The notes beneath the pieces are model-generated. The model did no database searches, was not told the origin of the DNA, and saw only the letters and a list, made by a program, of their open reading frames with translations. The translations under genes were made by a program, and so were the position numbers. Of a DNA stretch of 64,000 nucleotides, positions 1 through 64,000 are shown piece by piece. How positions within the stretch are numbered: position 1 is the stretch's first letter; every line of letters begins with the position of its first letter. Source of the DNA: an uncultured Candidatus Saccharibacteria bacterium (GTDB lineage Bacteria; Patescibacteriota; Minisyncoccia; Phycocordibacterales; UBA2100); the NCBI GenBank assembly GCA_964399345.1, contig CAYNQE010000001.1, positions 17,060 through 81,059 on the forward strand, written 5' to 3'.

Positions 1-4
1 AGGA

Positions 5-652
5 GTGAATTTATCAACAAGTACAATAGGAGTAGTGGGAGCTGCTGGTTCAATTGGCTCTATATCAGCAGAAATACTTGCTGATTCTGGAGCACGTAAT
101 CTTTTGTTAATAGATTTGGATAGAAAAAAGGAATTAGTTTTAGAACTGAAAGATAGATTGGAAAAACAATATTCTGGAATAAATATTGATTGCAGTACAG
201 ATATGGATCTCTTAAAAGATGCGGTGGGAATAATAACCGCTACTAACACACCTGAAGCACTTTTGAAAAACCATCATATATCTACTGGGACAATAATTGT
301 TGACGATGCGCAGCCTAGTGATATATCGGAAGAACTTTATGAACGAGATGATATTTTAATTCTTGAAGCTGGAGCTGTTCACACCCCTGGGATTTCCAGT
401 AACTTTAATATGGGTCTAGCCAATCCAAATGATAATTTCTGTTGTTTAGCGGAAGTTCTTATTCTAGCGTCCAATAAACATACTCATAACTTCGTTATAA
501 ACCGGGCTAAGATGGAGGACATAGAGCATATAAGAAAAGGTGGGGAGGCTTTAGGATTTGAAGTATCACAGCCACAAAACGAACGGGGATTATTATCAAA
601 ACAAAAGATTGATTCTGTGCTTAAATTACTACATACACGTCTCTCTTCATGA
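5..652 (+). CDS. NAD(P)-binding Rossmann-fold oxidoreductase-like protein. The 5' end is probably truncated, because the GTG start overlaps an AGGAG motif at the window edge.
   Basis: Glycine-rich dinucleotide-binding motif VVGAAGSIGS near the N-terminus. No closer family assignment was possible by eye. Confidence 0.35.
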   Translation: MNLSTSTIGVVGAAGSIGSISAEILADSGARNLLLIDLDRKKELVLELKDRLEKQYSGINIDCSTDMDLLKDAVGIITATNTPEALLKNHHISTGTIIVDDAQPSDISEELYERDDILILEAGAVHTPGISSNFNMGLANPNDNFCCLAEVLILASNKHTHNFVINRAKMEDIEHIRKGGEALGFEVSQPQNERGLLSKQKIDSVLKLLHTRLSS

Positions 653-2271
653 ATTTAGAACTTGATACAATAAACATACTTATAGCGATAGCTGCAACCA
701 CAAACCTACTTTACGGGTTTCTCGTGTACAAGAGAAACAAAAAATCTGCCAGTAATTTAGCATTTTTCTTTTTAGCTGTTGCTATGAGCACCTGGGGAAT
801 TGCGATGATTGTTTTCCGAAGCGCTGGAACAGTTGAGTTAGCATTACACGCAGCAAAGTGGCTTTACACGGCAGCCGCTGCAATACCTATTCTATTTGTT
901 CTTTTTTCACTTTTGTTTCCAAAGGACGAATACAGCTTATCTAAATTTCAAACTCTTCTTCTCGCTATTCCGAGCGCACTGATTATTGGAATGATTTTTC
1001 TGCCCAATGTTTTTATTAAATTTGTAAACCTAAGTGCGTCTCCCGAAAATATAATTATCTTTAATCCGTCTCTCCACCTAATATATGCCATATACGTGTC
1101 TGGGATTTTCTTAATAAGTTATCTTATTTTCCTACGCAAATACAGAATGAGCGACGGAGTGCAGCGCGCTCAAATTATTTATATATTACTGGGGGCAATG
1201 GTTCCCACCTTTATAGGTTTAATAACAAATCTTATCTTTCCTCTCTTTGGAGAATTCCGCTGGAACTGGATGGGTCAAATTAGTATAGCCGTAACGGCCG
1301 GAGTAATAACATACGGAATCTTTCGACATAAGATATTTAACATACGAGTTATTGGAGCCGAAATGCTTATCTTCATATTATGGTTAATAGCACTTCTTAG
1401 AATTATCCTTTCTGAATCTCAAACTGCAGTAGTCTTTAATATTTCAGCATTTATTGCGATTTTAGTCGTTGGGCTACTATTGATACGAAGTGTTAACAGA
1501 GAAGTAGATACCAGAGAAAAACTTGAAGTACTAACCGGTGAATTAAAGCACGCAAACACCAGACTTAAAGAACTAGACCGTCAAAAGTCTGAATTCCTTT
1601 CAATTGCAACTCATCAATTACGAGGACCGCTAGCTGGAATACGAGGACACCTTTCACTTGTAATAGACGGCTCATACGGAGAAATTTCAAAAAAAGCACA
1701 TGAGATAATCGTAAAGATATTTGAATCAAGTGGAATGCTAGCCCAAACCATCAATGATTTCCTAAACGTATCCCGGATTGAACAGGGAAGTATGCAGTAT
1801 GACAAGAAGAAATTTCAAGCAAGCGAACTCGTTAAAGATATTGTTGAAGAACTTCAGCCAATGGCAACGGACCGCGGCCTTGAACTAACTTTTGTTAATA
1901 AGTGTGAAGAGGGTAGTACCATACACGCAGACTACGCAAAGATTCGCCACATCTTCTTTAACCTTATTGATAATGCAATTAAGTACACAGAAGAAGGTTG
2001 GGTTAAGGTTGAAATAACTTCAGATAGCAGCGTTCATATTGAAGTTAAAGATAGCGGTGTAGGAATTGCCCCTAACGAAATACATGGGTTGTTCGAAAAA
2101 TTTGTTCGTGCCAGGGACGCTTCCGGAATTAATGTAAACGGAACGGGACTTGGCCTTTACGTGGCTCGCCAAATGGTTGAGGCCCACAAGGGAAAAATTT
2201 GGGCTGAATCAGAGGGGAAAGGAAAGGGTTCTACCTTTATTGTAGAGATACCTGCTTCCCAAAGCGCTTAA
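649..2271 (+). CDS. Membrane sensor histidine kinase with a multi-TM N-terminus, HisKA and HATPase_c domains.
   Basis: H-box LSIATHQLRGPLAGIRGHL. N-box NLIDNAIKYT. G-boxes DSGVGI and GTGLGLYVARQMVEAHKG. About seven predicted TM helices in the first 280 aa. Confidence 0.8.
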   Translation: MNLELDTINILIAIAATTNLLYGFLVYKRNKKSASNLAFFFLAVAMSTWGIAMIVFRSAGTVELALHAAKWLYTAAAAIPILFVLFSLLFPKDEYSLSKFQTLLLAIPSALIIGMIFLPNVFIKFVNLSASPENIIIFNPSLHLIYAIYVSGIFLISYLIFLRKYRMSDGVQRAQIIYILLGAMVPTFIGLITNLIFPLFGEFRWNWMGQISIAVTAGVITYGIFRHKIFNIRVIGAEMLIFILWLIALLRIILSESQTAVVFNISAFIAILVVGLLLIRSVNREVDTREKLEVLTGELKHANTRLKELDRQKSEFLSIATHQLRGPLAGIRGHLSLVIDGSYGEISKKAHEIIVKIFESSGMLAQTINDFLNVSRIEQGSMQYDKKKFQASELVKDIVEELQPMATDRGLELTFVNKCEEGSTIHADYAKIRHIFFNLIDNAIKYTEEGWVKVEITSDSSVHIEVKDSGVGIAPNEIHGLFEKFVRARDASGINVNGTGLGLYVARQMVEAHKGKIWAESEGKGKGSTFIVEIPASQSA

Positions 2272-2293
2272 ACATTGATACTATTGGCTGAAT

Positions 2294-3238
2294 ATGACTG
2301 AAAAACAACGTCTGCTAACCGGATTACAACCTTCTGGAACATTACACATTGGAAATTACTTTGGCGCTCTTAAGCCCTTTGTAGATATGTACGAAAACTA
2401 TGACAGTCACCTAATGGTTGTTGATTACCACGCCCTTACAACTATTCGAAACCCTGAAGAACTGCGTTCTAATACCATAAATATTGTTAAGGACTACGTT
2501 GCAGCAGGAGTTGATCCTGAGAAAGTAATATTGTTTAGACAATCAGACGTACAAGAGCACACCGAGCTATCTTGGATTTTCCAATGCCTGGTGAGTGTTC
2601 CATTTTTAATGCAGTCACACTCCTACAAGGACAAAGTTGCCAAAGGACTTGAGGCAAACGCCGGTTTGTTTAGTTATCCAATGCTTATGGCAGCGGACAT
2701 TCTTCTCTACGATACAAAAGTTGTTCCAGTGGGGGAGGATCAACGACAACACATTGAATATGCAAGAGAGGCCGCAAATAAGTTCAATAATGCATTCGGA
2801 GAAACATTCACCCCACCCCAGGAAAATATTATTGAAGGAGTTGGAACTGTTCCAGGAGTTGATGGTAAAAAGATGAGTAAAAGCTATAACAACACCATTC
2901 CACTTTTCGGCAGCAAGGAAGAAATAGAAAGTGCTGTTATGAGTATCGTTACAGATTCTGATGGGGAAGTTCCTGAAAATGTATACGCCATACACAAATT
3001 ACTTAGAAGCGAGGAAGATCTTAAGGTTATCTACGAAGAAAATAAAGGACAGTACGGAGAACTTAAAAAGATTTTAATTGAAGATTTAGAAAACTTAATC
3101 GCCCCAATGAGAGAAAGACGAGAACAAATTACTGACGAAGACGTAAGGGCTATACTCGAAAGTGGTGCGCAAAAAGCAAGAGAAAGGGCTCAGGAAAAAA
3201 TGATTGATGTTAAAAAGAAAATCGGAGTAACACTATAA
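2294..3238 (+). CDS. trpS: Tryptophan--tRNA ligase
   Basis: Class I HIGH-type motif TLHIGNYFGA, the KMSKS motif (KKMSKS), and about 314 aa, typical of TrpRS. Confidence 0.85.
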   Translation: MTEKQRLLTGLQPSGTLHIGNYFGALKPFVDMYENYDSHLMVVDYHALTTIRNPEELRSNTINIVKDYVAAGVDPEKVILFRQSDVQEHTELSWIFQCLVSVPFLMQSHSYKDKVAKGLEANAGLFSYPMLMAADILLYDTKVVPVGEDQRQHIEYAREAANKFNNAFGETFTPPQENIIEGVGTVPGVDGKKMSKSYNNTIPLFGSKEEIESAVMSIVTDSDGEVPENVYAIHKLLRSEEDLKVIYEENKGQYGELKKILIEDLENLIAPMRERREQITDEDVRAILESGAQKARERAQEKMIDVKKKIGVTL

Positions 3239-3240
3239 AC

Positions 3241-4545
3241 ATGGAACGAACAATAATTTCAGACTTAACTAAAAAGAAAGGGGAGAAGGTACACATCGCA
3301 GGATGGGTAGATGTTCGTCGTGATCATGGGAAACTTACCTTCCTAGTTATCCGAGACCGTAGTGGAGTGGTTCAAGGTGTTGTCAAAGGAGATCTTACTG
3401 ACGAGACTAAAGACATACGAGAGCAATGGGTGGTAAGTATTCAAGGCACCGTAAACGAACGACCTGAGAGTATGATTAAGGACGAGCAAAACGGTGATGT
3501 TGAATTACTTGTCGAAGAAGTGCAAATTCTCTCAGAAGCTGATGAAATGCCTTTCGACTTAGATTCAGAATTAAATATAGATACATACTTAGACAACCTT
3601 CCACTAACACTACGTTCACAAAAAGCATTAGATGTATTCACAGTTCAAGCAACCATTACCGCGGCATTCCGTGAGTTCCTAACAAACGAGGGATTCAAAG
3701 AATACCAGTCACCTGCACTTGTAGGAGGAGACGCAGAAGGAGGAGCATCTGCCTTTAAAGTCGACTATTACAAAGATAAGTTAGCGTTTCTAGCAACTAG
3801 CCCTCAATTGTATAAGCAGATAATGGTAGGAACCTACGAGAGAGTGTTCAGTATTGGAAAAGTTTTTAGAGGAGAAGATCACGCAACTTCACGACACCTT
3901 TCAGAATATTCCTCCTTGGACTTTGAGATGGGCTTTATTGAAGATCACGAAGACGTTATGGAGATGACTCAAGCTGTTCACTCACATATCGCAAAGACTA
4001 TAGCTGAAAGACATCCCGACATACTTAAGAGAATGGAAGTTGAAATCCCATTAACTCCAGAAAAGTTTCCAGTAGTTACACTTAAGGAAGCACTGGAGAT
4101 TGTTGGAGCTGATGTTAACGAGCCAGATCTTGAACCTGAACACGAACGACAACTATGTGCTTGGGCTAAAGAGAATCATAAGTCTGACTATATCTTTGTT
4201 ACTCACTACCCTGTATCAAAGCGTCCTTTCTATACATACGAAGATGAAGATGCGCCAGGCACAACAAAAGGCTTTGATCTTCTTTTCCGAGGACTTGAGA
4301 TAACAACAGGAGGTCAAAGAATACACGACCATGATACTTTAGTTGAGAAGATAAAAGAGAAGGGAATGAACCCAGAACTATTCTCGTTCTATCTTCAAGC
4401 ATTTAAATTTGGAATGCCTCCTCACGGTGGTACAGGAAACGGACTAGAGCGTCTAACTCAACTTATGCTTGGACTAAAGAATGTGCGAGAAGCTACTTTA
4501 TTCCCACGTGACATGAACCGAATAGATAATCAGTTGAGTGAATAG
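3241..4545 (+). CDS. aspS: Aspartate--tRNA ligase, archaeal/type-2 form (class IIb)
   Basis: Class II motifs FRGEDHATSRHLSEY and GGQRIHD. C-terminal IKEKGMNPELFSFYLQAFKFGMPPHGGTGNGLERL closely matches archaeal-type AspRS. Length 434 aa. Confidence 0.75.
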   Translation: MERTIISDLTKKKGEKVHIAGWVDVRRDHGKLTFLVIRDRSGVVQGVVKGDLTDETKDIREQWVVSIQGTVNERPESMIKDEQNGDVELLVEEVQILSEADEMPFDLDSELNIDTYLDNLPLTLRSQKALDVFTVQATITAAFREFLTNEGFKEYQSPALVGGDAEGGASAFKVDYYKDKLAFLATSPQLYKQIMVGTYERVFSIGKVFRGEDHATSRHLSEYSSLDFEMGFIEDHEDVMEMTQAVHSHIAKTIAERHPDILKRMEVEIPLTPEKFPVVTLKEALEIVGADVNEPDLEPEHERQLCAWAKENHKSDYIFVTHYPVSKRPFYTYEDEDAPGTTKGFDLLFRGLEITTGGQRIHDHDTLVEKIKEKGMNPELFSFYLQAFKFGMPPHGGTGNGLERLTQLMLGLKNVREATLFPRDMNRIDNQLSE

Positions 4546-5262
4546 ATGTCTGACTTTACTCTAGAGCTAGAAGGTTTCCGAGGCCCACTTGGGCTTCTTC
4601 TTGATTTAATTGAAAGAGAGAAGCTTCGTATAAATGACGTGTCTCTTGCTAAAGTTTCTGACGACTACATTGAATACATTCAAGACAGGGAAGCAATTCC
4701 ACTTTCGCAAACCTCTCAGTTTGTTGTTGTAGCCTCTACTTTGCTGTTAATAAAGTCTCGCTCACTACTTCCGTCTCTTGAACTCTCAGAAGAGGAAGAC
4801 GAAGATATTAGAGATTTAGAAAATCGTCTAAAGATGTATAAGAAAGTAAGAAGAGCGACTAAGTTAATCAAAAACCGTTGGGGCAAGAAATTGTTTCTTC
4901 CAACATTTAAGCCAACGGAAATAAAATTCTCACCAGGGGGTGATGTAAAAAAAGAAAACTTGCACATTTCTTTAAAAGGCGCACTGGATGCTCTTCCTTC
5001 CTTTGACAAGGCACCTACTGCAAAGGTTAGTAAAGAAGTCTCTCTGGAGGAGATGATTGAAGATCTAACAGAGAGAATACGCTCAGCTACAACTTCCTCT
5101 TTTAATAAGATTACTGAGAAAGCTAGTAAAATAGAGGGTATTGTTAACTTTTTAGCTTTACTTGAACTAGTAAAGCGTGGGACACTAAGTGTGACCCAGG
5201 AGAAACATTTTTCTGACATTGATTTTGATAACGAGGAAGTAGACACACCACATTATGGATAG
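4546..5262 (+). CDS. scpA: Segregation and condensation protein A (kleisin)
   Basis: N-terminal LELEGFRGPLGLLLDLIEREKL, characteristic of ScpA. It is immediately followed by scpB with a 4-nt overlap. Confidence 0.75.
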   Translation: MSDFTLELEGFRGPLGLLLDLIEREKLRINDVSLAKVSDDYIEYIQDREAIPLSQTSQFVVVASTLLLIKSRSLLPSLELSEEEDEDIRDLENRLKMYKKVRRATKLIKNRWGKKLFLPTFKPTEIKFSPGGDVKKENLHISLKGALDALPSFDKAPTAKVSKEVSLEEMIEDLTERIRSATTSSFNKITEKASKIEGIVNFLALLELVKRGTLSVTQEKHFSDIDFDNEEVDTPHYG

Positions 5263-5776
5263 AAACGCACAAAAACTACAAGCACTACTGTATTCAAACG
5301 GGGGCGAGATGAAAAAGGCAGAAATAGCTTCGCTTATGGAATTAACCAAGGAAGAGGTGGAGGTTGCAATTGAAAATCTAAAATCCCACCCTCAGGGTAT
5401 TGAAATATTAGAAACTCTTGAACACGTGTCACTACGGACCTCTCAAAAATATTCCGAGTTTATTACACAAACACAAAAGAAGGACAGTGAGAAAGATGTT
5501 GGTACTGCAGGACTAGAGGTTCTTTCCATAGTCTTATACAAAAATGGAGCCTCTCGAAGTGAAATAGATTACATACGTGGAGTTAATTCTAGTGCAACGC
5601 TTAGACAGTTAATTCTACGAGGACTGCTCGAAAGATCCAAGAGCGAATCTGACTCCCGAGCCTGGGAATACAAAGTGACACCCGAATTATTAAGTCATGT
5701 AGGGGTTTCTATGGTACACGAACTCCCAGAGTATGAGACAATGAAAGAATCTCTCCAAAAAAATTATGACGACTAA
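5255..5776 (+). CDS. scpB: Segregation and condensation protein B
   Basis: Winged-helix ScpB-like N-terminus (QALLYSNGGEMKKAEIASLMEL) and operon position after scpA. Confidence 0.7.
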   Translation: MDRNAQKLQALLYSNGGEMKKAEIASLMELTKEEVEVAIENLKSHPQGIEILETLEHVSLRTSQKYSEFITQTQKKDSEKDVGTAGLEVLSIVLYKNGASRSEIDYIRGVNSSATLRQLILRGLLERSKSESDSRAWEYKVTPELLSHVGVSMVHELPEYETMKESLQKNYDD

Positions 5777-6656
5777 AAACATCCCCTTAGCATACATGGC
5801 AATCATTTCACTTTTCGGTACTACCGGGCTTGTTTTTGCTACATTAAATAGCGAAGCACAACCTGAGCTTCAAATGGCTAGTGCCTCAACTGCATTGGAA
5901 ACTCAAAAGGAAGTTGAAATTGAAGCGCAAGCCGCATATGTATATGACATGGTGGAAGGCATGGTACTTTATGAAAAAAGCGGAACTGTACAACTTCCGT
6001 TAGCATCTATAACCAAAGTTGCAGTAGCCACCTTGGCAAGACAGTTCCTGGACATGAATGAGTCAATCACTTTCACTCCGAGGGATTTAAGTACCGAGGG
6101 CGATTCCGGATTTAAAGACGGGGAAACATGGAATACTGAAAACCTGCTGGAATTCACACTGATGACTTCTTCAAACGACGGAGCAACAGCCCTTGGAAGG
6201 AAATTAGAGGAGTCTACTGATGTGGATATAGTTACACTTTTAAATATCCAAGCAGAGACATTGGAATTAAACCAAACCTATTTTACAAACCCCACGGGTC
6301 TTGATAATAGCGAACTATATAGCGGCTCTTACGGATCTGCTAAAGATGTAACACAACTGCTTTCCTATGCGTATAAAACCGCTCCAGAAATTTTCTTTTC
6401 AACATCTCAAGAGACTCAGATATTTAAGAACTCAATTGGGGAAATTTATGAAGCGAAAAATACAAACCAGGCAATAGGGGAACTCCCTGGATTGGTTTTT
6501 GGTAAAACCGGATTCACAGATCTTGCAGGAGGAAATCTTGGTGTAGTTGTAGAAACCGAACCAGGACACGCATATATAATAGTTGTATTAGGCTCAAGCG
6601 TGGACGGAAGATTTGATGACATTGTTAAACTTTATAAAACAGTATTATGGAATTAG
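5766..6656 (+). CDS. D-alanyl-D-alanine carboxypeptidase (serine-type, PBP5/6 family)
   Basis: SxxK motif SITK and SxN motif SSND, with an N-terminal signal/TM segment. Confidence 0.7.
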   Translation: MTTKNIPLAYMAIISLFGTTGLVFATLNSEAQPELQMASASTALETQKEVEIEAQAAYVYDMVEGMVLYEKSGTVQLPLASITKVAVATLARQFLDMNESITFTPRDLSTEGDSGFKDGETWNTENLLEFTLMTSSNDGATALGRKLEESTDVDIVTLLNIQAETLELNQTYFTNPTGLDNSELYSGSYGSAKDVTQLLSYAYKTAPEIFFSTSQETQIFKNSIGEIYEAKNTNQAIGELPGLVFGKTGFTDLAGGNLGVVVETEPGHAYIIVVLGSSVDGRFDDIVKLYKTVLWN

Positions 6657-7705
6657 ATAACTTAATCAAAGTAATGATGCCAGCAGTAATTGCCTTTACT
6701 GTAGGTATTGGAATAACCCCGACAATTTCACATTACTTATATAAATACCGAGCTTGGAAAAAAGAAGGTGGAAAAACAGCCATGGACGGCAGTACTGCTG
6801 AAGTATTTAATTCATTACATAAAGAGAAAGAAAGAGAGGCTCCACGAATGGGAGGTTTGGTAATAATATTTAGTGCACTAATAACTATTCTTGGAATTTC
6901 ATTGGTTGCCTATATTTTCCCAAATGATTCTACTTCAAAATTAGATTTCTTCTCTCGGAGTCAAACCTGGATACCCGTTATGACATTATTCGCAGGAGCG
7001 CTAGTTGGATTTATCGACGACTTCTTAGAAATAAAAAGAAGGGGAGGACTTTCCCTAAGAAGGCGCCTACTTTTTGTACTCACACTTTCCTTTCTGATAG
7101 GTTGGTGGTTCCACAATAAGTTGGATATTACTTCTATAGGAATACCGTTTGATGATTCACTTGAAATAGGATGGCTTGTGATTCCTTTGTTTATGCTTAT
7201 TTCTCTTTCTATTTACGCAAGTGGAACAATTGACGGAATAGACGGTCTTTCAGGAGGAGTATTTGCAATGATTTTTTCAGCGTACTCTTTAATTGCCCTT
7301 GTTCAAGATCAAATAAACTTAGCTGCCTTTTCTGCAATGATTGTTGGTGCAATTCTTGCCTTCTTATGGTTTAACGTTCCGCCGGCACGATTTTATATGA
7401 CTGAGACTGGATCAATGGCACTCACTCTAACTCTCGCAACAATCGCCTTTATGACAGACTCACTAGGAGGAGGGATCGGAATTGCAGCACTGCCAATAAT
7501 TGGCTTCCTTCTTGTTGCAACAGTTGCAACAACTATTGCTCAATTACTTTCAAAAAAATTCCTCGGAAGAAAACTTCTTCGCGTTGCACCCCTTCATCAT
7601 CACTTTGAAGCAATTGGGTGGCCTTCTACTAAAGTTGTCATGAGGTACTGGATTCTAGGTGCTATGTTTGCTTTCTTTGGTGTGATTTTTGCACTCATTG
7701 GATAA
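6647..7705 (+). CDS. mraY: Phospho-N-acetylmuramoyl-pentapeptide transferase
   Basis: Polytopic membrane protein with GFIDDFLEIKRR and GTIDGIDGLSGG motifs. Sits in the dcw context before ftsW and murG. Confidence 0.85.
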   Translation: MELDNLIKVMMPAVIAFTVGIGITPTISHYLYKYRAWKKEGGKTAMDGSTAEVFNSLHKEKEREAPRMGGLVIIFSALITILGISLVAYIFPNDSTSKLDFFSRSQTWIPVMTLFAGALVGFIDDFLEIKRRGGLSLRRRLLFVLTLSFLIGWWFHNKLDITSIGIPFDDSLEIGWLVIPLFMLISLSIYASGTIDGIDGLSGGVFAMIFSAYSLIALVQDQINLAAFSAMIVGAILAFLWFNVPPARFYMTETGSMALTLTLATIAFMTDSLGGGIGIAALPIIGFLLVATVATTIAQLLSKKFLGRKLLRVAPLHHHFEAIGWPSTKVVMRYWILGAMFAFFGVIFALIG

Positions 7706-8808
7706 TGAGGGGAGTGGGAAACAAAATTGACCGACCTCTGGCTATAATTATTGCTCTACTAGTAGTAGTGGGGTTTTTTCTTTTCTCTTCTGCATCTTTG
7801 GGATTGTTAGCAAAGGAAGGTGCTAGGTTTTCATCTCTAGTTTTTAGCCAACTTGTTCTCGGGATATTCTTTGGAACAGCTGCCTTGGTATTGATGAGTA
7901 GAGTTCATTATAGATTTCTCAAACAATACTCGCTGTATCTTTTTGTTGCTTCTATCTTGTTAACCATAGCTGTTTTTATACCCGGACTTGGTTTTTCAGC
8001 AGGAGGGGCTACAAGATGGCTTTCTCTTGGCCCATTATCAGTTCAACCTGCAGAAATCTTAAAGTTGGGAACTGTTCTGTATCTATCAGCGTACCTTGCT
8101 AGTAACAGAGTACACTTGGGAAAGTACAAGAACGGTCTTCTTGCCTTTATTTTAATTCTCGCTGTGCCTTCACTAGTTCTATTATTACAACCCGACACAA
8201 GTACTCTAGTTGTGATAGTGGCGACAGCTGGTGGAATGTTTTTCGCAGCCGGTGCAAAGTGGAGAGACTTAGGAATACTCTTCCTAATTGCAATAATTGC
8301 GTTAGGTGCCTTAATTGCAGTGCGCCCTTACGTATTAGATCGTATTACTACTTTTATAAACCCCTCGGCTGACCAGCTTGGTTCTGGATACCAGATTAAG
8401 CAATCTCTCATTGCTGTTGGCTCAGGGAAGATGGCAGGACGCGGCTTTGGTCAAAGTGTCCAAAAATTTGGATACTTGCCTGAGCCAACGGGGGACTCAG
8501 TCTTTGCCGTTGCCGCTGAAGAATTTGGATTTGCTGGAGCTGTTTTGATAATAGGTCTTTTTGTTGCATTAGTGGTTCGCTCCTTCTGGGTTGCAGTAAG
8601 AGCGCCTGATTATTTTGGTGGACTAGTCGTTATAGGTATTACCCTTCTTATCGCAATTCAAGCTCTTGTAAATATATCTTCAATGCTTGGGGTTATTCCA
8701 CTTACGGGACTTCCATTGCCGTTTATAAGTCACGGTGGAACCGCCATGTTTGTTATGTTGGTTGGGGTTGGAATTATTCTTAACGTGTCGCGTTACGCAA
8801 AGTCGTAA
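7705..8808 (+). CDS. ftsW: SEDS-family peptidoglycan glycosyltransferase FtsW/RodA
   Basis: Ten-TM protein with C-terminal PFISHGGTAMF and the conserved GYQIKQSL region. Lies between mraY and murG. Confidence 0.8.
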   Translation: MRGVGNKIDRPLAIIIALLVVVGFFLFSSASLGLLAKEGARFSSLVFSQLVLGIFFGTAALVLMSRVHYRFLKQYSLYLFVASILLTIAVFIPGLGFSAGGATRWLSLGPLSVQPAEILKLGTVLYLSAYLASNRVHLGKYKNGLLAFILILAVPSLVLLLQPDTSTLVVIVATAGGMFFAAGAKWRDLGILFLIAIIALGALIAVRPYVLDRITTFINPSADQLGSGYQIKQSLIAVGSGKMAGRGFGQSVQKFGYLPEPTGDSVFAVAAEEFGFAGAVLIIGLFVALVVRSFWVAVRAPDYFGGLVVIGITLLIAIQALVNISSMLGVIPLTGLPLPFISHGGTAMFVMLVGVGIILNVSRYAKS

Positions 8809-9963
8809 TTGCGATATACTAGGTGTATGAAAATCGTTTTTACAGGTGCTGGTACCGGTGGTCATTTCTACCCTCTAATTGCAGTGGCAGAGGAAATTCA
8901 CAATATCGTAGAAGAAGACAGACTACTTACCCCTGAACTTTTTTACATTGCTCCTCACTTGTTAGACAGTGATGCTCTTGCTGAGCAAAATATTACTTGG
9001 AAAAAAAGCAGTGCGGGTAAGGTTCGCCGCTACTTTTCTATACGTAATGTATTTGATGTTTTTAAAACTCTCTTCGGAACTGTTCAGGCAACAATTCAAT
9101 TGTTCTTTTTATATCCTGACGTTGTCTTTAGTAAAGGAGGCTACGCGAGTGTTCCAACTACAATTGCAGCAAGAATTTTAAATATTCCTGTAATCATTCA
9201 CGAATCAGACGCACATCCGGGAAAAGCAAACCTACTTGCCTCTAAGTGGGCAAAGGCTGTAGCTATTTCATTTCCTGGAGTACGAGAGTATTTTAAAAAT
9301 GTAGATGACTCTAAAATCGCGTTAGTAGGAAATCCTATAAGGCGAGCGCTCTTTAGGCCTGCAAGTGAAGGTGCCCACTCTTTTCTTAAACTCGACTCTA
9401 TAAAACCAACTATTCTGATCCTTGGTGGATCACAAGGTGCTACTTCGATTAACTCTGTGATATTAGACGCACTACCTGAACTTCTAGAGAAATACCAAGT
9501 GATTCATCAAACAGGAAAAGAAAATCTGGAAACAATTGAGGGTCTTGCTCGAGTTATCCTAAAAGATCACCCCCACAAGGGTAACTATAAAGTATTTGGG
9601 TACTTAAATACTTTGGCCACAAGAATGTCTGCTGGAGTTGCGTCCATTGTTGTTATGCGAGCAGGCGCCGGGCATATATTTGAAACAGCAGCCTGGGGGA
9701 TACCTTCAATTGTTATTCCAATTCCTGAGGAGTTCTCCCACGACCAAACCAGAAACGCTTTTGCCTACGCAAGAGACGGGGCTGCAGTTGTGCTAAAGCA
9801 AAAGAATTTAAGTGAAAATCTACTAGTTGCAGAAATTGGGAGAATACTTGGAAGCCAAGAAATCCAAGATGATATGAGGAAGGCGGCTTTAGAATTTTCA
9901 CGCCCTGATGCGGCTAAAAAATTAGCTCACATGATTATAAAAACAGCACTTGAACATGAATAA
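8809..9963 (+). CDS. murG: UDP-N-acetylglucosamine--N-acetylmuramyl-(pentapeptide) pyrophosphoryl-undecaprenol N-acetylglucosamine transferase. The real start may be the internal MKIVF at 8827.
   Basis: KIVFTGAGTGGHFYPLIAVAEE N-terminal glycosyltransferase-28 motif. Confidence 0.85.
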   Translation: MRYTRCMKIVFTGAGTGGHFYPLIAVAEEIHNIVEEDRLLTPELFYIAPHLLDSDALAEQNITWKKSSAGKVRRYFSIRNVFDVFKTLFGTVQATIQLFFLYPDVVFSKGGYASVPTTIAARILNIPVIIHESDAHPGKANLLASKWAKAVAISFPGVREYFKNVDDSKIALVGNPIRRALFRPASEGAHSFLKLDSIKPTILILGGSQGATSINSVILDALPELLEKYQVIHQTGKENLETIEGLARVILKDHPHKGNYKVFGYLNTLATRMSAGVASIVVMRAGAGHIFETAAWGIPSIVIPIPEEFSHDQTRNAFAYARDGAAVVLKQKNLSENLLVAEIGRILGSQEIQDDMRKAALEFSRPDAAKKLAHMIIKTALEHE

Positions 9964-11272
9964 AATAATTACACGCTTTCCGCCTTCACCAACTGGAAGT
10001 CTACATATTGGAAATATAAGGACGCTTCTTTTTAACTACCTGTTCACTCGCCATAACGAGGGAGAAATCGTTATGCGTTTTGAAGATACTGATCTTGAGC
10101 GAAGTGATCAAAAACACGAGGAAGTAGCCTTAAATGCTCTAGCGTCTCTAGGACTAGATTTTGACAGCGGACCGTTTCGACAATCAGAAAGAACTGAAAA
10201 ATATATTGCGGCGTTAAATACATTAATTGAAAATGGAAATGCATATGTAGCTGAAGAATCAGAAGGGGAGCCAGGTAAGAATGTTATACGATTTAAAAAC
10301 CCAAACAAAGAATTAACATTTACTGACCTCATCCGCGGAGAGATAACGATCGACACAACAGACTTCGGTGATTTTGTTATAGCTCGTTCTGCTGATAATC
10401 CAATCTATCACTTAACTGTTGTCGTTGACGATATGGAGGGCGAGATCACTCATGTCATTCGCGGAGAAGATCATATAACTTCAACACCCAGACAAATACT
10501 TCTAATAGATGCACTCGGAGGGGAAGCACCGCAGTACGCACACCTTCCCCTAATTGTTGGAAGTGATAAAAAGAAACTAGGGAAGAGGCACGGTGCTGTA
10601 ACATATCAGGAATTTAAAGATCTTGGATATATTCCCGCAGGGATCCTAAACTATCTTGCACTCTTAGGTTGGAACCCTGGAGATGAGCGAGAATTTTTTA
10701 CCAAAGACGAATTAATAGGGGAGTTCTCTATTGAAAGAGTGAATAATTCACCTGCAATGTTTTCCTATGAAAAACTAGACTCAATTAATAAACACCACTT
10801 GTTGGAACTTCCAATGGAAGAGTACACAAGTACGGTAAAGGAATTTCTACAGAACGAGAAAATAGAGAACCACCCGAACTTCGCCTTACTTATAGAAGGC
10901 GTAATACGAGAAAGATTACACAAATTCTCAGAAGTTATTGAGATGAATAAGACAGGAGAATTTGACTGGCTACTTAATGCACCTGCTATTAATCCCGAAG
11001 ATCTCAAATGGAAAGATTCTCCTGCAGAAACAACTAAAGGACACCTACAATACACTGCTAAAACACTCCTAGAGGCCTCAAAATGGGATCCTACGAGTAT
11101 AAAAGAAGAAATATGGCCCTATGCTGATGAGAACGGTAGGGGTGACGTTTTAGGACCTTTACGGTTTGCGCTTTCTGGAGCAAAACGATCTCCAGATCCG
11201 TTTATGCTTGCTGCAATTCTTGGAAAAGAAGAGACTGTTAGTCGTCTTAAAACAGCAGTTGATTTACTCTAG
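9950..11272 (+). CDS. gltX: Glutamate--tRNA ligase
   Basis: PSPTGSLHIGNIRT (HIGH) and KLGKRHG (KMSKS variant). The GluRS catalytic core is recognisable. Confidence 0.85.
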   Translation: MNMNKIITRFPPSPTGSLHIGNIRTLLFNYLFTRHNEGEIVMRFEDTDLERSDQKHEEVALNALASLGLDFDSGPFRQSERTEKYIAALNTLIENGNAYVAEESEGEPGKNVIRFKNPNKELTFTDLIRGEITIDTTDFGDFVIARSADNPIYHLTVVVDDMEGEITHVIRGEDHITSTPRQILLIDALGGEAPQYAHLPLIVGSDKKKLGKRHGAVTYQEFKDLGYIPAGILNYLALLGWNPGDEREFFTKDELIGEFSIERVNNSPAMFSYEKLDSINKHHLLELPMEEYTSTVKEFLQNEKIENHPNFALLIEGVIRERLHKFSEVIEMNKTGEFDWLLNAPAINPEDLKWKDSPAETTKGHLQYTAKTLLEASKWDPTSIKEEIWPYADENGRGDVLGPLRFALSGAKRSPDPFMLAAILGKEETVSRLKTAVDLL

Positions 11273-11274
11273 CC

Positions 11275-12540
11275 ATGAAAATCTTAACTGGATTTTTGAC
11301 TATTCTTTTGCTCACTCCAGGAGTGTTGAACGCACAGAGTGCAAGTGAGATTCGAGATAAGATAGACAATCAACAAACTGAAATTTCTGAAATTGAAGAG
11401 GAGATTAAGAAGTATGAAGCTCAATTAACTGAAATTAGTAGAGAGAAGAACACTCTTCAAGGGGCTGTTCAAGAATTAGATGTTTCAAGAAAAAAAGTTG
11501 GAGCGAACATATCTATTACCCAAAGGCAGATCAATACAACAAGCTCCAGCATTGAAGAAATGACTTATGATATTAATATTAAGGAAGAATTAATTGCAGG
11601 AAACCAAAAAGCATTAGCCGAAACAATAAGAAGGATAAACGAAACGGAAAGTGATTCTTTTGTTGAGATTATTTTAAATAGTAATGATATTTCCAATCTC
11701 TGGAGTGACGTTGAAACTCTTCAACAATTCCAAGTAGTAGTTAGAGGAGAAGTTACAGTACTAACTGCTCAAAGAAAATCTCTTGAGGCTGCAAGAGAGA
11801 CAAAGGAAATTCAACAAGGTAAATTAGTCTCTCAGAAAACAGATCTTTCAACTCAGAAGCGTTCTCTAGATATAAACAGACAAGCAAAGAACTCCCTTCT
11901 AAAGGAAACCAAAAACAGAGAATCAACCTATCAGGAACTTATAGCCGAAAAGAAAAAGGCTAAGGAAGAATTTGAAGCTCAGCTGAAAAGTTTTGAATCT
12001 GAACTGCAATATATCTTAGATCCATCTAGCATACCGCCTGCAGGGAAGGGGGTACTGAGCTGGCCATTAGATAAAGTAAGGATCACTCAATACTTTGGAA
12101 ATACAAAGTTTGCCAGCTCAGGTGCGTACAACGGAAGCGGACACAACGGGATGGATTTTGGTACGCCGATAGGGACGCCTGTTAAAGCAGCACTTTCCGG
12201 AAATATTAAAGCAACAGGGAATACCGATGCTTTCCGTGGATGTTACTCGTACGGAAAATGGATACTTGTTGAGCACGTAAACGGATTAGCTACTCTATAC
12301 GCACACCTTTCAGATATCAGTGTTAGCCCAGGTGATGCCGTTGGTACTGGCCGAGTTATCGGATACTCAGGTAACACCGGATTCTCAACAGGACCTCACC
12401 TTCATTTTACTCTTTATGCAAACGACGCAGTGCAAGTTGTGCGTCTTGGTGACATAAAGGCAAGGACAGGGTGTGCTGATGCGAAAGTGCCTGTTGCCTC
12501 ATGGAGTGGTTATCTAAATCCTCTAAATTACTTGAATTAG
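11275..12540 (+). CDS. Secreted M23-family metallopeptidase (EnvC-like murein endopeptidase) with an N-terminal coiled-coil
   Basis: Signal peptide, then a long coiled-coil. C-terminal LytM domain with HNGMDFG and GPHLHF zinc motifs. Confidence 0.85.
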   Translation: MKILTGFLTILLLTPGVLNAQSASEIRDKIDNQQTEISEIEEEIKKYEAQLTEISREKNTLQGAVQELDVSRKKVGANISITQRQINTTSSSIEEMTYDINIKEELIAGNQKALAETIRRINETESDSFVEIILNSNDISNLWSDVETLQQFQVVVRGEVTVLTAQRKSLEAARETKEIQQGKLVSQKTDLSTQKRSLDINRQAKNSLLKETKNRESTYQELIAEKKKAKEEFEAQLKSFESELQYILDPSSIPPAGKGVLSWPLDKVRITQYFGNTKFASSGAYNGSGHNGMDFGTPIGTPVKAALSGNIKATGNTDAFRGCYSYGKWILVEHVNGLATLYAHLSDISVSPGDAVGTGRVIGYSGNTGFSTGPHLHFTLYANDAVQVVRLGDIKARTGCADAKVPVASWSGYLNPLNYLN

Positions 12541-12836
12541 CTCCTTCTCACTCTCCTTTACTTGGTACACTAGTACCAAAAAGTTTAATGTCGCACAATA
12601 TATATAGGGTATTGAGGACGGGGTAGAGCAGGGTGATTAACTTAATTTTAACGAGATCCGTCAAAAGACTGAGAAATTAAAATTTATACATATACGTGCA
12701 AAAAGTAACTAGATAAAAAAATAAAAAATATTTGAAGGGTTAGAAGAAGGCTGAGATTTATATATGTGTTTACTAAGCTGTATTAGTTGTATATTATGTC
12801 GCAAAAGATATATTGTGCGAACTAAAGTAATCCAAT

Positions 12837-13385
12837 CTACACTTCTTCCCTTCCTAGTCGAGAATTGGTCCATTTTCTATTTTGCGAGCTTTTAAATTTA
12901 GACGACTGTTCCTGTATTTCCTGTATACGTGCTAAATCTTCTTTGCTCCACACTACCTTTTGGAAACCCATACTCCCCTTCACTATATTCACTGATCCTC
13001 TTATCTTCTTGTACTTAAGCAAGATACTTACTGCTTCAGCCCAAAGTTTAAAATCTCGCTTCTTTTTACCGAAAAGTTTATTTTTTCTGAAGAATGGTAT
13101 TATCGTATCCTGTAATTCAAATAGATCGGTCACCTGGTAACGTACCGACTTATTATTCTTGGTGAAGCTAATTTCGCCCACTTCAAATCGTTTTTTAAAT
13201 TCCTCAAGAATTTTAAAGTCATCCGCTCTTAGACTAATGGCAAAAATAGCCTTCCAGCTATAATAAACTGCCTTTGAGGCTCTCTCATGCCTAACATCTC
13301 TGCGTACAGATAATCCAAAACATCCCTCTCCATCTGTAAAACCAGATATATAGTCGTCTGAAATTGAAGTTTTTCTATTCACCAC
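12837..13385 (-). CDS. Free-standing single-motif LAGLIDADG homing endonuclease
   Basis: Canonical LAGLIDADG helix YISGFTDGEGCFGLSV near the N-terminus. At 182 aa it fits the homodimeric class. It sits in an AT-rich intergenic island. Confidence 0.8.
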   Translation of the reverse strand: MVNRKTSISDDYISGFTDGEGCFGLSVRRDVRHERASKAVYYSWKAIFAISLRADDFKILEEFKKRFEVGEISFTKNNKSVRYQVTDLFELQDTIIPFFRKNKLFGKKKRDFKLWAEAVSILLKYKKIRGSVNIVKGSMGFQKVVWSKEDLARIQEIQEQSSKFKSSQNRKWTNSRLGREEV

Positions 13386-13433
13386 CTAATAGTATATGCT
13401 GAGGTAGTGTCGCACAAGGGTCCGGTGTGTACA

Positions 13434-14201
13434 CTACTTCCCGAACTTCTCAAACGCTCTTAATACTTCAATAGGCATCGCAAACACTACTGTGTTGCTC
13501 TGATCTGAAGAAAGATCGTTCAGTGACTGCAATGTTCTAAGGTGTAGTGCACCGGGTGCTGCTGAGAGAGTGTTAGCAGCCTTTGCCATATTATCAGCTG
13601 AGATTACCTCACCTTCAGCCTTAATGATAACTGAGCGTTTCTCACGTTCAGCTTCAGCCTGTTTTGCAATTGTTCGCTCCATGTTATCAGGGAGGATAAT
13701 ATCTTTAAGCTCAACGTTTTGAACCTTAATCCCCCAGTCATCACTAGCAACATCAACTACTGATCGAATTTTTTCTGAAATCTTCTCTCTTCCTGAGAGA
13801 AGTTCATCAAGTTCAACTTCACCAACAGCATTACGCATAGTTGTTTGTGCTAACTGACTTACAGCAAAGAAGAAATCTTCAACTTTTAAAATAGCGTTGC
13901 CTGCATCACTTACCTTGTAGTATATAACGGCGTTAACTCCAACTGCGATGTTGTCTTTGGTAATGGCCTGTTGTTGAGGAACATCAACTGCTTTTGTTCG
14001 CATATCTACCTTCAACATTTTCTGAAACACAGGAATTACTATTCTCCATCCTGGTTCTCGCATTCCGGTAAACTTACCCATTGTAAACATAACCCCTCGT
14101 TCGTATTGGTTAACTTGTCGTAGTACTGCAACTGCAATACCGATAGCTAAAGGTAAAATTGTAAAAAATCCCATAAATATTATATTAATTATTAACTCCA
14201 A
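13434..14201 (-). CDS. SPFH/band-7 (stomatin/prohibitin-like) membrane protein
   Basis: N-terminal TM anchor followed by an SPFH domain (ITKDNIAVGVNAVIYYKV, AEREKRSVIIKAEGE). Confidence 0.8.
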   Translation of the reverse strand: MELIINIIFMGFFTILPLAIGIAVAVLRQVNQYERGVMFTMGKFTGMREPGWRIVIPVFQKMLKVDMRTKAVDVPQQQAITKDNIAVGVNAVIYYKVSDAGNAILKVEDFFFAVSQLAQTTMRNAVGEVELDELLSGREKISEKIRSVVDVASDDWGIKVQNVELKDIILPDNMERTIAKQAEAEREKRSVIIKAEGEVISADNMAKAANTLSAAPGALHLRTLQSLNDLSSDQSNTVVFAMPIEVLRAFEKFGK

Positions 14202-14785
14202 GGAACATCAAATTGTTCAAACTCCGGAAGCAACTTCTCATTATACAGCAACCTGTTTATCACTTCAGCGTGCGAAAGCGCACCTGTGAGAGCATTGTGA
14301 GGATGCGGCTCTTCCGGTATTCCGCAATAGTTTAACACCTCATCTAAATTTAGTGCACTTCTTTTGTGTTCAACATCAACTGGTGGTGTCTCCCCTCTTT
14401 TAATCATGTGCATCCATGCAAGTGAGTGACTATCGATAGTTCGATATGCAAAAGTGTAATTTAATCCAGCACGTTCACATGCTGCTCGTACGTAGTCTCT
14501 ATCAAAAGAAACGTTCTGTCCTCCGAAAGTCTTATCTTCAAGAGATTCACTCCAGGCGATAAACTTTTTTATCAACTCTTCTTCAGTTTGTTTTGTTGGA
14601 TCTGTAATTTCCTCTTTTGTAAATCCATTTACTTCAAGTGCACCATCCATTATGTGTGCTCCATCCCATATACGACACTCTTCGTAAAATCGATTTTCTG
14701 GGCTCTTTAAATCAAGTGCACCAATACTTACAATTGAGTGCTTTTCGTAATCTGTGCCTGAGGCTTCTATATCTAGTATTAACAT
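14192..14785 (-). CDS. DEDDh 3'-5' exonuclease (DnaQ/epsilon-like)
   Basis: Exo I motif LILDIEASG and a C-terminal H-x4-D motif (HNALTGALSHAEV). Confidence 0.7.
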   Translation of the reverse strand: MLILDIEASGTDYEKHSIVSIGALDLKSPENRFYEECRIWDGAHIMDGALEVNGFTKEEITDPTKQTEEELIKKFIAWSESLEDKTFGGQNVSFDRDYVRAACERAGLNYTFAYRTIDSHSLAWMHMIKRGETPPVDVEHKRSALNLDEVLNYCGIPEEPHPHNALTGALSHAEVINRLLYNEKLLPEFEQFDVPWS

Positions 14786-14802
14786 TTGGGCATTATATCA
14801 TT

Positions 14803-15174
14803 TTACTTCAACCCCTTACAATTCCCCGCCGGCTCGTAACCAGCTTTTCTAGCCCCGTCGATACTCTTAAACCACACCTTATTCACCTCGCTCATTCTAG
14901 TTGCGCCCGAACACCACGGAAAATGATACTTACTCCCCTTTCTTGAGGCCACCACTAGTCCACCCATACTAATTGGATCAACCTCATTCATTGCTTGTTC
15001 AAACATTCTGATGGCTGGCCGTTTCTCTTCCATCATGGAGAGTCTTCCTAATCCAAAAGCCCCTAATCCAACTAATATTAGTATGAGCACTATAAAGACA
15101 TCCTGCCCCATTTTGGGGGTATTGCCCTTGATTTGAGTGCCTCGTTCGCGTATACTTTTCCACCAGTTCCTCAT
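14803..15174 (-). CDS. Membrane-anchored protein with an Ada-like metal-binding domain. An alternative start at 15111 (MGQDVFIV) is possible.
   Basis: TM anchor followed by YHFPWCSGATRMSEVNKVWFKSIDGARKAGYEPAGNC, resembling the Ada N-terminal Zn-binding fold. Confidence 0.4.
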   Translation of the reverse strand: MRNWWKSIRERGTQIKGNTPKMGQDVFIVLILILVGLGAFGLGRLSMMEEKRPAIRMFEQAMNEVDPISMGGLVVASRKGSKYHFPWCSGATRMSEVNKVWFKSIDGARKAGYEPAGNCKGLK

Positions 15175-15196
15175 TGGGAACTATTTTAACTGATAT

Positions 15197-15469
15197 ATGG
15201 CACATAGAAAAGCCGGAGGTTCGGCAAAAAACCTACGAGATTCAAACCCAAAATATCTGGGTACTAAACTAGCAGACGGTTCAGCAGCAAAAACCGGGTC
15301 TATTATCGTACGTCAGCGCGGAACAAAGATTATGGCAGGAAAGAATGTTGGGGTAGGAAAAGATCACACACTGTTTGCACTTACAGACGGACTAGTAAAA
15401 TTTAGAGAAAAAAGAAAGACTAACTTCACCGGAGTTACGGTAAAGAAAAAAGTAGTAGACGTTCTATAG
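15197..15469 (+). CDS. rpmA: 50S ribosomal protein L27
   Basis: [16 protein letters not shown]...[12 protein letters not shown]...GKDHTLFAL is the conserved L27 signature. Confidence 0.9.
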
Positions 15470-15472
15470 AGA

Positions 15473-15498
15473 AACCGCACAAATCGTGCGGTTTTTTT
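15473..15498 (+). terminator. Rho-independent terminator after rpmA
   Basis: Hairpin ccgcac-aaatc-gtgcgg followed by a run of 7 T. Confidence 0.7.
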
Positions 15499-15560
15499 AT
15501 TTATCTGCTAAACTCAGATTAGCCGCACCTTCGTGTGTGATAACAATCTGGAGAATTCCA

Positions 15561-15656
15561 ATGTTCAAGAAGAAACGAATGTGGATACCCATATCAATGT
15601 TTGCAGTCGCAATCACGCTGAGCGTCCTTGCACACAAATATGGTATAACACCCTAA
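15561..15656 (+). CDS. Candidate 31-aa small hydrophobic peptide (MFKKKRMWIPISMFAVAITLSVLAHKYGITP)
   Basis: GGAG 8 nt upstream of the ATG. Basic N-terminus plus a single TM helix. Sits between a terminator and the next gene. Confidence 0.3.
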   Translation: MFKKKRMWIPISMFAVAITLSVLAHKYGITP

Positions 15657-15663
15657 AAATCAC

Positions 15664-15694
15664 ACAAAAAGGCGCCCTAACCGGCGCCCTTTTG
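15664..15694 (-). terminator. Rho-independent terminator after rplI (bidirectional hairpin)
   Basis: ggcgcc-ctaacc-ggcgcc hairpin with a T-run on the minus strand. Confidence 0.65.
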
Positions 15695-15696
15695 TA

Positions 15697-16119
15697 TTAG
15701 TTGGCTTCAATCTTTATAGTCGCCTTCTCTCCCGATATTTCTACTGTATGTTCTCCAAGTTCTTTAATTGGTGAGTCTATAACAATTGCACTAGCATCAA
15801 CTGCAACTCCCGTATCTTTCTTTAGTTGCTCTGCTATAACTTCTGCACTTATTGCTTCAAAGAGATGCTCTTTCTCATTTGAGTTTGCCTTGATAACAAG
15901 AGTTTCAATTTTTGCTAATCCTTCTTGTAGTGCTTCTTTAGAAGCTTCAACTTGGGCCTCTTGAGCTCCTGCTCTCTTTTCTAATTGTGCAATTTTTGAA
16001 TCAGTAGCTGCCTCTGCCCTACCTTGTCCTATTAGAAATTGTGCGTAGCCATTTGCTACTTCTGCGATTGTATTCTTTTGTCCAACTTTTGCTGTGTCTT
16101 TAAGTAAAATAACTTTCAT
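15697..16119 (-). CDS. rplI: 50S ribosomal protein L9
   Basis: MKVILLKDTAKVGQKNTIAEVANGYA is the N-terminal domain signature of L9. Confidence 0.85.
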   Translation of the reverse strand: MKVILLKDTAKVGQKNTIAEVANGYAQFLIGQGRAEAATDSKIAQLEKRAGAQEAQVEASKEALQEGLAKIETLVIKANSNEKEHLFEAISAEVIAEQLKKDTGVAVDASAIVIDSPIKELGEHTVEISGEKATIKIEAN

Positions 16120-16160
16120 ATTTTTGAAATTAATTGAGTCTGTATATTACTTAGAATTAA

Positions 16161-17396
16161 CTACTCTAGCAAGTATTCAACTGCCCTTTCTAAGGTGTAA
16201 TCTGTATCGTCGTCTTCATCTATCTCTTCAGGAAACTCTACTTCAATATCTGGGTCAATTCCCTCTTTTGTTATAAATACATCTCCTGCAAGTAGCCAAC
16301 GAGCAACCGTTACCTTTAGAGAGGTTTCTGAAGTAATATCCAAGACTTCCTGCACTGATCCCTTTCCAAAACTACGGGTTCCAATTAGTGTGGCCACGCC
16401 ATGCTCTTTCAAAGATCCTGCAAGGATTTCAGACGCTGATGCTGAACCTCTATCCATTAAGATTACTAACTCCCCTTCAAAAATATCGTACCCCCTACTT
16501 CTGTGGATTTTATTCTCTCCATTTCCGCCGTAATCTTCAGTAACTACTATTTTTCCTGTCGGCAAGAACCAACTGGCCATATCAGTGGCTGCTGAAAGAT
16601 ATCCTCCTGGGTTGCCTCGAAGATCAATAATCAATTTATCGTAGCCTGTTTCAACAAATTCCATAAGTGCTTGCCTGAAAAGCTCCGAAGACTTCGCTGA
16701 AAAATTCGATAGCTCTATAACAAATATTCCATCGTCTCTTTTGTAAGTTTCTATCGTTGGTATTTGAATTGTGTCTCTTGTAACAGTAATATCGAGAAGC
16801 TCACCCTCACCTTCTCGTACAATGGTAAATATAACGTCTGTTCCCTTCTTTCCTCTAATTAATTGAACTGCAGTACCTATGCTCATATCCTTGGTATTCG
16901 TATCGTCAATTTTAACAATTTTGTCAGCACTTTTAATACCCGATGTAAACGCAGGGGTTCCCTTTAGAGGAGATACGACTGTTAGTATTCTGTCGCGAAT
17001 AGCAATCTCCATTCCAACTCCTTCAAAGCTTCCACTAATATCTGCATTAAACACTTCAGCCTGAGAAGGCGGTAGGAAAACTGTGTACGGGTCTCCCATA
17101 GACTCCGCGAGCCCGCTAATTAATCCCCAAACTTGATCCTCTCTTATATCTTTTTTTGTAGTAGTTGCAGTAGTAGTTGCGTAGGCGTCAACAAATTTAT
17201 CATCTAAGAGTCCCCACGCTTTCCATAACGGAGTCAAATTAGTATCTACAGGCTGCTCAGTTGCAACAGACCCCGCAGCAAAAGCAGAGAATCCATACTT
17301 ATTTAACTTATCGTTTACTACGCCCTTTCCTCCAAGAATAGCTCCTGTAGAAAATGCGATTACTATAACTAATGCTATTGAGAGATTTCTTAACAT
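16161..17396 (-). CDS. ctpA: Carboxyl-terminal processing protease (S41 family) with a PDZ domain
   Basis: LRGNPGGYLSAATDMAS matches the S41 catalytic region. Signal peptide and PDZ-like segment present. Confidence 0.8.
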   Translation of the reverse strand: MLRNLSIALVIVIAFSTGAILGGKGVVNDKLNKYGFSAFAAGSVATEQPVDTNLTPLWKAWGLLDDKFVDAYATTTATTTKKDIREDQVWGLISGLAESMGDPYTVFLPPSQAEVFNADISGSFEGVGMEIAIRDRILTVVSPLKGTPAFTSGIKSADKIVKIDDTNTKDMSIGTAVQLIRGKKGTDVIFTIVREGEGELLDITVTRDTIQIPTIETYKRDDGIFVIELSNFSAKSSELFRQALMEFVETGYDKLIIDLRGNPGGYLSAATDMASWFLPTGKIVVTEDYGGNGENKIHRSRGYDIFEGELVILMDRGSASASEILAGSLKEHGVATLIGTRSFGKGSVQEVLDITSETSLKVTVARWLLAGDVFITKEGIDPDIEVEFPEEIDEDDDTDYTLERAVEYLLE

Positions 17397-17472
17397 TTGG
17401 ACATTATGACATGGACACGGTTATACACGCTAGTAGACCAACTGTATTTATCTATGCTCTATACTGTAGGTA

Positions 17473-18393
17473 ATGCTTCATAGACACGAATACAAAGATT
17501 TAATCTGGATTGATCTGGAGTCCCCCAGTATTATGGACGTTAAGTCTATAGTGGAGGAATTTAAAATAGATCAAATAGTTGCAGACGAGCTTCTCTCGCC
17601 TACTCTAAGGCCTCATACGGATAAGTATGATGGGTTTCTATATTTAGTTTTACATTTTCCGACTCTTAGTCACCCGGAGAACTCACTAGGACACCTTGAA
17701 CATGAAGTTGATTTTATAATCGGAAAGGATTTTATAATAACAACACGCTACCAAGAACTAGAATCGTTTGAAGACTTTAGAAAAGTATTCGAAGTTAACG
17801 CAAGTCTAGATGATGATCATTTAACTGATAACCCCTTTGATATCTTCTTGCTACTCACAAGACGCTTATACAAGACGGTAGAAAATGAAATTAATATTGT
17901 TAGAGAGACTCTTGAACACATTGAAAGTGAGGTCTTCAAGGGGCGAGAGAAAGAAATGGTTGTTTCCCTATCTAAAACAGGACGCGATATTTTAAACTTA
18001 AAACAAGCACTGGACCCACATCAAGAAGTCTTGAGTTCTCTAAGAGAGTTAACTGTAGAGTTTGCCGGAAGCGAATACGCAACCCGAGTGAAAGCAATTG
18101 AGAACATGTACTACCGTTCTCGTAAGCACATAACCAGAATATGGCAGACCTTGACTGAACTTCGCGAAACAAATAACTCATTGCTTTCAACAAAGCAAAA
18201 TGAAGTTATGAAGGTTTTCACCATACTAGCCTTTGTTACCTTCCCATTATCTCTTGTTGCCTCTATATTTGGAATGAACACAGAAAACATTCCTTTTGTT
18301 GGACAAGAACACGATTTTTGGATTGTTATAGGAATGATGCTCTTTGCAACATTCTTTATGTTCCTGTTCTTTAAACGGAAGGGGTGGTTGTAG
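17473..18393 (+). CDS. corA: CorA-family Mg2+/Co2+ transporter
   Basis: Two C-terminal TM helices with FGMNTENIP, a GMN-motif variant. Cytoplasmic alpha/beta N-terminal domain. Confidence 0.8.
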   Translation: MLHRHEYKDLIWIDLESPSIMDVKSIVEEFKIDQIVADELLSPTLRPHTDKYDGFLYLVLHFPTLSHPENSLGHLEHEVDFIIGKDFIITTRYQELESFEDFRKVFEVNASLDDDHLTDNPFDIFLLLTRRLYKTVENEINIVRETLEHIESEVFKGREKEMVVSLSKTGRDILNLKQALDPHQEVLSSLRELTVEFAGSEYATRVKAIENMYYRSRKHITRIWQTLTELRETNNSLLSTKQNEVMKVFTILAFVTFPLSLVASIFGMNTENIPFVGQEHDFWIVIGMMLFATFFMFLFFKRKGWL

Positions 18394-18406
18394 TATACTA
18401 AGGCAA

Positions 18407-19825
18407 ATGCCAATTCATTTTTACAACACTCTATCTAAAGAAAAGGAGGTTTTCACGCCACTCAAGGAAGAAGTACGGATGTACAGTTGTGGCCCCACAG
18501 TATATGAAAGAGCACATATCGGAAATATGCGTTCCTACCTTCTCTCTGACTTAGTTCGAAGAACATTAGAATACAACGGATACAACGTAAAGCAGGTTAT
18601 AAATATAACTGATGTTGGCCACCTTACTGGAGATAACGAAGGTGATGCTGACACAGGAGAAGACAGACAAGAAAAGGCCGCGAAACTTAGCGGAGAATCA
18701 GCACAAGACATTGCTGAGAAATATACTTCCCTCTTTAAAGAAGACATTAAAAAATTGAATCTTAAAACCGAAGGTACTCAATTTCCAAAAGCCACAGATT
18801 ACATTGCAGAACAAATTGCCATGGTGGAAACCCTAATGGAAATTGGTCATGCGTATAAAATAGATGATGGAATATACTTTGATACTTCTGTATTTAAAAA
18901 CTACGGACAGCTCGGGGGCATCGATACCCAAGAACTAGAAGAAGGCGCACGAGTTGAAAAAAATGAACAAAAGAAAAATCCCTCAGACTTTGCATTGTGG
19001 AAATTCTCTCAGGAAAAACGACAGCAAGAATGGGAGTCTCCGTGGGGAGTAGGGTTTCCAGGTTGGCACATAGAATGTTCTGCAATGAGTCGTGCACTCT
19101 TAGGAAGACAAGTAGATATACATACTGGAGGAATTGATCACATACCTATTCATCACAATAATGAAATTGCTCAAAGTGAATCCATAAATAAAAAGAAGTT
19201 TGTTAACTACTGGATGCACAATGCTTTCATAAATATAGAGGGAAGAAGAATGGGAAAATCCCTTGGAAACCTCCTTACATTGGATCAAATAATAGATCGT
19301 GGTTTCTCCCCCCTGTCCTATCGGTACTGGCTAATGACCGCACACTACAAAACGCCCGTAAACTTCACCTGGGATGCATTGGAGGGCTCACACACAGCAC
19401 TAAAGAAGCTTCATAGGTATTTTGTTGATGAGCTTAGCCTAAAGAGTGGAGAGATAGATTCTAGCTATAAGGAAAAGTTTAACGGTTATATAAATGACGA
19501 TTTAGACACACCAAAGGCAATCGCACTTCTGTGGTCACTTGTTAAAGACGACTCCATTACTCCAGAGAATAAAAGAGCGACTCTATTAAACTTTGATACT
19601 GTTTTGGGCTTGGGATTAAGTGAATCGGATAAATCTCTGGATAAACTACTTCACGGCACAGCTGCAAAATTAGAAGTTCCTGAAGAAATACAAGAACTCA
19701 TAGTTGAAAGAGAAGAGGCACGTGAGTCAAAGGATTTTGAAAAGGCTGACTCACTTCGCGACTTAATTGAAAAGGCTGGTTACAAAATTGAGGATTCAGA
19801 AGAGGGTCCGGAGCTTTCTAAATAG
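18407..19825 (+). CDS. cysS: Cysteine--tRNA ligase. Start set at the ATG at 18407. The ORF-track start at 18344 would overlap corA.
   Basis: MYSCGPTVYERAHIGNMRSYL (HIGH), CPWGVGFPGWHIEC zinc site, KMGKSLGN (KMSKS). Confidence 0.9.
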   Translation: MPIHFYNTLSKEKEVFTPLKEEVRMYSCGPTVYERAHIGNMRSYLLSDLVRRTLEYNGYNVKQVINITDVGHLTGDNEGDADTGEDRQEKAAKLSGESAQDIAEKYTSLFKEDIKKLNLKTEGTQFPKATDYIAEQIAMVETLMEIGHAYKIDDGIYFDTSVFKNYGQLGGIDTQELEEGARVEKNEQKKNPSDFALWKFSQEKRQQEWESPWGVGFPGWHIECSAMSRALLGRQVDIHTGGIDHIPIHHNNEIAQSESINKKKFVNYWMHNAFINIEGRRMGKSLGNLLTLDQIIDRGFSPLSYRYWLMTAHYKTPVNFTWDALEGSHTALKKLHRYFVDELSLKSGEIDSSYKEKFNGYINDDLDTPKAIALLWSLVKDDSITPENKRATLLNFDTVLGLGLSESDKSLDKLLHGTAAKLEVPEEIQELIVEREEARESKDFEKADSLRDLIEKAGYKIEDSEEGPELSK

Positions 19826-19900
19826 ATATCCCCCTCTTGTCCGACATATTCACATGTGTCCTAAAGTACGCTCCATTAAATGTCATGGTAAAATCTTTCT

Positions 19901-21268
19901 ATGAGCGATACTCGTGTACCACCACAAGATTTAGATGCTGAACGCGCACTTCTTGGTGCAATTATGTTAAAGCCTAATGCAATGTACGACATTGCAGACA
20001 TGGTAAATTCAGATTCCTTTTACGCTAAAAAACATGGAGACATATTTGAAAGCATGCTTTCCCTTTTCAATAAGGGAGAGCCAATAGATCTTGTTACTCT
20101 TTCAGGAAAATTAAAGTCGCTAAAACAACTTGAACAAATTGGAGGGCGTGCCTTTCTTTCGGAACTCGCTGATTCTGCGCCAGCTGCAACAAATGCCACT
20201 CATTACGCACAAGTAGTAAAAGCAAAACAGATTCACAGAGAACTTATCTCTGCTGCAGATCATATTGGAGAACTTGGATACAAGGAAGATTCCGAAATTG
20301 ACAAGTTGCTTGATGAGGCACAATCAACTGTGTTCCAAATTGCCAACTCCTCTACACTACAAAAGTTTGTTTCCATTGGAGATGAACTTAAAGATGCTTG
20401 GAAAAGACTAGAGACTCTTCAGGAGAACAAAGATGAAATCCGAGGAATTCACACCGGGTTTAAAGATTTGGATAATATTCTAGCTGGGTTCCAAAAGTCT
20501 GATTTAGTAATATTAGCTGCTCGTCCTTCTGTTGGTAAAACAACACTTGCAATGGATATTGCACGTCAAACCGCAATCGCACATGGAAACGCCGTAGGAA
20601 TATTTTCTCTAGAAATGTCATCACAACAGTTAACTGATCGTATGTTAGCCTCTGAGTCCAAAGTAGACTCGTGGAAATTGCGAACTGGGCGGCTTTCATC
20701 AGACGATGAGTATGACAGGCTACGTAACGGAATGGACAGACTCTCAGCTGCTCCAATATATATTGATGATAAATCGGAAAGAACAGTTCTTCAAATGCGT
20801 TCCATTGCAAGACGACTAAAAGCTGAGAAAGGACTCTCACTTATAATAGTCGATTATCTTCAGCTGATTGTGCCAGGTGCTACTCGCCAATCAGACTCTA
20901 TGGTTCAACAAATTACAGAAATCTCCCGATCCCTAAAGGGAATGGCAAGAGAGCTAGATGTTCCGGTTCTTGCACTTTCACAGCTTTCTCGTGCAGTTGA
21001 ACAACGTGGTGGTACACCTAGATTATCTGACCTTAGAGATTCAGGATCAATCGAACAAGACGCCGATGTTGTTATGTTCATACACCGTGATGATCGCACT
21101 AACGAAAACTCCGACAGACCAAATATTGCAGACATTATGATTGAAAAACACCGTAACGGCCCTGTTGGGCGTATTGAGCTATATTTCGATGAGAAGCAAG
21201 CAACATTTAATCCTGTCTCAAAGACAGACTTTGGAGACTTCGCGGAAGCCTCTGAGGAAGAATTCTAA
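19901..21268 (+). CDS. dnaB: Replicative DNA helicase
   Basis: DnaB N-terminal domain (ERALLGAIML). Walker A ARPSVGKTT. RecA-like core with the H4 motif DSGSIEQDAD. Confidence 0.9.
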   Translation: MSDTRVPPQDLDAERALLGAIMLKPNAMYDIADMVNSDSFYAKKHGDIFESMLSLFNKGEPIDLVTLSGKLKSLKQLEQIGGRAFLSELADSAPAATNATHYAQVVKAKQIHRELISAADHIGELGYKEDSEIDKLLDEAQSTVFQIANSSTLQKFVSIGDELKDAWKRLETLQENKDEIRGIHTGFKDLDNILAGFQKSDLVILAARPSVGKTTLAMDIARQTAIAHGNAVGIFSLEMSSQQLTDRMLASESKVDSWKLRTGRLSSDDEYDRLRNGMDRLSAAPIYIDDKSERTVLQMRSIARRLKAEKGLSLIIVDYLQLIVPGATRQSDSMVQQITEISRSLKGMARELDVPVLALSQLSRAVEQRGGTPRLSDLRDSGSIEQDADVVMFIHRDDRTNENSDRPNIADIMIEKHRNGPVGRIELYFDEKQATFNPVSKTDFGDFAEASEEEF

Positions 21269-21270
21269 TT

Positions 21271-21864
21271 ATGACTGAACTGGATAAGTTAACAGAATTG
21301 TTTATGAAGTTCCCAGGAATCGGACCGCGCCAGGCGCGGAGGTTTGTTTTCTTCCTATTACGACAAGATGCCGGCTACAGAAATACATTGGCTAAGGCAA
21401 TAACTGAAGTGGCGTCTACCATAAAGCAATGTGAGAGTTGCCTGCGATATTCAACACTCTTGGAAGCTAAGTGTAAGATTTGTTCTGACTCTAGTAGAGA
21501 GAAGGATCAGTTAATGATCGTTGAAAAAGACACCGATATAGATCAAATGGAAAAGAGTGATTCCTACAAAGGAATGTACTTTGTTCTTGGTGGAGTAATG
21601 TCATTAACCGGAAAGAAAAATTACATGAGAGAGAAAGAACTTTCTGAATATTTTAAAAAGAATAAGTTGAAAGAAATAATTTTAGCGCTTTCAACTACAA
21701 CTGACGGTGAATATTCTACTCAATATCTTTTTGATAAAATTAAAGATTCTGAAACTCTTAAAGGTGTTAAAACAACAATCCTAGGAAGGGGTCTCTCGAC
21801 GGGTTCTGAACTTGAGTACGCTGACGCCGCGACTCTGTCTCAAGCGTTGAAAAATAGGGCGTAG
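21271..21864 (+). CDS. recR: Recombination protein RecR
   Basis: HhH N-terminus LTELFMKFPGIGPRQARRFVFFLL and C4 zinc finger CESC...CKIC. Confidence 0.8.
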   Translation: MTELDKLTELFMKFPGIGPRQARRFVFFLLRQDAGYRNTLAKAITEVASTIKQCESCLRYSTLLEAKCKICSDSSREKDQLMIVEKDTDIDQMEKSDSYKGMYFVLGGVMSLTGKKNYMREKELSEYFKKNKLKEIILALSTTTDGEYSTQYLFDKIKDSETLKGVKTTILGRGLSTGSELEYADAATLSQALKNRA

Positions 21865-21873
21865 TTTTGTATA

Positions 21874-22221
21874 GTGGGCAAAGCAGTTCAAACAATGGGG
21901 GTTAAAATGGAACTACTTTCACTAATCGCATTGATAGGTATTTTCGGATTTGATGGATATCACGCCGTAGCAACAAGCGCAAATCGAGTTCGCACAAAAA
22001 GATTTGGGGTTAAAGAACACGGCTTCGCCAGTGCTTTAACTACAATATTAATTATTCTAGCCGTTGCATCTATCTTTCCTGAAATAAGATCATTCTCTAT
22101 AATCGCTCTGCTATCAATGTACGCAGGGGTTGAGATAGCCGACAAACGTATACCGCGACACATCTCCACTAATAAAAAAGGCGCCTCCTTGGGGCGCCTT
22201 TCCATATCTAAACCTTTGTAA
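21874..22221 (+). CDS. Hypothetical small membrane protein. The 3' end runs through a terminator hairpin, so the true stop is uncertain.
   Basis: Three predicted TM segments. No recognisable motifs. Confidence 0.3.
   Translation: MGKAVQTMGVKMELLSLIALIGIFGFDGYHAVATSANRVRTKRFGVKEHGFASALTTILIILAVASIFPEIRSFSIIALLSMYAGVEIADKRIPRHISTNKKGASLGRLSISKPL
22176..22203 (-). terminator. Rho-independent terminator after rplU
   Basis: aaggcgcc-tccttgg-ggcgcctt hairpin followed by a TTTTTTATT run on the minus strand. Confidence 0.65.
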
Positions 22222-22609
22222 TCTTCACTCTCGTGTAAGGTTGTCTGTGTCCTTTGTTTTTAAAGTATCGGCTCTTTGCGCGGAATCTGATAACTGAAAT
22301 CTTTTTGTCTCGTCCTTCTTGAATAAATTCAGCCATTACCTTTGCTCCCTTAACTGTTGGCTCTCCTACCTTTGTTTCTTTTCCGTTGTCAGTAAGAAGC
22401 ACTTCTTCAAATTCAATCTTTGCTCCTTCTTTCTTCTCTCCTCCTAGTAGTTCTATGTTAAGAAAGTCACCTTCTCGTACAATGTATTGTTTACCTCCTG
22501 TTGCAATAACAGCAAAACCGCTCTCCTTTTTAGCAGGAGCTTTTTTTACTGCAGCTTTCTTAGCAGGTGTCTTTTTTGCTGTTACTTTCTTTTCAGCCAT
22601 AAGTCCCAA
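22208..22609 (-). CDS. rplU: 50S ribosomal protein L21 with a Lys/Ala-rich N-terminal extension
   Basis: FAVIATGGKQYIVREGDF...FRAKSRYFKNKGHRQPYTRVKI is the L21 core. Confidence 0.85.
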   Translation of the reverse strand: MGLMAEKKVTAKKTPAKKAAVKKAPAKKESGFAVIATGGKQYIVREGDFLNIELLGGEKKEGAKIEFEEVLLTDNGKETKVGEPTVKGAKVMAEFIQEGRDKKISVIRFRAKSRYFKNKGHRQPYTRVKITKV

Positions 22610-22641
22610 TATATTAATGATTTGTCACGAAAAAGCAAGGT

Positions 22642-23658
22642 CTACCCCTGCTTTTCAGGCTTTTCAATCTCAAGTAAGTCTACCCCGCTAGATTCTCCCG
22701 TGATGCGTAAAACATCTTTATCTATCTTATTTAATTCCTTATACCCTGCATTGTAGTGATTTACCGTAGTTGCCAGCTGGTTTCCTAGTTTTGTGTAATA
22801 GTCTTCGTACCTATTTAAGTGTGAAGATAGCTTACTAACATTCTTTAATATGTCTTGTGCTTTTTCCTCTATTTCCATTGCTTTTAGACCCTGAAGGACT
22901 GTTTGTAGATATGCTAGGAAAGACGTTGGAGACACTATTATCACCTTCTGTTGGCTTGCAGCGCGCTGTATGAGGGATTCATCGTCGGCTCCAACCTTGT
23001 TTGTTATCAAGTCATAATATATCCCCTCGCTAGGGATAAACATAAAGGCAAAGTCCACTGTTCCCTCTTCTGGTTTTATATATTTTGCAGTTTCCTGTAT
23101 TCGTAACTTTAAATCATTAACAAAAGTTTTCTCAAACGCTGCTTTTTCGTCTTTTCCTGAGGCAATCATTCTGTTGTAATTCTCAAGAGAGAACTTTGAA
23201 TCAATAGGAATTATCTTATCTTTAACACGAACGATGGCGTCCACTATTTCTCCATCTGAAAAACTATACTGCATTTTGTAACTCTCAGGAGAAAGAACGT
23301 TTTGCAAAACAGTTTCAAGATAATATTCACCTAGAACTCCTCTTTGTTTTGGATTTTGTAATACGTCTTGAAGTTTTTGTAGTTGTTCAGCAAATCCTAC
23401 AACCTGTTTGTTAGTTTCTCCAAGTTCCGTTAAGTGTTTCGTTACATCTTGAACAATTCTGCTGGATTCTTTTAATTGCTGGTGAACTGAGTCGTTAATT
23501 TGTTTTGTACTGTCCCCTATCTTTGTATCAAAAGAAGTACGTAGATTCTGAATTTCTTTTTGAAGAAAATCTACTTGAGAGCCGCCTCTAACTAATTTAA
23601 CGATGTACGCCATCGCAATTAAGTTGAACGCGAGAATTACTATTATCCAGATCGTCAT
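22642..23658 (-). CDS. rmuC: RmuC-family DNA recombination protein
   Basis: N-terminal TM, a long coiled-coil, then a C-terminal RmuC-like region. Confidence 0.5.
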   Translation of the reverse strand: MTIWIIVILAFNLIAMAYIVKLVRGGSQVDFLQKEIQNLRTSFDTKIGDSTKQINDSVHQQLKESSRIVQDVTKHLTELGETNKQVVGFAEQLQKLQDVLQNPKQRGVLGEYYLETVLQNVLSPESYKMQYSFSDGEIVDAIVRVKDKIIPIDSKFSLENYNRMIASGKDEKAAFEKTFVNDLKLRIQETAKYIKPEEGTVDFAFMFIPSEGIYYDLITNKVGADDESLIQRAASQQKVIIVSPTSFLAYLQTVLQGLKAMEIEEKAQDILKNVSKLSSHLNRYEDYYTKLGNQLATTVNHYNAGYKELNKIDKDVLRITGESSGVDLLEIEKPEKQG

Positions 23659-23673
23659 AGAATAATTATACTC

Positions 23674-26325
23674 CTATTTCCTATTCAAAAACACTTTCGC
23701 AATTTCAACCACAATTAGATTCAATAACCCAAGAAGAACTATAATAAATATTTCATTAAACGAAAGACTTGTTAGTGACAGTAGCTTTTTTAAAGGCTCG
23801 AAGGTAAGAGTGAGTATCAATAAACCAAAACTTGCAAACAAAGCGGCAATTAAATATAGATTTGAAAGAAGAGGTATTCTCCAGATTGGTCTTGATAGGT
23901 CTTTAAAGGAGAAAGTGTAGAACATTGCATCTATTGAAAGGGCTGCAAACATAATGGTTCGAACTTTCTCGATTGGAACACCACCCCAAAGCAGAAGGAA
24001 GAAAAGTCCAAGCAAGAATACTCCCGTAATCGCGCTAACCAGGAAGATAAACCATTGAACTTTTCCTGTTAAAACACTTCCAATTCCTAGTTTTGCTGGC
24101 TTCTTTTTCATGGAGCCCTTTTCTGCTGGTTCAAATGCAAAAGGAAAGCTCATAAAACCTTCTTCAATTATATTTGCCCAAAGAATTTGGGTTGGTAGAA
24201 GTGGAAGAGGTGCGCCAAAAGCAAAAGATCCACCAATTACAATTACTTCACTAAAGCTAGTTGATAAAAGATAGGTAACAATCTTCTTTAAGTTTGCAAC
24301 TATCCTTCTGCCTTCTGCAATTGCAGCCGTTATCACAGAGAAACTATTCCCTATTAGTATTAAGTCTGACGCTTCTTTGGCTACTTCAGTACCACTTCCG
24401 ACTGCTATTCCAATGTCAGCTGCGGCAAGTGCCGGGGCGTCGTTTACTCCGTCTCCGGTCATTGCAACCACCTCCCCACTGTTGCGTAATAATCTGGTAA
24501 CTCTTAATTTCTGCTCGGGTAATACTCTTGCAACAATATTATGTTCCATTAATGCCTTTAGCAATTGCTCGTCGTCGAGTTTTTCTATAGCAGCCCCAGT
24601 GAGAACAGGGGCATTTTTTCTAATGTCTATCCCTACCTCAAATGCTATTGCTCTTGCAGTTTCCGGATAGTCCCCTGTTAACATAACAACTCGAGCACCT
24701 GCACCAGATGCAATTTGAATTGCTTCCTTAACGTCGGGGCGAACGGCATCAGCAAAGGCTAATAATCCAACAAAAACAAAATTACCCTCTTCTGGGTTTT
24801 TGACATTTTCTGGAACAGAGTCTCCATTAGTCTTAACGTAGGCAACGGCCGTAAAGCGCATGCCACTTGCGGAAATCTCTGATTGTAGTTTTGAAAACTT
24901 CTCTCTAACTTCTTTTGTTAACTCTTTTTCAGAATTATCGTCAAAATATTTATTAGAAAGAGCTAACATGTGCTCAGGAGAACCTGAAATATATATCCTG
25001 TTCCCTTTATCGGGACAATTGTTTAAAGAAATGGCGTAGCGTCTGCTCGGTTCAAACTGAACAAAGTCTAATCGATTATACCCATTTAGAAAAAGATCGC
25101 TCTGTGAGAGACCTGCAGTTAGTCCGGCCTCCACTATTGCCTTTTCTATAGGCCGCCCGTGAACTTGTAGTTTTCCAGCCTCCTCTTTATCTTCTTCAAC
25201 AAAAGCATCAGATGAGAGAACCGCCATCCTAAGAAGCTCTTTATTATCTGAAGCTGCTGTAGTGTCGTTCGATTCAATTCCATAGTGGGTATACAATCCA
25301 CGCATTATCATTCTTCCTTGGGTTAATGTTCCAGTTTTGTCTGTAAGAATAGTTGTAGTTGAACCAAGAGTTTCTGCTGCAAGCAGGTTTTTAACTAGCC
25401 CACCTTTTTTTAGAATTGCCTCCATCCCAATTGCCAAAACAATTGTAACAGCCGCAGGAAGTCCTGCGGGCATTGCAGCAACTGCAACTGCAATTGAAAG
25501 TAGCAACATTGATACAAGTGACTCACCTCGAAGAAGGCCTAGTGCTAGTATTCCAATCAAAGCAACCCCGATAACTAAAATCAAAAATCTAGCAATTCTT
25601 CTTATACTCTTCTGTAGTGGAGTAGCAGTTACCCCAGCCTCATTAGTATCTTTGGCAACCTGTCCAAATCGCGCATTAGCCGCGGTGGCTACCACAACTC
25701 CTAGTCCACTTCCTTGTGAGAGAAGTGTGCCCATCCACACCATATTCTTTTGCTCTCCAAGAGGAAGCGCTCTTCCAAATGGTTGTGCAATTTTTTCTAC
25801 TGGTATCCACTCTCCAGTTAGAGAGGACTCGTCTACGGATAAACTATTTACCTCCAACAATCGAATATCAGCAGGAACTGCAGATCCTCCGGCAAGGTAC
25901 ACAATATCCCCTGGAACCAATTCACTTGAAGGTAACACCTGCTGCTTTCCATTGCGGATAACGGTGGTGTTTTTTTCTTGAGATTTTTCAAGTGCATCAA
26001 ATACTCTCGAGGCTTTTCCTTCCTGCAAAAGTCCCACGGTAAGGTTTATTACCAACGCAAATCCAATAACAATAGAGTCTAGATATTCCCCAAGTGCAAT
26101 CGTTGCAATCCCTGCAACTATCAAAACTAACGACAGTGGACTTTTTAGAAGCCTAAATAATCTTTCTAGGAATATAAAACCGTCTGCTTTGGGAAGAATA
26201 TTCGGCCCATACTCCTGCGTAAGAGAATTAACCTGCTCTTGGTTTAGCCCACTTGCCCTATCTGTATTTAATATAGTTAAAAGCTTTTCTTCAGCAAAAC
26301 TGTGCCACATACCCTTGGTATTCAT
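23674..26325 (-). CDS. Cation-transporting P-type ATPase (type II, Ca2+/Mg2+-like)
   Basis: DKTGTLT phosphorylation motif, TGDGVNDAPAL hinge motif, ten TM helices, 883 aa. Confidence 0.9.
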   Translation of the reverse strand: MNTKGMWHSFAEEKLLTILNTDRASGLNQEQVNSLTQEYGPNILPKADGFIFLERLFRLLKSPLSLVLIVAGIATIALGEYLDSIVIGFALVINLTVGLLQEGKASRVFDALEKSQEKNTTVIRNGKQQVLPSSELVPGDIVYLAGGSAVPADIRLLEVNSLSVDESSLTGEWIPVEKIAQPFGRALPLGEQKNMVWMGTLLSQGSGLGVVVATAANARFGQVAKDTNEAGVTATPLQKSIRRIARFLILVIGVALIGILALGLLRGESLVSMLLLSIAVAVAAMPAGLPAAVTIVLAIGMEAILKKGGLVKNLLAAETLGSTTTILTDKTGTLTQGRMIMRGLYTHYGIESNDTTAASDNKELLRMAVLSSDAFVEEDKEEAGKLQVHGRPIEKAIVEAGLTAGLSQSDLFLNGYNRLDFVQFEPSRRYAISLNNCPDKGNRIYISGSPEHMLALSNKYFDDNSEKELTKEVREKFSKLQSEISASGMRFTAVAYVKTNGDSVPENVKNPEEGNFVFVGLLAFADAVRPDVKEAIQIASGAGARVVMLTGDYPETARAIAFEVGIDIRKNAPVLTGAAIEKLDDEQLLKALMEHNIVARVLPEQKLRVTRLLRNSGEVVAMTGDGVNDAPALAAADIGIAVGSGTEVAKEASDLILIGNSFSVITAAIAEGRRIVANLKKIVTYLLSTSFSEVIVIGGSFAFGAPLPLLPTQILWANIIEEGFMSFPFAFEPAEKGSMKKKPAKLGIGSVLTGKVQWFIFLVSAITGVFLLGLFFLLLWGGVPIEKVRTIMFAALSIDAMFYTFSFKDLSRPIWRIPLLSNLYLIAALFASFGLLILTLTFEPLKKLLSLTSLSFNEIFIIVLLGLLNLIVVEIAKVFLNRK

Positions 26326-26370
26326 ATTGAATATATTGTAACAGAGTAAACAATGATATATTGTTCACAT

Positions 26371-26820
26371 ATGTTACATCAACAACTTAAAGAGAAAATG
26401 GTCGCAGCCCTTAAGGCGCGCGAAGAAGTTGCACTTACTACCCTAAGAGGAATACTTGGTGCAATTACTAATGAACTAGTAGCTCAAAGACGAAAGCCTG
26501 ACGAAATGCTAGAGGATGACGGAGTTCTCTCTGTTATTAAACGCGCAGTTAAACAAAGAAAAGATTCAATTGAGCAATTCGAAAAAGGAGGCCGTGACGA
26601 TCTTGCTTCAAGAGAAAAGGAAGAACTCGCTATTTTGGAAGAATACCTGCCCTCTCAAGCCTCACGGGAGGAAATAGAAGCGGTGGTTGTAAAAGTTATC
26701 GAATCCCTAGGAGAAGTTGATCCAAGTAAGATGGGAATAGTAGTGGGAGCCGCCATGAAAGAACTGGCCGGAAGTGCAGATGGAGCTATTGTAAAAGAAA
26801 TTGTTGCAGAAAAGATCTAG
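26371..26820 (+). CDS. GatB/YqeY-domain protein
   Basis: YqeY family features including a C-terminal GatB-like helical domain. Start taken at the second ATG. The ORF track extends to 26353. Confidence 0.7.
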   Translation: MLHQQLKEKMVAALKAREEVALTTLRGILGAITNELVAQRRKPDEMLEDDGVLSVIKRAVKQRKDSIEQFEKGGRDDLASREKEELAILEEYLPSQASREEIEAVVVKVIESLGEVDPSKMGIVVGAAMKELAGSADGAIVKEIVAEKI

Positions 26821-28022
26821 CGTACCTGAACCTTCTTATTTAGAACAAGCATAAATAAGGCAACCGTTGCCGCAAGAACAAATGCCACTCGTATATCAAA
26901 GTATGAGAGAAGTGTCGCTATGATCAAAACCATAACGATTCTCCCTATGGCAAGTGACATCTCCTTAAGTGCTGTGTATTCATCTACGTAGCGTCCATTG
27001 TCTGCTGCTTGTTCATAAGTAGTAGCATCAAAGGAAAGACCATTAACTGTTCTCCCGAAGTTGTGATAACTATCAGCTGCAAACACTTGAAGCGGAGTTT
27101 GTACAAATAATTTAGATACCCACCCGGTTGTTGCCATTACTACTCCAACAACAAGTATCTTTCTCTCACTCCAGGAATCAAACAATTTTCCAACTATAAC
27201 TCTTAGAATAATCACTACTATAATTGTAAGAGATGTTATTACACCCAGTGCTGTAAATCTCTCGTCCAGAAGCGCGAAGATATAGATTGGCCAGAAAAGA
27301 GTAATCGCTACACCTTGTGCTCCATTTGCAGAGTGCGCTAAAAACAATGGACGATTTCTACGGTCAAACAAATGCATAAAAGTTTCTATGTAGCTCCAAC
27401 TGAATGTCTCGTATGTATTACTCATAAACCACAATGGGGCCATAGAAATAATCATTATTACTATTGAAAACGCAAATACTAAAGAAAATCCACCAGAAGT
27501 AATCATCACTCCACCGATCAGAGGAACCAAAACCAAAATGACACTTGCTATGTTTCGTAGAATAGCTAATTGCCTTCCCCTCATATGTTCGTCTAGTGCG
27601 TTTGAGAAATCTACATGATACGGAATCCAGTAAAATGCCTTGTAAATGGATGCAAAAAGAATGTATGCGATTGTCGCGTAAACTGGATTATGTGGAAACA
27701 AATATAGCGATACAACTGCCAATGTAACAAATAGAATACCTAAGATTATCATTACCTTAGTTCCTAGTACCCCAAGAAGCCTTGCGCTTAATGGCGTCAG
27801 TAAAAGTTGAGTACTGAAGATCACGAGATAAATCGCTATAACAACTTGGAGGTCGTAACCGAATTCAACATAAAAGAAAATCGGAAGAAATACCCCGAGT
27901 ACCCCAAAAGCTATTCTCATTAGTGTACGGCTCGCGTATAAGGTAACTAAATCTTGAGAAAAGTGAGCTTTCTTGTAAAGTCCGTGCACTACTTTCTGTG
28001 CTTTTTCTTGAAGATCGTCCAT
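26817..28022 (-). CDS. Polytopic membrane protein, putative MFS-like transporter
   Basis: About 12 predicted TM helices. No canonical MFS signature was seen. Confidence 0.4.
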   Translation of the reverse strand: MDDLQEKAQKVVHGLYKKAHFSQDLVTLYASRTLMRIAFGVLGVFLPIFFYVEFGYDLQVVIAIYLVIFSTQLLLTPLSARLLGVLGTKVMIILGILFVTLAVVSLYLFPHNPVYATIAYILFASIYKAFYWIPYHVDFSNALDEHMRGRQLAILRNIASVILVLVPLIGGVMITSGGFSLVFAFSIVIMIISMAPLWFMSNTYETFSWSYIETFMHLFDRRNRPLFLAHSANGAQGVAITLFWPIYIFALLDERFTALGVITSLTIIVVIILRVIVGKLFDSWSERKILVVGVVMATTGWVSKLFVQTPLQVFAADSYHNFGRTVNGLSFDATTYEQAADNGRYVDEYTALKEMSLAIGRIVMVLIIATLLSYFDIRVAFVLAATVALFMLVLNKKVQVR

Positions 28023-28073
28023 GTTAACTAATTATAACGCACACTGGTGCGATATCTTTAGCAATTCACATCT

Positions 28074-28661
28074 CTAAAGCTTCCCCACCAAATCAAGAGT
28101 GGGTCGTATCGTGTCATCTCCAGGAGACCAGTTTGCAGGGCAAACCTTACCGTCATTTTCTGCTACAAATTTAGATGCTTGAACTTTTCTTAAAGTTTCC
28201 TTGGCATTTCTACCAATACTGTTGTCGTTAATTTCAGCACCCTTAATTACTCCTTCTGGATCAATTATAAAAGTACCTCTGCGTGCAACTCCCGTTTCGA
28301 GAATATGTACTCCAAAAGCGTGAGTGAGTTCGTGAGTTGGGTCCGCTGCCATTGGATATTCAATCTTCCCTATTGTAGAAGACGCGTCATGCCAAGCCTT
28401 ATGTACGAATACAGTATCAGTTGATACAGAAACAATTTCAGCACCTTCTTTCTGAAAAGACTCATAAAGTTCTGACATATCTTCGAGTTCTGTAGGACAA
28501 ACAAATGTAAAATCTGCAGGATAGAAGAAAAGTACTAACCATTTCCCTTTTAGCTCATCCATCCCCATCTTCTTTATTCTTTTCTCATGAAAAGCTTCGA
28601 ATTCAAAGTTTGGCACTGTATCTCCCACGCTAAGTGGTAAAAATTCATCTAAATTGTCCAT
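28074..28661 (-). CDS. Peroxiredoxin (AhpC/TSA family)
   Basis: FYPADFTFVCPTELED is the peroxidatic Cys motif. Confidence 0.85.
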   Translation of the reverse strand: MDNLDEFLPLSVGDTVPNFEFEAFHEKRIKKMGMDELKGKWLVLFFYPADFTFVCPTELEDMSELYESFQKEGAEIVSVSTDTVFVHKAWHDASSTIGKIEYPMAADPTHELTHAFGVHILETGVARRGTFIIDPEGVIKGAEINDNSIGRNAKETLRKVQASKFVAENDGKVCPANWSPGDDTIRPTLDLVGKL

Positions 28662-28701
28662 ATGTATTGTTTGTTAAGTATAACGGCTATATAGTATCAC
28701 A

Positions 28702-29577
28702 ATGGAAAAAGTAATAGTTATTGTAGGAACTAACGCCTCAGGTAAAAGTTCTCTTGCAATACGTTTAGCAAAAAAATACAACGGAGAAGTAATTTCTGCT
28801 GATTCCCGCCAGGTATACAAAGGATTAGATATAGGAACTGGTAAGGTTACCGAAGAAGAGATGGGAGGGATTAAACATCACCTTCTAGATGTCTCTGAAG
28901 TTAGTAATCGCTACACTGCAGCAAACTTCGCACGAGACGGTCAAATTGCGATACAAGAAATTGTTAAAAAAGGAAAAGTTCCGATTATTGCCGGTGGAAC
29001 TGGTTTCTATATCCAGGCACTATTAAATCCAAATGTATTGGCTTCAATCCCGCCTAACGAGAACTTAAGAAAAGAGCTGGAGAAGAAGACTGAGAAAGAA
29101 CTCTTAGAACAATTGAAAGAAATTGACGAAGAACGAGCTCTCAAACTTAGCGAGCAAGTTAATAAAAGAAGACTGGTTCGTGCAGTTGAAGTTGCGCTAA
29201 CTTCTCCCGAGATGTTTGAAACTACTACCTCAACAGAATATGAAGTTCTTTGGATCGGAATACATTGGAGCAAGGAAGATCTTGAGGCGCGAATTAAAGA
29301 GAGAACGAACCTACGTATTGAGCAAGGAATGATTGAGGAGGCAAAAAATCTAAATACCTCATTTGAAAGAATGCGAGAGCTTGGACTAGAGTACAAACAC
29401 CTTGCTGATTACCTAGAAGAGAAAATAACAAAAGAAGAATTGGTTGAAAATATTAATATTGGAGACAGACAATATGCCAAAAGGCAACGTACGTGGTTTA
29501 AACGTAACGAATCAATAAACTGGTTTGAGAATGGCGAACTTCAAAAAGCAGGTAAACTTGTAGAGGAGTTTTTATAA
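28702..29577 (+). CDS. miaA: tRNA dimethylallyltransferase
   Basis: P-loop VGTNASGKSS. ISADSRQVYKGLDIGTGK matches MiaA. Confidence 0.85.
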   Translation: MEKVIVIVGTNASGKSSLAIRLAKKYNGEVISADSRQVYKGLDIGTGKVTEEEMGGIKHHLLDVSEVSNRYTAANFARDGQIAIQEIVKKGKVPIIAGGTGFYIQALLNPNVLASIPPNENLRKELEKKTEKELLEQLKEIDEERALKLSEQVNKRRLVRAVEVALTSPEMFETTTSTEYEVLWIGIHWSKEDLEARIKERTNLRIEQGMIEEAKNLNTSFERMRELGLEYKHLADYLEEKITKEELVENINIGDRQYAKRQRTWFKRNESINWFENGELQKAGKLVEEFL

Positions 29578-29584
29578 TGACCGG

Positions 29585-29655
29585 CGGGCCCACCAGGACT
29601 CGAACCTGGAACGTTGGTTTTGGAAACCAAAATTTTGCCTTTAAACTATAGGCCC
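29585..29655 (-). tRNA. tRNA-Trp (anticodon CCA)
   Basis: Manual fold gives a 71-nt cloverleaf. Acceptor GGGCCTA pairs with TGGGCCC. Anticodon stem TTGGT/ACCAA with loop TTCCAAA. T-arm CCAGG-TTCGAGT-CCTGG. Confidence 0.8.
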
Positions 29656-30093
29656 GTATTTATTCATTGTCTCGCGGGCAATTGCCTGCACCTCACGAGC
29701 TACAATAACATCATAATACCTTATTGAAACACATCCTTGATAATTGTCCCTAGTGCGTGGCCCATGATTCGACTTTATAAATGGCTTTATGAATCTAGAC
29801 ACTGGTATATTAGTTATTTTTGCCCAAAAACGCAATTGTTTTTTAATGTCATGATATGCATGTAGCTGAACAGAGACTCGCAACTTAGTTTCGTCTATCT
29901 CAAAATTGTCCCTTAGTAGCTTTAAAAATAAGGAAACCAACTTGGGATCAGGATTAACAAATTGCAACTCCCCGTCACTAAGTGACTTCGAACCCTCACA
30001 CCAATGAAGCATTGCACATAGAACTTTCCCATACGAATTAGACATTGTTACAGAATTTAATACCAGGTACGCTTTTTCCTTTGCATCCTGCAA
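29641..30093 (-). CDS. LAGLIDADG-type endonuclease domain ('LHWCEG' variant). It looks like the C-terminal part of a disrupted HTH-endonuclease gene, paralogous to 31090-31698.
   Basis: AMLHWCEGSK and C-terminal IRYYD align with MLYWAEGYD and IRYHD of the 202-aa paralog. The motif resembles the I-DmoI second LAGLIDADG helix (GLYVAEGD). The 3' end overlaps tRNA-Trp by 15 nt. Confidence 0.5.
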   Translation of the reverse strand: MQDAKEKAYLVLNSVTMSNSYGKVLCAMLHWCEGSKSLSDGELQFVNPDPKLVSLFLKLLRDNFEIDETKLRVSVQLHAYHDIKKQLRFWAKITNIPVSRFIKPFIKSNHGPRTRDNYQGCVSIRYYDVIVAREVQAIARETMNKYGPIV

Positions 30094-30164
30094 TCTTTTA
30101 CTTGTTCTTTGTCGAAGTATTCTCTGCGAAGAAAGCTGCCCGAGCGTGTATAAACTTTTTAACC

Positions 30165-30308
30165 TTAACTTGCTTTCTTATTTAATACAATGTTATTGCA
30201 CCACAGAGAGGCAGTGCCTTTAGAAACGCTCAATAGTTCACTTATCTCCTTTAGAGAATAGCCTTTTCTTCTTAAGATAAGTGCTTGTTGTTTTTCCTTG
30301 AATTTCAT
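30165..30308 (-). pseudogene. Detached 47-aa HTH fragment. It corresponds to the N-terminal HTH of the intact paralog and is separated from the nuclease domain by two stop codons and a frameshift.
   Basis: MKFKEKQQALILRRKGYSLKEISELLSVSKGTASLW parallels LYSKQGYSMQKIATRFAVSIDAV in the 202-aa paralog. TAA and then TAA stops precede the downstream ATG. Confidence 0.4.
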
Positions 30309-30390
30309 ATCGAACCCCTATCTGGAGTTATATTATACCATATTTAGGATATTCCTAGAAAAGAAAAAGAGTCGCTTTTGCGACTCTTTT

Positions 30391-30552
30391 TCTACTTCTT
30401 CACTTCCTTGTGAGTCTTCTGAGCCCGGCACCACTTACAAAACTTCTTTAGCTCAAGTTTGTCGAGGTTTTCTCCTTTTATTCTACGTGTAGTCCAGTAA
30501 TTCGTACGCTTACAATCTGAACACGCTAATTTTTTTAATTTGTCTTGACTCA
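30391..30552 (-). CDS. rpmG: 50S ribosomal protein L33 (53 aa; not in the ORF track)
   Basis: Translation MSQDKLKKLACSDCKRTNYWTTRRIKGENLDKLELKKFCKWCRAQKTHKEVKK has the L33 CxxC...CxxC zinc ribbon and its consensus. Confidence 0.8.
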
Positions 30553-30567
30553 TATGTAGCGCATAGA

Positions 30568-30948
30568 TTAAACAATTGAGCGCACTATGTCAACAGATAC
30601 TCCTCTTTCACTAAAGCCCTCCCCTGTTAAAGTCTTTAATAGCGTATCAATTAAGAGCCAGGCAACGAGAAGAATGATCAACCCGATAACAACGGAGCCA
30701 AATATCCCCTTTCCTTTAGCTATTTTGTCTGTACTTCCGCCACCTGAAAAGAAAAGCCAACCAGCGTAGGCAAACATCACAGCGGAGATTATAATCCCTA
30801 GTCCTATCATGAAAGTAAGTAGGTTCTGCCCTATTTTTATTAAATCATCAAAACCACAGTTATCTGTACATGGAACTAGCTGCGCCAAAACTATTGTGGG
30901 TAAAATTAATACTACTCCTAAACTTAGAAATATAAGGTGCTTTTGCAT
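30568..30948 (-). CDS. Small secreted two-TM protein, T4SS-pilin-like (TrbC/VirB2-like). Orphan paralog of the 43.8-45.5 kb array.
   Basis: Signal peptide followed by two hydrophobic helices. Similar architecture to the five tandem genes downstream of the DGR. Confidence 0.4.
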   Translation of the reverse strand: MQKHLIFLSLGVVLILPTIVLAQLVPCTDNCGFDDLIKIGQNLLTFMIGLGIIISAVMFAYAGWLFFSGGGSTDKIAKGKGIFGSVVIGLIILLVAWLLIDTLLKTLTGEGFSERGVSVDIVRSIV

Positions 30949-31000
30949 GGTTTAATAGTAACACCTATCCTTGATTAAAGATGGGCATTGTGTGTATTTG

Positions 31001-31084
31001 TGCGCCGAGCAGGATTTGAACCTGCGTAGACATAATGTCGTTGGATTTACAGTCCAATGCCTTTGACCACTCAGCCATCGACGC
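31001..31084 (-). tRNA. tRNA-Tyr (anticodon GTA)
   Basis: 84-nt cloverleaf. Acceptor GCGTCGA/TCGGCGC. Anticodon loop CTGTAAA. Long variable arm. T-arm CAGG-TTCAAAT-CCTG. Confidence 0.8.
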
Positions 31085-31089
31085 ATAAT

Positions 31090-31698
31090 CTAAGTACAAT
31101 ACTTAGACTTGTAGGATTCTATCAGATTACGCACATCGAGCAACATTTTTTTGTCGTGATACCGTATATGTACCAACCCAAACTTCATTACCCTACCATC
31201 TTTTCTATAATCCTCTCTAACGTAAGGTTTAACAAATTGATCCAGTGGTACATTTAAGCACTTACTCCAAAATTTCTTTATTAACTCTACGTCTTGATTT
31301 GAATAACAGTAGATTACTGGCCTAAACTTGGCTTCTTCTAAAATGTACCTACTTCGTAGAAAGGAGATAAACAGTTTAGCCATCGCCGGATCACTGTTTG
31401 CAAAATCAATACCTGTTGCCTTTTCGGTATCATACCCTTCGGCCCAGTACAGCATAGCCCCCATTGATTGCAGATTTCTATTTACTCCTTTCCTAAGTTT
31501 GAATGAAGGTCTTTTCTGATCAAAAGTCACTTTGCGAGCCTCCTTTAAGCTACGTCTTGGTACTTTATGTTTCCTCATAAAATAAACTACAGCATCTATT
31601 GATACAGCAAATCGTGTGGCAATCTTTTGCATAGAATACCCTTGTTTAGAATACAAACGTTTAACTAATTCTAGATCTCTTTTATGTATAGCAGACAC
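31090..31698 (-). CDS. HTH-LAGLIDADG ('LYWAEG' variant) homing-endonuclease-like protein, intact copy
   Basis: N-terminal HTH (YSMQKIATRFAVSIDAV). The core SMGAMLYWAEGYDTEK resembles an LAGLIDADG helix. Ends 6 nt from tRNA-Tyr. Confidence 0.55.
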   Translation of the reverse strand: MSAIHKRDLELVKRLYSKQGYSMQKIATRFAVSIDAVVYFMRKHKVPRRSLKEARKVTFDQKRPSFKLRKGVNRNLQSMGAMLYWAEGYDTEKATGIDFANSDPAMAKLFISFLRSRYILEEAKFRPVIYCYSNQDVELIKKFWSKCLNVPLDQFVKPYVREDYRKDGRVMKFGLVHIRYHDKKMLLDVRNLIESYKSKYCT

Positions 31699-31770
31699 CT
31701 AAATATAGTAGCAATTCTACTATTAAGAACAAGAACAACTATACACAGACCTTATTGACTTGATACATAA

Positions 31771-34443
31771 CTACGCTGCCACTGCTCTCCTAACCCTCTT
31801 CTTCCTTACACTTTTTTTAGTTGAATCAAATTTGAAGTTTCCGTCTTTAACGCTCACTTTTACAGAGCCTCCCTCCACCATCCCCTCTCGCACCATCATG
31901 TTAGCAATAGGTGTAAGAATATTATTTTGAATAAGTCTTTTTAGTGGTCTTGCGCCGTATTGTGGGTTGTATCCTTCTTTTGCAATATGATTTATAGCGG
32001 TAGTAGAAAGACTTAGCTTAATGTTTTTCTGAAGCAGTCTCTTCTGTACTATCTCTACCTGCATATTTACAATTTTCTTAATCGCTTTTTCTGAAAGTAT
32101 GTCAAAGAGAATTATTTCATCTAATCGGTTTAAAAATTCCGGACGGAAGAAATCTCTTAGGGATTTCATTACCTTGTCTTTGCTGTGGTCGTATTGTGCA
32201 TTTTCCCCTTGATCGTCGGTGAATCCTAATCTGCTCATCTTATCTATATGCTCTGAACCTAAGTTACTTGTCATTATTACAATAGTGTTTTTGAAGTTTA
32301 CAATTCTTCCTTTAGAATCAGTTAACCTTCCGTTATCTAGAACTTGAAGTAATACATTTAAAGCCTCAGGGTGTGCCTTTTCTATTTCATCAAACAGAAC
32401 TACAGAGTATGGGCGATGCCTTATTTTCTCTGTTAAAGATCCCCCGTCATCGTGCCCAACATACCCAGGAGGAGATCCAATCATCTTTGAAACTGAATGT
32501 CTTTCCATAAACTCAGACATATCTACTCGTATCATTGCGTTTTCATCATCGAATATAAACTCGGCGAGAGCCTTGGTTAGCTCCGTCTTTCCAACTCCTG
32601 TTGGCCCTAATAGCAAAAAGGACCCTATCGGTCGCTCAGGATCTGCTATACCAACTCGTGAGCGTTTTACGGCGTTTGAGACCTTAAGAAGCGCGTCGTC
32701 CTGCCCTACTATACGAGCTTTAAGAACCTCTTCCATTCTAGAGAGTTTCTCAATTTCATCTTCAAGCATCCTCTTAACAGGAACGCCCGTCCAACGACTA
32801 ACAACGTCTGCAATATCTTCTTCTGTAATTTCTTCTTTTAAAATTCTACGAGAACTTTGTAGTTTCTTTAGTCTAAGAGATTTTGTTTTAAGCTCCTTCT
32901 CTAGTTCAGGAATTTGTCCGTACCTTATTTCAGCAGCACTTGAGAGATCGGCAATTGACTCAGCAGCCTCGGCCACAAGTCTCATTTCTTCTAATTCTTT
33001 TTTGGTTTCCTTAATGCTGTCTAAGGTTTCCTTTTCATTTTTCCATTTAACTTCCAACTCTCTCGTTCCTTCTTTTAGCTCTGCTATTTCTTTCTCAACA
33101 GTTTTTGCCCTTACTCTAGCCCCTTTCTCCCCTTCCTTAATATCTTTTTTTAGAGCTTCGAGCTCAATTTCAAAACGCATGATCTTTCTGTGAGCTTCCT
33201 CTAGCTTAGGAGGCTTGTTCTCAAGAGAAATACGCAGTGCAGAGGAGGCCTCATCTATTAGATCAACCGCCTTGTCTGGTAGGTGTCTCTCTGTTAAATA
33301 TCTACTGCTTAATTCAACTGAAGACACTATTGCCTCATCAGTTATTCTAACTCCGTGATAAAGCTCGTACTTTTCTTTTAATCCTCGCATAATTGCAATA
33401 GCGTCTTCAAGCGATGGCTCATTTACATGAACCGGCTGAAAGCGTCTCGTTAGTGCCGGATCTCTTTCAATGTGTTTTTGATATTCATTTAAAGTCGTGG
33501 CGCCAATCACCCTCATGTCCCCTCTTGCAAGTACTGGTTTAAGCATGTTCGATGCATCCATTGAACCCTCGGCTGAACCTGTTCCAACAATTGTATGAAT
33601 TTCGTCGATAAACAATATTATCTGTCCTTCTGAGCGTTCTATTTCTTTCATTATTGCCTTAAGGCGCTCTTCAAACTCCCCTCTAAATTTAGTTCCTGCA
33701 ATTAAAAGCCCGAGATCTAGAGAAACTAGGTTTTTGTCCTTAAGAGACTCGGGCACATCGCCACTCGCCATCCTTTGTGCAAGACCTTCGGAGATTGCAG
33801 TTTTCCCAACTCCGGCCTCCCCGATTAATATTGGGTTATTCTTTGTTCTACGAGAAAGTATTTGAATTACTCTTGTTATCTCAGTATCTCTTCCTATAAC
33901 TGGATCCAGCTTGTTTTCTCTTGCCTGCTCCGTAAGACTTTGCGTAAATTTAGCAATAGCACGATTTTGTTTTGGAGATTCGATGTCAGTAATTTTTCCA
34001 TCCTTTATATCTTCATAAACCCCAACAACCTCTTCCTTGTCCACTCTAAAACGCGCCAAGATCTCTGCAGAATTTCCTGGGTTGTCCAATATCGAAAGAA
34101 GTAAATGTTCTGTGGAGACAAATTGATCTCCAAATATATCGGCTGTCTTTGGTGCTCCTTCTTGTAGGATTTGTGCTAACTCAGGAGTTAAATATAACTG
34201 GTACGAAGTGGACATACTGGCACTTGCCGTAGTTCCATCTAGTGCTTCAATCAAAGAATCCGAAAAGTGCAGTGTGTCAATCTCTAGTCGATCAAGTATT
34301 GAAAGTGTCATACTCTCATCCTGTAGAAGAAGAGATGCTAATAGATGCAGCGGACTAACATGAGACTGCCCTCTTTCTATCGCTAACTGATGCGCTTTAT
34401 GAACAGCCTCCTTGGCTTTAGTTGTAAAATTGTTAAAAGGCAT
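31771..34443 (-). CDS. clpB: ATP-dependent chaperone ClpB
   Basis: Clp N-domain, two AAA+ modules ([10 protein letters not shown] and [10 protein letters not shown]) and a long coiled-coil middle domain. 890 aa. Confidence 0.9.
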
Positions 34444-34445
34444 AT

Positions 34446-35237
34446 TTAGTTTTCAATTACTTCCTCCTCTTTTTCTTCTGGGGCTACGGCCTGGGCAAAT
34501 GCGACTATAATTGGTGCGAAAGAAGCAGGACCCATCTCTCTAGATATTCCAGTACTTATTCCTATAACTTCGCCATCTACGCTAATTAGTGGAGCACCTG
34601 GTGCTATTTTAGTACCATTAATACTCGTGTCTATAAATCCACTTCCTCCTAGGCTAGTAACTATTCCCTGAGTTATACTTCCGCCCCCAACGAATGCTAC
34701 TGTTGTTTGCCCTAAGTGCAGTGGAGTTTCTAAAGGAACCACTTCCTCTACTCCTATTCTTTCCGCCTCAACTTGCAGTAGTGCAATTCCTCTTGCTCCC
34801 CCCTCATATTTTATGCTAACAGGTAGAAATTCCTCCCCGCCTACATCAATTCCATAGACGACATCTTTCCTTAAGGCTGAAGCATCCATTGCTAGAGTTC
34901 CTTTACTGTCTATAAATACCCCAAGAGATACAAATGCTCCATCGAAGTTTCTAACCACGCTTACAATCTTTGATTTATTATCAGCAATTGCAGCTGCAAT
35001 TAAATCAGCTTCTTTCACTATAATTGTTCTCTCCGTTGTAACGACTGTAGCTTGTTGTGCAGCAGGAGACACTGTCTCTACTGTTCTTTCAACTACGCGT
35101 TGAACTACTCTTGTTACATCAGTTGGGGCCTCTTCAATTAAAGCCACAGTCACTATCCCTGTTGCAATGGATGTCACAAACGAAACAAGCATCGTTAAAA
35201 GTACAATTTGTGACTTATTTAGTTCTTCAAGATTCAT
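34446..35237 (-). CDS. Membrane-anchored protein with a degenerate trypsin-like (HtrA-like) fold lacking the catalytic His and Ser
   Basis: [23 protein letters not shown] sits where GSGFII..G.ILTNNHVV would be. [18 protein letters not shown] sits where GNSGGPLVN.GEVIGINT would be. Confidence 0.35.
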
Positions 35238-35273
35238 ATTTCTAATAGTATATCAGTAGAGACTATTCTCCAA

Positions 35274-36440
35274 CTATTTACCAAAATTCTGATACGTATT
35301 AACTGCTTCCACTATTTTCTCTACTATTAAATCTACTTGATCTCCGTTGGTATCTCTTCCAAACGAAAGCCTCAGAGTGTTCTTAGAGCGCCAAACTTCA
35401 CCTCCTAGAGCTTTAACTACATGTGAGTAGGTTTTCTCTTCTCTTTCAAGACACGCGCTTTTTGTCGTTAGAGAGAGACCTCTTTGATCAAGAAACATGG
35501 ATACGTATTCTGAATCAATTTTTGGTATTGATATGTTTAATATATGAGGCGTCTGCTTTTTAGAATCTCCATTTATTATTACACCTTCTATTCTTTCAGT
35601 AAGTTTCTTTATTAAATCTTCTCGAATTAAATTTAATCTATCACCTTCACTATCTTTAAATTCTTTACACTCTTCAAACGCCTCAGCAAACCCGGCATAG
35701 AGTGCAACGTTTTCAGTTCCTGGCCTAAGACCGTTTTCCTGACTACCTCCTCTTAGTACTGGTGAGATCTTAACGTCCTTTGCAATATATAGTACACCCA
35801 CCCCTCTTGGTCCATACATCTTTCCTGAGTCCAAACTCATTAAATCAACACCCAACCCTTTGGGGATAAGTGACTGATACATTCCCTGGCATGCATCTAT
35901 ATGTAGAAGAATATTTTTCTCCTTTAAAATCTTCGATATTGCATGAATAGGCTGTACAACTCCAATCTCACTATTAACTAAGGCAATAGATACTAATACT
36001 GTGTTTTCTTCAATTGCATCCCTAACGGACTCAGCCCGTATTTGACCATGCTCATCTGGTTCAACACTGGTTATCTTTAAGCCTCTTTTTATCTGCGGTT
36101 GGAAAATATCAGTTACTGAAGGATGCTCTATTGAACTTACTACTACATGTACATCATTTAAATCAGTACCATTTTCTTCAAGATAATTAAGGTGTCCAAT
36201 TACGGCAAGATTATTGGCCTCAGTTCCCCCTGAAGTAAAGATCAATTCATTGGACTTAACTTCAAGGCATTTTGCTATTTTTGCCCTTGCATCATCTCGC
36301 ACTCTTGCGGCCTCAAGTCCTTCCGTATGAAGTGCCTGGGGATTTGCAAAAAACTTAGTTGCATTGATGTACGCTTCAAGCGCCCGTTTTGAAACTGGCG
36401 TTGAGGCTGCATAATCTAAAAAAATTCTTTTTTTGTCCAT
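35274..36440 (-). CDS. Cysteine desulfurase (class V aminotransferase, IscS/NifS-like)
   Basis: SGGTEANNLAV. PLP-lysine region SxHK-like SSIEHPSV...HIDACQG. 388 aa. Confidence 0.8.
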   Translation of the reverse strand: MDKKRIFLDYAASTPVSKRALEAYINATKFFANPQALHTEGLEAARVRDDARAKIAKCLEVKSNELIFTSGGTEANNLAVIGHLNYLEENGTDLNDVHVVVSSIEHPSVTDIFQPQIKRGLKITSVEPDEHGQIRAESVRDAIEENTVLVSIALVNSEIGVVQPIHAISKILKEKNILLHIDACQGMYQSLIPKGLGVDLMSLDSGKMYGPRGVGVLYIAKDVKISPVLRGGSQENGLRPGTENVALYAGFAEAFEECKEFKDSEGDRLNLIREDLIKKLTERIEGVIINGDSKKQTPHILNISIPKIDSEYVSMFLDQRGLSLTTKSACLEREEKTYSHVVKALGGEVWRSKNTLRLSFGRDTNGDQVDLIVEKIVEAVNTYQNFGK

Positions 36441-36489
36441 GTCAGTATTGTAGTTATAGTTTTGGATATGTCCATGTTACAATCGGCAA

Positions 36490-36954
36490 ATGTTAACACT
36501 ATTTCAACTAACTGTAGTCTCTGGTGGTGTTTTAGCCGTATTACTTCTTTGGAATATAGTACTAGAATGGAGGCTTCGAAGATTAATGCGCGGATCCAAC
36601 GGAAAAAATATGGAAGGTTTTATGGCATCAATCGCACGTGATTATCAAGACTTAAATGACTTTAAGCAATCGATAAAAGGTGAGATTCACAGTCTAGATA
36701 GTAGAATTGCTAAGAGCACCAGTAGTATAGGGCTCGTACGCTTTAATCCCTTTGCTGGAAGCGGAACAAGCAAACCCTCTTTTGCTGTTGCCTTCCTTTC
36801 TGAAAACGGAAATGGTGTTGTTATTTCAACCCTCCACGCTCATAACAGCGTAAGTATATTTAGTAAGGACATAGTGAATTTCAAGAGTGAAAAGGAACTC
36901 TCCCAGGAAGAGACGCAAGCACTTGAAAAAGCAAGCAATTCGTTGCATACTTGA
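36490..36954 (+). CDS. Hypothetical N-terminally anchored protein
   Basis: Single N-terminal TM. No motif assigned. Confidence 0.35.
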   Translation: MLTLFQLTVVSGGVLAVLLLWNIVLEWRLRRLMRGSNGKNMEGFMASIARDYQDLNDFKQSIKGEIHSLDSRIAKSTSSIGLVRFNPFAGSGTSKPSFAVAFLSENGNGVVISTLHAHNSVSIFSKDIVNFKSEKELSQEETQALEKASNSLHT

Positions 36955-36989
36955 CCAACTAAGTTGTAAGGTACTTACAAAGGCGCTAC

Positions 36990-38498
36990 TTGGCGCTTAC
37001 TTTTAATATGAGCACAGAAAATTCAACAATTCGACCACCTGTTATTGCTATTATGGGACACGTAGACCACGGAAAGTCTGCTCTTTTGGACTACATACGA
37101 AAAACTAATGTGGTTGACTCTGAGGCCGGTGGAATTACCCAGCATGTATCAGCCTATGAAGTTGAACACGAACACGAAGGAGTGGTTAAAAAGATTACCT
37201 TCCTAGATACTCCAGGACACGAAGCTTTTGCGAAAATACGTGCAAGAGGGGCAAGTGCTGCTGACATTGCTATTTTAATAGTATCTGCCGAAGAAGGAGT
37301 GAAGCCTCAGACACTGGATGCTCTTGGCGCTATTAAAAAGTCAGGGACTCCTTACGTTGTTGCGATAAACAAAATCGACAAACCAAACGCCGATATAAAT
37401 AAGACAAAATCTAGCCTGATCGAAAACGAAGTATATATTGAAGGTATGGGTGGAGATATTCCCTTCAACGAAATTTCAGCAAAAACTGGAGCTGGTGTTG
37501 ATGAGCTTCTGGACACACTTCTACTAGTTGCAGAACTAGAAGAGCTTAAAGGAGATGCTTCATTACCTGCAGAAGGAGTAGTAATTGAGGCAAACCGAGA
37601 TTCTAAAAAGGGAGTTGCAGCTACTCTAATTATTAAAAACGGTACCCTCTCCTCTGGAGAATTCATTGTTGCAGAAAATGCTATGGCTCCCGTTCGTATC
37701 TTTGAGGACTTTGAGGGTAACACTATAAAAGAGGCTTCTTTTTCTAGCCCTGTGCAGATAATTGGATTTGATTCTCTTCCAAGCGTAGGAAGTACCTTCA
37801 GATCATACGAGCGTAAAAAAGATGCAGAGCTTGCTCGTTCTAATGTTTCCTCAAGAAATGCCGTTGTGTCCTTAGATGAGCATGATGAGCGTGTTTTAAT
37901 ACCTCTTGTAATAAAAGCAGACACAACGGGAACTCTTGAGGCTATATCACACGAGATAGAAAAGTTGGGAAATGAGCGAATACTGATAAGTACAATGATT
38001 GAAGGAGTTGGAAACCTCTCAGAAGGTGACGTTCAAACCTCCCTTGCCTCATCAAACGATTCCCTGCTAATTGCGTTCAACGTTGACGTTGATCCGGCTG
38101 CAAAAGATGTCCTTATGCAGAATGAAAAAGAAGTGTATTCTTTTAATATCATCTATAAATTAAGTGAGTGGCTCTCTGAGATTATAAAGGAAAGAACTCC
38201 AAAGCGTGAAATGGAAGAGGATACTGGCGTTGCTAAAATACTTATGTACTTCTCCGCAATGAAGAACAAATATGTTGTTGGCGGAAAAGTTAAATCTGGA
38301 GTAGTTAAAAAAGGATCTAAGGTTCGAATCAAACGAGGGGGTGAGATAATTGGGGCTGGATCTATTCTAGGACTACAAAGCGGAAAGCAAGCAACTGAAT
38401 CAATAGAAAAGGACGGAGAGTTTGGTGCACAAATTGAAAGTGATGTTCAAATAGAAGTTGGAGATTCGATTGAAGCATACGAGTTGGTAATAAAATAA
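36990..38498 (+). CDS. infB: Translation initiation factor IF-2 (short form lacking the long N-terminal region)
   Basis: G-domain [27 protein letters not shown], and the C-terminal beta-barrel domains. Confidence 0.85.
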
Positions 38499-38499
38499 T

Positions 38500-38820
38500 A
38501 TGCAGGGACAAAGACAACAAAAAGTTTCCGAACAAATCGCACATCTTGCGGCAGACTTTCTTGGACGAGAGTCTAATAGAGAGTCTCTAATAACTGTCAC
38601 GCGCGCTACTATTTCTCCTGACCTTTCAAGGGCTACAATATATCTAACAGTTCTACCTGATACTTACCAAGATGCTGCACTGGACTTTGCAAAAAGAAAA
38701 AGGACTGAATTTAGAACTTTTGTTAAAAAACACACAGAATTGCGAAGACTTCCGTACTTTGAATTTGAGATAGATTACGGTGAAAAAAATAGACAACACT
38801 TAGACACGTTGCTAATATAA
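38500..38820 (+). CDS. rbfA: Ribosome-binding factor A
   Basis: KH-like RbfA core (ITVTRATISPDLSRATIYLTVL). Conserved infB-rbfA order. Confidence 0.8.
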   Translation: MQGQRQQKVSEQIAHLAADFLGRESNRESLITVTRATISPDLSRATIYLTVLPDTYQDAALDFAKRKRTEFRTFVKKHTELRRLPYFEFEIDYGEKNRQHLDTLLI

Positions 38821-38826
38821 GTGCCT

Positions 38827-38898
38827 GGCTCGGTGGCGAAGTAGAAACGCTGGGGTTTGCAAAACCTCCATGCGCGGGTGCGATTCCCGCCCGAGCCT
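38827..38898 (+). tRNA. tRNA-Cys (anticodon GCA)
   Basis: Acceptor GGCTCGG/CCGAGCC. Anticodon stem GGGGT/ACCTC with loop TTGCAAA. T-arm GCGGG-TGCGATT-CCCGC. 72 nt. Confidence 0.7.
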
Positions 38899-38946
38899 CC
38901 TTAGATGGTAGAGGTATTGCAAAACTATTCCTTGTCGTCCTCTATT

Positions 38947-38955
38947 TGGTATAAT
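38947..38955 (+). promoter_or_regulatory. Extended -10 element TGgTATAAT. It ends 6 nt before the HNH ATG, so the transcript may be leaderless.
   Basis: TGnTATAAT match at 38947-38955. No Shine-Dalgarno between it and the ATG at 38962. Confidence 0.35.
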
Positions 38956-38961
38956 AAATAA

Positions 38962-39477
38962 ATGACTCGACGATCTTGGTCCGAGAAGGACCTAGAAACT
39001 GCAGTTAATGCCTCAACTAGCGTAAGGCAGGTGCTGAGAAAGCTTAACTTAAGAGAAGCGGGTGGTAATTATGTTCAAATCCGTAAATATCTAGATGAGT
39101 TGAATATAGACTCCTCGCACTTTAGAGGCAGGGGTTGGGCGCGAGGCCTTAAAGGTATTGGTTCCCCCAGGATTCCTCTAAAGGAAATATTGGTTAAAAA
39201 TAGTTCTTTCCAAAGTCACAAATTGAAAAATCGCTTATTTAAGGAAAACATAAAGTTCAGGGCTTGCGAAATGTGTAAGTGGGCTGAAATTTCCGAGGAT
39301 GGTCGTCAACCTTTGGAGCTTGACCATATCAACGGGGACAGGCATGATAATCGTCTACCTAACCTAAGAATTTTGTGCCCAAATTGTCATAGCTTGCAGT
39401 CAACGCATCGGGGTAGAAATATTGGTAGATGCCGAGGTGGTGGAGTTGGTAGACACGAGAGGCTTAAAACCTCTTGA
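38962..39477 (+). CDS. HNH homing endonuclease
   Basis: CEMCKW...LELDHINGDRHDNRLPNLRILCPNCHS is a canonical HNH-Zn motif. The last 47 nt and the stop codon lie inside tRNA-Leu(UAA). Confidence 0.8.
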   Translation: MTRRSWSEKDLETAVNASTSVRQVLRKLNLREAGGNYVQIRKYLDELNIDSSHFRGRGWARGLKGIGSPRIPLKEILVKNSSFQSHKLKNRLFKENIKFRACEMCKWAEISEDGRQPLELDHINGDRHDNRLPNLRILCPNCHSLQSTHRGRNIGRCRGGGVGRHERLKTS

Positions 39478-39516
39478 CCGTTTTTGGTCGCGCGGGTTCG
39501 AATCCCGCCCTCGGCA
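39431..39516 (+). tRNA. tRNA-Leu (anticodon TAA)
   Basis: Acceptor GCCGAGG/CCTCGGC. Anticodon stem AGAGG/CCTCT with loop CTTAAAA. Long variable arm. T-loop GGTTCGAATCC. Confidence 0.8.
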
Positions 39517-39763
39517 CCGAAACACAATTAAGCGGTCTTTGACCGACTTCTGGACTGTCCCCGATATACTGTACACACCCAGCTCCGCTTAGAGAGTTGG
39601 CGCAGAATTGCCACGTGCTCTCGCCGTGGGGAGTCCGCCACCGCAGTGGCGGACAATGGACAGCACGCGGAGCGTTCCGCTTTGTTAAAGTTAATCGCTC
39701 CGCGATTGTTTCTCAAAAAAAGTTCGAGCAAATGATATAATCTCCGCACCAAAATAAAACCTG

Positions 39764-39836
39764 TCCGCCCTCTAGGGCTCGAACCTAGGACAATCTCCTT
39801 AAGAGGGAGCTACTCTACCAACTGAGTTAAGGGCGG
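39764..39836 (-). tRNA. tRNA-Lys (anticodon CTT)
   Basis: 73-nt cloverleaf on the minus strand. D-arm ACTC-AGTTGGTA-GAGT. Anticodon loop CTCTTAA. T-arm CTAGG-TTCGAGC-CCTAG. Confidence 0.75.
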
Positions 39837-39935
39837 AAGTACCACATTCTAGTCTAAATTGATCGGTCTTTCAATACTATAAGAGTTTTCCAGTATTGGT
39901 AGTCACAAACTACCTTAGTATGCTAAACTACTAAT

Positions 39936-40571
39936 ATGGCTAAGGCACACAAGAAGATTAACATGGCCTGGTCTCCAAAATTATCTTACGCAATAGGAAT
40001 AATAGCCTCTGATGGTAATTTGTCCCCTGATAGAAGGCATATAAACATAACATCAAAAGATCTCTCTATTGTTGAAAGTTGTAAAAGCGCACTAGAGATA
40101 GATAACAAAATAGGAAGGAAGAGCCGCGAACGTTCTTCCGAAAAGGAATATTATGTCCTTCAATTTGGAAGTGTATTGTTTTATCAATTCTTGCTTGACC
40201 TGGGACTTCACCCAAACAAATCAAAAACACTGAAAAAAGTAGACGTTCCTAATGAATATTTCTCACATTTTTTACGAGGACTTATGAATGGTGATGGAAC
40301 AATAACATCCTTTAAGCATCCTTATAGCAAACTACTTCAAACAAGAATATCTTTGGCATCTGCAAGTCCGGATTTTCTAATCTGGATACACGGTAAAATA
40401 CGAAAACTTGTAAATATTGAAGGTGGTTGGATATACAATGCAAAAAAGAAAAATATCTCCATGCTTACATTTGGCAAAAGAGACACTATACTAGTCTGCA
40501 AATTTATGTATAATAAATCGGCTACATACAAGCTTATGCGTAAATATGATTGCATAGAAAAGTATCTTTAA
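39936..40571 (+). CDS. Double-motif (monomeric) LAGLIDADG homing endonuclease
   Basis: Two LAGLIDADG helices, YAIGIIASDGNL and HFLRGLMNGDGTI, about 100 aa apart. 211 aa. It fills the tRNA-Lys/tRNA-Leu spacer exactly. Confidence 0.8.
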   Translation: MAKAHKKINMAWSPKLSYAIGIIASDGNLSPDRRHINITSKDLSIVESCKSALEIDNKIGRKSRERSSEKEYYVLQFGSVLFYQFLLDLGLHPNKSKTLKKVDVPNEYFSHFLRGLMNGDGTITSFKHPYSKLLQTRISLASASPDFLIWIHGKIRKLVNIEGGWIYNAKKKNISMLTFGKRDTILVCKFMYNKSATYKLMRKYDCIEKYL

Positions 40572-40574
40572 GTT

Positions 40575-40659
40575 GGGCGAGTGGTGAAATTGGTATACAC
40601 GCGTGGTTTAGGACCACGTTCCGCAAGGAGTGGAGGTTCAAGTCCTCTCTCGCCCACCA
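40575..40659 (+). tRNA. tRNA-Leu (anticodon TAG), CCA encoded
   Basis: Acceptor GGGCGAG/CTCGCCC. Anticodon stem CGTGG/CCACG with loop TTTAGGA. Long variable arm. Ends ACCA. Confidence 0.8.
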
Positions 40660-40667
40660 GAATAGAA

Positions 40668-40812
40668 CTTGTCCGCCTACGCACTGGACGTGTCGCCTCG
40701 TTCCACTCAGCAACCTAAATACAAACTCATTCCCTTTCAACTTTTTACGACTCCCCCAGACCCCCACCGCAGGGAAAAGGAAAGGTGAGGAAATGGTTTG
40801 TTTTTTGGTTTA
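40668..40812 (+). repeat. Repeat A: about 145 bp left-flank copy of an inverted repeat pair bracketing the DGR. Begins 9 nt after tRNA-Leu(UAG).
   Basis: The reverse complement of 43553-43690 aligns base-for-base with this segment at about 80% identity, for example cgcctacgca[c/t]tggac...gttccactc...acccccaccgc[a/g]ggg...ggaaatg. Confidence 0.7.
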
Positions 40813-40827
40813 CTACTACGTAGTTAA

Positions 40828-41826
40828 CTACTTATTTAAATGTGTAGAAAGGGAGCGCGTGTACTCTTTTAACTCATAAGCATCTCCATGTCCGAGTAGT
40901 CCCAAGTATGATTGTAAAGTCCATTGTTTGCCATCAACTTCACTAATTCTCTTTAACATTCTTCGTTTTGTTACACTGCGTAGTACACGGTGAGTCGGAA
41001 AGTGAACCCAACCTAGAAAGTCAACTCCTGAGGAGAATGTTTCAATGGAAGTCTTTCGTTTATGCAATTTAAGTTGTAACTCTTCTTTTAGAAACGCACC
41101 TATGCACCGATGTATTTCCAACAACTCTTGTCTGTCTCGCGAAAGAATCACAAAATCGTCAGCATAACGAATATAATATTTAGCTTTCAGTTTGTGTTTA
41201 ACAAACTTATCAAGCTCATTCATATATACATTAACAAAGAGTTGCGAAGTGAGGTTACCAAGTGGTAATCCTTTTCTTTTCTCACCAGAGCTGAAACTCC
41301 CAACAATCTCTTCTAAAAGCGAAATTATATCTTTGTCAGAAATGTGTTTCTTCAAAATATTCATTAAGATAGAGTGGCCAATGGAGGCAAAGAATTTTCG
41401 TATATCGCTTTTAAATACCCAAACTGTTTTCGTGTTGTTCTTTGAAACTTTGTTTACAAAACTGCGAAGCCGATCAATTGCTCTGTGTGTCCCTTTGTTG
41501 TTTCTGCAAGAATATGAGTCAGCGATGAACGTATTGTCAAAATATGGATAGAGTTGTCTATATATTGCATGGTGAAATAGTCTGTCTCGCACGCTTGCCT
41601 TATGAATATTTCTTGGTTTGGGATCGGAAATGTTAAAAGCTTCGTATCTACCGTGCTTGTATGTTTTGTTTTTTAAATCTTGGTGTAATGAAAGTATGTT
41701 ATCCATTAGATGTAATTGGAACTCCTGCACGTCCTTACGTTTTCGTTTACCGTTTAAGAATTCCTTCCACGCACCGAGGAGATTTTCTACACAGATGATA
41801 TCATTGTAGGTATGAACAAATTTCAT
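40828..41826 (-). CDS. DGR-type reverse transcriptase
   Basis: RT motifs KHGRYEAFNISDPKPRNIHKASVRDRLFHHAI (domains 1-2) and YIRYADDFVIL (YADD catalytic box). 332 aa with no maturase or endonuclease domain. A TR/VR pair lies adjacent. Confidence 0.85.
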   Translation of the reverse strand: MKFVHTYNDIICVENLLGAWKEFLNGKRKRKDVQEFQLHLMDNILSLHQDLKNKTYKHGRYEAFNISDPKPRNIHKASVRDRLFHHAIYRQLYPYFDNTFIADSYSCRNNKGTHRAIDRLRSFVNKVSKNNTKTVWVFKSDIRKFFASIGHSILMNILKKHISDKDIISLLEEIVGSFSSGEKRKGLPLGNLTSQLFVNVYMNELDKFVKHKLKAKYYIRYADDFVILSRDRQELLEIHRCIGAFLKEELQLKLHKRKTSIETFSSGVDFLGWVHFPTHRVLRSVTKRRMLKRISEVDGKQWTLQSYLGLLGHGDAYELKEYTRSLSTHLNK

Positions 41827-41890
41827 CCTCAGAATCCTACCCCCCCCCTCAGCGATTTCGCAATCAAAGCTAATTCCCGTTATATTAAAA

Positions 41891-42223
41891 CTGAAAGATG
41901 TATATAGACTATGGCAGGAATATCTTGTTCATTTTCCGAAACAAAATCGCTATACCTTAGGGAGCAAAATTGATGAAGTATTCTTGATTGCTATAGAGTA
42001 CTGTTTTCTTGCCAGCTACGCCCCAAGGGATACTAAAATTATTCATCTCAACCGCTGTATTTCGCGAGTTGACTTGCTCAAACTTCTTTTGCAACTAGCG
42101 TGGGAAATACAAGCTTTAGATACTAAAAAATATACAGTACTTAGTGAGCAACTACAGGAAGTTGGAAGAATGCTTGGTGGGTGGAGAAAGGGGTTGGAAG
42201 TTAAAAACTCCCCACAAAAGTGA
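41891..42223 (+). CDS. avd: Avd-like accessory variability determinant (four-helix-bundle family). It is on the strand opposite the RT. The start is uncertain, with no in-frame ATG. A TTG at 41984 or CTG at 41891 could serve.
   Basis: In-frame translation ...KDVYRLWQEYLVHFPKQNRYTLGSKIDEVFLIAIEY...LLKLLLQLAWEIQALDTKKYTVLSEQLQEVGRMLGGWRKGL matches Avd/'23S rRNA intervening sequence protein' family features (WQ...FPK.E.Y.LGSQI and ...EV.KML.GL). Confidence 0.5.
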   Translation: MKDVYRLWQEYLVHFPKQNRYTLGSKIDEVFLIAIEYCFLASYAPRDTKIIHLNRCISRVDLLKLLLQLAWEIQALDTKKYTVLSEQLQEVGRMLGGWRKGLEVKNSPQK

Positions 42224-42235
42224 GGAGAAATATGT

Positions 42236-42351
42236 GCAGTAGCTAAAGACACGGTTGCCAGCATTCCAGACATTGCCGTCAAGCGGATTCGCATTGAAGT
42301 TCCACTTGGAATCGTCGGAGTTCCAGTTCGCGTTGACCACGAAGCCTTCAC
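42236..42351 (-). repeat. DGR template repeat (TR), 116 bp
   Basis: Collinear with VR 42686-42801 and no indels. 13 of 14 internal mismatches lie at TR positions that are A on the minus (coding-sense) strand. Confidence 0.8.
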
Positions 42352-42607
42352 TCGTAATGTGACCAATACCATCTGTACCACCACCCATTGAATATTCTCT
42401 GGGCTGTATATTATTCAGGACGTTATAAATCCTTCAGTATCAATCACCAACTGCATTTATTTTTTCAGAGATACAACAGATATACTCTTGGAGAAACCAT
42501 AGTCTAACTCCAACTCTGACATTTGTTTTACCTAAAGCTTCTTGCCCGAGCCATAACCAGAACATAATAAAAACTTCGTTTTGCAGTATAGCAAAATCCC
42601 TTATGTG

Positions 42608-42648
42608 TAAAAATAGCCCCTCAAACGCTTGAAGCGTCAAAGGGGCTA
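42608..42648 (-). terminator. Rho-independent terminator for the DGR target transcript
   Basis: Nested hairpin agcccct...acgcttgaagcgt...aggggct followed by an ATTTTTA run on the minus strand. Confidence 0.5.
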
Positions 42649-42655
42649 AGGGACA

Positions 42656-42678
42656 AAGGACTGAAGGACTCAGTCCTT
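42656..42678 (-). promoter_or_regulatory. DGR VR-proximal hairpin (9-bp stem, 5-nt loop), 4 nt downstream of the target stop codon
   Basis: aaggactga-aggac-tcagtcctt is perfectly self-complementary. Its position relative to the VR matches the hairpin/cruciform that supports retrohoming in characterised DGRs. Confidence 0.6.
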
Positions 42679-42682
42679 AGGT

Positions 42683-43288
42683 TCAGCAGTTGCTAAAGAC
42701 ACGGCTGCCAGCAGGCCAGACAAAGCCGTCAAGCGGACTCGCACTGAAGTACCACTTGGAACCGTCGGAGTCCCAGATCGCGATGAACACGAAGCCTCCA
42801 CGGGGCTTGTTCACGTCAGGAACGAAGAAGAACAAGTTAGCAGCATAGTTTTCAACCAACAGGTCGCCTTCCGCTTCGCCACTTGGCTGTAGAGCAGTTA
42901 AACTGTCCATATGTGCCAGTAGAACCCTGATATCGCGATATATGGATTCAGGATATTCCTTCATAATATCCCACTCTCTCGTTTGAGTTTCCAGTTTGCG
43001 ATAGTGAGTCGCGATTTCAGGAACTGAAGCAATCGGTTTCGCCACCGGCAAAATTAGACTTGCCATATTCGGCGACGACCAACGTCCTTCTTTGCGAGTC
43101 TTGAAAGCGGTTTTTGGCACAAACTTTTTGGTTCGTGCCGGAATGACTGCCCCTTTCTTGAGTTCGCCCAGCTGAGAGACGGCCACAATTTTTGTCCGCC
43201 CAGCAAGCAATGCGTCAATACCCACCTCTCCACCGTGGATATTCCAGACTGCCTGTATTCGGTCGGGAGTTTTGTTAGCTTTTGACAT
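42683..43288 (-). CDS. DGR target (variable) protein, 201 aa, with a C-terminal CLec-like variable region and no signal peptide
   Basis: Carries the VR. C-terminal W..DGSKW.F.......DG.VW.AGSRV pattern. GC content is visibly higher than the flanking genes. Confidence 0.7.
   Translation of the reverse strand: MSKANKTPDRIQAVWNIHGGEVGIDALLAGRTKIVAVSQLGELKKGAVIPARTKKFVPKTAFKTRKEGRWSSPNMASLILPVAKPIASVPEIATHYRKLETQTREWDIMKEYPESIYRDIRVLLAHMDSLTALQPSGEAEGDLLVENYAANLFFFVPDVNKPRGGFVFIAIWDSDGSKWYFSASPLDGFVWPAGSRVFSNC
42686..42801 (-). repeat. DGR variable repeat (VR) at the 3' end of the target gene
   Basis: Same alignment as listed for the TR. The VR encodes the C-terminal ...FVFIAIWDSDGSKWYFSASPLDGFVWPAGSRVFSNC. 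The TR in the same frame reads Asn-rich ...VVNANWNSDDSKWNFNANPLDGNVWNAGNRVFSYC. Confidence 0.8.
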
Positions 43289-43552
43289 TGTCTTCTCCTT
43301 TATCCGTATAGGATATTAAGGTACACCTTTGCCCGTATAGAACAAAAGTACTAGACCGTGTGGTCTTAGCTACAAACAACCGAAATTTCGGTAACTTGTA
43401 GCTAGGACCAACAAATATTATGTAAATGAACTTCATGCATATTATACCACACTTCGTGGAGTATGCAAGACTAACTTCGCAAATCACGAAAAACAGAGAG
43501 CTCGTACGCTTTGCGTATAAGAGAACTGTTTTGTAGTGACGCAGCGAACCCG

Positions 43553-43690
43553 AAAAACAAACACATTTCCTTCTTTCTTCTTTCCCCGCGGTGGGGGTAT
43601 GGGGGAAGCCGTAAAAAATTGAAAGGAAATGTTTTGTTTTTTGGTCGCCGAGTGGAACAAGGCGGTAAGTCCAATGCGTAGGCGTATGTT
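43553..43690 (-). repeat. Repeat B: right-flank inverted copy of repeat A. It contains an internal 20-bp-arm palindrome (43559-43580 and 43625-43644).
   Basis: Same alignment as listed for repeat A. Arms cccgaaaaacaaacacatttcc and ggaaatgttttgttttttgg are near-perfect reverse complements. Confidence 0.7.
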
Positions 43691-43806
43691 TAGAGATGCC
43701 ACAGATTCGGCGCGTGAGATTAGTGTTTGCTTTGAAAATAGGTTCTACCTTGGTGAAATAGACGCACAAATAAGTAAAAACGCACCTTACAGGTGCGTTT
43801 TTACTT

Positions 43807-44040
43807 TTAGATTCCAAACGTACTTTTTATAATACCTAGTATTCCAAAGACGGACGCCATAATGAAGATCCCTAATACTCCATATATCATATGCTGAACC
43901 CCTTCAGATCTTTTATCAGGACTATTCATGTTCAGCAAAAAGATCACGAGACCCCAGGTGAACATAAAAACTCCGGCTGCGAATATAACTAGTATTAAAG
44001 GATTAATTATTGAATCAACAATTTTATCCATTACCTCCAT
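43807..44040 (-). CDS. Small two-TM secreted protein, T4SS-pilin-like. Tandem paralog 1 of 5.
   Basis: Two hydrophobic helices. Shares a conserved C-terminal stretch with the other four tandem paralogs (compare 44043-44387 and 44481-44798). Confidence 0.4.
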   Translation of the reverse strand: MEVMDKIVDSIINPLILVIFAAGVFMFTWGLVIFLLNMNSPDKRSEGVQHMIYGVLGIFIMASVFGILGIIKSTFGI

Positions 44041-44042
44041 GC

Positions 44043-44387
44043 CTATCTCCTAATTTCCTTAGGAACAATTGGGGCTGAGCCCGTTACCTCAAATGTCTCT
44101 TGTAGTATTCGAATAATTCCCCAGATACTTACCATAACGAATATCGCTATAATTCCCATAAACATTTGGTTTATGGCCTTTCCTTTTGCCTCTGAATCGT
44201 CAGACTTTAATATATAGCTAGCCAATCCCCAAAAGAAATATAAAACGGCAAGAGCCAAAATTATTGGGATGATTCCGTTTATAATACCGCTAATTGTGTT
44301 TAATGTATTTCCAAGAGTAACGGCGGATGCTGTTGTAGGCATCATTACTGCAACTCCGGTTAATATAAGTGCGTTTATTTTTTGCAT
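44043..44387 (-). CDS. Small two-TM secreted protein, T4SS-pilin-like. Tandem paralog 2 of 5.
   Basis: Signal peptide then two TM helices. Conserved ...VMVSIWGIIRILQ tail shared with paralog 3. Confidence 0.45.
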   Translation of the reverse strand: MQKINALILTGVAVMMPTTASAVTLGNTLNTISGIINGIIPIILALAVLYFFWGLASYILKSDDSEAKGKAINQMFMGIIAIFVMVSIWGIIRILQETFEVTGSAPIVPKEIRR

Positions 44388-44480
44388 TGTATGTTAATAA
44401 AACTAATAAAATACGTTTGAATGTACTTACCTATATGGTAGCACCGTTACTAGTAGATTTAATATATTTTGGGGATATCG

Positions 44481-44798
44481 TTAAAGACCACCAAAAAGAG
44501 TCGACTGAAGTATTCGGATGATTCCCCATATACTTACCATAACGAAAAGAATAATAACCCCCCAAACCATAGAATCCTTGAGCTCTTTTTTCTTCTCCGC
44601 AGAGTCTGCATCGTAATTAAATAGTCCTGAGGCTACTCTCCAGAAGAAGAACGCAAGAGCAAGGCTAAATAATGCAGTGGTTGCTAGATTAAGCATGTCC
44701 ACTGCCCAATACGAAAGTTCCTTAAATGTTTTTGCAGCAGCAAATGAGACCTCAAAACTTAAAAGGAAAGTTGCTACGATAAAAAAAAGATTTTTCAT
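44481..44798 (-). CDS. Small two-TM secreted protein, T4SS-pilin-like. Tandem paralog 3 of 5.
   Basis: Signal peptide then two TM helices. ...VMVSIWGIIRILQ tail. Confidence 0.45.
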   Translation of the reverse strand: MKNLFFIVATFLLSFEVSFAAAKTFKELSYWAVDMLNLATTALFSLALAFFFWRVASGLFNYDADSAEKKKELKDSMVWGVIILFVMVSIWGIIRILQSTLFGGL

Positions 44799-44799
44799 A

Positions 44800-45159
44800 T
44801 TAAACAGCTAGAATTGGATCAATCGTTCCCTTAATTAAAGTAGCTAAGGCAAACGCGCCAAGAAGTAATGCCACTCCTATAACTACCCATAAGAAGTTAC
44901 TTTTTGCCTCCCCAAGTTTATCTGAGTTTCCTCGTGCCATTACAAACAAAAATCCTGAATATACTATGAACAATACTGCTACTGGAAATAGTATTTGTGT
45001 AACCACATTCAAAAATGCTTCTGTGAAGCCAGCTACGGTATCTAGGCCGTTGCATAATGGGTTTTGAAACCCTTTTCCCCCTCCTCTGGAACAAGCGGCA
45101 GAAACAACTCCTGGAACGGACAAAAGAAACATAGATGTAGAGAACAATATTTTTTTCAT
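44800..45159 (-). CDS. Small two-TM secreted protein, T4SS-pilin-like. Tandem paralog 4 of 5.
   Basis: Signal peptide, Cys-containing segment, two TM helices. Confidence 0.4.
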   Translation of the reverse strand: MKKILFSTSMFLLSVPGVVSAACSRGGGKGFQNPLCNGLDTVAGFTEAFLNVVTQILFPVAVLFIVYSGFLFVMARGNSDKLGEAKSNFLWVVIGVALLLGAFALATLIKGTIDPILAV

Positions 45160-45171
45160 ATAAATATAATA

Positions 45172-45543
45172 TCACTTTTTATACAAAGCGTATAAAAGGA
45201 ATGCGGATATAACTACTAAAAGTGCTGACGAGGTTAATCCACTGAGCGTGTTGCCAACAAGTTGTGCTATCGCCCAAAGAGCTAAGAATACGGTTCCTCC
45301 TATTAACGTGGTGAGTGCCATTGATTTTGCTTTCGTAAGACCTGCGGGATTGCCTTGTGCTGAGACAAACAAAAACCCTGTCCACACTATTAACACTATT
45401 AATGCAGGAGTACCCACATAGATAACTCCATTAACGAAAGCTTCTAAGATTTCTCTTACAAATCTAAGGAGTAAAGGGTTTTCAAAAGTAGCAGCACTTA
45501 CTATCCCCGGTAGAAAAAGAACGGCTAAATATATTAATCTCAT
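45172..45543 (-). CDS. Small two-TM secreted protein, T4SS-pilin-like. Tandem paralog 5 of 5.
   Basis: Signal peptide and two TM helices, similar to paralog 4. Confidence 0.4.
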   Translation of the reverse strand: MRLIYLAVLFLPGIVSAATFENPLLLRFVREILEAFVNGVIYVGTPALIVLIVWTGFLFVSAQGNPAGLTKAKSMALTTLIGGTVFLALWAIAQLVGNTLSGLTSSALLVVISAFLLYALYKK

Positions 45544-46847
45544 TTAATTAAATTATTTAACTCCTGACTTGCTCTTCCAATAGAGTCAGACAACTTAGTA
45601 GCACCTGAGGTAACATCACCAACCATTCTTCTAAAGATCCTCGTTGTTTCTTCAGAATTTGGATCAAACCAAGCACGACTTAGTAGTGCTGCGTTGCGAA
45701 AGATTAAAAGTAGAGGATCATCCGGGGTTTTGCTTAACAGATCTCTTCTTGGCGACGCCGTTGAATTTATCTGTGCAAAAACCTCTGACGCCTCTCTTCC
45801 TGACATAAATTTAGCCATCTCCTCGCCCCCATAGGAGTTAACTGCAACTTTAGGTACCGCAAGGGCGTGTAGCTTGCCGTAGGTCATTACGCGCTTCTGC
45901 TCCCCTGTTCGTATTTGTGGTAGAGGTGCCACATCAAAATTCAAATGTGCATTCTTGGCTTGAATGGTTTTAACATCGCTGGCGTAACCTATGTAGATTG
46001 CCAATTTGCCTTGAGCAAAAGAATCCAGTGAGCTTGGAAGGGATCTATTCCAGGTATATACAGTTTTTACTGGGTTCGCAAATTCTGTAAAGAATCGTAA
46101 TGCGGTTTGAGTAGGGTTTATTTCGTTTGCTCCCTCTCTTACAGTCACATCAACATAGAGTCCTGACTCGTTGAAGCCAACTATGTCCCCTCCTGCCTGC
46201 ATTATTAGAGTGGAGATTATGTCCTTGGCGTGAGTTACGTTATCAAACTCTCCAAATGCAACTGTGGCAATTTCAATATTATTTGAATTATCTCTTTTGG
46301 TTATCCTCTCGGATAACAGAAAGAATTCATCCCAAAAACTTGGTGGTTGCGAGAAGCCGTTTTGTGCAAATATATCCCTGTTCCAATACATAACAAGTGA
46401 GTCCACAGAAAAAGGTAACCCTCGTATACCCTCACTACTTAAAAACATTTCTGCCTCTTCTATATATGTATCCTTATATTCCCTCTCAGGTATATCTTCA
46501 TAACTAAACTTAGAAACTTTATCCCAATGCCTTACAAGATTTGATTGATCTAGGATAAAAAGGTCAGGACCACTGCCGTCTGCAAGGGCTTCAGCCAACC
46601 TAGACTGGAAAACATCTGCCGGAATTTCCTCATAAAATACATTCTCTACCCTATTATCAATATCGTTTAGGGTTTGTAGATAGGTTTCCATAAGGTTTCT
46701 GTCAAAACTTCCCCACATTAAAACTTCTCCGATTGGCCTTTCTCCTTTTCCACCGGAAAATGTGGCGAAGGCAAAAACTGCCGCAATTATAAAAAAGGCG
46801 AATACTCCGAATACAATTGTTTGAAATGGGCTTTTTTTCTCTGGCAT
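45540..46847 (-). CDS. Extracellular solute-binding protein (ABC transporter family-1-like)
   Basis: N-terminal TM/signal anchor. Periplasmic binding-protein-like fold features (GSGPDLFILDQSNL, WDEFF). Confidence 0.6.
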   Translation of the reverse strand: MPEKKSPFQTIVFGVFAFFIIAAVFAFATFSGGKGERPIGEVLMWGSFDRNLMETYLQTLNDIDNRVENVFYEEIPADVFQSRLAEALADGSGPDLFILDQSNLVRHWDKVSKFSYEDIPEREYKDTYIEEAEMFLSSEGIRGLPFSVDSLVMYWNRDIFAQNGFSQPPSFWDEFFLLSERITKRDNSNNIEIATVAFGEFDNVTHAKDIISTLIMQAGGDIVGFNESGLYVDVTVREGANEINPTQTALRFFTEFANPVKTVYTWNRSLPSSLDSFAQGKLAIYIGYASDVKTIQAKNAHLNFDVAPLPQIRTGEQKRVMTYGKLHALAVPKVAVNSYGGEEMAKFMSGREASEVFAQINSTASPRRDLLSKTPDDPLLLIFRNAALLSRAWFDPNSEETTRIFRRMVGDVTSGATKLSDSIGRASQELNNLIK

Positions 46848-46851
46848 AAAA

Positions 46852-47583
46852 TTAAATTACTTCTTGTTCTACTGTTTTAGAAATAAATTCCTCTTCTTTT
46901 TCTTTTACTTCTGCCATGGTTTCTTCAATTCTCTCATCTCTTCTCATCTTTATATACAGTATTCCGTAATGGTGCTCTCCTGCATCAAAATCTCCCTTAA
47001 AAGCAAAGTTATTATCTGTGCAAATTAAATTCGCCTCCGACTGAGTTAATATGTTGCTTGCTCGCGGACCTAGTCCACCATAAGAGTCAGTCCAATCTAT
47101 TACCGCCAAAACTCCGCCCGGCTTTAAAACCCGCCAAGCTTCCTTTATTGTACCTATTTTATCACCTACTTGGAAAAGTGTGTTTGATAACAACACTCCA
47201 TCTAGTGTTTCGTCTCGAAGTCCAATTCCACGAGCTTCTTCAATATTTCCCCATACTATCTCGACATTATCTAAACCACTCTCTTCTGCGTGGTTTTCAA
47301 TTCTGGTTAGCAAATCTTTTTGAACGTCTACTGCGTAGACCTTCTTAACCATCTTTGATAACGCAAGCGTGTACACACCAGAGCCCGATCCAAAATCAGC
47401 AACTTCGTCTGTACTTTTAAAACCAAGTTCGCGAATATTCTTACTTGGATCTGAGAAAGTCGGTTTTGGCAATGATACGGGCTTTGCAGCAACTCCACCT
47501 TGAGAAATTTTTTTGTCTCCTTCAAGAACAATTGATGAAGTACCCCTCTGCCCATTAGTGGCTGTAGTGATTTTAGCGTCCAT
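46852..47583 (-). CDS. Class I SAM-dependent methyltransferase
   Basis: Motif I VADFGSGSGVYT and acidic post-I motif VYAVDV. Confidence 0.75.
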   Translation of the reverse strand: MDAKITTATNGQRGTSSIVLEGDKKISQGGVAAKPVSLPKPTFSDPSKNIRELGFKSTDEVADFGSGSGVYTLALSKMVKKVYAVDVQKDLLTRIENHAEESGLDNVEIVWGNIEEARGIGLRDETLDGVLLSNTLFQVGDKIGTIKEAWRVLKPGGVLAVIDWTDSYGGLGPRASNILTQSEANLICTDNNFAFKGDFDAGEHHYGILYIKMRRDERIEETMAEVKEKEEEFISKTVEQEVI

Positions 47584-47621
47584 GTACGACTATTATACCG
47601 TACGTAAGTGAGGAGAATCTG

Positions 47622-50090
47622 TTACTCCCCAACCTCTTCTTTTAATGTCACCATTGAAGCAATTGAATCTCCTGCTCGTAACTTCATTATTCTAACTCCT
47701 TGAGTTTGTCTTCCTTGAAGTTTCACTTCGTCTAGACTGGTTCGTATAACTTGCCCCTTCTTTGAAACAGCCACCAACTCCCCGCCTTCTCTCTCAATAA
47801 CCTCAGCTCCAATCACCTCCTTTGTCTTTGCTGTTATTTGAGATGTTTTTATTCCAGATCCTGCTCGTTTTTGTACCTTATACTCTCTCATTTGAGTTTT
47901 CTTTCCATACCCAGTTCCAGTTAGAACAAACAGAGCTTTTCCTTTTGAATCTTTTTCAACAATTCCGGCACCAATAACTTGATCATCCCCACTTAACTTT
48001 ATTCCTCGAACACCTGCTGCTGTTCTTCCCATTTCTCTGGCGTCTCCTTCTTTAAATCGTATTGCCTGTCCGTTTTTAGTTACAAGAACGATATCGTCTT
48101 CTTTGTTTAGGAAGTGTGCTGCTATCAATCTATCTTTTCCGTTAAGTTTTATCGCGATAAGTCCGCTTTGACGTACATCATGGAAGTGGGATGCTGATGT
48201 CTTTTTAATGGTTCCTTCTCTTGTAACCATAAGTAAAGATAGCTCATCTCCTTTCTTAGCATCTTTTGGCATTGGAAGAACAGAAGTAACATTCTCGTCT
48301 TGTTCTAATTGAAGGAAATTCATAATAGACTTTCCTTTTGTAGAACGCTTCCCTTCTGGTATTTCGTACATCTTTGTTTTGTACACCTTTCCTCCATCTG
48401 TGAAGAATAGTAAGTCAGAGTGTGCGCTTGCTGTTAAGAATGTCTTTACAACATCCTCCTCCTTCGTGTTCATGTCTATAACACCGACTCCGCCTCTTCT
48501 TTGCTGCCTGTATTCACTTGGGTTAGTTCGCTTAATGTAACCACCCTTAGTTAACACAAGAGCGTACTCATCATCTGCAATCACATCTTCCATAGAGAAG
48601 CTACCAATTCCCTGCTTCTTTATTTTAGTTCGTCTGTCGTCTCCTAATCTATCAGCTGCTTCCTTCAGTTCTTTCTTAATTAATGTTTTTAATTTTGCCT
48701 TACTCTTTAGAATTCCTTCTAATTCTTCGATTAGTTTCTTTAACTCGGCTAGTTCTTCATCAATTTTCTTTCTTTCTAGGTTAGCCAACTTTTGAAGTCG
48801 CATCTCAAGAATAGCAGTTGCCTGAATTTCTGAGAACTTAAACGTCTTCATTAATCCGGCGTGTGCTGTTGGAACATCCTTACTCTTCTTAATTAGAGCA
48901 ATTACTTTGTCTATATTGTCTAAGGCTTTCTTTAACCCTAACAGGATGTGTTCACGTGCTTTTGCCTTATCTAAATCAAATTGAGTTCGCCTTGTTATAA
49001 CCTCTATTCGGTGACCGATATATGATTCGATCATTGGTTTTAAAGAAAGTGTTTTAGGCACTCCGTCAACAATTGCTACCATGTTGTAATGGAAGGCTTC
49101 CTCTAGTTGAGTGTGTTTGTAGATATAGTTTAGTACTGACTGGGGGTGTGCTGTTCCTTTTAGATCAATTGCTATTCGTATGTCTGTTGTTGACTCATCT
49201 CTTAGACCTTTAATCCCCTCAAGTTTCTTTGCGTGGACTAAGTCTGCAATCTTTGTAATTAAGTTTGCTTTATTAACACGGTACGGAATAGATGAAATTA
49301 TAATCTGGAAAGCCCCTTTTTTTCCTTCCACAATCTCAGCTTCTCCGCGTACTACAACACCACCTCTTCCTGTGGCGTAGGCACTTGAAATATCTTTCTG
49401 ATTGTACGCAATACATCCTGTAGGAAAGTCTGGTCCCTTAACAAATTTTAGAAGGTCTTCTGTTGTACTCTTTGGGTTGTCTATAAGATGTAGTGTTGCA
49501 TCAGTTACCTCCCGCAAGTTGTGTGGAGGAATGTTTGTTGCCATACCTACGGCAATACCTAGCGTTCCATTTAACAGTAGGTTAGGAAGAGCTGCAGGTA
49601 ATACAACTGGTTCTTTCTCAGTATTATCGTAGTTTGCTCTAAAATCTACCGTGTCTTTGTTTAAATCTCTTAGTAGCTCAGATGCCATGTTAGAAGTTTT
49701 TGCCTCTGTATATCGCATTGCAGCAGCATTGTCTCCATCAATTGATCCAAAGTTACCTTGTCCTATAACAAGCGGATATCGCATAGTAAAATCCTGGGTA
49801 AGGTTAACCATCGAATCATAAACAGCTGTATCTCCATGTGGGTGGTACTTACCGATAACCTCACCTACAACTGTGGCTGACTTTCGTGTTTTTCCTCCCG
49901 GACCAAGGTTTAGTTTATTCATCGCGTAGAGAATACGTCGATGCACCGGCTTTAGACCATCTCTCACGTCTGGAAGCGCTCGTGAAGTTATTACAGTCAT
50001 GGCGTAGTTAATGTACGCCTCTCTCATTTCACCAGAAATTCCCTGCTTAATGATTCCTCTTATTGGTTCTTTGTTTTCTTTTTCTGCCAT
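47622..50090 (-). CDS. gyrA: DNA gyrase subunit A
   Basis: YAMTVITSRALPDVRDGLKPVHRRILYAM contains the active-site Tyr region. C-terminal beta-pinwheel repeats. 822 aa. Confidence 0.95.
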   Translation of the reverse strand: MAEKENKEPIRGIIKQGISGEMREAYINYAMTVITSRALPDVRDGLKPVHRRILYAMNKLNLGPGGKTRKSATVVGEVIGKYHPHGDTAVYDSMVNLTQDFTMRYPLVIGQGNFGSIDGDNAAAMRYTEAKTSNMASELLRDLNKDTVDFRANYDNTEKEPVVLPAALPNLLLNGTLGIAVGMATNIPPHNLREVTDATLHLIDNPKSTTEDLLKFVKGPDFPTGCIAYNQKDISSAYATGRGGVVVRGEAEIVEGKKGAFQIIISSIPYRVNKANLITKIADLVHAKKLEGIKGLRDESTTDIRIAIDLKGTAHPQSVLNYIYKHTQLEEAFHYNMVAIVDGVPKTLSLKPMIESYIGHRIEVITRRTQFDLDKAKAREHILLGLKKALDNIDKVIALIKKSKDVPTAHAGLMKTFKFSEIQATAILEMRLQKLANLERKKIDEELAELKKLIEELEGILKSKAKLKTLIKKELKEAADRLGDDRRTKIKKQGIGSFSMEDVIADDEYALVLTKGGYIKRTNPSEYRQQRRGGVGVIDMNTKEEDVVKTFLTASAHSDLLFFTDGGKVYKTKMYEIPEGKRSTKGKSIMNFLQLEQDENVTSVLPMPKDAKKGDELSLLMVTREGTIKKTSASHFHDVRQSGLIAIKLNGKDRLIAAHFLNKEDDIVLVTKNGQAIRFKEGDAREMGRTAAGVRGIKLSGDDQVIGAGIVEKDSKGKALFVLTGTGYGKKTQMREYKVQKRAGSGIKTSQITAKTKEVIGAEVIEREGGELVAVSKKGQVIRTSLDEVKLQGRQTQGVRIMKLRAGDSIASMVTLKEEVGE

Positions 50091-50091
50091 A

Positions 50092-50379
50092 TTATAAATC
50101 TGTGCTCGGTACTATATCATTTTCTTCTTCAAGTATCTGCCGTATTTGGTTGTACTGAGTACCAAATTCGTTTATTGCGTTATTTAATTCACTTTCTGCA
50201 TTCTTTAGTGCACTTGCACTTTGTTCTGGAACTGCAACGTATACATTATTATCTACGTCATTAAAAAAAGTTGCTCCCCAGAAAAGAAATAGTGCGAGGG
50301 CTGCAATACCCGCAGCAATTGCCGCAAACGCGATTCGCTCATCCTCTGGTCTTTCTCTCATGTCGTTTATAAATTTCAT
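50092..50379 (-). CDS. Hypothetical small membrane protein
   Basis: Single TM helix. Translationally coupled to the upstream gene by a 4-nt overlap. Confidence 0.35.
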   Translation of the reverse strand: MKFINDMRERPEDERIAFAAIAAGIAALALFLFWGATFFNDVDNNVYVAVPEQSASALKNAESELNNAINEFGTQYNQIRQILEEENDIVPSTDL

Positions 50380-51122
50380 GATTTAAGTACAACTGTTTCC
50401 CCCATTTTACCTTCAATATCTTTCTTTTTTATCGTTAGCTTTTCTACTGGCTTTAGATCTTCAACTCCGGCCTCCTTTAAATAGGACTTTAAAGAGTTAG
50501 AGGCCCCAATTCCATCATAGTGAACTGGAATTACTATCTTGGCCTCAAGGGCTACAGCCAAAGTGTGTGCCTCATTTGGATCCAACACTCCATCTCCTCC
50601 AATTGGTACAAATAGTACGTCCACGGAGTCCATGTCTTCAACTACCTTAAGGTTAGGTTTCTTGTCAGAGACAGCGCCTAGAAATAGTAGGTTAATTCCT
50701 TCTAATCTAACAGCGTAAGTTGTGTTTATCTTATCGTCTGCTGCTTCAGTTTGAAATCCCTTAACAAACACTCCTTGTATTTCATACTCCCCAGGACCAC
50801 TAACTACAAATAACTCTTTTCCACTTCTAGTAACTTCATCTACTCCGTTAAAATCATCATCGTTTAATGATACAAATGCTATATCTGCTCCGAAACGTGT
50901 TGGTGCTATTTTTGACTTTTTTGAAACTGGGTTAAACGCTAATGTTGTGTCCCCAAAACTTACTTTTATAAACTCTCCTTTATGGTGTGTAATTATCATG
51001 AATTCGTATACAAATCCGCACGTAAAATATGCGGAACTTACCTGTATTATAGCATATTTTAAGCGTAAACTTAATTGCTTTTTAAGCATAAAAGCGTATA
51101 GTGTACCTGCCCAAAAGGGCAT
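50376..51122 (-). CDS. Metallo-beta-lactamase-fold hydrolase (UPF0173-like)
   Basis: MBL-fold metal-binding segments (VDVLFVPIGGDG, VIPVHYD). Confidence 0.65.
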   Translation of the reverse strand: MPFWAGTLYAFMLKKQLSLRLKYAIIQVSSAYFTCGFVYEFMIITHHKGEFIKVSFGDTTLAFNPVSKKSKIAPTRFGADIAFVSLNDDDFNGVDEVTRSGKELFVVSGPGEYEIQGVFVKGFQTEAADDKINTTYAVRLEGINLLFLGAVSDKKPNLKVVEDMDSVDVLFVPIGGDGVLDPNEAHTLAVALEAKIVIPVHYDGIGASNSLKSYLKEAGVEDLKPVEKLTIKKKDIEGKMGETVVLKS

Positions 51123-51149
51123 TTATTAATTTAGCGAAGGTTAAACCTT

Positions 51150-52319
51150 TTGTACAAGAACCCTAACGAGACCACGGGTACGAAAGACACTTCACAATAT
51201 ATAATGGTAAAAGAAAAAGAAGAGGTTCAAGACGAACCTAAGAGTAAAAAGGATTCAGTAATGACTGAACTTCTAAATGAGGTTCCAGCGAGTCCTGCAA
51301 TTGGAGATTTAGTAGAAGGACTTGTTGTCGACATCGACAAGGGGCGAATTTACATTGACCTGTTCCCATTTGGTACAGGAATAATTTACGGGCGAGAATA
51401 TCTCTCAGCACGTGACATACTTAAAAACGTAAACCCAGGTGACACAGTTGCCGCAAAAGTTTCAGGAATTGAAAACCCTGATGGATACATCGAAGTATCA
51501 CTAAGAGAGGCGCGCCAAGCACTAGTTTGGGGTGAGGCGGAAGACGCTCTTAAAAACAAGACGCAACTTGAGCTTGCAGTTAAGGACGCAAACAAAGGTG
51601 GTCTTATCGTTGAATGGCAAGGAATTCAAGGATTCCTTCCAGCATCACAACTTGGAGTGGATAATTACCCACGAGTTCCTGATGGTGACAAAGACAAGAT
51701 CTTTGCAGAGCTAAAACAACTCGTAGACAAGAAACTTACTCTTCACGTGATCACAGCTGACGCCAAAGAGCAAAAGCTTATCTTTACAGAAAAAGGCATC
51801 AACTCAGAAGAAAAAGCTGAAATGGTTGAGAAGTACCGAGTAGGTGACGCACACGACGGAGAAATAACTGGTGCTACTGACTTTGGAGTATTTGTTAAAT
51901 TAGAAGACGGACTTGAAGGACTTGTTCACATTTCAGAAATGGACTGGGCACTTGTTGAAGATCCTAAGAGCAAGTACAAAGTTGGAGAAAAGGTTCGTGT
52001 TCAAGTTATTGAAGTTAAAGACGGAAAGGTTTCACTTTCTATCAAGGCTCTTATCGAAGATCCTTGGAAAGCAGCTTCTAAAAGCTTTGAGCAAGGAGAC
52101 AAGGTTAAAGCTGTTGTTATTAAATATAACAAGCACGGAGCATTGGCTTCCATTGCAGAAGGTGTAGCAGGATTAGTTCACGTATCTGAATTCGGAGGAA
52201 GTGAAGAACTTCGCGAAGAATTGAGTTTAGGAGGATTATATCCATTCACTATTACCCTCTTTGATCCGGAAGATCATAAGATGACGTTGTCCTTTAAGGA
52301 CGCACCTACAGAGGAATAA
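51150..52319 (+). CDS. rpsA: 30S ribosomal protein S1 (multi-S1-domain). The start may be the later MTELL.
   Basis: Four S1-like OB repeats (GDLVEGLVVDI..., GLIVEWQG..., GEITGATDFGVFVKL..., GDKVKAVVIKYN...). Confidence 0.75.
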   Translation: MYKNPNETTGTKDTSQYIMVKEKEEVQDEPKSKKDSVMTELLNEVPASPAIGDLVEGLVVDIDKGRIYIDLFPFGTGIIYGREYLSARDILKNVNPGDTVAAKVSGIENPDGYIEVSLREARQALVWGEAEDALKNKTQLELAVKDANKGGLIVEWQGIQGFLPASQLGVDNYPRVPDGDKDKIFAELKQLVDKKLTLHVITADAKEQKLIFTEKGINSEEKAEMVEKYRVGDAHDGEITGATDFGVFVKLEDGLEGLVHISEMDWALVEDPKSKYKVGEKVRVQVIEVKDGKVSLSIKALIEDPWKAASKSFEQGDKVKAVVIKYNKHGALASIAEGVAGLVHVSEFGGSEELREELSLGGLYPFTITLFDPEDHKMTLSFKDAPTEE

Positions 52320-52321
52320 CG

Positions 52322-52348
52322 AAAAGCCCGCCGAAAGGCGGGTTTTCT
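52322..52348 (+). terminator. Bidirectional rho-independent terminator between rpsA and pth
   Basis: cccgcc-gaaa-ggcggg hairpin with T-runs on both sides. Confidence 0.7.
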
Positions 52349-52916
52349 AATTAAACAAATTCATCGCCTTTTCTTTTCCGTCGACGATAACGCTCTCAAG
52401 CGCCTTGGTTGTTGTTTTAAATACTTCATTTAATTGCTCGGTTTCTTTCTTTGAAAAGTCTCCTAGAAGGAAGTCATAAACTTTTTTGTCTCCTGAGGGT
52501 TTCTTTATCTTTCCAGTTGGTGTTGTTGGTGCAACACCGATTCTTACCCTTACAAAGTCTTTTGTTTTCAGTGCCTTTATTATAGATTCAACTCCCTTGT
52601 GTCCCCCGGATCCTCTTCCGTATGCAAGTCGAATACTACCAAAAGGTAAATCGATATCGTCGTAAACTACGATCACGTTCTTTGCATCTTTAACTGAAGT
52701 ACCTGATTTATTCATAAAAGTGTTTGGAAGAAGGAGTGATACTTTGTGTTTACCAATCTCTCCTTTAGAAAGGTCGCTCTTTGTTTTACTATCAACTACA
52801 AAGCCTCCGAATTCTTTCTCTTCGTCAAAAGCCTCAACCGCAAGTCGTCCTGCGTTGTGTCGTGTGTTTATATATTCCTCTCCGGGATTACCTAGTCCTA
52901 CAATTATAAATTTCAT
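52347..52916 (-). CDS. pth: Peptidyl-tRNA hydrolase
   Basis: MKFIIVGLGNPGEEYINTRHNAGRLAV is the Pth N-terminal signature. Confidence 0.9.
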   Translation of the reverse strand: MKFIIVGLGNPGEEYINTRHNAGRLAVEAFDEEKEFGGFVVDSKTKSDLSKGEIGKHKVSLLLPNTFMNKSGTSVKDAKNVIVVYDDIDLPFGSIRLAYGRGSGGHKGVESIIKALKTKDFVRVRIGVAPTTPTGKIKKPSGDKKVYDFLLGDFSKKETEQLNEVFKTTTKALESVIVDGKEKAMNLFN

Positions 52917-52952
52917 TTAATTAGTGTACCTTTTTGTTGGAAAAATGAAAAA

Positions 52953-53594
52953 TTGATGTTTCGAGAACAGACTTATCTTTGCGTCAATACAAACGAGTGT
53001 AGTACAATGCTTTCCATGCCAGCTGATTCACATCAAGAACCTCACCCTCTAGATGGTAATCACCCTACTTCTCTTAAAAGTCTAATTCTCTTTGCGGTTA
53101 TCGTTATGGTTATAGTACTTCCTATACGATTGTTTATCGCAAAGCCTTTTATCGTTTCAGGAACTTCTATGTTCCCTACCTTTGATACTTGGCACTACCT
53201 TATCATCGATCAGATTAGTTACAGGTTTAACGAGCCTGAACGTGGTGATGTTATTGTCTTTCGTTTTCCTCAAGATCCATCACGCTTTTTTATTAAAAGA
53301 ATTATAGGCCTTCCAGGAGAGAGGGTTGTTCTCTCAGGAAACACTGTAACTATCTTTAATGACGAATCACCGGAAGGATTCGTTTTAGATGAACCATATG
53401 TTGATGACGAGCACCAAAAACCTTCGAATTCAGTTTCTAACCTAGGAGATAACGAATATTTTGTTCTGGGAGATAATCGCGCGGCATCTTCCGATTCAAG
53501 GTACTGGGGACCGTTGGAAGATAATAAGATAACCGGAAGAGCATACGTTCGACTCTTTCCTTTTAATAGTATAGGTACCTATCCAGGAAAATAA
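52953..53594 (+). CDS. lepB: Signal peptidase I
   Basis: Catalytic Ser box VSGTSMFPTF, Lys box, and GDNRAASSDSRYWGP box E. Confidence 0.85.
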   Translation: MMFREQTYLCVNTNECSTMLSMPADSHQEPHPLDGNHPTSLKSLILFAVIVMVIVLPIRLFIAKPFIVSGTSMFPTFDTWHYLIIDQISYRFNEPERGDVIVFRFPQDPSRFFIKRIIGLPGERVVLSGNTVTIFNDESPEGFVLDEPYVDDEHQKPSNSVSNLGDNEYFVLGDNRAASSDSRYWGPLEDNKITGRAYVRLFPFNSIGTYPGK

Positions 53595-53595
53595 T

Positions 53596-54741
53596 ATGTT
53601 AACAATTCAACAAACAAACTGTGCAAGCACAGGAGAACTTCTTGACCGAGCACTGGACACGATAGAATTCTATGGATTCAATCCCTTGGATAAGACCCTT
53701 AAAGACAAGAAGCCTGCAAAGGTGTTAAAGGTTCGCGCAAATGCCAACTTGGCGCTCCCTATTGAAAAAAAGTTATCCTCCCTAACTAAATCTTTCGTTT
53801 CTCACGGTTTTCATAGAGAGGATTTTCCTCATTTTGAATATCAGGTGGAAAGCGGGGCAAAAGTATCTTCGCTTTCATTACATGCAGTAGGAAGTAAGTC
53901 TTCTATTGCAGAGGCTATGCTTATCTCCACCCTAGAAAATATAGCTAGAGAAAGTGGCCTGCAAGGCTATGTTTTACATATCAATAGCATTGGTGACAAA
54001 GACTCTTCTGCTCGATATATTCGTGATTTAACTGCCTATCTACGAAATAATTTAAATGAGATGCCAGGCTATGCACGAGAGGATATGCAGGCAGGCAACC
54101 CCGTTAGAGCATTTTCAAAACTTTCTGAAAAACAAAATGAAATTGCAGGAGGTGCGCCTAATCCTATGGAGTATCTAAACGATGAAAGCAGGGCGCATCT
54201 GCGAACTGTTCTTGAATATGTTGAAAACATTGGAATTCCTTATGAATTAGACACATCAGTTCTAGGAAGTAATGATTGCTGGCAACACACAATATTTGAA
54301 TTAAGAATTCCTAACGAAAGTGGTGGAACAATAACAGTAGCCCGCGGTGGACGGCACGATTCTCTTGCATACAAGAGCTATCGAGTTGAAATGCCGGTTG
54401 TTAGTGTAATTATCGAACACGAAATACGAGGAAGGATTAAACCTAAAAGACGAGCAACTACAGATCCAAAATTCTTTTTTGCACAACTTGGCCCACAAGC
54501 TAAAATGAAAAGTTTTTCTGTTTTAGAATTACTTCGTAAGTCAGGAGTTCCTATTTCACAACAACTAGCGCTTGAAAGTATTGGTGCTCAACTTGAAAAA
54601 GTTACCACTCCGTATACCGTTATCATCGGCCACAAAGAAGCATTGGAGGAAACTGCAATTGTTCGTAATATGAATACCATGTCACAGGTAGTTGTTCCAC
54701 TATCAAACCTTTCTAGCTATTTGAAGAGATTGAAGGCTTAG
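53596..54741 (+). CDS. hisS: Histidine--tRNA ligase, divergent short form
   Basis: Class II motif 3 GGRHDSL (compare GGRYD.L). C-terminal anticodon-binding alpha/beta domain. N-terminal motif-1-like FYGFNPL. Confidence 0.55.
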   Translation: MLTIQQTNCASTGELLDRALDTIEFYGFNPLDKTLKDKKPAKVLKVRANANLALPIEKKLSSLTKSFVSHGFHREDFPHFEYQVESGAKVSSLSLHAVGSKSSIAEAMLISTLENIARESGLQGYVLHINSIGDKDSSARYIRDLTAYLRNNLNEMPGYAREDMQAGNPVRAFSKLSEKQNEIAGGAPNPMEYLNDESRAHLRTVLEYVENIGIPYELDTSVLGSNDCWQHTIFELRIPNESGGTITVARGGRHDSLAYKSYRVEMPVVSVIIEHEIRGRIKPKRRATTDPKFFFAQLGPQAKMKSFSVLELLRKSGVPISQQLALESIGAQLEKVTTPYTVIIGHKEALEETAIVRNMNTMSQVVVPLSNLSSYLKRLKA

Positions 54742-54807
54742 TTGACAAACCGCTAGTCTCATAGTACTATATATTTACAGTACATTTATATAACGGAGGT
54801 ACAAATC

Positions 54808-55236
54808 ATGATTTTTTCGCTGAAGACTACCCATGGAGTTTTGCGATTTTTCAATAATCGGAAAAACTTTGGTATTATCGATTCATCAATCGGTCCAATC
54901 TACCTACCAGGCAAAGTTCTGGACGGATCAAAGTTTTCATCCGTAGACACAGGTGATTCGATCACCGTTGGCTATGGGACAAGAGAAGATGGGAGCTTCT
55001 TCGTCACAGGAATAGACGCCATCACACAACCTCCCCGGATTCTCGGAACTATCAAATGGTTCAACTGGACTAAGGGCTATGGTTTTGTCGAAGTTGAGGG
55101 AGAAAAGGATGTGTTCCTTCCCAAAAGCATCCTGAAAAAATGTGGGCTTCAAGAAATTTATGACGGTGTCCCGGTTACATTGACTCACCGACCCTCGGAA
55201 CGTAACCCCATCTGCACAAGTATCGCAATGGTATGA
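54808..55236 (+). CDS. Protein with two cold-shock (CSD) domains
   Basis: GVLRFFNNRKNFGII and GTIKWFNWTKGYGFVEV are RNP1-like CSD motifs. Confidence 0.7.
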   Translation: MIFSLKTTHGVLRFFNNRKNFGIIDSSIGPIYLPGKVLDGSKFSSVDTGDSITVGYGTREDGSFFVTGIDAITQPPRILGTIKWFNWTKGYGFVEVEGEKDVFLPKSILKKCGLQEIYDGVPVTLTHRPSERNPICTSIAMV

Positions 55237-55281
55237 TCTTCCAAGCGCACACCTCTCGGGGTGTGCGCTTTGATTTTAAGG

Positions 55282-55680
55282 GGTTGACAGGTCTCTAACA
55301 CAATGATGTCTTACTTGAGTCTAATGCGATTCGCGCATTAGACTTTGAAACGACAACGGAGGAATCCATGTCAAAATTGTTCCCGGCCCCACGTGGGGCA
55401 CCCGTAAAAAGTTATGTTTAGTGCATCTCTTTTTTTCCACTTCTGCCGGACGGCCGCCGGTGCGATTCAACAGAATCGCGGCGCCTGCCCTGAGGATGGC
55501 AATGGGTTTTAATCGAAAGATATAAACCCAAGCCGTTTTAACGGATTTGCACAAGCAGTCCGTTACGACCTAAAACCATAAGGAGGACTGACCCCATGAG
55601 GAGAATAAACTCATCTTGGCGGCCATCAGCCGCCGGTGACAATTTCGCCCCGCATTCGTGCGGGGCGCTCTTTTTTATAT
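55282..55680 (+). ncRNA. Candidate structured noncoding RNA of unassigned family. GC-rich, ends in an intrinsic terminator (55645-55676).
   Basis: About 400 nt with no plausible ORF and multiple GC-rich hairpins (aatgcgattcgcgcatt, ggccccacgtggggc, gcgattcaacagaatcgc). Terminator cgccccgca-ttcg-tgcggggcg followed by TCTTTTTT. Confidence 0.3.
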
Positions 55681-55726
55681 ACACCCCTAGCACTCTAAGC
55701 CTACTTATGGTAAAGTTTCGCCACAT

Positions 55727-55987
55727 ATGGCAACAAATATAGAAATTGAAAAGACTGGAAACGAAAACACGGGCGCTGTTTTGCGTAAGTTTACGCAACG
55801 TATGCGAAGTGCTGGTATCGTTCAAAAAATGCGAAAGATTCGCTACACTGCGCGCCCTCTTTCAGACTCCACTCGACGAGGTAAAGCTCTACGAAAGATC
55901 CGAAGAAAGAGCGAATTTGAGCAACTAATTAAAGACGGAAAACTATCCGACTCTGTACGCGGAAAGCGCGTTAAATGGGGAAAGTAG
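55727..55987 (+). CDS. rpsU: 30S ribosomal protein S21
   Basis: LRKFTQRMRSAGIVQKMRKIRYTARPLSDSTRRGKALRKIRRK matches the S21 consensus (LRRFKR...G...E.RRR..Y.KP...R). Confidence 0.8.
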   Translation: MATNIEIEKTGNENTGAVLRKFTQRMRSAGIVQKMRKIRYTARPLSDSTRRGKALRKIRRKSEFEQLIKDGKLSDSVRGKRVKWGK

Positions 55988-56018
55988 ACGACGCACTAGC
56001 GTCGTTTATTTAATTACT

Positions 56019-56393
56019 ATGTTTGATATACGTAATACTACTAAAGTTAAACCTAAAATCTCTTTTGAAAAGATTAAGATTTCTGTTTTAGGTTCAAAAT
56101 ATGAACTCTCTCTTGTGCTAATGGGAGACACTCTTGCAACAAGACTAAACAAAGAACACAAAAAGAAAGACGGGCCAACTAACATATTATCCTTCCCGCT
56201 TTCAGAAACCGAAGGTGAAATCTTTTTAAATCTTCGTCGCGCACAAAGAGACGCTAAAAAATTCGACCACACAATTAAGGAACACATCGCCTTCCTCTTC
56301 ATCCACGGATGCCTTCACCTTAAAGGGTTAGCCCACGGAGAAAAAATGGAAAAAGAAGAGACTAGACTTTTAAAGAAATTTTCGCACAGTTAA
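56019..56393 (+). CDS. ybeY: Endoribonuclease YbeY
   Basis: Zinc motif HGCLHLKGLAH (H-x3-H-x5-H). Confidence 0.85.
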   Translation: MFDIRNTTKVKPKISFEKIKISVLGSKYELSLVLMGDTLATRLNKEHKKKDGPTNILSFPLSETEGEIFLNLRRAQRDAKKFDHTIKEHIAFLFIHGCLHLKGLAHGEKMEKEETRLLKKFSHS

Positions 56394-56433
56394 CCCATTT
56401 GAAAGCCTTCTTTTTGGAGGCTACAATGGGTGC

Positions 56434-57594
56434 ATGCGTAGTAAAAACACTATTGTCGGTATCGACATCGGAACGTACAACATAAAAGTTGTTATCACTC
56501 AAATTCAGAGTGACGGTACTCCCCCACATATAATTGGAACTGGTTCTGCAATTTCAAACGGAATGCGTCATGGATATATTGTAAGTAAGGTGGACGTTGT
56601 TGAAAGTATAAGACGCGCGATAAACCAGGCTCAAAAAGAAGCGGGTGTTAAGATTGAACGAGCCTACGTTTCTATCGGTGGAATTGGATTAGAAGATAAA
56701 TATTCTCACGGTGAGGCAATTGTTAGTCGCGCTAATTCAGAAGTTACTGAAATTGATACAGAAAATGCCTTAGCCGAATCAGAAGCACGGATCAGTCGTG
56801 AGTTAATGAATCACAAGATACTTCACGCAGTTCCTGTCTCCTACCTACTAGATGGTCAAAGAGTGTTAGGAAATCCTGTAGGAATGCATGGTTCTAAAAT
56901 TGAAGTTGAATCAATGTTCGTTACCGTTCTGGAGCAACACTTAAACGACCTTGTGAGTGCAATTGAAGCAGCTGGAGTTGAAACTATAGATATAATGGCA
57001 GCTCCCATTGCAGCGAGTCTTGTAACACTAACAAAGCAGCAAAAAATGGTTGGTTGTGTTCTTGCAAACGTTGGGGCAGAAACTGTCTCCGTTGTTGTTT
57101 TTGAAGAAAACACCCCAATTTCACTTAAGGTGTTCCCTACTGGATCTACTGATATTACGAATAATATTGCAATAGAGTTACGTGTTCCTCTTTCTGAGGC
57201 TGAGCAGTTAAAACGAGGTGCTGTAACAGGTACAAGTCTTCCAAGAAAAAAGCTCGAAGATATTGTTGCTGCAAAAACAAAACAAATGTTTATGCTAATT
57301 CAAGACCATTTGAAAAAGATTAACAGAGCAGGCCTACTTCCTGCTGGAATAATACTAACTGGAGGAGGATCTGGAATTGCAGACCTTGAGGCATATGCAA
57401 AAGCCGCACTTAAATTACCCAGTGAGACCGCAGGACTACGATTAGGAGAACAAAGACTGAAGGATGCCTCTTGGGCTGTAGCATATGGACTTTGTATATG
57501 GGGAGTCTCATCAGATTCAGACACGGTAGGTATTGAAAATGCACACGCTGCTGGTGCTAAATTCCTTTCGTGGTTTAAGCAGTTCTTGCCGTAG
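56434..57594 (+). CDS. ftsA: Cell division protein FtsA
   Basis: Actin-fold phosphate-1 motif IVGIDIGTYNIKVV. Immediately upstream of ftsZ. Confidence 0.85.
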   Translation: MRSKNTIVGIDIGTYNIKVVITQIQSDGTPPHIIGTGSAISNGMRHGYIVSKVDVVESIRRAINQAQKEAGVKIERAYVSIGGIGLEDKYSHGEAIVSRANSEVTEIDTENALAESEARISRELMNHKILHAVPVSYLLDGQRVLGNPVGMHGSKIEVESMFVTVLEQHLNDLVSAIEAAGVETIDIMAAPIAASLVTLTKQQKMVGCVLANVGAETVSVVVFEENTPISLKVFPTGSTDITNNIAIELRVPLSEAEQLKRGAVTGTSLPRKKLEDIVAAKTKQMFMLIQDHLKKINRAGLLPAGIILTGGGSGIADLEAYAKAALKLPSETAGLRLGEQRLKDASWAVAYGLCIWGVSSDSDTVGIENAHAAGAKFLSWFKQFLP

Positions 57595-57715
57595 GCTGTC
57601 AAACTTCCCTTTGCACTGCCAAATTGTTAATATGTATTCATTACACGACCTTTCTTGGTCTGTAGGTATTTGTTGCACTTTTTAGAAACTTACAGACACT
57701 TAAATTAAATAAATT

Positions 57716-58930
57716 ATGAAGCAGGTAAAGCCAGAAGTTGAAGCATTCGCTAGGATTAGAGTAGTAGGAGCAGGAGGGTCCGGAAACAATGCAGTTGATC
57801 ATATGATCCGCGCCAAAGTTCAAGGAGTTGATTTTATCGCAGTAAACACCGACGCCCAAGCACTACATCACTCTAAGGCTAAAAAGAAAATTCACATTGG
57901 TAAAAACCTTACCCGCGGATTAGGAACTGGAATGAATCCAGAATTAGGACGTCGGGCAGCTGAGGAAACTAAAGAAGAAATTCACGAAGCTCTAAAGGGC
58001 TCCGACATGGTGTTTGTTACAGGAGGAATGGGTGGAGGTACTGGAACGGGAGCAGCTCCAATCATCGCACAAATTGCTCGTGAGTCCGGTGCACTTACAA
58101 TTGGTATTGTTACAAAGCCATTTACCTTTGAAGGACAACAACGTGCTCGTCTTGCAAAAGAGGGATCAGAGAATCTTAAAAAAGAAGTTGATGCTCTTAT
58201 CACAATACCTAACGACCGACTGCTAACTACCGTGGACAAAGACACCGGGATAAAAGAAGCGTTTGCAATGTGTGACGACATTCTTAAACAAGCAGTTGAA
58301 GGAATTGCTGATCTAATTACAACTCCTGGAATCATCAACGTCGACTTTGCTGATATACGTGCCGTTATGGAGTCAGCTGGATCTGCATTAATGGGAATGG
58401 GAATAGCAGCAGGAGAAGGACGCGCCACAAAAGCAGCACACGAGGCTATACAGTCCCCTCTACTGGACGTTTCTATCTCAGGGGCAACCGGAGTACTGTT
58501 TGCAATTGCAGGTGGTGACGACCTATCTATGCTTGAAGTTCAGGAAGCGGCTCAGGCCATTACAGATTCAGTTGACCCTGACGCTAGAATAATATTTGGT
58601 GCAATTTCAGATGATTCTCTAAAGAAGGGAGAAATTAAGATTACTGTAATTGCTACAGGTTTCCCAGAAAGTAATAAGAACTCGACTGATATACGCAAAG
58701 CATCCTTCTTTGGAGGAAATCAAGAAAAACCTGAAGAAAAGGCAATTCCACCTAAAGAAGTTGAAGAAAAAGTTGTTGTTATAGAAAAGAAAGTAGAAGA
58801 AGAACCCATAGTTCCAATAATGAAAGAAGTTAAACGGGCTGAACCAGAAAAACCTAAAGTAAAAGAAGGAGAAGACGATGAAGACTGGGGTGCAATACCG
58901 TCATTCTTAAAACGTTCAAAATTAAAATAA
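57716..58930 (+). CDS. ftsZ: Cell division protein FtsZ
   Basis: Tubulin signature GGGTGTGAAPIIAQIA. NAVDHM. T7 loop region. Confidence 0.95.
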   Translation: MKQVKPEVEAFARIRVVGAGGSGNNAVDHMIRAKVQGVDFIAVNTDAQALHHSKAKKKIHIGKNLTRGLGTGMNPELGRRAAEETKEEIHEALKGSDMVFVTGGMGGGTGTGAAPIIAQIARESGALTIGIVTKPFTFEGQQRARLAKEGSENLKKEVDALITIPNDRLLTTVDKDTGIKEAFAMCDDILKQAVEGIADLITTPGIINVDFADIRAVMESAGSALMGMGIAAGEGRATKAAHEAIQSPLLDVSISGATGVLFAIAGGDDLSMLEVQEAAQAITDSVDPDARIIFGAISDDSLKKGEIKITVIATGFPESNKNSTDIRKASFFGGNQEKPEEKAIPPKEVEEKVVVIEKKVEEEPIVPIMKEVKRAEPEKPKVKEGEDDEDWGAIPSFLKRSKLK

Positions 58931-58951
58931 TTATCATTAGTTCTTTAAAGT

Positions 58952-59869
58952 ATGTACGACTTAACTATTATCGGAGGAGGACCAGCAGGAATCTCGGCTG
59001 GAATCTACTCTGCAAGAAAACAACTTAAGACACTCTTTCTAACCCAAGAATGGGGTGGGCAAAGTAATGTCTCAGAAGATATCCAAAACTGGATTGGCTT
59101 TCCCCACATTTCGGGTACGGATTTAGCAAAGAAGCTTGAAGAACATCTGCGAGAGTACGCAGGAGAAATTGTAGACATTGTAGCTCCTGCTAAAGTTACT
59201 TCTATTGTGAAAACTGAAAATGGTTTTAAAATTACTTCCGATAAGGGAGAAGAATATGAATCTAAAGCAGTATTTCTGTCCATGGGCTCTCACAGAAGAA
59301 GGCTTCCAGCAATTGGTGCTGATAAGTTTGAACATAAAGGACTAACATATTGTGCAACATGTGACGGACCACTCTTTTCTGGAAAGGATGTAGTTGTAGT
59401 TGGTGGTGGGAATGCCGGATTTGAAACTGCAGCACAACTTCTCGAATACACTAAGAGTGTTACCTTAATCCAGCGTAACGAAAAATTTTTGGCGGACGAA
59501 GTTACGATTGCAAAAGTTTCAAAAAATGAAAAGTTTACCGGCCTTACAAATGTTGAGATAACAGAAGTTTTGGGAGATGCGATGGTTTCTGGGATTAAAT
59601 ATAAAGATAAAATCACTGGTGAGGAAAAAGAAATGGAAGTTGGTGGAATATTTGTTGAAATAGGAATGGTTCCTAACACTGATATAGTTTCTGAACTAAT
59701 TGAATTAAACGAAAGAAAACATGTTGTTGTTGATCCTCTAACACAGAGAACTAGCGTGGAAGGAATTTGGGCAGCTGGTGATTGTACTGACGGAAAATAT
59801 CATCAAAACAATATCGCAGCAGGTGACGCCGTTAAGGCAGTTGAAAATATGCACGGATACTTGAGATAA
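58952..59869 (+). CDS. trxB: Thioredoxin-disulfide reductase
   Basis: FAD motif IIGGGPAGISAG, redox-active CATCDG, NADPH motif VVGGGNAGFE. Confidence 0.9.
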   Translation: MYDLTIIGGGPAGISAGIYSARKQLKTLFLTQEWGGQSNVSEDIQNWIGFPHISGTDLAKKLEEHLREYAGEIVDIVAPAKVTSIVKTENGFKITSDKGEEYESKAVFLSMGSHRRRLPAIGADKFEHKGLTYCATCDGPLFSGKDVVVVGGGNAGFETAAQLLEYTKSVTLIQRNEKFLADEVTIAKVSKNEKFTGLTNVEITEVLGDAMVSGIKYKDKITGEEKEMEVGGIFVEIGMVPNTDIVSELIELNERKHVVVDPLTQRTSVEGIWAAGDCTDGKYHQNNIAAGDAVKAVENMHGYLR

Positions 59870-60211
59870 GCGAAAGAGCGGTTCCCGAAGGCCCCGCTCA
59901 TTTAAGTTTCAAGAGTTTACTCTAAAAACAGTTTTCCTGGAGGAAAATCACCCATCCCCAAAGATTCTATATCGTCGTCGCCTTCCAACAACGGATACTC
60001 TGTATCCATTGTGAGCGTCGGACTTCTTTGATGTGTTTGAAAATCCGTTTCCAGCGGGTAGTTAAACTTCCCTTTCAAGCGCTCTACAGCTGCGCCCTTG
60101 TTTGGTTTCTGCCCCATGGCATCTATCCTTTTTATATTACGGAGAGAAACGTTAATGTCTCTCTTTCCCGTGTAAACATTTATACTCCCACTTCCCTTCT
60201 ATGTCAACACG

Positions 60212-60245
60212 CAAAAACCCGCAGCGAGTGCTGCGGGTTTTTGTC
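60212..60245 (-). terminator. Bidirectional rho-independent terminator
   Basis: cccgcagc-gagt-gctgcggg hairpin flanked by AAAAA and TTTTT. Confidence 0.7.
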
Positions 60246-60260
60246 TTCCTATTTATAGGA

Positions 60261-61079
60261 TTACGCTTCGTGTATAACAGCGTTTGAAACTGCTTTCTCA
60301 AAGTCGCCATTTAACGCTGAGATAAAATCTCCTCGTCTTGTGTATAGAAGTGTGAACGCTCCTAGTGCTACCGTTAGTAGTGCCAGTACATACAATACTT
60401 CACTTGTTCCTGTGTAAGGAACCTGATTTATTGCAACGTATGATGCAGTTACTGTAGGAAGAGTTGTCCCTGAAAACGTTGGTGCAATTATTCCTCCTAC
60501 TGGAATTACTGTTGCGCTACAATTTTTTGTAACTCCGTTTCCCCACTTTGCTGTCATTGTAAAAGTTTGTGGTACTCCGGTGTTAGGAATAACTCGATTT
60601 CCTGCGTCGGAAACGTTTCCGATTCCTCGATCAATTGATACGTCGGCACCGTGTGCTCTCCAAGATAGTACGGCTGTACCTCCTGCAACAACTGCATCTG
60701 GATTAACCCACATTGAACATGTTTGTCCGCTTGGTAGGAACATAGAATTGTTTCCAAACGAGTAGTTAGCTGTAGGTAGTGCTACTACGCTACAAGTATC
60801 TGTACCGTACTTCCCCGTTGCCTTTAAAACGTAAGTTGTAGGTGCACTTGGATAAACTACTACGGCGTCGGCTTTAGAAACGTTACCGATTCCACTGATG
60901 TTAACAGTGTGTGCGTTATTCACTTTCCAAGAAAGTGTTGTACCTCCATTATTTGTTGGCTGTACGATTGTGTTAAATACACAAGTTGGAGCTGAGGCTG
61001 CGTTTGTTGCAGCTGGAATTGCTCCGAGTGTAAGTGCTAAAGCTATTGTTATAGCAGAAGCGTATTTAATAATTGTCAT
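60261..61079 (-). CDS. Secreted/cell-surface protein with two tandem Ig-like repeats and a C-terminal hydrophobic anchor
   Basis: Signal peptide. Internal repeat (...LSWKVNNAHTVNISGIGNVS... versus ...LSWRAHGADVSIDRGIGNVS...). C-terminal TM followed by RRGD. Confidence 0.5.
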   Translation of the reverse strand: MTIIKYASAITIALALTLGAIPAATNAASAPTCVFNTIVQPTNNGGTTLSWKVNNAHTVNISGIGNVSKADAVVVYPSAPTTYVLKATGKYGTDTCSVVALPTANYSFGNNSMFLPSGQTCSMWVNPDAVVAGGTAVLSWRAHGADVSIDRGIGNVSDAGNRVIPNTGVPQTFTMTAKWGNGVTKNCSATVIPVGGIIAPTFSGTTLPTVTASYVAINQVPYTGTSEVLYVLALLTVALGAFTLLYTRRGDFISALNGDFEKAVSNAVIHEA

Positions 61080-61211
61080 GCGTTTATTTTTTAAATTAAT
61101 AAACTCCTTTCGGTTACGAAAAGAGCGTTCTTATACACGGGACAATACCACAGTAATGAGGTGTTTGTCAAGAGTAAAAAGAATCGTCGATACCCACCAC
61201 AGGTATCGACG

Positions 61212-61412
61212 TTATTCAGTATATCCCCTAAGATAGTCCCTTTTGGCTAAATAACCGAGTTCCTCGTAGCTCATTTCGAGCTCTTCCTCGATTTCATCCA
61301 TCTTAAGACGCGCACTCTTGTCACCTTGGGCCAATTTAATCATCAGCCTTCTGTGTTCAAGTATCAATTCGCGCTTATTTTTAACGGGATTTCCCATACT
61401 ATTTCCCTTCAT
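61212..61412 (-). CDS. Hypothetical small protein (66 aa)
   Basis: ORF with a downstream hairpin plus T-run terminator. Overlaps the upstream gene by 14 nt. Confidence 0.3.
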   Translation of the reverse strand: MKGNSMGNPVKNKRELILEHRRLMIKLAQGDKSARLKMDEIEEELEMSYEELGYLAKRDYLRGYTE

Positions 61413-61842
61413 GAGCAGATTCTAACAACTCAAATAATACCACGAAAGCGTAGGCTCCGCAAGAGGTGCGTGCAAGCTTCCCGTCAGACCCCAGAAAATC
61501 TTTTACCCAAGAATTGTCGATGTCTCTTTTACCCATATTTCTAGACAATATACCTATGCTGTCTATTAAGGCATTATGTAATTGTGTTCTAGCTAAATCT
61601 TCCTTATCCATCTCTTCCTTCCATACTTCTCTGCTAATCTCACCTGTCTTAAGCCTTGCGTTTAGAGCGTCCATTTCCCATACGTCTTGTACATATCTTT
61701 GGGAATATGAAAACACATCCTCTAAAAGAGATTCTAATACTTCGTCTCCTGAACACAGCTCTCTAAGATTCTCCGGGGAAATAAATTTTGATTTAATGCT
61801 GTCTGTTCTTTCTTGCTGTTTATGTAAAAACCCTTCATTCAT
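61399..61842 (-). CDS. Hypothetical protein (147 aa)
   Basis: ORF only. No motif recognised. Confidence 0.35.
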   Translation of the reverse strand: MNEGFLHKQQERTDSIKSKFISPENLRELCSGDEVLESLLEDVFSYSQRYVQDVWEMDALNARLKTGEISREVWKEEMDKEDLARTQLHNALIDSIGILSRNMGKRDIDNSWVKDFLGSDGKLARTSCGAYAFVVLFELLESAHEGK

Positions 61843-61865
61843 GTTTACTATTATAAACTATATTG

Positions 61866-61947
61866 CGGAGGAGAGAGGACTCGAACCTCCAAGCGCTTGC
61901 GCGCGACACTTTTCGAAAGTGCTCCGTTACCATTCTGGCACTCCTCC
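61866..61947 (-). tRNA. tRNA-Ser (anticodon CGA)
   Basis: Acceptor GGAGGAG/CTCCTCC. Anticodon stem GCACT/AGTGT with loop TTCGAAA. Long variable arm. T-loop GGTTCGAGTCC. Confidence 0.75.
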
Positions 61948-62002
61948 TTAAATGAGAGGATAGCATGTTCGCGGAAAGTATTGTAATATAGCGCCACACA
62001 AC

Positions 62003-62074
62003 GGTCCCATCGTCTAACGGTTAGGACACCAGGTTTTCATCCTGGAAATCGGGGTTCGATTCCCCGTGGGATCA
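62003..62074 (+). tRNA. tRNA-Glu (anticodon TTC)
   Basis: Acceptor GGTCCCA/TGGGATC. Anticodon stem CCAGG/CCTGG with loop TTTTCAT. T-loop GGTTCGATTCC. Confidence 0.8.
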
Positions 62075-62077
62075 CAA

Positions 62078-63226
62078 ATGAGAATATTAGCTATAGAAAC
62101 ATCTTTCGATGAGGCTGGTTTAGCCATTGTCGAATATTCGCAAGAAAGCGACTCAACAAATATTGAGGTTCTTTCTGATACCCTCTTCTCACAAGCAGAA
62201 GCACACGTTGAGTACGGTGGAGTGTATCCGTCTCTTGCAAAACAAGTCCACGCAAAGAATTTAACCTCTCTCTTCGCGCAAACCCTTAAAGACGCCGACC
62301 TACACAAGGAAGGTTCTTCTAACTTCCCTGAGGAAATTAAGGAAATCCTAAAAAGAGAACCTGAAATGTTTGAAGAGTTAAAAAAATTACTCTCAGAAAT
62401 TCAGAAACCAGAAATTGATAGAATTGCTATAACAAAAGGTCCTGGATTAGAGCCTGCTTTATGGGTGGGTATTTCTTTTGCAAAAGCGCTTTCTCTTGCG
62501 TGGGATATTCCTCTCTCACCAGTCAATCATATGGAAGGACATGTTGCAGCGGCACTAGCTAAAAAAACAGAAGAAGGGTTTCTAGTCACACCTCCTAACT
62601 CTCCTTCTCTTGCTCTTCTAATTTCCGGTGCCCACACTGAACTAGTTTTGATGAAAGAGTATTTACAATATGAAAGGATAGGATCAACTCGTGATGATGC
62701 GGTTGGTGAATCTTTTGACAAAACAGCTAGGCTCTTAGGACTTCCATATCCAGGAGGACCTAAAATTTCAAAACTTGCATCTTTAGCAAGAGAAGAAGGA
62801 TTAGATAACCCGTATACCCTTCCAAGGCCAATGATTAATTCTGATGATTACGATTTTTCACTTTCCGGACTTAAAACCGCTGTTAGAAACCTGGTTGAAG
62901 AAATTGGAGAACCTACTGAGGAGCAAAAGAAACAAATTGCTCGTGAGTTTGAAGATTCAGTTACTGAAGTCTTAATCTCAAAAACTAAAAAGGCAATTGA
63001 AGAATACGGTATACGCTCTTTAATAGTTAGTGGCGGAGTGGCTGCTAATTCATATATTAAAGAGAAGTTAAACGCTCTTACCAAAGAATATGAAAATGTA
63101 GACTTCTACATTCCTACTCCTGATCTTTCAACAGACAACGGCCGAATGATTGCTTTTGCAAGTGCAATAAAAGACTCTCCCATCGAAGAAAATGTTGTGG
63201 CAGAGGGTAATTTAAAGTTATACTAA
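62078..63226 (+). CDS. tsaD: tRNA N6-adenosine threonylcarbamoyltransferase (Kae1/TsaD family). Start moved to 62078 to clear tRNA-Glu.
   Basis: ILAIETSFDEAGLAIV N-terminus. Metal site VNHMEGH. GPGLEPAL-type loop. C-terminal SGGVAAN. Confidence 0.8.
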   Translation: MRILAIETSFDEAGLAIVEYSQESDSTNIEVLSDTLFSQAEAHVEYGGVYPSLAKQVHAKNLTSLFAQTLKDADLHKEGSSNFPEEIKEILKREPEMFEELKKLLSEIQKPEIDRIAITKGPGLEPALWVGISFAKALSLAWDIPLSPVNHMEGHVAAALAKKTEEGFLVTPPNSPSLALLISGAHTELVLMKEYLQYERIGSTRDDAVGESFDKTARLLGLPYPGGPKISKLASLAREEGLDNPYTLPRPMINSDDYDFSLSGLKTAVRNLVEEIGEPTEEQKKQIAREFEDSVTEVLISKTKKAIEEYGIRSLIVSGGVAANSYIKEKLNALTKEYENVDFYIPTPDLSTDNGRMIAFASAIKDSPIEENVVAEGNLKLY

Positions 63227-63231
63227 CTAAC

Positions 63232-64000
63232 ATGCAAGTGCCAGAGAAATTTTTACAACCCTACAACCCTCAAGAAAGTGAGGGTAAAATTTACAAAATG
63301 TGGGAGGAGTCCGGATACTTTAATCCTGACAATCTTCCGGGAGATAGGACAGAGCCATTTACAATAGTAATGCCACCGCCAAACGCTAACGGATCCCTAC
63401 ACGCCGGACACGGACTTGTTTTTGCAATTGAAGACACGATGATTCGATTTGAAAGAATGCGAGGAAAAAAGGCGTTGTGGTTGCCGGGAGCTGACCATGC
63501 TGGGTTTGAAACTCAAGTGGTGTATGAGAAGAAACTTCAAAAAGAAGGCCGTTCTCGTTTTCAAATGGAACAAAAAGAACTCTACGATGAAATTATGGAA
63601 TTCACTCTGGGTAATAAGTCATTTATGGAGAATCAGATACGCGAACTTGGCGCATCATGTGATTGGTCTCGCTCTCTTTTTACTCTCGACGAGAGTGTTA
63701 TAAAAACTGTCTACGATACCTTTGGACAATTAGAAAAAGACGACCTTCTCTACCGCGGATCTCGTATTGCTAACTGGTGTCCTAAACATCAAACTTCTCT
63801 TTCAAATCTAGAAACAAATCACGAAGAAAGAACTGGAAAGTTTTATTACTTCCAATATGGCCCTTTTGTTATTGGAACAGCACGTCCTGAAACAAAGTTT
63901 GGTGATAAGTATGTTGTTATGCACCCAGATGATGAGCGCTACAAAGAATACGAACATGGCCAAAAGATTGAATTAGAATGGATTAATGGACCTATAACGG
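63232..64000 (+). CDS. valS: Valine--tRNA ligase, 5' portion. Continues beyond the window.
   Basis: In-frame translation MQVPEKF...TIVMPPPNANGSLHAGHG (HIGH region) and GASCDWSRSLFTLDE (ValRS DWSR motif). No stop codon before position 64000. Confidence 0.85.
   Translation, partial: MQVPEKFLQPYNPQESEGKIYKMWEESGYFNPDNLPGDRTEPFTIVMPPPNANGSLHAGHGLVFAIEDTMIRFERMRGKKALWLPGADHAGFETQVVYEKKLQKEGRSRFQMEQKELYDEIMEFTLGNKSFMENQIRELGASCDWSRSLFTLDESVIKTVYDTFGQLEKDDLLYRGSRIANWCPKHQTSLSNLETNHEERTGKFYYFQYGPFVIGTARPETKFGDKYVVMHPDDERYKEYEHGQKIELEWINGPIT

Follow-up and report, generated by a model that had tools for sequence, protein, structure and literature searches.

A species-specific, hairpin-rich insert in the hypervariable slot between a hisS-like gene and rpsU of Kaiserbacteria

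The window (the whole 64-kb stretch of DNA that was analysed) carries a run of genes in the order S1, pth, signal peptidase, hisS-like gene, cold-shock-domain (CSD) gene, rpsU, ybeY, ftsA and ftsZ, with a hairpin-rich region between the CSD gene and rpsU. The ribosomal protein S21 encoded by rpsU is identical to NCBI COB52_01085, from a Candidatus Kaiserbacteria MAG. The element under study here is the part of the hairpin region that spans positions 55271 to 55680 of the window. The sequence of the hairpin region is identical in the other assemblies of the population, four assemblies in all; SNPs among the assemblies are confined to a cluster at 53267-53390, and this identity is therefore uninformative beyond indicating fixation in the population. 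The features of the locus are collected in Table 1.

Table 1. Features of the insert and its borders (positions are those of the window)
Feature	Position	Strand	Details
hisS-like gene	53596-54741		
CSD-gene promoter	54742-54770	+	TTGACA-17-TACTAT; TTGACA directly after the hisS-like stop codon
CSD gene	54808-55236	+	orphan 142-aa protein, C-terminal cold-shock domain at residues 80-126; first unit of the insert
T1, terminator of the CSD gene	55243-55278	+	12-bp stem 55243-55270, interrupted U tract TGATTTTA
TTGACA hexamer	55284-55289	+	16-18 nt downstream: TGTCTT, no acceptable -10
H1 hairpin	55317-55345	+	11-12 bp perfect, loop ATTCG, no U tract; contains aatgcgattcgcgcatt
Strong SD	55358-55363	+	GGAGGA, 5-nt spacer
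17-codon ORF	ATG 55368; TAG 55419-55421	+	MSKLFPAPRGAPVKSYV
Short GC hairpin	55386-55399	+	GCCCC-ACGU-GGGGC; within the 17-codon ORF; ggccccacgtggggc at 55386-55400
U-rich stretch			between the 17-codon ORF and the composite hairpin
Composite GC-rich hairpin	55448-55489	+	inner stem GCGATTC-AACA-GAATCGC 55462-55479
13-bp hairpin	55498-55534	+	GAAA tetraloop
14-bp hairpin	55535-55569	+	core AACGGA...TCCGTT
Second strong SD-like site	55580-55587	+	AAGGAGGA; 9-nt spacer after GGAGG, ATG 55596
Hairpin	55611-55639	+	core GGCGGC-CATCA-GCCGCC
T2, intrinsic terminator	55646-55676	+ only	9-bp stem 55646-55667, 8 G-C, loop TTCG, tail CTCTTTTTT
Conserved rpsU promoter block	55683-55726	+	ACACCCCTAGCACTCT...TATGGTAAAGT; outside the element
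rpsU extended -10	55708-55716	+	TGGTAAAGT
rpsU	55727-55987	+	ATG at 55727

The hairpin region is bracketed by two terminators, T1 and T2, both in plus orientation. T2 has the GC-rich stem-loop, directly followed by a U tract, that defines an intrinsic (rho-independent) terminator. The first-pass annotation had described several strong hairpins, an intrinsic terminator belonging to the region itself and a separate promoter for rpsU. All of these are present, the hairpins within 2 nt of where they had been placed, and the extended -10 of rpsU is conserved in relatives. This -10 lies about 10 nt before the rpsU ATG, which implies a very short leader, and the promoter is kept in relatives both with and without an insert. 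Against distant relatives, the start of the conserved promoter block falls at about 55683. Because the rpsU promoter lies downstream of T2, the region is not the 5′ UTR of rpsU. The suggestion that a TTGACA at 55282 might serve as a -35 is unsupported, as the hexamer starts at 55284 and is followed by no usable -10 at a distance of 16-18 nt; a promoter scan returned none in the hairpin region, which leaves room for non-consensus promoters. H1, which is devoid of a U tract, may be a 5′-terminal stabilising stem-loop. The motif GCCGCCGGTG is present twice, at 55453-55462 and at 55629, and a long-range helix could form between 55374-55387 and 55632-45, so that alternative folds of this single sequence are possible.

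The GC content of the hairpin region is 0.49-0.51 vs 0.40 for the 64-kb window, an elevation that is real, although the word "striking" with which it was first described is too strong. Fold z-scores were calculated against dinucleotide shuffles and reach -6.36 on the plus strand and -5.93 on the minus strand for 55275-55680, -5.07 for 55312-55640 with the terminator left out, and -4.70 for the 3′ half of the hairpin region, compared with +0.42 for the neighbouring CSD coding sequence. In a regression of MFE on GC across 318 400-nt windows, the hairpin region is the most extreme (-3.1 SD; the next two are at -2.9). Perfect hairpins of at least 9 bp are likewise concentrated here, three of the 13 distinct ones in 64 kb falling within 430 nt. 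Folding is equally strong on the two strands, whose G-U counts are the same, and in view of this symmetry it is only the U tracts of T1 and T2 that assign the region to the plus strand.

Coding capacity is very limited. No ORF on the plus strand is longer than 48 aa, and the longest on the minus strand has 77 aa, with a TTG start and lacking an SD. Gene callers, run on three independent assemblies, place no gene between the CSD gene and rpsU. A phmmer search of the 77-aa ORF against 1.84 billion representatives returned two matches and no genuine homologue, both matches being artefacts in which a weak 12/23 match is multiplied over tandem repeats in giant proteins. Searches of the 48-aa and 77-aa ORFs against Pfam and PHROGs gave no match. 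The region had been called noncoding, with the reservation that a different genetic code might disclose a gene, and this call stands: no frame holds a credible ORF, and code 25 opens no frame in 55271-55680 and yields no gene.

Two sites within the element nevertheless resemble translation starts. The pattern GGAGG-N3-10-ATG occurs at 11 sites on both strands of the 64-kb window, only three of which begin long ORFs, and three of the 11 lie on the plus strand of the insert, at the CSD start, at 55368 and at 55596. The ORF that starts at ATG 55368 has the SD and start at proper spacing expected of a small-protein gene, whereas the other mark of such a gene, protein conservation or a gene call, was not found (three assemblies; Pfam and PHROGs for the 48-aa and 77-aa ORFs). 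Its 17-codon frame would reach 41 codons were TAG 55419 read as sense, and a +1 shift after ATG 55368 opens about 51 codons, to 55525; the restored ORFs, of 41 or about 51 codons, have no homologue and no recognisable domain. The 48-codon ORF that starts at ATG 55596 is unlikely to be a gene because it crosses T2 as well as the rpsU promoter and reaches into rpsU.

The first-pass annotation had proposed that the size of the region would fit RNase P RNA and had listed tmRNA, SRP RNA and 6S RNA as further candidates. None of these is borne out. Rfam searches of the whole window, at gathering thresholds and at E<=0.5, return only tRNAs and no match in the hairpin region. At E<=10 on 55150-55800 (651 nt), they return only terminator look-alikes (Atu_C9, istR, anti-hemB) and noise, and ARAGORN detects no tmRNA or tRNA in 55200-55700. 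RNase P RNA (RNaseP_bact_a/b) has no covariance-model match at the three Rfam sensitivities, and the element is missing from the corresponding site of the sister species and other lineages and from the fetched loci (~175 kb searched). A tmRNA is matched by neither ARAGORN nor Rfam, SRP RNA and 6S RNA have no covariance-model match, and riboswitches, T-boxes and ribozymes are unsupported by the Rfam searches. An rpsU leader, be it a riboswitch, a T-box, an r-protein leader or an attenuator, is rejected on the position of the rpsU -10, which lies downstream of T2 and is common to relatives that lack the element. A retron of type V or Se72-like kind was also considered and rejected, since neither the insert nor its surroundings encode a reverse transcriptase; the neighbours are the hisS-like gene and rpsU. 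The annotation had named the lack of a covariance-model match and of conservation in relatives as the findings that would speak against a structured RNA, and both are what the Rfam scan and the comparison with relatives returned. Structured-RNA status is supported on thermodynamic grounds only, and the data searched contain no homologue for covariation.

The comparison with relatives was anchored on S21, which is divergent and lineage-specific (49 homologues, 61-100% identity). Loci fetched through S21 from genome, metagenome and assembly collections amount to 40 related loci and about 175 kb. In 16 other lineages, the hisS-like gene, rpsU and ybeY are likewise neighbours, and this order is kept down to 35% hisS identity. 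The gap between the hisS-like gene and rpsU is short, 26-141 nt, in about 8 lineages (L004/L020, L008, L009, L010/L017, L013/L014, L037 and L011), and ranges from 243 to 1146 nt in 8 lineages, the window included: 985 nt in the window, 429 in L024-26, 508 in L028/29/30/36, 342 in L032, 437 in L033/34, 450 in L035, 1146 in L005 and 243 in L007/16. This slot is thus hypervariable in Kaiserbacteria.

The closest comparison is provided by a sister species, represented by L024 (ENA TULL18-1 scaffold_380), L025 (GCA_002401495.1) and L026, in which the S21 protein is identical and the flanking DNA is 84-92% identical. Homology to the sister species stops at 54747, the TTGACA after the hisS-like stop codon being the last common stretch, and restarts at 55706, at the rpsU -10. 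Between these breakpoints, the window has 958 nt and the sister species a cassette of 402 nt that is unrelated to them; the Smith-Waterman score of the two is 21, and shuffles give 20.4 +/- 2.5. The element is absent from the 16 other lineages, sister species included, and blastn and nhmmer searches of the 40 related loci (175 kb) recover only identical self copies from other assemblies. Phages show no match to the insert, plasmids match only the generic CSD core, and a search of viral contigs with two exact/degenerate hairpin patterns gave one chance match with no flanking similarity. Replacement at a slot between close relatives with conserved flanks, and a composition atypical for the host genome, are marks of a moron-like cassette, and both were found here.

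The long occupants of the slot are mostly unrelated to one another, and all lie on the plus strand, in the same orientation as the flanking genes. Most of them consist of an SD, a small ORF and an intrinsic terminator, and the ones that were folded are hairpin-rich. The L024 cassette comprises a promoter, a 5′ UTR of about 110 nt, an SD, a 37-aa ORF, a tail of about 130 nt and a terminator. L028 (L028/29/30/36) carries a 72-aa ORF, L005 a 73-aa ORF plus two more SD-ORF-terminator units, L033 a 49-aa ORF, L035 a 50-aa ORF and L032 an ORF of about 32 aa, read by eye; L007 has a promoter, a perfect 14-bp palindrome and a terminator. Occupant GC is elevated over the genome in L024 (0.50 vs 0.41), L033 (0.55 vs 0.47) and L035 (0.56 vs 0.50), with no elevation in L032 and L007. 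The ORF shared by L005 and L028 is identical at 40 of 72 residues, 22 of which show synonymous codon differences, and contains one whole-codon indel; because it is conserved as a protein, at least some slot occupants are real small-protein genes. For L024 and L007, too, the predicted fold of the cassette is far more stable than that of shuffles (z -5.0 and z -8.1, respectively). As the unrelated, peptide-encoding L024 cassette is nearly as structured as the hairpin region, high foldability does not discriminate between an RNA gene and a small-peptide mRNA in this slot.

The insert as a whole extends over about 940-960 nt, from 54748 to ~55682-55705, and is compositionally foreign and species-specific. 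Its GC is 0.46-0.51 vs 0.40, the trinucleotide distance of the 940-nt insert segment ranks 2 of 136 windows, and the GC3 of the CSD gene is 0.458 vs 0.316 +/- 0.046 over 56 genes (+3.1 SD). A search of 5.8 billion clustered proteins recovered only the CSD protein itself, and viral contigs yielded no relative. By eye, its N-terminal half also looks CSD-like, and the protein is referred to below as "tandem-CSD". Its best NCBIfam matches are 'transcription antiterminator/RNA stability regulator CspE' and 'RNA chaperone/antiterminator CspA', all far below cut-offs; weaker, generic CSD matches are PADLOC CSD_V (E 4.6e-7) and NCBIfam retron_eff_Se72 (28.6 bits vs a cut-off of 82). Because several relatives have 48-52% GC, it is plausible that the insert came from a Kaiserbacterium of higher GC, through recombination in the conserved flanks. 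No meaningful direct repeats flank the insert as mobile signatures, and neither further copies of the hairpin unit nor extended complementarity to it occur elsewhere in the 64 kb. A literature search on a link between CSD genes and rpsU yielded nothing usable.

Altogether, these findings lead to a reading, to which we give about an even chance, in which 55271-55680 is a strain-specific accessory mini transcription unit in a hypervariable slot, with little or no coding capacity, transcribed on the plus strand via T1 read-through or a weak promoter and ending at T2. The unit is neither a housekeeping RNA nor an rpsU leader, and it is most likely a tiny-peptide mRNA or an effectively noncoding RNA. 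It would form the second, distal part of the insert that lies between the hisS-like gene and the rpsU promoter, and would resemble in its general nature the other slot occupants in relatives, as a small accessory plus-strand transcription unit. From 5′ to 3′, its layout would comprise a stem-loop, a strong SD, the 17-codon ORF, a long tail rich in hairpins, which take up about 225 nt, and, at the end, a strong intrinsic terminator. Transcription from the strong CSD promoter could pass the imperfect T1 and continue into the unit; alternatively, a weak promoter close to the TTGACA hexamer could drive it. The RNA could owe its stability to H1 and the array of hairpins, ribosomes could be recruited to the 17-codon ORF by the SD, and T2 would halt transcription ahead of the conserved rpsU promoter, thereby insulating rpsU.

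This accessory-unit reading has its own difficulties: no convincing promoter was found in the hairpin region, the 17-codon ORF is perhaps a chance product, the second SD and ATG open an ORF that crosses the terminator and fits no simple gene model, and both strands fold equally, so that the strand is given by the terminator U tracts only. The same structural features can be read as a functional, lineage-specific structured ncRNA of about 360-400 nt, acting in trans as an sRNA or as the RNA partner of the tandem-CSD protein, with the short ORFs being incidental. Such an RNA would account for the z-scores of -5 to -6.4 and the most extreme 400-nt window after GC correction, for the share of perfect hairpins (three of 13), for the GAAA and UUCG loops and the clean terminator at the end, and for the neighbouring gene, which encodes an RNA-binding CSD protein; searches for RNAs of this kind have, moreover, classically turned to long intergenic regions rich in GC (PMC6429828). 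It is nonetheless unlikely, if the strongest of the alternatives, given that no homologue was found in the collections searched, hence no covariation evidence, and that the element is absent from the sister species. No promoter was found for it, folding shows no strand asymmetry, the slot of the sister species houses a peptide-encoding cassette with almost as much structure, and no extended complementarity occurs elsewhere in the 64 kb. Somewhat less probable again is a decayed small-protein cassette, whose original ORF of about 40-55 codons, comparable to those in the slot of relatives, would have been interrupted by TAG 55419 or by a frameshift directly behind the ATG, leaving a functionless remnant on its way to deletion, or palindromes relevant only as DNA. 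The strong SD and ATG are still there, reading through TAG 55419 or shifting the frame by +1 opens 41 or about 51 codons, the unit length of about 400 nt resembles that of the L024, L033 and L035 cassettes, and the insert looks recent and foreign. However, the restored ORFs lack a homologue or recognisable domain, and the strong excess structure is unexpected in a remnant, the intact CSD coding sequence having a z of +0.4. Small CPR genomes, in addition, tend to lose junk DNA, and the sequence is identical in four assemblies, i.e., fixed in the population, although this is uninformative.

Other explanations turn on the neighbouring genes and carry much less weight. In a read-through or antitermination module, the CSD protein would melt T1, the hairpins and T2, and let transcription from the CSD promoter proceed into rpsU-ybeY-ftsA-ftsZ, for instance in the cold. 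The CSD promoter, CSD gene, T1, hairpins, T2 and rpsU are all co-oriented, the best NCBIfam family names, though far below cut-offs, are those of the CspE and CspA antiterminators, and E. coli CspA, CspC and CspE reportedly act as antiterminators at intrinsic terminators. Yet rpsU keeps its own conserved promoter, relatives do without any such module, the need for 400 nt of hairpins is left unexplained and the idea is drawn purely from the arrangement, which makes it improbable. We regard as equally improbable a broader proposal in which the hairpin array is the RNA partner or target of a co-acquired tandem-CSD protein and the slot is a capture site for mini-cassettes. In one possible variant, the array would work as a CSD-sensitive module for antitermination or thermo-sensing, through which the acquired gene is coupled to rpsU-ybeY-ftsAZ transcription. 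More generally, the hisS-like/rpsU slot may be a dedicated capture site, served by a mechanism that time and again inserts unrelated mini-cassettes rich in GC and in hairpins. A divergent member of a known RNA family (RNase P, tmRNA, SRP, 6S, riboswitch/T-box or rpsU leader), which only size and GC content would favour, is effectively refuted by the lack of any Rfam match even at E<=10 and of anything from ARAGORN, by the absence of the element from relatives that need the same housekeeping RNA and, for a leader, by the rpsU promoter lying downstream of the terminator.

The main value of the analysis is negative: what looked like a textbook structured-RNA candidate is a young, species-specific accessory insert without relatives, which is a reason not to annotate it as RNase P or another RNA family. 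The more notable by-product is the hypervariable slot, which points to quick turnover beside rpsU in streamlined genomes, even between species with identical S21. Should the cassettes have a function, whether through tiny peptides or sRNAs, they would contribute to variation between strains of CPR bacteria.

Several known systems provide points of comparison. Morons are promoter-gene-terminator units lying between conserved genes, first described in lambdoid phages. Like moron-like cassettes and strain-specific intergenic islands, the insert is a self-contained unit bounded by intrinsic terminators and has a composition unlike that of the host; it also lies between two conserved, co-oriented genes and shows presence/absence and replacement polymorphism in close relatives. 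Unlike them, it is chromosomal in a CPR bacterium rather than part of a prophage, searches showed no sign of a phage, plasmid or integrase, its second unit is essentially devoid of an ORF, and its insertion would have occurred by homologous recombination in the flanking genes. The GC-IGR/DIMPL approach looks for structured ncRNA candidates in long GC-rich intergenic regions (PMC6429828, PMC8723152). The element shares with such candidates a long intergenic region, a GC content well above that of the genome, a strong predicted structure and a terminator at the end. These candidates are, however, accepted only with covarying homologues, and the element has no homologue in the collections searched and no Rfam match. 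The position of the CSD gene, immediately upstream of terminators and stable hairpins, recalls the antitermination and RNA chaperoning of the CspA family; the protein here differs in being a 142-aa orphan with an extra N-terminal half, far below every family cut-off, and a functional link to the hairpins would be hypothetical. Retrons of type V / Se72, which combine an ncRNA, a reverse transcriptase and a CSD effector, resemble the locus in having a structured ncRNA candidate beside a CSD protein, with weak CSD_V and Se72 matches; they differ in that no reverse transcriptase is nearby here and that the CSD matches are generic and weaker than those to CspE/CspA. The other Kaiserbacteria slot units (L024, L028/L005, L033, L035) have no sequence similarity to the element, whose ORF is only 17 codons long and whose slot also carries the CSD gene. 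They are nevertheless alike in position, strand and size (~340-510 nt), in being GC-rich and in having a strong SD and a terminal intrinsic terminator, and the folded ones (L024, L007) are, like the element, strongly structured.

In Kaiserbacteria, the hisS-like gene and rpsU, the S21 gene, are separated by a hypervariable slot. Some lineages have a spacer of 26-141 nt here, and others have one of 243-1146 nt. The long spacers (that in the window and those at the relatives' loci L005, L007, L024, L028, L032, L033 and L035) hold mutually unrelated cassettes on the + strand, mostly GC-elevated, in which a small ORF is paired with a terminator. The content of the slot varies even where species share an identical S21, and the arrangement in which the hisS-like gene adjoins rpsU is conserved across the lineage.

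The gap between ftsA and ftsZ is a second variable slot. There, the sister species (locus L024) carries an additional segment that is missing from the window, in which gene callers place a 110-aa ORF on the - strand in one assembly (L025, GCA_002401495.1). Over 4.3-6.4 kb of L001 and L002, two assemblies of the same population, that were compared with the window, all 13 differences are clustered in one short segment of the signal peptidase gene; this segment looks like either the trace of a recombination event or a region that varies between strains.

Three other long stretches of the window lack any ORF of 70 aa or more (see table), one of them containing a palindrome that resembles a bidirectional terminator. 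ARAGORN also called a permuted tmRNA that overlaps a tRNA-Leu. Because Rfam gave no tmRNA match at any threshold used, this call is probably a false positive.

Positions of the features discussed (window coordinates unless a locus is named)
Feature	Position	Length	Rfam
Stretch without long ORF	17397-17971	575 nt	no match
Stretch without long ORF	30094-30567	474 nt	no match
14-bp palindrome (inside 30094-30567)	30362-30393		
Stretch without long ORF	61080-61465	386 nt	no match
Permuted tmRNA call	40567-41163		
tRNA-Leu	40575-40659		
Signal peptidase gene, clustered differences	53267-53390	124 nt	
hisS-like gene	53596-54741		
Variable part of the hisS-like-to-rpsU spacer	54742-55705		
CSD protein gene	54808-55236		
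Conserved upstream block, extended -10 and start of rpsU	55683-55729		
ftsA/ftsZ gap	57595-57600		
Extra ftsA/ftsZ segment, L024	4370-4869	500 nt	

A conserved extended -10 element (TGGTAAAGT) lies about 10 nt upstream of the rpsU ATG, and the block ACNC(CC)CTAGCNCTCT upstream of it is likewise kept in relatives. Given this spacing and a start that has no Shine-Dalgarno (SD) sequence, the rpsU mRNA is probably leaderless or nearly so. Strong SD motifs are scarce in the window: counting both of its strands, GGAGG is followed by ATG at 3-10 nt at 11 sites, only three of which begin long ORFs; canonical strong SD sequences seem to be unused by most genes of this organism.

The cold-shock-domain (CSD) protein encoded within the slot is an orphan that matched only itself in a word-indexed search of 5.8 billion proteins. 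The N-terminal half of the protein resembles a cold-shock domain too, in degenerate form, which would be its second. The hisS-like product (381 aa) has a Pfam match confined to the anticodon-binding domain and scores 110 bits against TIGR00442, below the cut-off of 287; a divergent HisRS and a HisZ-like paralogue are both possible identities for it.
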